Below the pieces are notes generated by a model that saw only the letters and a program-made list of their open reading frames with translations, was not told the DNA's origin and made no database searches. A stretch of 26,808 nucleotides of DNA from a virus (lineage: Duplodnaviria; Caudoviricetes): the IMG/VR virus record IMGVR_UViG_3300020043_003701, positions 1-26,808 of that record; one strand, 5' to 3'. The first letter of the stretch is position 1. Every line of letters begins with the position of its first letter. The translations under genes and the position numbers were made by a program. Of this stretch, positions 1-26,808 are shown piece by piece.

Positions 1-1
1 A

Positions 2-286
2 AGCTCCGATTATAAAAAGTTTGAGCCTTGCGCCCCTTTTGAATGGGCGGCACTATGGGCGGCAATGGAGGCAAGCCCCGCCGCATGGATAGAAACCACG
101 GAGGATATGTATTGGCATATGCTTGAATGCGTCCCGCCCCGCGCTATGAATGGGGGGCGCTTTTTGGTAGGCGAAGCTAATCACCACAATGGCGACGGTG
201 AAAGTGTTTACGCTTCATTCATGCAGCATGGCGGCAAATTTTTTGCAAAGTATGAAACCGTCAAACAATTTAGGGGCGAAGCATGA
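2..286 (+). CDS. Small early phage protein, DUF1419-like (probably 5'-truncated)
   Basis: Frame is open from nt 2; motif WIETTEDMYWHMLECVPP...FLVGE resembles the DUF1419 W-x-E...Y-x-x-MLE-x-x-PP pattern (recalled, not searched); ends in the AGGGGCGAAGCATGA junction. Confidence 0.7.
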   Translation, partial: SSDYKKFEPCAPFEWAALWAAMEASPAAWIETTEDMYWHMLECVPPRAMNGGRFLVGEANHHNGDGESVYASFMQHGGKFFAKYETVKQFRGEA

Positions 287-462
287 ATTTTGAGCAAAAG
301 GAAATTTGCGCCGTTTTGGGCTTTGCGGGGCAATTGCGCCTAAATATCCGCAATGAGCAAGGCGGGGCGACAAAGTGGCTAAACATAAGCGAAGCGCAAG
401 CGCGGGAAATTTTGCGCGTTTTGGGCGATAACGCAAAGGCGGTGCAACATGGCAAAAATTAA
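283..462 (+). CDS. Hypothetical early protein, 59 aa (not in ORF track)
   Basis: ATGA overlap with upstream stop, AGGGG RBS; MNFEQKEICAVLGFAGQLRLNIRNEQGGATKWLNISEAQAREILRVLGDNAKAVQHGKN fills the gap exactly. Confidence 0.75.
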   Translation: MNFEQKEICAVLGFAGQLRLNIRNEQGGATKWLNISEAQAREILRVLGDNAKAVQHGKN

Positions 463-688
463 AACCGTTACCTATACGCTCCCCGCTTTTTGGGCTTGCG
501 CTTTGATAAATAGCGACGAAAGCGGCATGAGCGACGAAGAAAGCGAAGCATTGCAAGCATGGCAAGAAAGCGAAGCCGTGGGCGCTTGCGTGGGTGTAAC
601 GGATAGCGAATTTTTCGCCCCGTGGCATGACGCAATTGCCCTTGCTTTGCCTTGCTCTTGCCTTGAATTTACATTTTTAAAGGGGTAA
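449..688 (+). CDS. Acidic small early phage protein, 79 aa
   Basis: RBS AAGGCGGTG; YTLPAFWACALINSDESGMSDEE resembles a recurrent small phage protein family; D/E-rich centre. Confidence 0.8.
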   Translation: MAKIKTVTYTLPAFWACALINSDESGMSDEESEALQAWQESEAVGACVGVTDSEFFAPWHDAIALALPCSCLEFTFLKG

Positions 689-691
689 ACC

Positions 692-886
692 GTGAAAACT
701 TTTCTATTTTCTGATTCTGATGTATGGCATTTTTCTATTGAAGCCGCCACGTTTAAGGGGGCATTGCTTAAAGCAAAAGCCATTTTCGGCATTGCCGTGG
801 GCTTGCGTTGCGTTGCATATCATGGCGCAAGCCGTGATTATCGGGCAAGCGCCACGGGCTATGAATGCAGCATAAGAGAAATTTAA
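692..886 (+). CDS. Hypothetical early protein, 64 aa
   Basis: GTG start after AAGGGGTAAA RBS; tiles between neighbours. Confidence 0.75.
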   Translation: MKTFLFSDSDVWHFSIEAATFKGALLKAKAIFGIAVGLRCVAYHGASRDYRASATGYECSIREI

Positions 887-896
887 GGGGTAAAAA

Positions 897-1043
897 ATGA
901 CGGTATCAACTGAAAAGACAATTCAAGGCGCGTGGCGGGTTTCGGCTATTGTGGGCGGTTATCTGGTGCAAGAGCAATATTTTGGGTATACAAAACGCGA
1001 AGCCGTGGCAAGGTTCAAAGCGCAACACAAAGGGGGCAAGTAA
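897..1043 (+). CDS. Hypothetical early protein, 48 aa (not in ORF track)
   Basis: AAGGGGTAAA RBS then ATG; MTVSTEKTIQGAWRVSAIVGGYLVQEQYFGYTKREAVARFKAQHKGGK; TAATG overlap with next gene. Confidence 0.8.
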   Translation: MTVSTEKTIQGAWRVSAIVGGYLVQEQYFGYTKREAVARFKAQHKGGK

Positions 1044-1306
1044 TGCAAGCATGGCTACACCACAAAGGCGGGGAAAACGGGCCATTTTTGACGGAGCGCG
1101 TAACGGTTAAAGAGAAGCCGTTACCGTGGCAAGAGCGCGGGCTTATGTATACGGCCACGGGTTACGGGCGCAAGATACCCACGCGCTATATGGTGCAAAG
1201 CGGGGGCAAGTGGCGGCGGGTGTATTGCTGCATTTTTTCTAATATCGGCACGCTCTATATCGGCAAGCTATCGCCGCAAAGCGTAACCGTACAGATTGAA
1301 CACTAA
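1043..1306 (+). CDS. Conserved-type small early phage protein, 87 aa
   Basis: Start reassigned to ATG 1043 (AAGGGGG RBS, TAATG coupling); TATGYGRKIPTRYMV...WRRVYCCIFSN resembles a recurrent phage early family. Confidence 0.85.
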   Translation: MQAWLHHKGGENGPFLTERVTVKEKPLPWQERGLMYTATGYGRKIPTRYMVQSGGKWRRVYCCIFSNIGTLYIGKLSPQSVTVQIEH

Positions 1307-1318
1307 AAAGGGGCAAGC

Positions 1319-1600
1319 ATGAAAAAACAATTCAAGATTAGCGAAGCGGGGGCGCGGCTCTATGCGGCGGGGGTTTCATACCATGCCCACGGCTACACAA
1401 AAAACGCAAGCGGAGAAAGCCTTTTTCAGTTTTTTAAGCTATGCAAAGCGCCCACGGCGGGGCAAGTGGCGGAGCTTTTGAGCTTTTGCCCCCATGTTCA
1501 AATTGTAGAAAGCTCCGCGCAATACGCGCCAGAATTAAAAAGGGCGGTTGCACTTTTTCCCCGCGCTGCATGGTATAGAAAGCAAGGGGCGCAAGCATGA
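1319..1600 (+). CDS. Hypothetical early protein, 93 aa
   Basis: AAGGGGCAAGC-ATG start; coupled to next gene by ATGA. Confidence 0.8.
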   Translation: MKKQFKISEAGARLYAAGVSYHAHGYTKNASGESLFQFFKLCKAPTAGQVAELLSFCPHVQIVESSAQYAPELKRAVALFPRAAWYRKQGAQA

Positions 1601-1779
1601 AACCGTTGATTTTTGGCAAGTGGCATTTTTGGCAAGCCGTGGGCGGCTTTTTGCTATCGGATGAAAACACAAAGCGGCTTTTGAGCTTTAAAACAATTGA
1701 CGCTGCCGTAAATTTTCTATTTTTTGAAGATAGAGAAGCGGCGCGGTATATCAACAAAGCGGCAAAGGGGCAAGCATGA
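1597..1779 (+). CDS. Hypothetical early protein, 60 aa
   Basis: ATGA overlaps at both ends with junction motif. Confidence 0.8.
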   Translation: MKPLIFGKWHFWQAVGGFLLSDENTKRLLSFKTIDAAVNFLFFEDREAARYINKAAKGQA

Positions 1780-1982
1780 AAACCGATTACGAAACAACGG
1801 GCAAGCTATACAAAAAACTAGAAGCCTACACAAAGGGCAACGCTTCGCAAGCCATGCCCGATACGGCGGCGCTCTATTATTTCGGCTCTACCGTACAGTT
1901 TAAAACGTGCAAGAGCTTTAAAGCGTTTTTAGAGCAAAAGCACAAAGGGCATTTTTTCAAAGTTCAAAGGGGGCAAGCATGA
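1776..1982 (+). CDS. Hypothetical basic early protein, 68 aa
   Basis: ATGA overlaps at both ends with junction motif. Confidence 0.8.
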   Translation: MKTDYETTGKLYKKLEAYTKGNASQAMPDTAALYYFGSTVQFKTCKSFKAFLEQKHKGHFFKVQRGQA

Positions 1983-2155
1983 AGAAAAGCATTGCGGCGG
2001 GTAACGTGGGCGCTCTTACGCATGGCGTGGCGGGTTTATGGCGTGTTTTGTCAATTGACGGGGCAACGCTTACACTTGAAAACATAGAAAACGGGCGCAA
2101 GCTATGCACCGTGGCGGGTAACTTTTGGGCTTTGCTTGATAGCTTTGAACCGTAA
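1979..2155 (+). CDS. Hypothetical early protein, 58 aa (not in ORF track)
   Basis: AAGGGGGCAAGC-ATGA start; MKKSIAAGNVGALTHGVAGLWRVLSIDGATLTLENIENGRKLCTVAGNFWALLDSFEP; stop is 15 nt before the terminator. Confidence 0.8.
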   Translation: MKKSIAAGNVGALTHGVAGLWRVLSIDGATLTLENIENGRKLCTVAGNFWALLDSFEP

Positions 2156-2170
2156 CCGATAAACCTAAGC

Positions 2171-2199
2171 AAGCGGGGGCGCTTTCCCCCGCTTTTTTT
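2171..2199 (+). terminator. Rho-independent terminator of the small-gene operon
   Basis: Stem AAGCGGGGG / CCCCCGCTT, loop CGCTTT, run of 7 T; outer pairing AACCTAA (2162-2168) / TTAGGTT (2206-2212). Confidence 0.9.
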
Positions 2200-2249
2200 G
2201 GTTTATTAGGTTAGTAAGCGCTAACTATCAAAAGCCCACAAAGCGCAAG

Positions 2250-2612
2250 CCATGCGGCGGCGCAAGGTTGCAAGCGTGGGCGGGTATTGATAGCAGCGCG
2301 GCGCGTGGGCTTTGCGTGACGCATGGGCGGCTTATATGGGCGCGGCGGCTTTGTGGCGGCTTTGCATATAAAAGGCGCAAGCATGGCGGCGCGGTGTATC
2401 GGTCAAAAGCGGCGCGGCGGCGGTCAAAAAGGCGCGGCGGCGTGGCGTGGGCAAGGTTAAAAAGCGCGGTTTTAGGCGCTTTGCGTGGGTTTCATGCGTG
2501 GCGGCGGGTTATCCGTGGCAAGGGCTAGAAACCCCGCAAAACGGGCAAAAAGCGCGGCGCGGCGTGGCGTGGCGGCGAAGCGGCGCGGCTTTGTGTAGAG
2601 CGTGGCGGCGGG
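2250..2612 (+). repeat. Non-coding, G-skewed degenerate repeat tract of GCGYG/GCG units interspersed with short A-tracts
   Basis: GCGCG GCGCG GCGTG GCGTG GCG at 2552-2574; AAAAAGCGCGG at 2459 and 2547; CGGTCAAAA at 2400 and 2421. Confidence 0.8.
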
Positions 2613-2626
2613 GTTTTTTGTATATG

Positions 2627-2639
2627 AATCAAGCACTTA
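2627..2639 (+). promoter_or_regulatory. Putative IHF binding site
   Basis: AATCAA-GCAC-TTA matches WATCAA-N4-TTR, with an upstream A/T tract (TTTTTTGTATAT). Confidence 0.6.
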
Positions 2640-2664
2640 CACGCGGTTTGCGATATTTTTCTAC

Positions 2665-2693
2665 CCGTGAAACACAAAAAAAATGTTTCACGG
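2665..2693. repeat. Perfect 10-bp inverted repeat around an A-tract
   Basis: CCGTGAAACA-CAAAAAAAA-TGTTTCACGG. Confidence 0.85.
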
Positions 2694-2757
2694 CACTAAA
2701 AAAGCGGTTATTTTTTGACCCCCACCACCCGAGGTTTTTGGAAAAAAAAATGAAGGT

Positions 2758-2937
2758 CTAATTTTCCGCTGGAACTTTTTTTTTGAATTCCAGCACCAAA
2801 TGAGGCTCAATATTTTTTTTCTCACCTTTGTAACCACTTGCGTAAGCAGCCCTTGACACTGCTAGAGCCTTTGCCTTGGTATCGAATGGGCCTTTCGACC
2901 CCCAATACCATTTACCTTTGACGTTACGCAGTGGCAT
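2758..2937 (-). CDS. Small basic phage protein, 59 aa
   Basis: Start reassigned to ATG 2937; MPLRNVKGKWYWGSKGPF...RAAYASGY resembles a recurrent small phage family. Confidence 0.75.
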   Translation of the reverse strand: MPLRNVKGKWYWGSKGPFDTKAKALAVSRAAYASGYKGEKKNIEPHLVLEFKKKVPAEN

Positions 2938-2941
2938 GGGA

Positions 2942-3349
2942 TTACTTGAGGAAGCGCAGCTTGTAGATGGTTGAGTCCACCAAAGCTGCAATCTCGTCTG
3001 CAATGTTCTGCAATTCGCTGTCTTGAGGGAAATTGCCTGAGTTACGGCAGCGAGCCAACTCGTCTTTCAGGTACATCATGTATGACAGGGGTTCTTCTGC
3101 CAGCTTAAACACAGGGCGGTAATCAGTCAACAGACCGTACTTACCTTGGAACGCCTCAACAAATCCGTCCAACAGACCCCCTATGTCTTCGTAAAAACTT
3201 TTGAGTGCTTTATGAGCCGAGTAGCTGGTCGTGGAGAAATGCAGGATGTGAGCGTTGGTGACGCTGTGCAAGAAGCACATCACCATGTCCATCACAGGGT
3301 CGGAGTTCTGTTGGAGTTGTTGCTCAACGCTGGCTGTATATTTCTTCAT
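2942..3349 (-). CDS. Ferritin/Dps-like four-helix protein (DUF5856-like)
   Basis: AHILHF-x4-YSAHKALKSFYE...LDGFVEAFQGKYG...ELQNIADEI...TIYKLRFLK, with His/Asp/Glu spacing as in Dps-type ferroxidase sites. Confidence 0.8.
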   Translation of the reverse strand: MKKYTASVEQQLQQNSDPVMDMVMCFLHSVTNAHILHFSTTSYSAHKALKSFYEDIGGLLDGFVEAFQGKYGLLTDYRPVFKLAEEPLSYMMYLKDELARCRNSGNFPQDSELQNIADEIAALVDSTIYKLRFLK

Positions 3350-3689
3350 TCCAGATTTCCTCGTAGATTGGGTCGAATGGGATAGGGACTTCGGCAGGCC
3401 ACATCCCTGATTGGGTCAATTTTCTCACGGTTCTGTAATGGGCGACAACCCATAGCTTCATTCGTTGTTCACGACTCAATAGGTTGCCTTGGTCAATGGC
3501 GTGGTGACAGGTTGGGCAAAGGGCCGCAATGTGGCTGTCATCAGCTTTGATTGACCTACCCTTGCCTCCACCCCAATTGGTGTGAGCAGCCTGTACGCCG
3601 TAATCTGAGCCACAGGATTGGCAGGATAACTCCCTTACCGCCTTGAGCAGCTTGGGGCTACGGACGTATTCGTGCTTGGGGTACATCAT
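3324..3689 (-). CDS. Zn-binding HNH-like putative nuclease (DUF968/DUF1364 YbcO-like)
   Basis: CQSCG...AAH...GKGRSIKADD...ALCPTCHHAID. Confidence 0.8.
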   Translation of the reverse strand: MMYPKHEYVRSPKLLKAVRELSCQSCGSDYGVQAAHTNWGGGKGRSIKADDSHIAALCPTCHHAIDQGNLLSREQRMKLWVVAHYRTVRKLTQSGMWPAEVPIPFDPIYEEIWNEEIYSQR

Positions 3690-3865
3690 TTATTGGACTC
3701 AGCGTTGTAAACCTCGACGCATTTGAATTGCATACGCCTTGGAGCAAATAGATTGATGCTTTCAGCCACCCGAAAGCACTCAGCAGATGTCGCCAAGTTT
3801 GGGACTGTCACAACATTTGCGCTATTGCCATAGTAGAGCGACATAACCAATAGCCATGATTTCAT
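3686..3865 (-). CDS. Hypothetical protein, 59 aa (not in ORF track)
   Basis: ATGA overlaps at both ends; MKSWLLVMSLYYGNSANVVTVPNLATSAECFRVAESINLFAPRRMQFKCVEVYNAESNK. Confidence 0.7.
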   Translation of the reverse strand: MKSWLLVMSLYYGNSANVVTVPNLATSAECFRVAESINLFAPRRMQFKCVEVYNAESNK

Positions 3866-4149
3866 GCTTCACCTCTTGCTCGGATTGCCTCGGCGCAATG
3901 TTGTGCCATCCACTCACTGCCCATACGCAAAGCTGTATGTTCACATTCTTTTGCACACGCTTCTCGCTCCTCCTTAATTGCCAATCTTGCTATCTTTACG
4001 GCATGACCAGCAAACTCCTCGCGCTCCTTTTGAACACCTCGGTTATAAGCCTCGGCTATCAATAACTGGATGCGCTCATGCAATAGCTTGGCATCGCTTT
4101 CAAGGATGGATATGCCAAAGTGTTCGGCCATCATGCGGCTGTGACTCAT
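3862..4149 (-). CDS. Mosaic nin-region protein (EREACA...CA-x-AIRARG type)
   Basis: KEEREACAKECE...CAEAIRARGEA C-terminal module; ATGA coupling. Confidence 0.8.
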   Translation of the reverse strand: MSHSRMMAEHFGISILESDAKLLHERIQLLIAEAYNRGVQKEREEFAGHAVKIARLAIKEEREACAKECEHTALRMGSEWMAQHCAEAIRARGEA

Positions 4150-4412
4150 GCTTCACCTCTTGCTTCTAACCATCCGCCAAATTTGCTTACTTCTGGCATT
4201 GAGATATGAAAAAGTCTTGATGCTTCCTCGTTTAAAAATTTAACTCCATGCTCCAAGTCGGATTGAACACAAGACCAATACTCATCTGTTATGGCCTCAC
4301 GCTCTTTAGCTGCTACCAGTTTGGCAAAGGCTTCAAGATACTCACATCGTCCATCAAGCCACGCTGGTGGAACTGTCTGTCTAGCCATTTCCATGATTTC
4401 ATTTCGTGTCAT
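4146..4412 (-). CDS. Mosaic nin-region protein (MTR-x-EI-x-x-MAR...FAKLVAAKERE type)
   Basis: Conserved-type N-terminus, LEAFAKLVAAKEREA, ends ARGEA like its neighbour. Confidence 0.8.
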   Translation of the reverse strand: MTRNEIMEMARQTVPPAWLDGRCEYLEAFAKLVAAKEREAITDEYWSCVQSDLEHGVKFLNEEASRLFHISMPEVSKFGGWLEARGEA

Positions 4413-4420
4413 GTCATACC

Positions 4421-4882
4421 CTATTCAATGTGCGTCACATACTTGCCATGCGACTTTAGGTAGTTACGGGTCTTCTCAATCATCTGTTGGTACTTGGCCC
4501 TTGAGACACTGGTTCTTTGAAGGTCATGGTATTCCATGATGTCACCCAATGCTTTTAGACCTTCACCTGTCAAACCCATTGACTTTGTGGCTTGGTATCG
4601 TTTGGCAGCGCGGTATAGGGCTTCGTTGGCAATTTCGCAATGCTCTAAGACCTCTGGGCCAATGCCGTTCCTGCCCATTGTTTCAGCAATGTTCATCATG
4701 TCCACAAGGATTTGCCACTCCTGAACACCAGCCTCACCCGTCTTCATGGCTTCCAATGAGCGAAGTTCACCAACGCGAAGCTCATTTAATGAGCCTGAGT
4801 CAGTAATGCAAGCGCCAGCAATGGCGTGGGCAATGGGGTTTATTTCGGTAGACCATACACGGCGGCGGCAACGTTTACGCAT
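4421..4882 (-). CDS. Conserved-type hypothetical phage protein, 153 aa
   Basis: Start reassigned to MRKRCRRRVW (RBS AAGGAG); alpha-helical; overlaps upstream stop. Confidence 0.8.
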   Translation of the reverse strand: MRKRCRRRVWSTEINPIAHAIAGACITDSGSLNELRVGELRSLEAMKTGEAGVQEWQILVDMMNIAETMGRNGIGPEVLEHCEIANEALYRAAKRYQATKSMGLTGEGLKALGDIMEYHDLQRTSVSRAKYQQMIEKTRNYLKSHGKYVTHIE

Positions 4883-5327
4883 TGTTCTTCTCCTTGAGTT
4901 TGGCTTCAATGGCTCGACCCCAAATAAGGCGCTGCTCTCCAACCCATCCTGCATAACCTATTGCAACTTTTTCGGATTGTTTTATAGCGTCACGTATCTC
5001 ATCATCCGTCAGCCCAACCCATGTGCGTTGTTGTGGTGTGGTGTAGAGAGGTCGCCATTCGTAAGGAATATGGTCACAAGCCTCTGCCTGCGCCTCATCA
5101 ATGGTTCGATAGCGGCATGGATACCAATTTGTCCATTCGGTTACTACACCATCTTGCATCCGTCTTGCTTGTCGTTCTTGCCACGCCACAGGCTCACCCT
5201 GCTCTTGCTTGGCTAGTGCTTCTTCTAGGGCTTTGATGGCTAATTTACGAGTGCATTTGCAATCATCATCACAAACATCAGACATTAGCAACGCCTCAAG
5301 CGCCAGCTTCATTGCTTCTTTACTCAT
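4875..5327 (-). CDS. Mosaic nin-region protein, 150 aa (EPVAW...PLYT...WVGLT...RAIEAKLKEKN type)
   Basis: Start reassigned to MSKEAMKLALEAL (ATGA overlap); short conserved-type modules separated by variable segments. Confidence 0.85.
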   Translation of the reverse strand: MSKEAMKLALEALLMSDVCDDDCKCTRKLAIKALEEALAKQEQGEPVAWQERQARRMQDGVVTEWTNWYPCRYRTIDEAQAEACDHIPYEWRPLYTTPQQRTWVGLTDDEIRDAIKQSEKVAIGYAGWVGEQRLIWGRAIEAKLKEKNNA

Positions 5328-5434
5328 AGCGGTGCATCCTCTGCTTGTTGGCGCTGTTCTTGCGCGTATTGTTTGATTTGTTTGGCAGTCCAAGGCACTG
5401 CGCCTGTTGCTGGTGGGAAAGGCCAATTGCTCAT
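5324..5434 (-). CDS. Small protein, 36 aa (not in ORF track)
   Basis: MSNWPFPPATGAVPWTAKQIKQYAQEQRQQAEDAPL; ATGA overlaps at both ends. Confidence 0.75.
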   Translation of the reverse strand: MSNWPFPPATGAVPWTAKQIKQYAQEQRQQAEDAPL

Positions 5435-5634
5435 GGCTTAACCCTCGCCATAATTTCTCCATGCGCCCAAGCACATTCGGCTGCGGTCTGTCGAAGCTCT
5501 TGCGCTTGCTTTTCGCTGGCATGATGCTTGATTGACTGTTCCAGAATCATCTTCAAGAAAACAGGGGCAGATGCCACAGCAATATCTCGAACCAACTGTT
5601 CACGCTCACGGCGTTTTTGTTTCCACTTTGTCAT
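5431..5634 (-). CDS. Hypothetical protein, 67 aa
   Basis: AGGA RBS, tiles into operon. Confidence 0.7.
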   Translation of the reverse strand: MTKWKQKRREREQLVRDIAVASAPVFLKMILEQSIKHHASEKQAQELRQTAAECAWAHGEIMARVKP

Positions 5635-5687
5635 ATCTTGTCCTATTTTGTGTAACCCTTGATTGGGTTGAGATAACTATACCATAG

Positions 5688-6107
5688 TTATTGCCAATCT
5701 GGTTCTTTGATGTCGATTCCGTTGGTTGCAGACCACATTAGCAGCCATTCGATGAACTCAGCGCCTTCGGCCTTGGTGAACTTGCGACTTTGAATGCCTA
5801 GTTGAATGACATCCCCTCCATCCAATGAAGCGACCAAATCTCCTCGATTACGCCCAGAGTCTTTGGCCCATTGGTCAATGAGAAGTCGTTTCCACGCTTC
5901 AACGTCCCATTTCGCTCCTGCGTGGCTTGCCTGCTTCGCAATCTGCCCAATGATGGCGTGGAATTTCTTGTTTTGCGGGTCACTGCGATGTTCCTCAGTG
6001 ACCTCCAATATGACTTTCTTGCCGCCATAGATTGATTCCTTCACAATGTTCCACACCGCCAACATGGTGGCGTGGGCTTGCTTTTCTTCGTAGAGCTTGT
6101 ACTTCAT
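5688..6107 (-). CDS. ninB: NinB/Orf family recombination protein
   Basis: RS-x-x-QN-x-KFHAII-x-x-IAKQ, W-x-x-EAWK, SRKFTKAE-x-x-EFIEWL motifs. Confidence 0.85.
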   Translation of the reverse strand: MKYKLYEEKQAHATMLAVWNIVKESIYGGKKVILEVTEEHRSDPQNKKFHAIIGQIAKQASHAGAKWDVEAWKRLLIDQWAKDSGRNRGDLVASLDGGDVIQLGIQSRKFTKAEGAEFIEWLLMWSATNGIDIKEPDWQ

Positions 6108-6316
6108 GGCAGTGAGTTCTTAAAACAAATCCAAAAGTCAGAACCTTCTTTTGTTTTAGCCCAGTCTTGAAAAGCATAAACGGTTGATTCCATATCACGC
6201 TTTTTTGCGGAGACTTTAGGCTGTACCGCTTGTGCCGCAATCGAAGCAGCAATGAGGTCTGGAAACCCCATCACTTTCAATTTTTCGTAGTATGTCTGTC
6301 TTGTCTTGTTGCACAT
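6104..6316 (-). CDS. Hypothetical protein, 70 aa
   Basis: Tiles between neighbours; GGAG RBS; ATGA overlap. Confidence 0.7.
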   Translation of the reverse strand: MCNKTRQTYYEKLKVMGFPDLIAASIAAQAVQPKVSAKKRDMESTVYAFQDWAKTKEGSDFWICFKNSLP

Positions 6317-6319
6317 GGA

Positions 6320-6571
6320 TTACTCCAAGCGCTCAGCCGCGCATTCAGCGTAGCCAGAAATGTCATGCCAATGGTCGTGATGGTCTGGATTGCCATTCAG
6401 TACACGCGCAATCTTGTGAGCAATCATTTCCAACGCTTCGATTTGGTCTGGAGCCAACTCAAGGAGGCCATGCTCACGCATCACGGCTTTGAGCTGTTGG
6501 CTGATTACAGCGTGGGTTGAGAAGCTGCCATGAGTCTTTTGGCGCTGTTTGAGGGTCTTCTGTATTGTCAT
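6320..6571 (-). CDS. DUF6378-like protein (all-alpha, putative nucleotide hydrolase-related)
   Basis: R-x-x-THGSF...KIARVLNGNP-x-HHDHWHDISGYA. Confidence 0.75.
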   Translation of the reverse strand: MTIQKTLKQRQKTHGSFSTHAVISQQLKAVMREHGLLELAPDQIEALEMIAHKIARVLNGNPDHHDHWHDISGYAECAAERLE

Positions 6572-6921
6572 GCTATCTCCACGATAAGTTTACGGGTTGA
6601 TTTATCGCCAAATTGACGATGGATTTCGATGGGTTGGAAGAACTTGTCATTCACCATCAAGGCATCCGACAGTCCATCCAACGCACCTTTAGCTGCCGCT
6701 AGGCAGTTATCAGCATCACGCATCCGTTTGTCGGGCATGATGAATGTCAGCTTAAGGCGGATGTCTCCACCGTCATGCTTCCAATCTTTAATCTGGTGTT
6801 TGGCAAGCCATGTTGAACCTTCTCGGTAGTCACTGCGAGTTTGGTACAGCTTGGCCCAATGCGTTCCCTTTGCGCGGTTTGGGAATAGCTCGGCAGGAGG
6901 GAAGTCAAGTTCAATTCGCAT
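6568..6921 (-). CDS. rusA: RusA-family Holliday junction resolvase
   Basis: PDKRMRDADN...K-x-x-LDGL...NDK catalytic pattern. Confidence 0.85.
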   Translation of the reverse strand: MRIELDFPPAELFPNRAKGTHWAKLYQTRSDYREGSTWLAKHQIKDWKHDGGDIRLKLTFIMPDKRMRDADNCLAAAKGALDGLSDALMVNDKFFQPIEIHRQFGDKSTRKLIVEIA

Positions 6922-7204
6922 TCTTTGCTTTCTTTTGTTGTTCAGTCATGCGCCGCCTCAAATCCAAAGTAGCGAACTCGCCTCTGATTTTTTGCATTAC
7001 CGTTAAGTGGTCTTGCCACCAATTTGCAGCTCCACTCGCACCAATCGTCTTCGCTTTGTCCTTGTATCGTTTTATCCACTCTCGGGCTTCGCAGTCCCTC
7101 ATGTGTTCCAACTCCGCTTGAGTTATTCCGCCTTTGTAAGTGCTTGGGCGCTCCAGTGGTGGCCCAAACAGTCTTGGGGCTTCTTTCGGTTTTTTCGTTG
7201 CCAT
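6911..7204 (-). CDS. Hypothetical protein downstream of replication initiator, 97 aa
   Basis: HMRDCEAREW motif; occupies the usual helicase-loader position, function unknown. Confidence 0.75.
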   Translation of the reverse strand: MATKKPKEAPRLFGPPLERPSTYKGGITQAELEHMRDCEAREWIKRYKDKAKTIGASGAANWWQDHLTVMQKIRGEFATLDLRRRMTEQQKKAKNAN

Positions 7205-7207
7205 CGG

Positions 7208-7996
7208 TCATACCTTCATCCCCTTTGTCAATTCAGCCATCTTCGCCTTGATGTCGGCAGGCATTGGCACAGCCTTCTTTCGGTCTTCCGCAATCTTCTT
7301 GAGAGCAGCGTCTTGATTTGGCGGTGGCGGTGTAGTGGTATGCGCTACATCGAACTTGTTGCCAAACGGTTGCTTATCATGGATTTCAAAGACATCCTGC
7401 CAACCAGCGGTGATTGACTTCTCCAAGACCTTTTGGACATCCTGCCCGTTGGCCTTGAACTTTGCCAGTTTGTCAACCAAGAGCTTCATCGCATAGTCGG
7501 TTGCTGGCTTCTTGATTTTCTTTCGCATCGCCAAGTACGCAGCCCAAGTTTCCAAAGGCATCCAATCTGGCAAAACAACGGGAGCGTCAGCGACCTTCTC
7601 TTTTGTTTGTTTCTTGTTTATTGTTTCTTGTTTATTGTTTGGTTGAACGTCCGTTGGAACGTCCGTTGAGCGTCCGTTAGACCTGCGTTCAGCGGATGCT
7701 TTACCAGCGCGTGACGCTTGTTCGATTTTGGAGTGGTAGTGAGCGATTTCCTTGTCTGCTCGACTGTTGACATACCCATCGTCCGTCTTCTCAAAGAACT
7801 CATTGAGAACATCGCGAACGATTGGAGCGTCATCCCTCATGCCTATCTGTTTGGCAACAAGCGTTGCATCGCCGTTCAACGGGCGTTCGTGGAGATAGTA
7901 GAGGTCAAGAATCCTGCGATATGCCAAGTCTTCCAGCAAATCGAGATGCCGAGTGTGACTGGCGTAATCGCCAATGTTGAATTGGTAGTAGTGCAT
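7208..7996 (-). CDS. YdaU/DUF1376-family phage replication initiator, 262 aa
   Basis: MHYYQFNIGDY...AYRRILDLYY-x-x-E-x-PL N-terminal domain, low-complexity linker with iterons, C-terminal LPDW...W-x-x-Y-x-x-MRKKIKKP domain; start reassigned to 7996. Confidence 0.9.
   Translation of the reverse strand: MHYYQFNIGDYASHTRHLDLLEDLAYRRILDLYYLHERPLNGDATLVAKQIGMRDDAPIVRDVLNEFFEKTDDGYVNSRADKEIAHYHSKIEQASRAGKASAERRSNGRSTDVPTDVQPNNKQETINKKQTKEKVADAPVVLPDWMPLETWAAYLAMRKKIKKPATDYAMKLLVDKLAKFKANGQDVQKVLEKSITAGWQDVFEIHDKQPFGNKFDVAHTTTPPPPNQDAALKKIAEDRKKAVPMPADIKAKMAELTKGMKV
7600..7695. other. Putative lambdoid-type replication origin inside the initiator gene
   Basis: Three CGTCCGTT iterons (7648, 7660, 7671) next to an AT-rich tandem TTGTTTCTTGTTTA x2 (7607-7634). 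Confidence 0.75.
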
Positions 7997-8023
7997 ACCC
8001 GCCTTTGTGCGCCCCTTTGAGAA

Positions 8024-8093
8024 GAAACAATCGGCAGGAGAAGGGGGTAACTCTTTTCGGAGGGGGAGCAAATCCCCTCCTAGCCGCTGTTTC
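8024..8093. ncRNA. Candidate structured RNA in the leader of the replication gene
   Basis: Closing stem GAAACAATCGGCAGG / CCTAGCCGCTGTTTC enclosing hairpins GAGAAGGG-GGTAA-CTCTTTTC and GGAGGGGGA-GCAAA-TCCCCTCC; intergenic. Confidence 0.55.
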
Positions 8094-8111
8094 AAAAACT
8101 ATATCACAAAT

Positions 8112-8327
8112 TCAATGGATTTCTTCATCGCTGCTTCTAAGCATCATAAATCCAGCAAGAATTTCCGAGGCAAACCCATAAAGTTTTTCAGTGATGTCTA
8201 TGTCGCCATGAATGTCAACTGAAATTGTGTTTTCGCCTTTGTCGTTTTCTCCAAGGCAAAATCCAGCCTCAAAAGCGGCCTCCATGAAAAGTCCATCAAC
8301 TAACTTTTCAAAATCATCTTTTTGCAT
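8112..8327 (-). CDS. Acidic hypothetical protein, 71 aa
   Basis: Start reassigned to MQKDDF (AAGGAG RBS, TAATG overlap). Confidence 0.7.
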   Translation of the reverse strand: MQKDDFEKLVDGLFMEAAFEAGFCLGENDKGENTISVDIHGDIDITEKLYGFASEILAGFMMLRSSDEEIH

Positions 8328-8632
8328 TACTGCTCCTTGACAAAGATGCCTTCTGCGTTCATCGTACCCTTGCGGTCTTTGATTTCTTCGTAGGCAACCT
8401 TCAAGCATTCGACCAAGTTGATGTCCAACAAGGCGCAAATGTTGATGAGGCACACCACGGTATCCCCAACGCCATCAATCGCCATTGCAAGGTCATTCTT
8501 AACCAGCGCATCACGCAATTCGTCCAACTCCTCTGCGGCCTTTTTCCATTGGGCAATAGGGGTGCTGTTCGGAATAATCTTACGAGCCTCCGACCATTGG
8601 ATTACTTTCATTTCGACTTCTGCGTAACTCAT
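8327..8632 (-). CDS. MazG-like nucleotide pyrophosphohydrolase
   Basis: K-x-x-EE-x-x-EL...DGVGD-x-x-V-x-L...AYEEIKDRKG...FVKE; start at MSYAEVE. Confidence 0.85.
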   Translation of the reverse strand: MSYAEVEMKVIQWSEARKIIPNSTPIAQWKKAAEELDELRDALVKNDLAMAIDGVGDTVVCLINICALLDINLVECLKVAYEEIKDRKGTMNAEGIFVKEQ

Positions 8633-8841
8633 TTTTGACCTTTTTTCCACGCTTCCCATGCAAGGATAGCTTTTCGTGATATTGAATGCGAAATTTCGCT
8701 GTGATAAGGCGACTGCTCAGAATTGAGAAACGCATTTACCGCATGAATGATACCAAGCGAGGCTTCATGCTGTTCGGCATCAAACTTAGTGAAAAACACT
8801 CTGCTGTCGCTAGTCTGGAAGACTTCAATTTTTTCTATCAT
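8629..8841 (-). CDS. Hypothetical protein, 70 aa
   Basis: FQTSD-x-x-x-F-x-x-x-x-DA-x-x-HE motif; ATGA overlaps. Confidence 0.75.
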   Translation of the reverse strand: MIEKIEVFQTSDSRVFFTKFDAEQHEASLGIIHAVNAFLNSEQSPYHSEISHSISRKAILAWEAWKKGQK

Positions 8842-9008
8842 TTCTTTTCCTCTTTGGTGAACCATTCAGGCTTGATGTAACGAAGCTCATACTCTCGCCC
8901 CCTTGGGATGTCTTCACCCCAATGAGACACAGCACCCTTTGTGATGCCGAGAATCTTGGCAAGTTTGATGGCACTGCCAGCCAATTTGATTGCGTCTTGT
9001 TTTTTCAT
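8838..9008 (-). CDS. cro: Cro-like HTH transcriptional regulator, 56 aa (not in ORF track)
   Basis: MKKQDAIKLAGSAIKLAKILGITKGAVSHWGEDIPRGREYELRYIKPEWF: P22/N15-Cro-type HTH; first gene of the replication operon. Confidence 0.9.
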   Translation of the reverse strand: MKKQDAIKLAGSAIKLAKILGITKGAVSHWGEDIPRGREYELRYIKPEWFTKEEKK

Positions 9009-9133
9009 GTGTCGGATTATAGTTGATTTCTCTATACTGGTATAGACCCTTCAACTTAGTCGGGATTACTTTACTCGACTGTTTAGTTGTGTATACTACG
9101 TTTGTCCGATGCGGATGTTAAACAGGAAAAGAC
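9009..9133. promoter_or_regulatory. Divergent promoter/operator region
   Basis: Minus-strand TATAAT at 9016-9021; palindrome TCTATAC-TG-GTATAGA at 9031-9046; plus-strand TTTACT (9070-9075) and TGTG-TATACT (9092-9097). Confidence 0.7.
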
Positions 9134-9385
9134 ATGAAAAACCTAACCAGCAGTTTCATTCATTACCTTGATGAATGGTCAACAGAAACTTACCCTGACG
9201 TTCTGGTGAACTATGAATTCTCAGAAGGCGACAAGTCAGTGGGCGAACCAGACTCATTTGAGATTTGTGTTATTCGCAACAAAAAAGACATTTGGGCCGA
9301 CCTCACGCCTTCCGAACAAGATGAGATTGAGCAATACTGTGAAGTTGACATGAAACGAGTCATTGAAGAATGGAATCAGCCATGA
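9134..9385 (+). CDS. Acidic hypothetical protein, 83 aa
   Basis: AGGA RBS; first gene of plus-strand operon; no HTH, so not a CI. Confidence 0.8.
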   Translation: MKNLTSSFIHYLDEWSTETYPDVLVNYEFSEGDKSVGEPDSFEICVIRNKKDIWADLTPSEQDEIEQYCEVDMKRVIEEWNQP

Positions 9386-9573
9386 ACAACACTACCCGTA
9401 TGTACCCACGCACAATGGACGAAGCATTCCCAAACACTGTTGAACACAACGCCATGCTTGAGCGTTCAGTGTGGTTTGAAGCCCACACTCCAAAGGAAAT
9501 CAGTACAGAATTTTGGGGCTATGTGGCACTTTCTTTCTTTGCTGGCTACCTTTTCTTCAAGATTTGGGGATAA
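9382..9573 (+). CDS. Small protein with C-terminal TM helix, 63 aa
   Basis: TTRMYPRTMDEAF motif; ATGA overlap. Confidence 0.75.
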   Translation: MNNTTRMYPRTMDEAFPNTVEHNAMLERSVWFEAHTPKEISTEFWGYVALSFFAGYLFFKIWG

Positions 9574-9574
9574 C

Positions 9575-9781
9575 ATGGATGCCCAGATTTTGTTGGACAA
9601 AGCAAAGACTGCTTCTGAATTTCATTCAAATGAAGCCAATGACAGACTTGCATTCAGGGTTGGCTACCTTGAAACAACAGTCAGACAGCTATGCCACTTG
9701 CTTGAAGACACCGAAGAAATCATGTACCGCCAACGCGAATTGATTGAACAAATGAAAAAAGGTCATTCCGCAGACCTGTAA
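9575..9781 (+). CDS. Hypothetical coiled-coil protein, 68 aa
   Basis: DRLAFRVGYLE motif; GGGGA RBS; start reassigned to 9575. Confidence 0.7.
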   Translation: MDAQILLDKAKTASEFHSNEANDRLAFRVGYLETTVRQLCHLLEDTEEIMYRQRELIEQMKKGHSADL

Positions 9782-9807
9782 TTGCGGTTTTTAAACGAAA
9801 GAAGAAA

Positions 9808-10410
9808 ATGGGTTTTATTGCAAAAGACAAAGGTAATGCTGATTTCAAACGCATTCCAGTTGGCTCTCACGTTGCTCGTTGCTACCTCTTGGTGGACATG
9901 GGCGAACAACTCCAAGACGGCAAGTATGGTCAAACCGTACAACACAAAATCCGTTTGGGTTGGGAAGTGTTCGGAGAAGACGAAACAGGCGCACCCCTGA
10001 CGGTCGAAATTGAAGGCGTACAGCGTCAAATGACCATTGGGAAGACCTACACCCTATCCCTCAACGAAAAGGCTGGTCTACGCAAGGATTTAATCTCTTG
10101 GCGCGGTCGTGATTTCACACCCGAGGAGCTGGAAGGCTTCGACATCACAAACATCTTGAATGTTTACTGTATGTTGAACATCACCACCAGCGAAAAAGAC
10201 GGCAAGACATACACCAATATCTCCGCCATCACTCCGCTTCCATCTTCCATGAAGAACTTGAAGCCACAACCAGACCATGAAGTTGTCATGTTCAACCTTG
10301 ACGAACCTGATTGGCAAGTGTTTGAGGCTTTGCCTGATTGGTTGGCCGACACTATCAAGAAGTCCCCACAGTACGCAGAATTGGCCGCAATGCCACGCGA
10401 AGGGTTCTAA
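9808..10410 (+). CDS. NGO0469-like phage replication / ssDNA-binding protein
   Basis: P-x-G-x-H-x-ARC-x-x-x-VD-x-G-x-Q...YTLSLNEKA-x-LRKDL-x-SWRG-x-x-FT-x-EEL-x-GFD. Confidence 0.75.
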   Translation: MGFIAKDKGNADFKRIPVGSHVARCYLLVDMGEQLQDGKYGQTVQHKIRLGWEVFGEDETGAPLTVEIEGVQRQMTIGKTYTLSLNEKAGLRKDLISWRGRDFTPEELEGFDITNILNVYCMLNITTSEKDGKTYTNISAITPLPSSMKNLKPQPDHEVVMFNLDEPDWQVFEALPDWLADTIKKSPQYAELAAMPREGF

Positions 10411-10902
10411 ATGACATCCCTCTATCAACTCAGCCATGTGTTTCGCAATCAGCTTGACGACCTGTTCGACGAGGACGGCGTAGCCAAGCCTGAGTTTGAG
10501 AAGTTCCGTGTTCAGCTTGGCAGCAAGATTACACAGGTTGCGGCCTATGTACTGAACACTGAATCAGAGGCAGAACAAGCCAAGAGCGCCATCAAGCGTA
10601 TCAAGGCTCTCCAAACATCAAGGGAAAACAAGGCCAAACGGCTTCGTGAGTACCTTGCTGACAACATGAAAGTCTCAGGCATCACAGAGATTAAAGCCGA
10701 TGATGGCTCTTTTGAAGTGAAGCTGTATGTTGGCCGCGACGAGTCGGTTGAGATTGACGAAGGGGCAACCTTTCCACCCGAGCTTTGCAGCGACCCAAAG
10801 CCACCAGAGCCAAGCAAAACCAAGATTAAAAATGCAATCTTGGCTGGCGAAGCTATTGGCGGCGCACAGATTGTTCGCAAAGACCGTTTAACCATCAAAT
10901 AG
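10411..10902 (+). CDS. Siphovirus Gp157 family protein
   Basis: MTSLYQL, long coiled coil, RLREYL-x-x-NM, K-x-x-IK-x-AI-x-AGE-x-I-x-GA...L-x-IK. Confidence 0.85.
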   Translation: MTSLYQLSHVFRNQLDDLFDEDGVAKPEFEKFRVQLGSKITQVAAYVLNTESEAEQAKSAIKRIKALQTSRENKAKRLREYLADNMKVSGITEIKADDGSFEVKLYVGRDESVEIDEGATFPPELCSDPKPPEPSKTKIKNAILAGEAIGGAQIVRKDRLTIK

Positions 10903-10910
10903 GACATCAC

Positions 10911-11039
10911 ATGAAAAAACTCATTGCTATCGCTCTCTTGGTTGCTTCTGGCATTGCCGCTGCTTCTTGCCCTCAATATGCTCCATACCGCTGCTATGTC
11001 GGCATGAATGGTAAGCAAATTTGTGGATGCGGCGTATGA
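10911..11039 (+). CDS. Secreted Cys-rich micropeptide, 42 aa (not in ORF track)
   Basis: AGGA RBS; MKKLIAIALLVASGIAAA-SCPQYAPYRCYVGMNGKQICGCGV; ATGA overlap with next gene. Confidence 0.8.
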   Translation: MKKLIAIALLVASGIAAASCPQYAPYRCYVGMNGKQICGCGV

Positions 11040-11227
11040 CAGACCAAACCACTCCAGAAGTCGCGGAATCAGACCGTGAAGACTTCAAAATGTTCCTTGC
11101 TTTTGCAACACAAGGCATCCTCACCCAAATTCCATTTGGCGTGAATGTTGACCCTATTGCAGTTGTTCAGGCGGCTAAAAATACAGCTCTCGCTATGGTT
11201 GCGGCCAAAAACGAAGCATTCAAATAA
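11036..11227 (+). CDS. Hypothetical protein, 63 aa
   Basis: Start reassigned to MTDQ (ATGA overlap). Confidence 0.7.
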   Translation: MTDQTTPEVAESDREDFKMFLAFATQGILTQIPFGVNVDPIAVVQAAKNTALAMVAAKNEAFK

Positions 11228-11241
11228 GACAGGAAATTACA

Positions 11242-11457
11242 GTGGCTACACAGCGCATTTATTTGGTCGGCACTCCAAGTGGCGACATTCGATTGGTCAA
11301 GGCAAGTGTTCGCTCACAGGCTTTGTCTCACGTTGCAAACTCTATGCTGACTCTCCGTGTGGCAACACAGGATGATTTGGTTGATGCAATCAGCAAAGGT
11401 TGCTCAGTGGAGAACGCAAAAGCTCCAGAACAAATGGACATCGAAGAAACGAAGTAA
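11242..11457 (+). CDS. Conserved-type small phage protein, 71 aa
   Basis: RIYLV...RLVKA-x-x-x-SQAL-x-HVA...VATQDDLV; AGGA RBS, GTG start. Confidence 0.8.
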   Translation: MATQRIYLVGTPSGDIRLVKASVRSQALSHVANSMLTLRVATQDDLVDAISKGCSVENAKAPEQMDIEETK

Positions 11458-11464
11458 GTTTCAC

Positions 11465-11558
11465 GGGGGGAAAGCGGATGCTGAGAACGTGGTGAACATA
11501 AGAAACCACGAGTTGAATCGCTGGTATCGAATCCAGCCCAGACGTAGCGAGTACCCCC
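11465..11558 (+). ncRNA. Candidate structured intergenic RNA
   Basis: GGGGG/CCCCC closing stem, GAA opposite AGTA, CTG/CAG, and two hairpins CGTGGT/ACCACG and GCTGG/CCAGC. Confidence 0.6.
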
Positions 11559-11579
11559 ACCTATAAAAAAGGACAAGAT

Positions 11580-11849
11580 ATGACACAACATGAATTTGAT
11601 GACTGGATTTCGGAGAACCCACAGATATTCAAAGCCTTTTGCGATGAGGCAATCAAGGCCGCATTAAAAGGTTTCAAGCATTACTCAGCGAGGACAATCA
11701 TTGAGTTTTTGCGCCACCACACAAATCTTCGCGAAGCCTCTGGGGGATTCAAAATAAACAATGATGCCGTCCCATACATGGCTCGATTGTTCAAAGAAAA
11801 TCACCCCCACTTGGGCAACTTTTTTGAGTATCGGAGTAAAGCAAAATGA
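11580..11849 (+). CDS. Conserved-type hypothetical phage protein, 89 aa
   Basis: ENP-x-IF-x-x-F...HYSARTIIE-x-LR-x-HT...FKINN...ARLF...FFE-x-R. Confidence 0.85.
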   Translation: MTQHEFDDWISENPQIFKAFCDEAIKAALKGFKHYSARTIIEFLRHHTNLREASGGFKINNDAVPYMARLFKENHPHLGNFFEYRSKAK

Positions 11850-11923
11850 TTGACATAACTGACTATCACATCCTTGCGGCCATGGTCGCTTTTGCAGCGT
11901 TTGTAGATTGGATTTTCTGGTGA
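11846..11923 (+). CDS. Small membrane peptide, 25 aa
   Basis: MIDITDYHILAAMVAFAAFVDWIFW; GGAG RBS, ATGA and GTGA overlaps. Confidence 0.55.
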   Translation: MIDITDYHILAAMVAFAAFVDWIFW

Positions 11924-12039
11924 AAGCATTTTTAGACCTTGTAACAAGCGTCATGTTTACGGCGCTATTTCTTGTTGGCCTTGGGCTTCTATGCAAGATT
12001 CTTTGGCTGTCAGTTGTGTTTGGATGGGAGTTGCTGTGA
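11920..12039 (+). CDS. Small membrane peptide, 39 aa
   Basis: MKAFLDLVTSVMFTALFLVGLGLLCKILWLSVVFGWELL; GTGA overlaps at both ends. Confidence 0.6.
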   Translation: MKAFLDLVTSVMFTALFLVGLGLLCKILWLSVVFGWELL

Positions 12040-12233
12040 GCATCAACGCATTTCATCCAGCCTACGTTGAAACCTATATGCCAGAGTTCATGTCAACCAT
12101 TCGTAAGGAGGCGGGACAAAAAGCAAATGGGCAAAAGTTTGGCTCTCTTTCTCGCTCTAAGCAGCCATCATTGGAAAACACTGAGTTCCATATTTACTCA
12201 AAGGCAGGGATGCCAAAAGGTGTAAAGAAATGA
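12036..12233 (+). CDS. Hypothetical protein, 65 aa
   Basis: Start reassigned to GTG 12036 (GGGAG RBS); MSINAFHPAYV. Confidence 0.65.
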   Translation: MSINAFHPAYVETYMPEFMSTIRKEAGQKANGQKFGSLSRSKQPSLENTEFHIYSKAGMPKGVKK

Positions 12234-12535
12234 AGCCTCATAAACACGCAGAACTCATCAAGGCTTGGGCAGATGGCGCTTTGATTGAATACTGGAGCAA
12301 GACCACTAAACAATGGACTGACGTTGAAGCGGTAAACCCATATTGGAGAGAAACAACAGATTACCGAATCAAGCCAATGCAAGACGTTGTTAGGTCTTTT
12401 AGGCTTGAATGTCATTCATGGGTAGGAATCAGATTTAATGAATCAAGCGAATTGTTGAGAAAAGAAGATGAACAATGGATTCGAGTGCTTTTTGATGGAG
12501 AAACTTGCAAAATAAAGTCAGTGGAGGTTCTATGA
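12230..12535 (+). CDS. Conserved-type hypothetical phage protein, 101 aa
   Basis: KPHKHAELIKAWADGA-x-IEY...P-x-W...YRIKP. Confidence 0.85.
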   Translation: MKPHKHAELIKAWADGALIEYWSKTTKQWTDVEAVNPYWRETTDYRIKPMQDVVRSFRLECHSWVGIRFNESSELLRKEDEQWIRVLFDGETCKIKSVEVL

Positions 12536-12717
12536 GTGACGGAGGAAAAGGCAGCGCACCAAGACCTTTCAGCGTAGACAAAAACACATTCGACAAACAC
12601 TTTGAAAACATCTTCGGTAAAAAACATGACAAAAATCAAGACAGTACTAGCTCCCAATGCACCTTGGCCCAACAAAAAGAAGGAGCCAAAGCCGAAGTCG
12701 AAACCAAAGACAAATGA
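12532..12717 (+). CDS. Small phage protein (MSDGGKGSAPRP type)
   Basis: GGAGG RBS, ATGA overlap; N-terminal 30 aa match a recurrent phage micro-family. Confidence 0.7.
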   Translation: MSDGGKGSAPRPFSVDKNTFDKHFENIFGKKHDKNQDSTSSQCTLAQQKEGAKAEVETKDK

Positions 12718-12802
12718 AAACAAATGCAAAATTGCCGTCAGCCTTAGAGAGCGTGATGTCGCTACGGGGCGACTCAAGGGTTCTCAGCGGCTATCAGGGT
12801 AG
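12626..12802 (+). CDS. Basic Pro/Lys-rich hypothetical protein, 58 aa
   Basis: VLAPNAPWP motif; overlaps neighbours in other frames. Confidence 0.5.
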   Translation: MTKIKTVLAPNAPWPNKKKEPKPKSKPKTNENKCKIAVSLRERDVATGRLKGSQRLSG

Positions 12803-12917
12803 AGAACAGAACCTTGCAAAAGTCACAAGACAAATCTTGTGGCGATGCAAGGTCTGTGATGAATACTTTGAAACATTAGGCGAAGCAAAGGAGCATCTAA
12901 TTGGAAAACGTCATTAA
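12756..12917 (+). CDS. Small C2H2-type zinc-finger-like protein, 53 aa
   Basis: WRCKVCDEYFETLGEAKEHLIGKRH; start uncertain. Confidence 0.6.
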   Translation: MSLRGDSRVLSGYQGREQNLAKVTRQILWRCKVCDEYFETLGEAKEHLIGKRH

Positions 12918-12996
12918 CCTAGTTGCATTCATGTTTGCTGTTGCCATCATTGCGGTTACAGCATTTCTGATTTCCGTCAACTATCTGTCTCGATAG
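12901..12996 (+). CDS. Small membrane peptide, 31 aa
   Basis: AAGGAG RBS 7 nt before TTG; MENVINLVAFMFAVAIIAVTAFLISVNYLSR; overlaps lysozyme 3' end. Confidence 0.55.
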   Translation: MENVINLVAFMFAVAIIAVTAFLISVNYLSR

Positions 12997-13498
12997 AAGA
13001 CTCAAAGAGCTTGCGTTCAGCAGTGCGACGAAGCACAAGGCCGCGCAGCTCTTTCCCGCCAGCCTTTGTCCAACTCATAAATGCTTCGGCAGCGGCATCC
13101 CACTCACCTCTACCAATCTTCATCCGAATAGTAGACCGCTGAAAATTCCCCAATCCGACATTGAAGGAAAACGCAACGCAAGCGTCGAAAGCACCTTGAC
13201 GACCAACCAAATTGGGAGCAAGTCTAAGAACACCAGATTCAAAACTTCGGATGTCCTTTCTGAATATCTCTTTGAGTTCATCTTTGCTCCACACTCTGTT
13301 GTCTTCTGGTTTTAAGGGGTACTCGGGTCTGAGCATCCCTGTGTAGCCTTCCTTGCGAACAATAGGGTATTTGATTTGGTCTTGGTAAATCACATGACCC
13401 CAACCAATCGTCCACATGGCGGCGCTGCACTGGTAGGGCTTATCACGATAGCCCTCAAACTTGTGCATCAGCTCAATGCCTTCGTTGCTGGTAATCAT
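12977..13498 (-). CDS. Endolysin, GH24 phage lysozyme
   Basis: FEG-x7-C-x4-WTIGWGH (E-x8-C-x5-T triad), FDA-x-V-x-FSFNVG, W-x-KAGGK-x-L-x-GL-x-x-RR-x-AE. Confidence 0.95.
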   Translation of the reverse strand: MITSNEGIELMHKFEGYRDKPYQCSAAMWTIGWGHVIYQDQIKYPIVRKEGYTGMLRPEYPLKPEDNRVWSKDELKEIFRKDIRSFESGVLRLAPNLVGRQGAFDACVAFSFNVGLGNFQRSTIRMKIGRGEWDAAAEAFMSWTKAGGKELRGLVLRRTAERKLFESSIETDS

Positions 13499-14001
13499 TT
13501 CTTGCTGTTACCGCGAGAGCCGAACCAATAACCGATGATGCCACCAAGCATAGCCATTTCATCTTCGCTGAAAATCTCATTGCCGACTTTCACCAAGTCT
13601 TCCACACTCTTAATCATGTCTGGATGTGTCCACACATAGTAGCCAAGACCAGCATTGATGAATACAAGCTCTAGGACGAACAAATAGGTGACGATTGGAC
13701 GCACAGTACCAACAAAGGTAGAAACCCACGGCGCGGCCTTTTCCAGCACCTTTGCCTCATGCAAATAAGCAGCCTGAGTCATAGCAGCGTCAGCTTGGAT
13801 GGAAACTTGGTCGGTTCTCATCTCCTCGACCTTGGCTTGGGCAGTAAATCCAGCCGCAGCTAGAGCAAGCTCACGCTCTGTTTGAATACGAGCCAACTCA
13901 GCTTCGTGCTTTTGGTCTGCTTTGCTTTGGAATAGCTCAATTAGTTTTGGAAACATGGACAGCAATAAGCCGCCAAGGGTAGAAAATAAAGATAGCATCA
14001 T
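13495..14001 (-). CDS. Putative holin (GTA 3-TM holin-like)
   Basis: W...VRP-x-VTY and IIGYWFGSR motifs, hydrophobic segments, adjacent to lysozyme. Confidence 0.75.
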   Translation of the reverse strand: MMLSLFSTLGGLLLSMFPKLIELFQSKADQKHEAELARIQTERELALAAAGFTAQAKVEEMRTDQVSIQADAAMTQAAYLHEAKVLEKAAPWVSTFVGTVRPIVTYLFVLELVFINAGLGYYVWTHPDMIKSVEDLVKVGNEIFSEDEMAMLGGIIGYWFGSRGNSKK

Positions 14002-14192
14002 TCGCCTTTCGGTAGTTCAGGTTGTTCAAACTGTTCTATCTTTTTCTGTAATCGCTTTTCCAAATCGGCCATGCGCTTGTCGCGCCTATCCATCTCAATG
14101 AACATCTTGGTGACGATTGGTGTGACGATGAGGATGATTGCCAATATTAGGCAAGTCAGGCCAACAATCAATCTGTAAATGAGTTTATCCAT
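13998..14192 (-). CDS. Single-TM coiled-coil protein, 64 aa (lysis cassette)
   Basis: Start reassigned to MDKLIYR; N-terminal TM then charged coiled coil. Confidence 0.7.
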   Translation of the reverse strand: MDKLIYRLIVGLTCLILAIILIVTPIVTKMFIEMDRRDKRMADLEKRLQKKIEQFEQPELPKGE

Positions 14193-14896
14193 ACGGCCCA
14201 CAGTTCCAGAACGAATAGAAGCGTCAGAAACACCGCCGCTGCCAGTTCTACCCTTTCCAGATGCTCCTCCTCGCGTAGCCATGAATCCTGCTGCTTTCTG
14301 ATACGTTCGCGCTCACGCCTTGCGGCCTGCTTATCCTTGGCATTTTCGTATATCTTGTTAAAGTTGTCCCACAATGGGCCAAGCTGCGGAGGAACATGAG
14401 CGCCACGCATCATGCCACTGAGCTTGATATACGCCCCATCCAACTCATGCCTGATTTGAGATAGCAAAAGGATGTCTCGCGGGTCTGGTCTATCCATTGA
14501 ATAAACCTCCTCGGATTTTGTGTCGTACAGCTCCGACAGTTCTCGATGATGGTGATAGAAGTCACCAATATGAGTCACAAACTGCTGGACAATTTCTGCC
14601 TCGGTTGGAATGTGCTTGATAAACACTTCCTTTGGCTTTGGCTTGGGAGGCTCATCAGATGAGCTTTGAATATGCGGAGCTGGTTCTGTTTTATGTGGAG
14701 CAGCTCCGAACAATCCACGAATAAGTCCCCAAATGCCCTTAACCTCTTTTACGATGGCTTGGGCATCCTCTGCGGCCTTCTTGATTTTTTGGACTTGTAC
14801 TTTGCCATCAGACAAAGCCTCGCAACAGTATTGGATGCCGCTGAAAGCACCCTGCATTGCCTTAATAGCTAACCCAATTGTGATTGGGTCAAGCAC
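14168..14896 (-). CDS. Helical protein with C-terminal TM, 242 aa (lysis-associated, function unknown)
   Basis: MLDPITI amphipathic N-terminus, coiled coil, C-terminal hydrophobic helix. Confidence 0.8.
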   Translation of the reverse strand: MLDPITIGLAIKAMQGAFSGIQYCCEALSDGKVQVQKIKKAAEDAQAIVKEVKGIWGLIRGLFGAAPHKTEPAPHIQSSSDEPPKPKPKEVFIKHIPTEAEIVQQFVTHIGDFYHHHRELSELYDTKSEEVYSMDRPDPRDILLLSQIRHELDGAYIKLSGMMRGAHVPPQLGPLWDNFNKIYENAKDKQAARRERERIRKQQDSWLREEEHLERVELAAAVFLTLLFVLELWAVWINSFTD

Positions 14897-14897
14897 T

Positions 14898-15119
14898 TCA
14901 CTTGTCTTGCTTTTGGTCGAGCTTGTCGAAAATCTGCTTGACCATTTCTTTCAGCTCTTTAACGTCAACTCGATAGTCGTCCTTTTGAACATAGTCATGC
15001 GGCAATGAGTTCACTCGGTCTTCGAGCTTTTGGATTTGGCGTGTGAAGTTGTTGATGACGTACACGGCAAAGAAAGCGGCTACGCTGACGACGATGTTGA
15101 AAAGTTGCTGATTGTCCAT
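14898..15119 (-). CDS. Small TM plus coiled-coil protein, 73 aa (holin/antiholin-like)
   Basis: N-terminal TM, LP-x-x-YV-x-KDDY, IFDKLD-x-K-x-DK. Confidence 0.75.
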   Translation of the reverse strand: MDNQQLFNIVVSVAAFFAVYVINNFTRQIQKLEDRVNSLPHDYVQKDDYRVDVKELKEMVKQIFDKLDQKQDK

Positions 15120-15120
15120 G

Positions 15121-15816
15121 TCAGTTCCGAACGATGTTGTTTTTGACTAACCATCCATTGAAGGTTGCAGATACGGATGACGTATTTGAACTTGTCGAGA
15201 CGTTGTTGTAAACGTCTGTTTTCTCTGGAAGGTCAAGGGGAGGGTTGTAGGGAAAGAATTGATAGTTGTTGGCAAGCGAAATGTTGGCCGTGAGATACGT
15301 CACGCCATTGATTCGACTACGGAACTTTGCCGTAACAACTTGAGAGCCAGTGGAGCCGCCAGCAGAAATTGAGCCAGAAGCCAAGCGAAGGGTGTAACCA
15401 GCAGGAACCGTGTAGACGGCTGCGCTGGTTATGTTGTCGCCAGCATGGATGTATGCGTATGTGTTGGCAGGAACACCAGCGGTGGCAACGCCTGTGCCAA
15501 GAGAAATGTTGCCTTGAGGACTGTCCGTAAGCACAGTCATTGTGTTGATGCGGAGATATTCAAGTGTTGTTTGACGACCTGTTTGACCATTTAAGGCCAA
15601 GACTTCTGAAATCTCGTTGTAGTCAGCATCAAGACCGTCAATCAGGACAAGTTGGCTTGTATCGGCAACGGATGAGCTGTAAAGCATCATGTGGCCTGCC
15701 GATGATGGGAACGCATACGCTGTATGCTTAGGCCAAATGGTAGCCTCCGTTGTTCCTACGTTGTCGTTGTAGGAAGAACGGAAGATTGACCTATCTCTAG
15801 CGTATGGAATTGCCAT
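15121..15816 (-). CDS. Beta-rich putative virion protein, 231 aa
   Basis: S/T/G/N-rich; GLDADYNEISE-x-x-x-LNG and YTVPAGYT motifs; follows tail fibre. Confidence 0.7.
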   Translation of the reverse strand: MAIPYARDRSIFRSSYNDNVGTTEATIWPKHTAYAFPSSAGHMMLYSSSVADTSQLVLIDGLDADYNEISEVLALNGQTGRQTTLEYLRINTMTVLTDSPQGNISLGTGVATAGVPANTYAYIHAGDNITSAAVYTVPAGYTLRLASGSISAGGSTGSQVVTAKFRSRINGVTYLTANISLANNYQFFPYNPPLDLPEKTDVYNNVSTSSNTSSVSATFNGWLVKNNIVRN

Positions 15817-15862
15817 GATGCACTTTCTGTTTTGTCTATTGTCTCAGAAGGTCAAAATGTCA

Positions 15863-17554
15863 TCAAGTTGGAATTTTTATCAATTCCGAATACATGATGG
15901 AAACTGTGTCAAGAGTCGTACCGTTCACGCCTACGTTTGGTCTGCCAATAGCAAACCCAGACGTTGAACTTGTTGCTGTTAATGAATAAACAAAAGGCGA
16001 AGTCGTATTGTTTGTAGAGCCAGCCACGCGCCAGCCGACTGTTGGAATGTATTTTAAATAATATACCTTTGTGTCTACGTTATAAAATGAAATAATGGCA
16101 TTTGTAGCGTCTAGTTGAACAAATGAAGTTATTTTTGGAAAAAGTTCATTAGTGTTACTAGCGGCAAAAACATCCATCACTTTTTGCACAGTACCAAAAG
16201 TAACCGCTGTTCCTGTCACGGTGCATGGAATAGAAAATAAAGTTGCACCGCCATTTATACTGGTACTGCTTGTAAAAATGCAACCGCACTCAGATGTTGA
16301 ATAAACGTATGAATTAATATCTTGATTAAATCCAATGTTATTGCCGCCGTATGTTGCCGCAGATGATTGCGCTCCCAAAGTAATTGTTGTGCCAGATACA
16401 GTACCAACCCGCGCGGCTAGTTGTGTAAATGCTCCGTCTCCAATAGGGTCAAGAAAACTAATAAATTTATTAGCGTCAACTAAGGACACAGTAATTTGAT
16501 TGCCGACAGCATAAGGTACGTTGTTTACACTTCCGTCTAATACGGCAGTCGTGCCAACAGTTAAAGCAGAACTACCGTTATGCAACACAACGCGAACGCC
16601 TTGACCAGCGGTTGTTGTATACCACTGCAAAATTGATGTGCTACTTAACTTGCACAAGCCTTGGATATATGTGCTTGCGCTACTAGCGACTGCTGAATAT
16701 GTAATTGTTGTGCCAGATATAACAACTGCCGCAGTCCCCATTGCTGAACCATTGTTGTACGCAACAATACCAGCCGTTGAAGATAATGCTACTACTTTTA
16801 TGTACGCAGCAGATGCCGTCGCAACCGCCACCGCAGTTCCGTAAGAAATTGTTGTGCCGCTAATTGTTGCAATGACACAATAAGGGTCTAAATTGCTTCT
16901 GTTGATATATCCAATCAAAACACTTGTAGACGAAATTGCAGAAACAGAAATCAAATTTGGATATACAGTATCGACGTTTGCTGATGTTTGACTTGAAGCG
17001 TCAAGTCCAGACGATACGCCTTGTGTACTTGTAATGTCTACCAAGCCAGAATCAACAATCCAATTTGCATTTGCACTAGCCGCGCTTGACAATGCTACTG
17101 TTACTGTTTGTCCAGCACTTAAAGGTTGAATGACATAACCATCAGTTGTGCAAACATCAAAGGAATAAGCGCCTGTGTTTACAATAATAAACAGTGGGCC
17201 ACCAAGCGTTGTGATTGTAGTAGCGTCAGGCAAAATAACACGCTTGCCGTAGGTCGTCATGTTAACAGCTTGCACACGATTTGATGCGTTTGTCAGCGTT
17301 ACATCAGTAGATGAAGACGGACTAGATGCGCCACCAGAGCCGCCTGTGTTTGTAATAGTAACGCCACCTACGCTTGCGCTTAGACTAATACCAGTTCCAG
17401 CAGTCAAACTTGTAACAGCAACAGACGCAAGACTTGTTGCACCAGTGCCGCCGTTAGCTTGAGGTAGCGTTCCGTAAACGCCTGTTGCCAAATTTAATTG
17501 ACCAGAGGTGTTAAGGTAATTTGCTACCTGAGATAAATTAAAAGCTGTCGTCAT
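15863..17554 (-). CDS. Tail fibre / receptor-binding protein, 563 aa
   Basis: GTLP-x-ANGGTG and VTSLTAGTGI fibre motifs, then repeated SGTTI-type beta blades. Confidence 0.85.
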   Translation of the reverse strand: MTTAFNLSQVANYLNTSGQLNLATGVYGTLPQANGGTGATSLASVAVTSLTAGTGISLSASVGGVTITNTGGSGGASSPSSSTDVTLTNASNRVQAVNMTTYGKRVILPDATTITTLGGPLFIIVNTGAYSFDVCTTDGYVIQPLSAGQTVTVALSSAASANANWIVDSGLVDITSTQGVSSGLDASSQTSANVDTVYPNLISVSAISSTSVLIGYINRSNLDPYCVIATISGTTISYGTAVAVATASAAYIKVVALSSTAGIVAYNNGSAMGTAAVVISGTTITYSAVASSASTYIQGLCKLSSTSILQWYTTTAGQGVRVVLHNGSSALTVGTTAVLDGSVNNVPYAVGNQITVSLVDANKFISFLDPIGDGAFTQLAARVGTVSGTTITLGAQSSAATYGGNNIGFNQDINSYVYSTSECGCIFTSSTSINGGATLFSIPCTVTGTAVTFGTVQKVMDVFAASNTNELFPKITSFVQLDATNAIISFYNVDTKVYYLKYIPTVGWRVAGSTNNTTSPFVYSLTATSSTSGFAIGRPNVGVNGTTLDTVSIMYSELIKIPT

Positions 17555-20500
17555 GCTGCACCTGTTCGGTTAAAGGTTTGCTGTTGGAGAATCTGAGTGC
17601 CGTTTGTTGGCGTTTGAGCCAAAGTGTAACTGCCACTCGCTGTTGTGTAATCTGTGCCTTGTGTTAGCAAGGCTCCATTGTAGAAAAGGTCAAATGCTTC
17701 GGCAACATAAGAGAACGAATAAGTTGCCTGACCGTTCACTGAGTTTGTAACCGTATTTGCCACTCCGCCAGCAGGCACACCAAGGTTGTTTGGTGCAAAT
17801 TGAATGTTGGTCAACAATCCTGTTGCAGAAGATGGGAAATTATTGATTTGACCGCTAACAATATCATAGTCTTGCTCATTGAATGATGAACCATTTAAGA
17901 ACAACATTTCATAGCCACTGTTGACTGCCCAAGTTGTAGGCGTGTAAGAGCCAGCCGAAGACAAAGTAGCCGTGTAACGACTGAATACAGGGTACGAAGT
18001 GCCGTTAGCTCGATAACGATACATCACAGCGCCAGCAATTACGCCAGTGACAGTTGTGGTCATTGTGATTTCACGGGTGGCTGCGTTTACAGACGAAACG
18101 GTGTACTGAGTTGGGCTTCCGCTGTTTGCAAACGTAATCAAATCGCCAGCATTGATGATTTGATATGGCGATGTGCTTGAATCATAAGTAACCACAGCGC
18201 CCAAAACAGAAGACACTGTGATGTTTAATGGTTCGTAATAGTTACCAGCACTTACAGCGCGGAACGAGAGAATCACGACTTGCTCATCTACCACGCAGGC
18301 GGTATTCATGGTCACAGTTGTGCTGTTTTCCGTATAGTCCGTTGTGTCAATCAAGCTACCGTTACGGAACACTAAGTCTTGACCAACAATGTAGCCAACT
18401 TGTCTTGCAACTGGCGTAAATACAGTTTGACCAGCAGTTGCCGTGAAGTTGTCAATTGTGAAATAGAAATTGTCAGGTGACGTAAAGCCAAGAACGCGAC
18501 CATAAATGTCGATGGTCAATGTTGAGGCAGAACCAGTTAGCGTTGTTTGTCCGGGGCCAAAGTTCAAAAACTCTTGCAAAGATGCAACCACAAGTCCATC
18601 AGCATTGTTTGTCACAGCAATTTGACCAGAACTCACAGAGGTAGTGCCAGTCCTAATCAATTGGCCTGTACGAGCGTCCAAGTCAATTGTGTTAGTTCCG
18701 TCAATTACAGCCTGCCATATAGACGGGTCGTATATTCCAGTCTGCGTAGGAACGAAGATACCAGTGCCAGCAGCATAGTCAGCAGTACCAGATGCAAAGC
18801 TGAATTTGCGTCCTGTGCGGTTTGTATAGAGCAAATAGAACGATGTCCCAAACGTAGGCTGCGCCAAATACCATGTGTAATCTGAGGCAGTAATGCTTGG
18901 AGTTCCGCTGTCATTGTTCAAAAGCCCATAGTAGGACTTTCCGCGAGGGTCTGACGTAAAACCAGTTCCAATAATGTCATCAGCATACGCAATACAGAGG
19001 TAGCGGTCTGTGTATTGGAATGTTGTTGGTCGCCATTGGAAAAGCGTACTAGCAGGGCTGTAAACAGACGAAGCAAGGCTGTTTACCATGCGCGTAAAGA
19101 AATACCAATTGCCAGAAGGAATGTTGGACAAAGTTACAGTTGGTAGAACAGCGTTGGTATCGTATGGGTTTCCATTCGATTGAATAGCCGTAGTGCCAGC
19201 AAAAATCAATTGAGAAGGAGTTGGAGACGCAAATGCAGAGTACCAAACTTCTGCGTATTGAGTAATGCCAGAGCTAGAACTTGTAACTATCACGCCAAAT
19301 GAAGGGTTGGTGATGTTTGGCTGTGCGCCAGTGATAGTAGGAGCTGGAACCGTTCCAAAGAATGTTGGGTCGCCAATGCCAGTGTTAGGAGCAGGAGAGA
19401 ATTGAGTAATGTCAACATCATCGTAAACAGAAGGGTTGAACTCCATTAAATTTAACGAAGCAACGATAGAACCATCATCGCCAAATTTCTCTACGACTTT
19501 GTTGACCCTAAATTCTTTTGCCACCCAACCGTAATTGGAGTTGGTGACAGTAACAACATCACCAGCCTCAATTTGCAATCCAGAATAATTGATGTCCGCT
19601 TGAATCTGTAAATCTTCACGGGCAGCTTTTAAGAATCGGATAGCCAAATATTGAGCGCGAACACCATTGCTTACCAATGGCAAGCTGATAGTCTGTTTGT
19701 TGACAGGCTCATTTGGGTAAAGTAAAGAAGGCTCAATAACAGCCAAATCAAATGTAGTTGAGTTAAATGAGTCTTGATTTGAGCTGTCTGGAAACTTTAC
19801 TTCTGCAATGTTGTAGCTTGATGCTAAATCAATCGGACTGATTGTGATTGCGGACACCATGTTGCTGTCATTGATGTCCATGACTGGCAAAACATCTGGC
19901 GTTTGAGCAATCACACCCCATTTGCCGCTGATTTCATTGTATTTAATCAAGCAATCACAGCAAGCAGACATAAGCTGCAAGTTGCTCATAATTGTCTGCG
20001 ATGTATCTAACGAACCATCAAACTTAAATCTGGCTTGAGTTGCAGAAATTCCAGACGAATCAGTGTATGTAACGACTTCATTGCCATACGCAGTCAAGGC
20101 ATCAAGACTTGTCGAGTCTATCTGCGTAGATGGAATTGCCGCCCCATATCTAGATGATGTCAAGTAATCATAAAAACAATCACCAATGTCTGTTCTGGAA
20201 TTTATGATTTGAAAACGAGTTTGCTGCAAAGAAGTAAGATTTGCAGTTTGGCTATAAGTAATCTTAACAATGGCAAAAGCACAGTTACTCATTAACTTAG
20301 TTGAATCCCAAGCATAAGTTAAACCAGTGGCTTGCATCACCTCGATAGCAGATGTTGATGTGTTTGCGCCGTTATAAGAACCGTTCTTATACAAATAAAT
20401 AGATAGCTTGCCGTTTACGCTTGTGTCATAAATTCCTGTCGATTCATCAAGCAATGAGGTTACGGTTGAGCCAATCATTACACATTTTTTGCCGCCCCAA

Positions 20501-20880
20501 TATATGTCTCCAAATGTAATGTCATCACCAGAGCCGCCGCCTTCTGTGTTCGTAACCTCTGCCAAAGCAATGACATAGTAAAGGTCTTGATTGTTGTTGG
20601 TAATGGATAGGTCTGTAACAATTCCGCCAACATAAGCGGAGCCATACACCACAGGCAATTTGTTGTCTCCAGCAGGAGGGACTTGAGCGCGACTGCCGGG
20701 GTTTAGGCTAGATGCCCCTTGAGAGCCATTCGTATCTGGGCCGCTTGGCCCCAACGCTTTGCTGATAATAGACGAAGCAAGCATATTGATGGCAAAAGCA
20801 GTCGCATATCCAGCTAGCGTTAATGCTCCAGCCGCCGTAACCATCCCAAATACTTGCGCTGCAATGATTGAACCCGGCAT
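17551..20880 (-). CDS. Central tail fibre / tail tip protein (lambda J-like), 1109 aa
   Basis: LPVVYG N-terminal motif, DYLTSSRYGA, GDVVTVT hub segment, Ig/FN3-like C-terminal domains; position after hub genes. Confidence 0.9.
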   Translation of the reverse strand: MPGSIIAAQVFGMVTAAGALTLAGYATAFAINMLASSIISKALGPSGPDTNGSQGASSLNPGSRAQVPPAGDNKLPVVYGSAYVGGIVTDLSITNNNQDLYYVIALAEVTNTEGGGSGDDITFGDIYWGGKKCVMIGSTVTSLLDESTGIYDTSVNGKLSIYLYKNGSYNGANTSTSAIEVMQATGLTYAWDSTKLMSNCAFAIVKITYSQTANLTSLQQTRFQIINSRTDIGDCFYDYLTSSRYGAAIPSTQIDSTSLDALTAYGNEVVTYTDSSGISATQARFKFDGSLDTSQTIMSNLQLMSACCDCLIKYNEISGKWGVIAQTPDVLPVMDINDSNMVSAITISPIDLASSYNIAEVKFPDSSNQDSFNSTTFDLAVIEPSLLYPNEPVNKQTISLPLVSNGVRAQYLAIRFLKAAREDLQIQADINYSGLQIEAGDVVTVTNSNYGWVAKEFRVNKVVEKFGDDGSIVASLNLMEFNPSVYDDVDITQFSPAPNTGIGDPTFFGTVPAPTITGAQPNITNPSFGVIVTSSSSGITQYAEVWYSAFASPTPSQLIFAGTTAIQSNGNPYDTNAVLPTVTLSNIPSGNWYFFTRMVNSLASSVYSPASTLFQWRPTTFQYTDRYLCIAYADDIIGTGFTSDPRGKSYYGLLNNDSGTPSITASDYTWYLAQPTFGTSFYLLYTNRTGRKFSFASGTADYAAGTGIFVPTQTGIYDPSIWQAVIDGTNTIDLDARTGQLIRTGTTSVSSGQIAVTNNADGLVVASLQEFLNFGPGQTTLTGSASTLTIDIYGRVLGFTSPDNFYFTIDNFTATAGQTVFTPVARQVGYIVGQDLVFRNGSLIDTTDYTENSTTVTMNTACVVDEQVVILSFRAVSAGNYYEPLNITVSSVLGAVVTYDSSTSPYQIINAGDLITFANSGSPTQYTVSSVNAATREITMTTTVTGVIAGAVMYRYRANGTSYPVFSRYTATLSSAGSYTPTTWAVNSGYEMLFLNGSSFNEQDYDIVSGQINNFPSSATGLLTNIQFAPNNLGVPAGGVANTVTNSVNGQATYSFSYVAEAFDLFYNGALLTQGTDYTTASGSYTLAQTPTNGTQILQQQTFNRTGAA

Positions 20881-20881
20881 A

Positions 20882-21328
20882 TTAGGCCACCCAAAATTCT
20901 TCTAGTTTCTCGAATCCGAACTTCTGATACTGGAGGTTCGGGCTGTTGCTCATTTTACTGATTAAATAATTGCAGATGCGACCATTTTTCTTGAGTTCAT
21001 CGCCTCGTTTTTTGTACTCAACAAGAAGTCGATAGCCCATTGTTCCGCCCCGACAGTCAGGCTCAACCCAATAGGCCATTTCAGTCATCACAAGATGCTT
21101 TGGCGACCACATACTTGGCGCAATGACGGCAATCAGCATTCCAGCTATTCCGTCCTTGTCGGCAATCAGCACAAGCCCCTTGCCAGCCATCAGCTCGGTA
21201 AGCATTTTTGTCACATACTCAGCATCATCAGCCTCGGCCAAAAATGGAAGCGGAGTAAGTTTTCGATAGCTCCTCAACATATCCAAAATGTATGGGATGT
21301 CAAACGGAGAAGCATCACGAATTTGCAT
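20882..21328 (-). CDS. GNAT-fold acetyltransferase-like protein in tail module
   Basis: IRDA-x-x-x-DI, E-x-AYWVEP-x-x-RGG-x-x-G-x-x-L, Y-x-KFGF-x-x-x-E; start reassigned to MQIRDA. Confidence 0.8.
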   Translation of the reverse strand: MQIRDASPFDIPYILDMLRSYRKLTPLPFLAEADDAEYVTKMLTELMAGKGLVLIADKDGIAGMLIAVIAPSMWSPKHLVMTEMAYWVEPDCRGGTMGYRLLVEYKKRGDELKKNGRICNYLISKMSNSPNLQYQKFGFEKLEEFWVA

Positions 21329-21920
21329 TTGCGCCCTTACCAAACTGGTAATTGATTGTCGAAATGAAATTCACTCGATTCATGGATGTGTCGCCAGAAT
21401 TGTAGAACTGCCATGAATTGTTGTTGGTGTACCTGCCAGCAACACGGTTTTGCAAAATCAACTGAATTGAAGATGCGCTGACAGTAATCGTGCCAACATA
21501 CATCCGCAATTCTTCCATCCATTGCTCAGAAATTGAGAATGAACTGATATAGCCATTAAAAAACTGATACAAGCCGCCAACGCCGCCAGTGGTAATTAAC
21601 GCCCCATCGGTGTCAAAAAAGCCATGCCACATTTCAAGTTGAGAGCCTTTGACTTGTTGCCCAAGCACAAAGCCAAGCATGGCTGTATCAATGCCCGTGA
21701 GGGTAACGGTTGTCTCGTTAGCCGTACTCTTGATGTCGCGCTGCGCCTCTCCAACTCTAATAAGCACACCAACAGCGTTGAACTCTGCGGAATCAATTGC
21801 AGAAACCGTCATGTTTGACGGAGCTGTTGTAAACAAGTATGTATCAGTTGGAGTCGTAATGCGAATGAAATCCGCATAGCGAATGTTGTTTGTTCCGTCA
21901 ACAGGGGTGATTACGTTCAT
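21315..21920 (-). CDS. Tail hub / minor tail protein (DUF2163 or gpL-position)
   Basis: Position between distal tail and J-like genes; F-x-G-x-I and RYTNNNSWQ...GD-x-S motifs. Confidence 0.65.
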   Translation of the reverse strand: MNVITPVDGTNNIRYADFIRITTPTDTYLFTTAPSNMTVSAIDSAEFNAVGVLIRVGEAQRDIKSTANETTVTLTGIDTAMLGFVLGQQVKGSQLEMWHGFFDTDGALITTGGVGGLYQFFNGYISSFSISEQWMEELRMYVGTITVSASSIQLILQNRVAGRYTNNNSWQFYNSGDTSMNRVNFISTINYQFGKGANANS

Positions 21921-22603
21921 AGGACTGACTCAAAGGCTTTGAATCCACCATTCCATTGAATGAATGAATCGTTGGTTATTGGAATCAATGTGTATGTTGG
22001 GTACTCACGAAGGATGACAGGGAATGTGATTCCAGTGTAAGTGTCTCCACCCATGCTAATAGTTGTCCCATATTGACCAATGACAGCATTGATAGGTGAT
22101 GTTACTGGCGTTATCAATGAGCGATGAACAGGGATGTCAACAGTTGTTGTGCCAGAGCCACCGCGCTGAACGTCAGCCGTTGCAATGTAAGAATATCGAC
22201 CAACTTGGCAAAAATCTCCAGCCTTCACAATGTAATCAGTAGAAGGCATTGTGGGAAGATTGCCCAAAACCAAAACTTTGTTTGCAGAGCTTGTTTGCCA
22301 TTCGCAAGCAGAGATTTGAGGGCCAGTCATATCGCCTTGATATTTGACATAGTTCAACCAACCAGTTGTGCCAAAGTTCAAATACTGCTCAAGCGCCTTG
22401 TCAGCAATACGCAAGCTATTTAGAACCCCGCGATTTTGAGAGTAGTACAGGTAGTTCATTGGCTTCATGTCAAAAGCAAATGGAACCACAGTCAAAATCT
22501 CGGATGTGATGATTCGTTGGTTACGACTGACGGTTTGACCCACAAATCGTTGGTCATTGATGCCAACGGACTCGCAGATTGCAAGGATGTTTTGTAAGCT
22601 CAT
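21917..22603 (-). CDS. Distal tail protein-like, 228 aa
   Basis: Immediately after tape measure; KAGDF-x-Q-x-G motif; ends F-x-AFESVL. Confidence 0.65.
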   Translation of the reverse strand: MSLQNILAICESVGINDQRFVGQTVSRNQRIITSEILTVVPFAFDMKPMNYLYYSQNRGVLNSLRIADKALEQYLNFGTTGWLNYVKYQGDMTGPQISACEWQTSSANKVLVLGNLPTMPSTDYIVKAGDFCQVGRYSYIATADVQRGGSGTTTVDIPVHRSLITPVTSPINAVIGQYGTTISMGGDTYTGITFPVILREYPTYTLIPITNDSFIQWNGGFKAFESVL

Positions 22604-24949
22604 TTATCGACTCGCTGGTAATGAACGCTGTGCCGATTGATTCACAGCCCAAATGGTTGATTTGTTCTTTGCTAAGAATTGAATGCCAGATTGAGTGTCA
22701 ATCGCGCTCATGTTGGCAATGTATGGGCCGTTGTAGACAACTTGGGGCTGATTGTTTGACATGGCTCCAAGCATTTTATTTGGCATGATTGTGCCAGCGC
22801 CTTGAGGAACAAACAATTCTGGGCCTTGTTCACCAACGTAAAAAGGCTGTCCAGCATCAGCAGAAGCGCCGTTTGCGGCGAGTATTGGAGGCGCAATAAT
22901 TGATGGGCTAACTGGAGCGCCTGTTGTTACGGTTGCGCTTGAGCCTCCACCAAAGAAATTGAATCCTTTAAACATCGCCATCATCTGCGCTCTCATTGCA
23001 ATCGAAATGAGGTCTTGAATGATGCTGCGAGTTAAATCTTTAAATGACAATTTGCCATTACGAACGAAGTTGTCAATGGCACTTCCCATGTTGTTAAACA
23101 CAGATTGATTCATGTCTTGAAGCATTTTTAAGTCGGCGGCTTGATTGATTACAGCTTCACGCGCCTTTTGAATTTGCTCCAAACGTGCAATCTCAGTGGC
23201 TCTCCCTTTAGGGTCTGCCTCCAACTTTTTGTTGGCTTCTATTTCTGCAATCTGTTGCTCTGTCTTTAAACGAGACAAGGCAATTTGCAAATCCGCATCA
23301 GAAGCAAGCAAGTTTTGCTTATAAACATCAAGACGTTGACGTTCCATTTCGATGGAATTTTGCTCTGCATCAGCTTTCTTTGTGTAGTTCAAAAGCTCAT
23401 CGCGAGTAATGTTTGATTGCTGTAATGCTAACTCTGCTTTTTTACGCTCTGTTTCTGCAATTGATGCGGCTTTTAATTGACCAGCAATTTGAGGATTGGC
23501 TGCAATCTTCTTTTGCAATTCTTGAGCTGCAATGGCATCTTCCATTGTTTTCTTCAAGTTCAATTGAGAAATCTCATCCAAGCCTTTGGCCGCAATTGCA
23601 TACTTTGTTTTTTGTTCGTCTTCTGCAATTTTTGCTGTCAAGTCAATTACTTGTTGACCATACTTTTGCTGGAAAGCAATAGCGGCAGCATCCTTTTCCG
23701 CTTGAACAGAAGTAGATGACATTGACTTTTCATCAGCTTCTATCTGAGCTTTGATTCTGTCTCTTTTTGCAATCAGAGCATCATATTCAGATGTCTTTCC
23801 ATTACGAAAGGCAACGCCTTTCATGGTTCGTTCAATTTGCGCCTCAAGAGAAGCAAGCTCTTTTGCGGGGTCTTCTCTGCCAAGACCTTTTAAGAAATCC
23901 CAAAACTTGCCAACTTCTCCAGTAAGACCTTTCCACAAACGCTGGAGATAGCCCAACTTGGTTGCTTGAGAATCAAGTTTGTCAGTCAGTGCATTAGCGG
24001 TAAACGCAATAGCTTCCTGAGTTTTGCCTTGCTTGTTGAGTGCCTCAATATATTTATATTGCTCAAGTGTCAAGAAATGGAATCTGTTGTTCAATCGTTT
24101 TGCGGATTCAGCAGAACCATCAAACGATTGAATCAAGACTTCCGCCGTCTTTGCTGCGCTCTCGCCAGACAAAGAAGCAACTTTTTGAATTGCGCCGCCA
24201 ACTGCAAACAAAGACTTCTCAGTGAATTGACCAGAGCTTACAAGCTGCTGCATCAAATCTCTTGAATCTCCAATTGCTGAGTTGTACTTGTTGCTCAAAG
24301 ATTCAGAAAGAGCATTGAATTTTGTAATGCCAATACCAGCAAAATCACCAGTCAATGCCATTGAGTTTCTGAATTTGTTGGATTCTTCTTCGCCCTTCAT
24401 AAAGGCAAATGAAACAGCTCCAATTGAAGCAGCCAATGCGGTAAACGCAGCCATTGTTGGTGTAACCGCCGAAGCAATACCTCTGAACAAAGCTCCAAAC
24501 CCGCCAAATTGGTCGCGCAACTGACCACCTTGTTGCAGCAAAACCATCATTGGGTTCTGACCGCCAGCCAAGCTGGTAATAATGTCAGTTGTTTGATAAC
24601 CCAAAGCGGCTTTTTGTTGAGCAGTCATGCTCTTTTGAGCTGAGTTTGCAACTGCATCAAATGCCTTTGCTCTATCCATCAGCATCTTTTTGGTTACTTG
24701 GTCAGCTTGTGCAAACTTGCCCACATCAAATTGCATCTGCAATTTTTCAACAGCAGTCAAAGTCTTGCCGTAAGAACGAGTGGCTTCCTCAAGGTCAAGA
24801 ATAGCTTTGGCCGCTTGAACCGTATCTCGCTTGGCTTCATTAGAAAAGTTCTTAAACCGCTTGTTTAAGTCATCAAGGTCAGACTTGAGTTCACCAGAAT
24901 CAAGCGCAAGGACGAATCCTAGCCTAGCAAGGTTTTGATTGGAAGCCAT
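22604..24949 (-). CDS. Tail tape measure protein (lambda-family), 781 aa
   Basis: YQTTDIITSLAGGQNPMMVLLQQGGQLRD motif, Ala/Gln/Lys-rich helices, VGEQGPELFVP C-terminal motif. Confidence 0.95.
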   Translation of the reverse strand: MASNQNLARLGFVLALDSGELKSDLDDLNKRFKNFSNEAKRDTVQAAKAILDLEEATRSYGKTLTAVEKLQMQFDVGKFAQADQVTKKMLMDRAKAFDAVANSAQKSMTAQQKAALGYQTTDIITSLAGGQNPMMVLLQQGGQLRDQFGGFGALFRGIASAVTPTMAAFTALAASIGAVSFAFMKGEEESNKFRNSMALTGDFAGIGITKFNALSESLSNKYNSAIGDSRDLMQQLVSSGQFTEKSLFAVGGAIQKVASLSGESAAKTAEVLIQSFDGSAESAKRLNNRFHFLTLEQYKYIEALNKQGKTQEAIAFTANALTDKLDSQATKLGYLQRLWKGLTGEVGKFWDFLKGLGREDPAKELASLEAQIERTMKGVAFRNGKTSEYDALIAKRDRIKAQIEADEKSMSSTSVQAEKDAAAIAFQQKYGQQVIDLTAKIAEDEQKTKYAIAAKGLDEISQLNLKKTMEDAIAAQELQKKIAANPQIAGQLKAASIAETERKKAELALQQSNITRDELLNYTKKADAEQNSIEMERQRLDVYKQNLLASDADLQIALSRLKTEQQIAEIEANKKLEADPKGRATEIARLEQIQKAREAVINQAADLKMLQDMNQSVFNNMGSAIDNFVRNGKLSFKDLTRSIIQDLISIAMRAQMMAMFKGFNFFGGGSSATVTTGAPVSPSIIAPPILAANGASADAGQPFYVGEQGPELFVPQGAGTIMPNKMLGAMSNNQPQVVYNGPYIANMSAIDTQSGIQFLAKNKSTIWAVNQSAQRSLPASR

Positions 24950-25431
24950 TATTTAGCCCTTTGTTTCGACAGCTTTTTGATGTACGCAGGAATCCTCTCG
25001 GACAATTCTGCTTTCAGGACATTTTCGCAGTTTTTGTAATTCCTCTCCAGCGTTATACGCAAAAAAGGATGAGCTGGCGTATGAGCGTTTCCAAACTCCT
25101 GAGAAAGCGAGACAGCACTCTTTTTGACAGAAAGAATACCAATTACAGCATCAGATTCCTCAACAAAATACGATTGCCTATCCTTATCGTTTGGAATCCT
25201 TGAATCAACACGAACCGTGTTTCTGAGGTGAATGCCGCTTTTATTGGTTTTCTCATCGTATGGGGCGCGAGAAGCAACTTCCTCTTTCAATGTGTTCAGA
25301 GTCTTTGTTGTCGCCATTGTCAGGATTTTTTTAAATCCATTAAATTCGTTTTCAGACTGAACATCTTTAGCCAACGTCAAAAGTTGGTCGTTCAGGGCTT
25401 CAAATCCCTCAGTTTTAAAGATTAGAGGCAT
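24949..25431 (-). CDS. HK97 gp10-like tail component
   Basis: GFEAL-x-x-x-L, RAP-x-D, HLRN, QEFG-x-x-x-x-PAHPFLR. Confidence 0.8.
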   Translation of the reverse strand: MPLIFKTEGFEALNDQLLTLAKDVQSENEFNGFKKILTMATTKTLNTLKEEVASRAPYDEKTNKSGIHLRNTVRVDSRIPNDKDRQSYFVEESDAVIGILSVKKSAVSLSQEFGNAHTPAHPFLRITLERNYKNCENVLKAELSERIPAYIKKLSKQRAK

Positions 25432-25789
25432 TTGCAAACCCTTCACGCAAAGATTGTGGAGCTTTTGGAGCAGAAGCCATAAACGCTTTTAGAGAGTTAT
25501 TGACTTGCTCTGCTTGCTGCTCCTCCGTCAACGGAGGAATGATGTATTCATGCGTAGAAGGCAGGACTTGGCTCATTGAGAAAGGCTGTACGCCTTGCCT
25601 GAGCTTTGCATTGAGGTTGCCAGTGGTCAAGGTACTCAAGGCCAATAAAACAGCCTTGTTACCTATGATTCCGTCACTGAACATAATCTCAATGTTCTGC
25701 ATTTCATTCGATGGTATGTTGTCGGGACAACCACCATGCGCCCAAACGTAAGCTCGGGCCTGCTGACGGTTATCCCTTATGAGTTTTTT
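25415..25789 (-). CDS. Tail assembly chaperone, T segment (C-terminal part of G-T frameshift fusion)
   Basis: -1 frame is open from the slippery site (KLIRDNRQQARAYVWAHGG...) into the track ORF MQNIEIMF. Confidence 0.8.
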   Translation of the reverse strand, partial: KKLIRDNRQQARAYVWAHGGCPDNIPSNEMQNIEIMFSDGIIGNKAVLLALSTLTTGNLNAKLRQGVQPFSMSQVLPSTHEYIIPPLTEEQQAEQVNNSLKAFMASAPKAPQSLREGFANASNL

Positions 25790-26247
25790 CGACTGTCCTT
25801 GTAGCCCGGCTGGATTGCATCATTGATTCGGTCAACAATTTCCATCTGAACTGACAAAGGCCATTCGGCTTCAATTTCCTCATAGGTGATGTCATCCAAA
25901 GACCCATTCACAGGAATCAGCAAACGGATGTACTCCACCACTCGGCTTTCCATCATTAGAACAGCTTTTGCTAATTCTTTGGTGGATTTTCCTTCAATGA
26001 TGACATCGGTTTCTGTAATCTCCACGCCAGATGGGGGAGCATCACGAAGCTCTTTGGTCATGTCGTCAAACTTTGCCTGCAATTTGTCAGGGTCAATCTT
26101 TGCGACTCGCTCTTGCAAAGCGTTCATTTCAGCAGTCAATGGGACGCGAACCTTAAATTCGTGGCCTCCAATGCTGAAAGTCTTTGTTCGGATTTGCGCG
26201 ACTGCGCTTTCATACTTCTTGCCGAAGGCAGATGCGAGTTTGCTCAT
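25777..26247 (-). CDS. Tail assembly chaperone (gpG-like), 156 aa
   Basis: Position between tube and tape measure; ends in slippery RKN sequence. Confidence 0.85.
   Translation of the reverse strand: MSKLASAFGKKYESAVAQIRTKTFSIGGHEFKVRVPLTAEMNALQERVAKIDPDKLQAKFDDMTKELRDAPPSGVEITETDVIIEGKSTKELAKAVLMMESRVVEYIRLLIPVNGSLDDITYEEIEAEWPLSVQMEIVDRINDAIQPGYKDSRKNS
25783..25789 (-). other. Programmed -1 ribosomal frameshift site A AAA AAC
   Basis: X-XXY-YYZ heptamer in correct codon phase, one sense codon before the chaperone stop. Confidence 0.85.
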
Positions 26248-26255
26248 TTCGAGTC

Positions 26256-26483
26256 CTATCGTGTGGTTTTGATAATCTTGTGGAAGATGGCTTCATTCAA
26301 GTCCAATGCGTATTGCACTGCTTGGTCTGGAGTCATTTTGTCGGCGTGATGACGAGCAATGTCATGCGCCAAGGCAACCGCCGTTAGACGTTGCTGAGTA
26401 AACCCAAACCAGTCCTTGCGAGACTCGGCTTGGGTTACTAGAAAGTTCAGAAGGTCACTATTGTCTTTTACTGTAACTGTCAT
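26256..26483 (-). CDS. Hypothetical protein, 75 aa
   Basis: Fills gap between tube and chaperone, same strand. Confidence 0.75.
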   Translation of the reverse strand: MTVTVKDNSDLLNFLVTQAESRKDWFGFTQQRLTAVALAHDIARHHADKMTPDQAVQYALDLNEAIFHKIIKTTR

Positions 26484-26494
26484 GTGATGTCGTA

Positions 26495-26808
26495 TTAGGC
26501 GTTGTTAGACCAACCGTAGCTGTTGCCACCAACAGGATGGATTGTGAAGTTGAACTTGCCTTCGGCAGATGGGGACATATCCCAAGACATACCGCCAATC
26601 ATGCCGTTGAAAGCGTAGGCAACAGTGTCAGTGCCATCATACACAGCAACAACGTAAGTGCGAACGATTGTGCCGTTGTAGCCGTCATCACGAATCAACA
26701 ACTGAGCAGTGTCAGCAGGGTTCCATGCAGCGGTAACAGCCAAAGATGTCACTTGGTTTTGAGTGGTGATTTTTGCACCAGTACGAGCGCCAGCCACAGA
26801 GTAAGCAG
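26495..26808 (-). CDS. Major tail tube protein (5'-truncated)
   Basis: Frame open to window end; beta-rich WNPAD...YAFNG...FNFTIHP; position upstream of chaperones. Confidence 0.8.
   Translation of the reverse strand, partial: AYSVAGARTGAKITTQNQVTSLAVTAAWNPADTAQLLIRDDGYNGTIVRTYVVAVYDGTDTVAYAFNGMIGGMSWDMSPSAEGKFNFTIHPVGGNSYGWSNNA

Follow-up and report, generated by a model that had tools for sequence, protein, structure and literature searches.

A swappable segment of restricted word vocabulary at the cos-ended right tip of HK97-like siphophages, likely the first DNA to enter the host

We analysed a 26,808-nt window of viral DNA (Caudoviricetes; IMG/VR record IMGVR_UViG_3300020043_003701) that opens with a segment, or island, in which the vocabulary of short words is sharply restricted. 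From its arrangement in relatives, we take this segment to be the last-packaged right end of an HK97-like siphophage genome. It has a defined position with two sharp borders and a bias that acts on the DNA itself, its vocabularies are lineage-specific, it is exchanged as a module, and it shares its slot with DNA-modification cassettes. Our reading, to which we assign a probability of roughly 0.6, is that this swappable module sits at the cos-ended tip, is likely to be the first DNA in the cell and has likely undergone a purge of short asymmetric restriction motifs. In T5-like and T7-like phages, entry in stages behind a restriction-poor leader is established, and the segment, likely entering first, would evade restriction enzymes as the leading DNA of T5 does.

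The trinucleotide CAG/CTG occurs 14 times in nt 1-2760, where 92 copies are expected from the rest of the contig, and GAC/GTC occurs 18 times, where 73 are expected (both expectations for nt 1-2757). TCGA is absent from the same stretch and GCAAG/CTTGC is present in 42 copies, whereas the 360 nt directly beyond nt 2760 contain 17 copies of CAG/CTG. These computed counts reproduce the hand counts of an earlier, sequence-only reading of this DNA (14, about 18, none and about 40). Some of the GCAAG copies belong to a common ribosome-binding/stop-start junction (repeat families D2-D7). Among the 512 canonical 5-mers, 129 are missing from the 2.7-kb island, compared to 22-47 from each of eight core chunks. 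With a Markov model trained on nt 1-2100 (island) and nt 4000 to the end (core), the break in held-out sequence falls at 2750 for order 2 and at 2731 for order 3, and every 500-nt bin from 4001 to the contig end has a core score. The abrupt stop reported earlier at about 2760 is a sharp border at 2700-2750, the one island border within the contig. An assembly chimera is excluded as the source of this junction, since an independent Logan contig covers window positions 922-3888 unbroken and the identical junction is present in IMG/VR relatives. The sequencing runs contain at most 0.29 of the words (contigs only).

When the ten island proteins were recoded synonymously at random with core codon usage (500 runs), 68.7 ± 5.9 copies of CAG/CTG were expected, with a minimum of 52, and 13 are observed. 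Because random synonymous coding gives far more copies, the bias does not stem from protein need. CAG/CTG is depleted at all three codon positions of the island genes, and non-coding positions 2156-2720 contain 1 copy versus 18.9 expected. These results exclude codon or protein need as the cause and uphold the earlier claim of a bias that acts at the DNA level, whether as selection or as a bias.

Table 1. Features at the start of the window, with the evidence for each.
Feature	Position	Strand	Evidence
Restricted-vocabulary terminal segment, visible part	1..2750		Word counts, Markov score; contig ends inside segment
5'-truncated ORF, C-terminal part of a gene (203 aa in L305)	2..286	+	L305 comparison
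59-aa ORF, no family	283..462	+	Pfam, PHROGs, NCBIfam, PADLOC scans
79-aa DUF6926-like ORF, also in weak-bias islands	449..688	+	E 5.7e-6, 26.9 bits vs 27
64-aa ORF, no family	692..886	+	Pfam, PHROGs scans
48-aa ORF, frequent in type A islands	897..1043	+	Comparison of islands
87-aa phrog_3436 protein	1043..1306	+	PHROGs match, E 5e-18
93-aa ORF, no family	1319..1600	+	Pfam, PHROGs scans
60-aa ORF, frequent in type A islands	1597..1779	+	Comparison of islands
68-aa ORF	1776..1982	+	ORF list, comparison of islands
58-aa ORF ending the inward operon; family in islands of several vocabularies	1979..2155	+	Comparison of islands
Hairpin, 3' arm T-rich; predicted to terminate the inward operon	2159..2206	+	Inverted repeat I4; function predicted
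Non-coding G+C-rich spacer, bias among the strongest	2207..2710		Word scores; repeats D1, D6, I15
IHF-consensus match (candidate site)	2627..2639	+	Sequence match
Conserved inner border element: T-tract, C/G-tract, T5, A9 tract (+ strand)	2711..2752		Comparison of relatives
59-aa core gene adjoining the border, normal vocabulary	2758..2937	-	ORF list, Markov score
DUF5856 core gene	2942..3349	-	E 4e-19

The island also occurs in related phage contigs. The relatives are freshwater HK97-like siphophages with genomes of 38-40 kb, in which the segment is single-copy and spans the 2.2-3.8 kb between the conserved A/T-tract border element and a cos end of 10 nt, enclosing small inward-facing genes and the packaging HNH gene. 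One motif stands at the start of 17 of 80 terminase loci, and 20 of 77 HNH loci end just before that same motif. The 10-nt sequence flanked by these fixed assembly ends is retained only in contigs that span both (22 exact junction matches, all in assembly contigs), and since it is missing at both assembly ends, the short cohesive overhang would have 3' polarity. A long terminal repeat is ruled out, because a complete relative of 40,006 nt (G020) has one copy of the island and normal vocabulary directly after cos; the terminal position proposed earlier for a leading segment therefore stands, and the long repeat suggested with it does not. In relative L013, ORF translations give the order HNH, cos, terS, terL, portal, protease, capsid, all genes that lie outside the window; HNH was called by Pfam and terL by tblastn, and the last three we take to be such from position and likeness to known proteins. 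This gene order and the protein family matches bear out the lambdoid-type assignment, as a lambdoid/HK97-like siphophage.

In the space of two bins at the border element, the vocabulary score steps from -7.9 to +9.3 bits per 100 nt (39 loci), and across cos it steps from +14 to -9/-21 per 200 nt (12 loci). Since cos is no boundary in the circular or concatemeric state, the responsible force would act on linear virion DNA. The window itself stops short of cos. Relative L305, which matches window positions 1-464 at 89.7% identity, reaches cos about 1.4 kb further, so that some 1.4 kb beyond position 1 would hold the rest of the first gene, a promoter, the HNH gene and cos. A host-type promoter pattern reading inward is present in 6 of 36 islands, all of them type A-like, and its distance of some 0.6-0.8 kb from the tip comes from 7 type A-like loci. 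A cos-like GGGTCAA at the inner border was dropped as a candidate, being found at only some type A and B loci, with some of the regex matches lying elsewhere. With respect to Chi-like polarity, the inward strand is mostly G-rich, and no conserved word was found on it.

The truncated first ORF has a weak DUF1419 match below the cut-off (E 0.0073, 16.9 bits vs 23). The phrog_3436 protein is homologous to gp01, the first gene of the T7-like phage phiPsa17 (41% identity, E 3e-12); it has 276 homologs, and none of the 120 among those listed has a functional name. No informative match to a function was found for the island proteins in Pfam, PHROGs, NCBIfam, PADLOC, PDB sequences, the ESM Atlas or Rfam. 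Known anti-restriction families (Ocr, ArdA, KlcA/ArdB, Dar) match none of the ten window proteins and none of 65 island proteins of relatives in Pfam, and none of 40 in NCBIfam, and the A1, A2 and Dmp families match none of the ten in the Pfam, PHROGs and NCBIfam profile libraries. Short direct repeats occur in the spacer, together with an inverted repeat of 19 bp at 2656-2702. A match to the IHF consensus lies no more than 600 nt from the border in 17 of 39 islands, at 0.73 per kb versus 0.11 per kb in cores, in loci that are related. The border element is a candidate entry-pause signal and swap joint. The DUF5856 gene beyond it served as the anchor for locating the slot in relatives, and its tree was built with FastTree on 45 rows.

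Phages that are up to 97% identical as far as the border carry different segment vocabularies, and homologous island genes adopt the vocabulary of the segment in which they sit. TCGA, with 5 copies versus 86 expected in type A islands, is enriched 3.4-fold in type B; CCGG, with 5 versus 95 expected in type A, is enriched 2.4-fold in type C. Of the 32 4-mers with the strongest depletion in type A, 30 are non-palindromic. GATC is lost from some islands though the core retains it (72 core and 3 island copies in L025, 50 and 1 in L114), and L117 has 31 copies. Two loci with the border element, L231 and L286, show little bias on the pooled model.

Among 142 homologous slots, 47 hold an island, 30 hold a ParB gene and DNA-modification cassette, 65 are short, and none holds both; given the shared slot and a packaging size limit, this exclusivity is partly trivial. 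A modification gene was detected in 1 of 16 island genomes versus 11 of 16 others in a search that left out PF02086, PF01507 and PF12851; PF01555 and PF05869 matched none of the 32 genomes. Nine published asymmetric motifs occur at 0.38 of the core rate in type A islands, 0.61 in type C, 0.32 in other strong islands and 1.06 in no-island slots, and at 1.10, with no depletion, in type B. The observed/expected ratio of 6-bp palindromes is 0.37 in the window's island versus 0.30 in its core, and island/core ratios are 0.27/0.32, 0.51/0.33 and 0.65/0.61 for types A, B and C. This rules out extra avoidance of Type II palindromes in the segment; because avoidance is genome-wide, early protection would not cover Type II sites. 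The closest cultured terminase is that of Methylophilaceae phage P19250A (60.5%), which lacks an island, and a GTDB scan returned six loci, mostly on short MAG contigs, all of which lack an island and are unusable as host evidence.

The likeness to first-step-transfer DNA of T5 that had been drawn from the sequence can be measured: the 4-mer shift of T5 first-step DNA correlates with that of the window in the same direction (Spearman 0.51 over 136 4-mers), compared to -0.44 to 0.09 for windows of the window's own core. The held-out score of T5 flips sign at 9.5-10 kb, within the injection-stop signal that is annotated at 9140-10149, so that in T5 as in the window, where the switch lies at 2.7 kb, the composition shift ends at an inner non-coding boundary. 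Both T5/BF23 and the window have a terminal segment of similar share (about 8% of the genome there, 6-10% here), small genes and a repeat-rich non-coding inner end. They differ in that the T5 segment is a 10-kb direct repeat with a bias about half as strong (4-mer rms 0.77 vs 1.55), whereas here a single copy stands at the cos end of a 38-40 kb lambdoid/HK97-like genome, includes the HNH packaging gene and comes in several exchangeable vocabularies. According to PMC10644984 for T5-likes and PMC12455610 for murciaviruses, whether a phage is restricted depends on the sites in the region injected first. In Autographiviridae, Type I sites matter only in the early-injected region. The early region of that family (the T7 ocr region; Murciavirus, PMC12455610) likewise has variable small genes read inward from a host-type promoter, and phiPsa17 shares the gp01 family with the window. 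T7 and phiPsa17 differ in their weak or absent vocabulary shift, and the phages described here have a sharp conserved border and no phage RNA polymerase. The T5-like shift is small or absent at the leading or right ends of T7 (0.25), phiPsa17 (0.0) and HK97 (about 0), and some non-terminal windows reach 0.30-0.35; the Chi record, which does not end at cos, served as a non-terminal control only.

Conjugative plasmid leading regions are also the first DNA to enter; they carry small accessory genes, have a higher G+C and are not additionally depleted of 6-bp palindromes. They enter single-stranded and are codon-adapted and not target-depleted (PMC13478746), whereas the bias here is independent of codons and includes non-coding DNA. 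Other phages have 2.5-5 kb of distinct words at a terminus or beside the terminase, namely mycobacteriophages of cluster E, whose terminal tetranucleotide outliers are interpreted as possible transfer in PMC4841201, L5, Rhodobacter phage RcCWillis and DSL-LC05. The correlation with the window's shift is 0.42 for the L5 right end, 0.46 for RcCWillis and 0.58 for DSL-LC05. GP88, a right-end gene family of L5, occurs in some islands; the border motif of the clade was not found in DSL-LC05 or in the stretches of L5 and RcCWillis searched.

Under the entry reading, the last-packaged end would be ejected first, and entry would probably halt near the A/T-tract element, limiting exposure to these 2-4 kb. 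Host RNA polymerase would begin reading the inward operon at a promoter some 0.6-0.8 kb inside the tip, and the small island proteins may blunt Type I, Type III, Type IIG or BREX-type defences ahead of the remaining genome. Each lineage would avoid the motif set of the hosts it met, the enriched words being the remainder. The two vocabulary steps, the T5 positive control, the motif specificity, the slot shared with modification genes and the phiPsa17 gp01 homolog make this likely. Against it stand the lack of published-motif depletion in type B, the lack of anti-restriction family matches among island proteins, the little or no shift at the ends of T7, phiPsa17 and HK97, and the 65 of 142 slots with neither island nor cassette. 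The purge also reaches trinucleotides, wider than a few motifs require, PMC10287942 disputes last-in-first-out ejection for lambda in vitro, and since the loci are related, p-values are overstated.

An unlikely alternative is that the module encodes a sequence-preferring nuclease or other DNA-attacking protein that destroys host DNA, the first-entered segment lacking its target words, as T5 first-step DNA survives A1. The vocabulary does move with the module rather than the core, genome-wide GATC avoidance differs among type A phages, and PMC10644984 leaves open how T5 and BF23 spare their own DNA. HNH, however, is the sole gene family that every island type has, the island proteins scanned matched no further nuclease family, mosaic islands such as L305 occur, and 30-odd depleted 4-mers are unlikely from one enzyme. 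It is quite unlikely that head filling readies the terminase and its HNH helper to cut, so that nickable words were purged from the last kilobases before cos. That the bias stops at cos, on the last-packaged side only, and that HNH lies inside the island, with types B and C each in one HNH clade, would fit; yet types are mixed in other HNH clades (G within A, F within E), bias is absent from relatives that share the HNH-cos layout but lack an island, and the sharp inner border at a conserved element, the inward genes and the agreement with T5, in which first-step DNA lacks a cos, are left unexplained.

A physical role, in which clustered A/T and G/C runs give stiffness or bend for late packaging, tail loading or ejection, seems very unlikely. 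Pure G/C and pure A/T words are enriched and alternating ones reduced in all three main types, and the A-tract element and IHF-like site would suit it, but single words switch from absent to enriched between types and no-island relatives lack the pattern. Single-strand folding, rejected as a signal, is accounted for by dinucleotides in all but one of 8 island windows (z from -1.6 to +1.2 in seven, -2.7 in the eighth). We consider it highly improbable that mutation or repair is locally biased at the exposed end while words are under no selection. Substitutions that create avoided words number 361 versus 697 expected in type A islands and 561 versus 544 in cores, a deficit that fits such a bias as well as selection; against it, G+C is higher, not lower, in islands, the spectrum is lineage-dependent, and mutational processes are not known to stop at cos and at a fixed motif. 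Recent transfer from a donor that uses such a vocabulary (compare the cluster E transfer reading), or codon adaptation of highly expressed early genes (compare the plasmid leading regions), is scarcely tenable and already largely refuted, since no profiled locus has type A vocabulary throughout, homologs are recoded in place, all frames are affected, the core packaging HNH gene and non-coding DNA share the vocabulary, and the window's other inward small-gene operon (9.1-11.8 kb) is unshifted (rho -0.08).

A broader proposal, possible but tentative, is that small cos siphophages have their own two-step injection and trade a portable end cassette instead of chemically modifying the genome. The cassette would combine a vocabulary specific to host range with early genes for counter-defence and a stop signal of the A-tract/IHF kind. 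The vocabulary would then be a readable record of host restriction motifs, and the same signature would mark first-injected DNA in cultured, unrelated phages, among them T5, L5 and RcCWillis. If the entry reading is true, an exchangeable restriction-poor leader in small lambdoid cos phages would make this a common and portable strategy. The clade offers natural comparisons, in which near-identical backbones carry different vocabularies, a modification cassette or nothing, and its conserved border of 40 bp would, as a candidate stop signal, be much simpler than the 1-kb region of T5, for which the mechanism has yet to be settled. The signature may serve as a sequence-only predictor of the first-entering end, relevant to the last-in-first-out dispute, and would point to dozens of unannotated candidate counter-defence genes.

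The island, the visible part of a segment of restricted vocabulary at the left of the window, shows the word bias that the sequence-only reading had described: nt 1-2760 hold 14 CAG/CTG, 18 GAC/GTC, no TCGA and 42 GCAAG/CTTGC, where 92 CAG/CTG would be expected from the remainder of the contig. The abrupt stop proposed at about 2760 was placed at 2731-2750 by a held-out Markov score, which found no second segment of this kind in the window. Codon simulation, codon positions and the non-coding tail all place the bias at the DNA level, as proposed. The coding sequences of the ten island proteins contain 13 CAG/CTG (68.7 ± 5.9 under random synonymous coding with core codons), depletion is seen at each codon position, and the tail contains 1 where 18.9 are expected. 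The island lacks 129 of 512 5-mers, versus 22-47 in chunks of the core, which has normal vocabulary. Given that an independent contig covers 922-3888, an assembly chimera was ruled out. The vocabulary switch at the inner border is completed inside two 100-nt bins (39 loci), no fading of the bias toward this border being seen, and the switch across cos, the genome end, is immediate (12 loci).

The window, a virus fragment of 26.8 kb, carries replication and tail genes of lambdoid type. In a complete 40-kb relative, both island borders are visible; the island is flanked by the 59-aa/DUF5856 genes and by terS-terL, and an HNH gene lies inside it. The long terminal repeat that had been suggested is contradicted by this genome, in which the island is present in one copy and ends at cos. 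Two observations concern other genes: L013 has two capsid-like ORFs in succession at 1022-3444 (448 and 338 aa, mutually similar by eye), and collagen-like Gly-Pro-Thr repeats in tail genes (L188 2200-3400; L193 450-1150) cause those genomes' other composition outliers.

Features of the island and its inner border (window coordinates)
Feature	Position	Strand	Remark
Island ORFs		+	ten, small
Hairpin	2159-2206		3' of island ORFs
Non-coding DNA			500 nt, between hairpin and core genes
Putative IHF site	2627		near border
Conserved stretch	2711-2752		inner border
A-T(7-11)-AA pattern	2736-2752		within conserved stretch
Core genes		-	beyond the island's non-coding DNA
59-aa gene	2758-2937	-	adjoins inner border
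DUF5856 gene	2942-3349	-	core gene
Loci with recurrent inner-border motifs			L123, L127, L117, L119, L011, L207, L163, L202; L003, L103, L111, L115, L116, L118, L157

Extra avoidance of Type II palindromes in the island was ruled out, since the window's core avoids 6-bp palindromes equally (observed/expected 0.37 in the island, 0.30 in the core). The island-specific loss falls mainly on asymmetric words with A or T amid G/C; in type A, the window's own vocabulary, 30 of the 32 4-mers with strong depletion are of this sort. Individual words flip between island types, and GATC is purged from some islands while their cores retain it. Nine asymmetric motifs, drawn from papers on foreign hosts and with totals dominated by two short motifs, occur relative to the core rate at 0.38 in type A, 0.61 in type C, 0.32 in other strong islands, 1.06 in no-island slots and 1.10 in type B. 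That the vocabulary spares the island from a nuclease encoded by the phage itself is an unlikely explanation. As to individual words in the window, CCGG occurs four times in 2761-26808, where the CCWGG count is zero, and GATC is absent from the entire window.

Because 17 of 80 terminase loci start at one shared motif and 20 of 77 HNH loci end just short of it, with a 10-nt sequence between both ends that spanning contigs retain (22 exact matches), the island is the right, last-packaged genome end. End repair of a 3' cohesive end, as in phage HK97, removes the overhang from both ends, and a 10-nt loss at both ends is the pattern so given. The border-to-cos span is 2,201-3,806 nt in 14 distinct contigs, or 6-10% of a 38-40 kb genome; comparison with the related locus L305 suggests that about 1.4 kb is absent beyond window position 1. 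Miscutting by terminase or HNH near cos is an unlikely cause of the bias, and the DNA mechanics of a genome end are an improbable one. Three further observations concern this end. L002 (10582-15145) carries two type A islands that meet head to head near 13608 and are flanked on either outer side by DUF968 homologs; the assembly probably joined two related phages here via a common short word. L003 (13600-14370) has a DnaB-like fragment of other composition after its island, at the expected cos position, which is likely an artefactual join where the genome ends. A tRNA-Thr(TGT) gene lies between cos and terS at positions 76-172 of L050, L055 and L062 (3 of 10 loci scanned).

We found at least three strong vocabulary types (A, B and C), plus several single types, weak types and unbiased slots, the slot being the DUF5856-HNH interval. 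L304 matches window 2698-3691 at 96.9% identity and nevertheless has a type B island; L306 (94.8%) has type E and L307 type A, and the L305 island looks mosaic. In a DUF5856 tree (FastTree), types are intermingled and island phages are paired with no-island phages; HNH grouping follows island type in part. Homologs in different islands each score as their own island's type, and recoding of island genes therefore occurs in place. Mutation bias is a very improbable source of the vocabularies, and transfer or codon adaptation can be given hardly any credence. Island anatomy or the border motif also occurs in L228, L231, L286 and L293 with vocabulary outside all modelled types.

The 142 distinct slots comprise 46 with the border motif, 1 with a degenerate motif, 30 with a ParB-like gene and 65 shorter than 900 nt; none of the 142 combines an island with a ParB-like cassette. 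Methylase, PAPS-reductase, TET/JBP (with or without ADDT), TAGT or Mom partners accompany 29 of the 30 ParB-like genes, and these family names suggest that the cassettes modify DNA. Among 32 near-complete records, picked after some cassettes had been seen, a modification gene was found in 1 of 16 island genomes versus 11 of 16 others (Fisher p 0.0006, kinship ignored). In L124, L125, L133, L151, L220, L224, L234 and L242 the slot is filled by a ParB-like plus PAPS-reductase cassette, in some cases along with GNAT or TctC genes; these cassettes are candidate DNA-modification systems. In the same slot of L137, L145, L149, L168, L169 and L176, the ParB-like gene is accompanied by TET/JBP, by TAGT, by ADDT plus amidotransferase, by an FkbM methylase or by Mom.

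At the inner border, the A-T(7-11)-AA pattern is found in 40 of 44 loci with bias of at least 0.42 (one, L254, being a false match to a terminator) and in none of 22 below this cut-off, which was chosen after data inspection in a hand-picked, related sample of 73 loci, 7 of them too short to score. Cores contain one match in 500,808 nt. Near the border, 17 of 39 islands, including the window's, match the IHF consensus, which is only a hint of a possible IHF link. Immediately inside the border, two non-coding motifs recur across several vocabulary types and are possible protein-binding sites; one of them is a 12-bp near-palindrome.

First-step-transfer DNA of T5 shows the same 4-mer shift as the island (Spearman 0.51). 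In T5 the held-out score crosses zero at 9.5-10 kb, within the annotated stop signal. Windows in the core score -0.44 to 0.09, and some non-terminal windows elsewhere reach 0.30-0.35. Little shift is seen in T7 (0.25), phiPsa17 (0.0) and the right ends of HK97 and P19250A (about 0), and more in L5 (0.32), RcCWillis (0.44) and the metagenome-assembled DSL-LC05 (0.55). The first gene of the T7-like phiPsa17 is a homolog of window 1043-1306. In three unrelated phages the similar shift is terminal or terminase-adjacent (RcCWillis right end, L279 17500-20001; L5, last 3 kb of L283; DSL-LC05, L278 33500-36000). The RcCWillis right end is nearly without CATC/GATG; RcCWillis and L5 are cultured and usable as test models. 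PMC4841201 describes an unexplained composition outlier in the last 5 kb of cluster E mycobacteriophages. A search of the open-access literature yielded no description of a segment of the island kind, either for this clade or for cos phages of lambdoid type.

The reading that we favor, at a probability of 0.6, is inferential as to the order and pausing of entry, the host and the roles of the genes. The island end would enter the cell first and entry would lag at the inner border. Host polymerase would transcribe the inward operon, whose products may weaken defences of Type I/III/IIG/BREX type ahead of core entry, and the segment, being exposed early, would therefore be purged of motifs encountered across the host range. 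Among the island proteins examined, none matches known anti-restriction families. PMC10287942 disputes last-in-first-out for lambda in vitro, yet describes it as followed by most phages.

The proposed likeness to T5 holds for the word shift ending at an inner boundary and fails for the terminal repeat. The island is a real, clade-wide feature that would work like the T5 first-step region, and it stands outside that family by its cos end, its exchangeable vocabularies and its lack of a terminal repeat.
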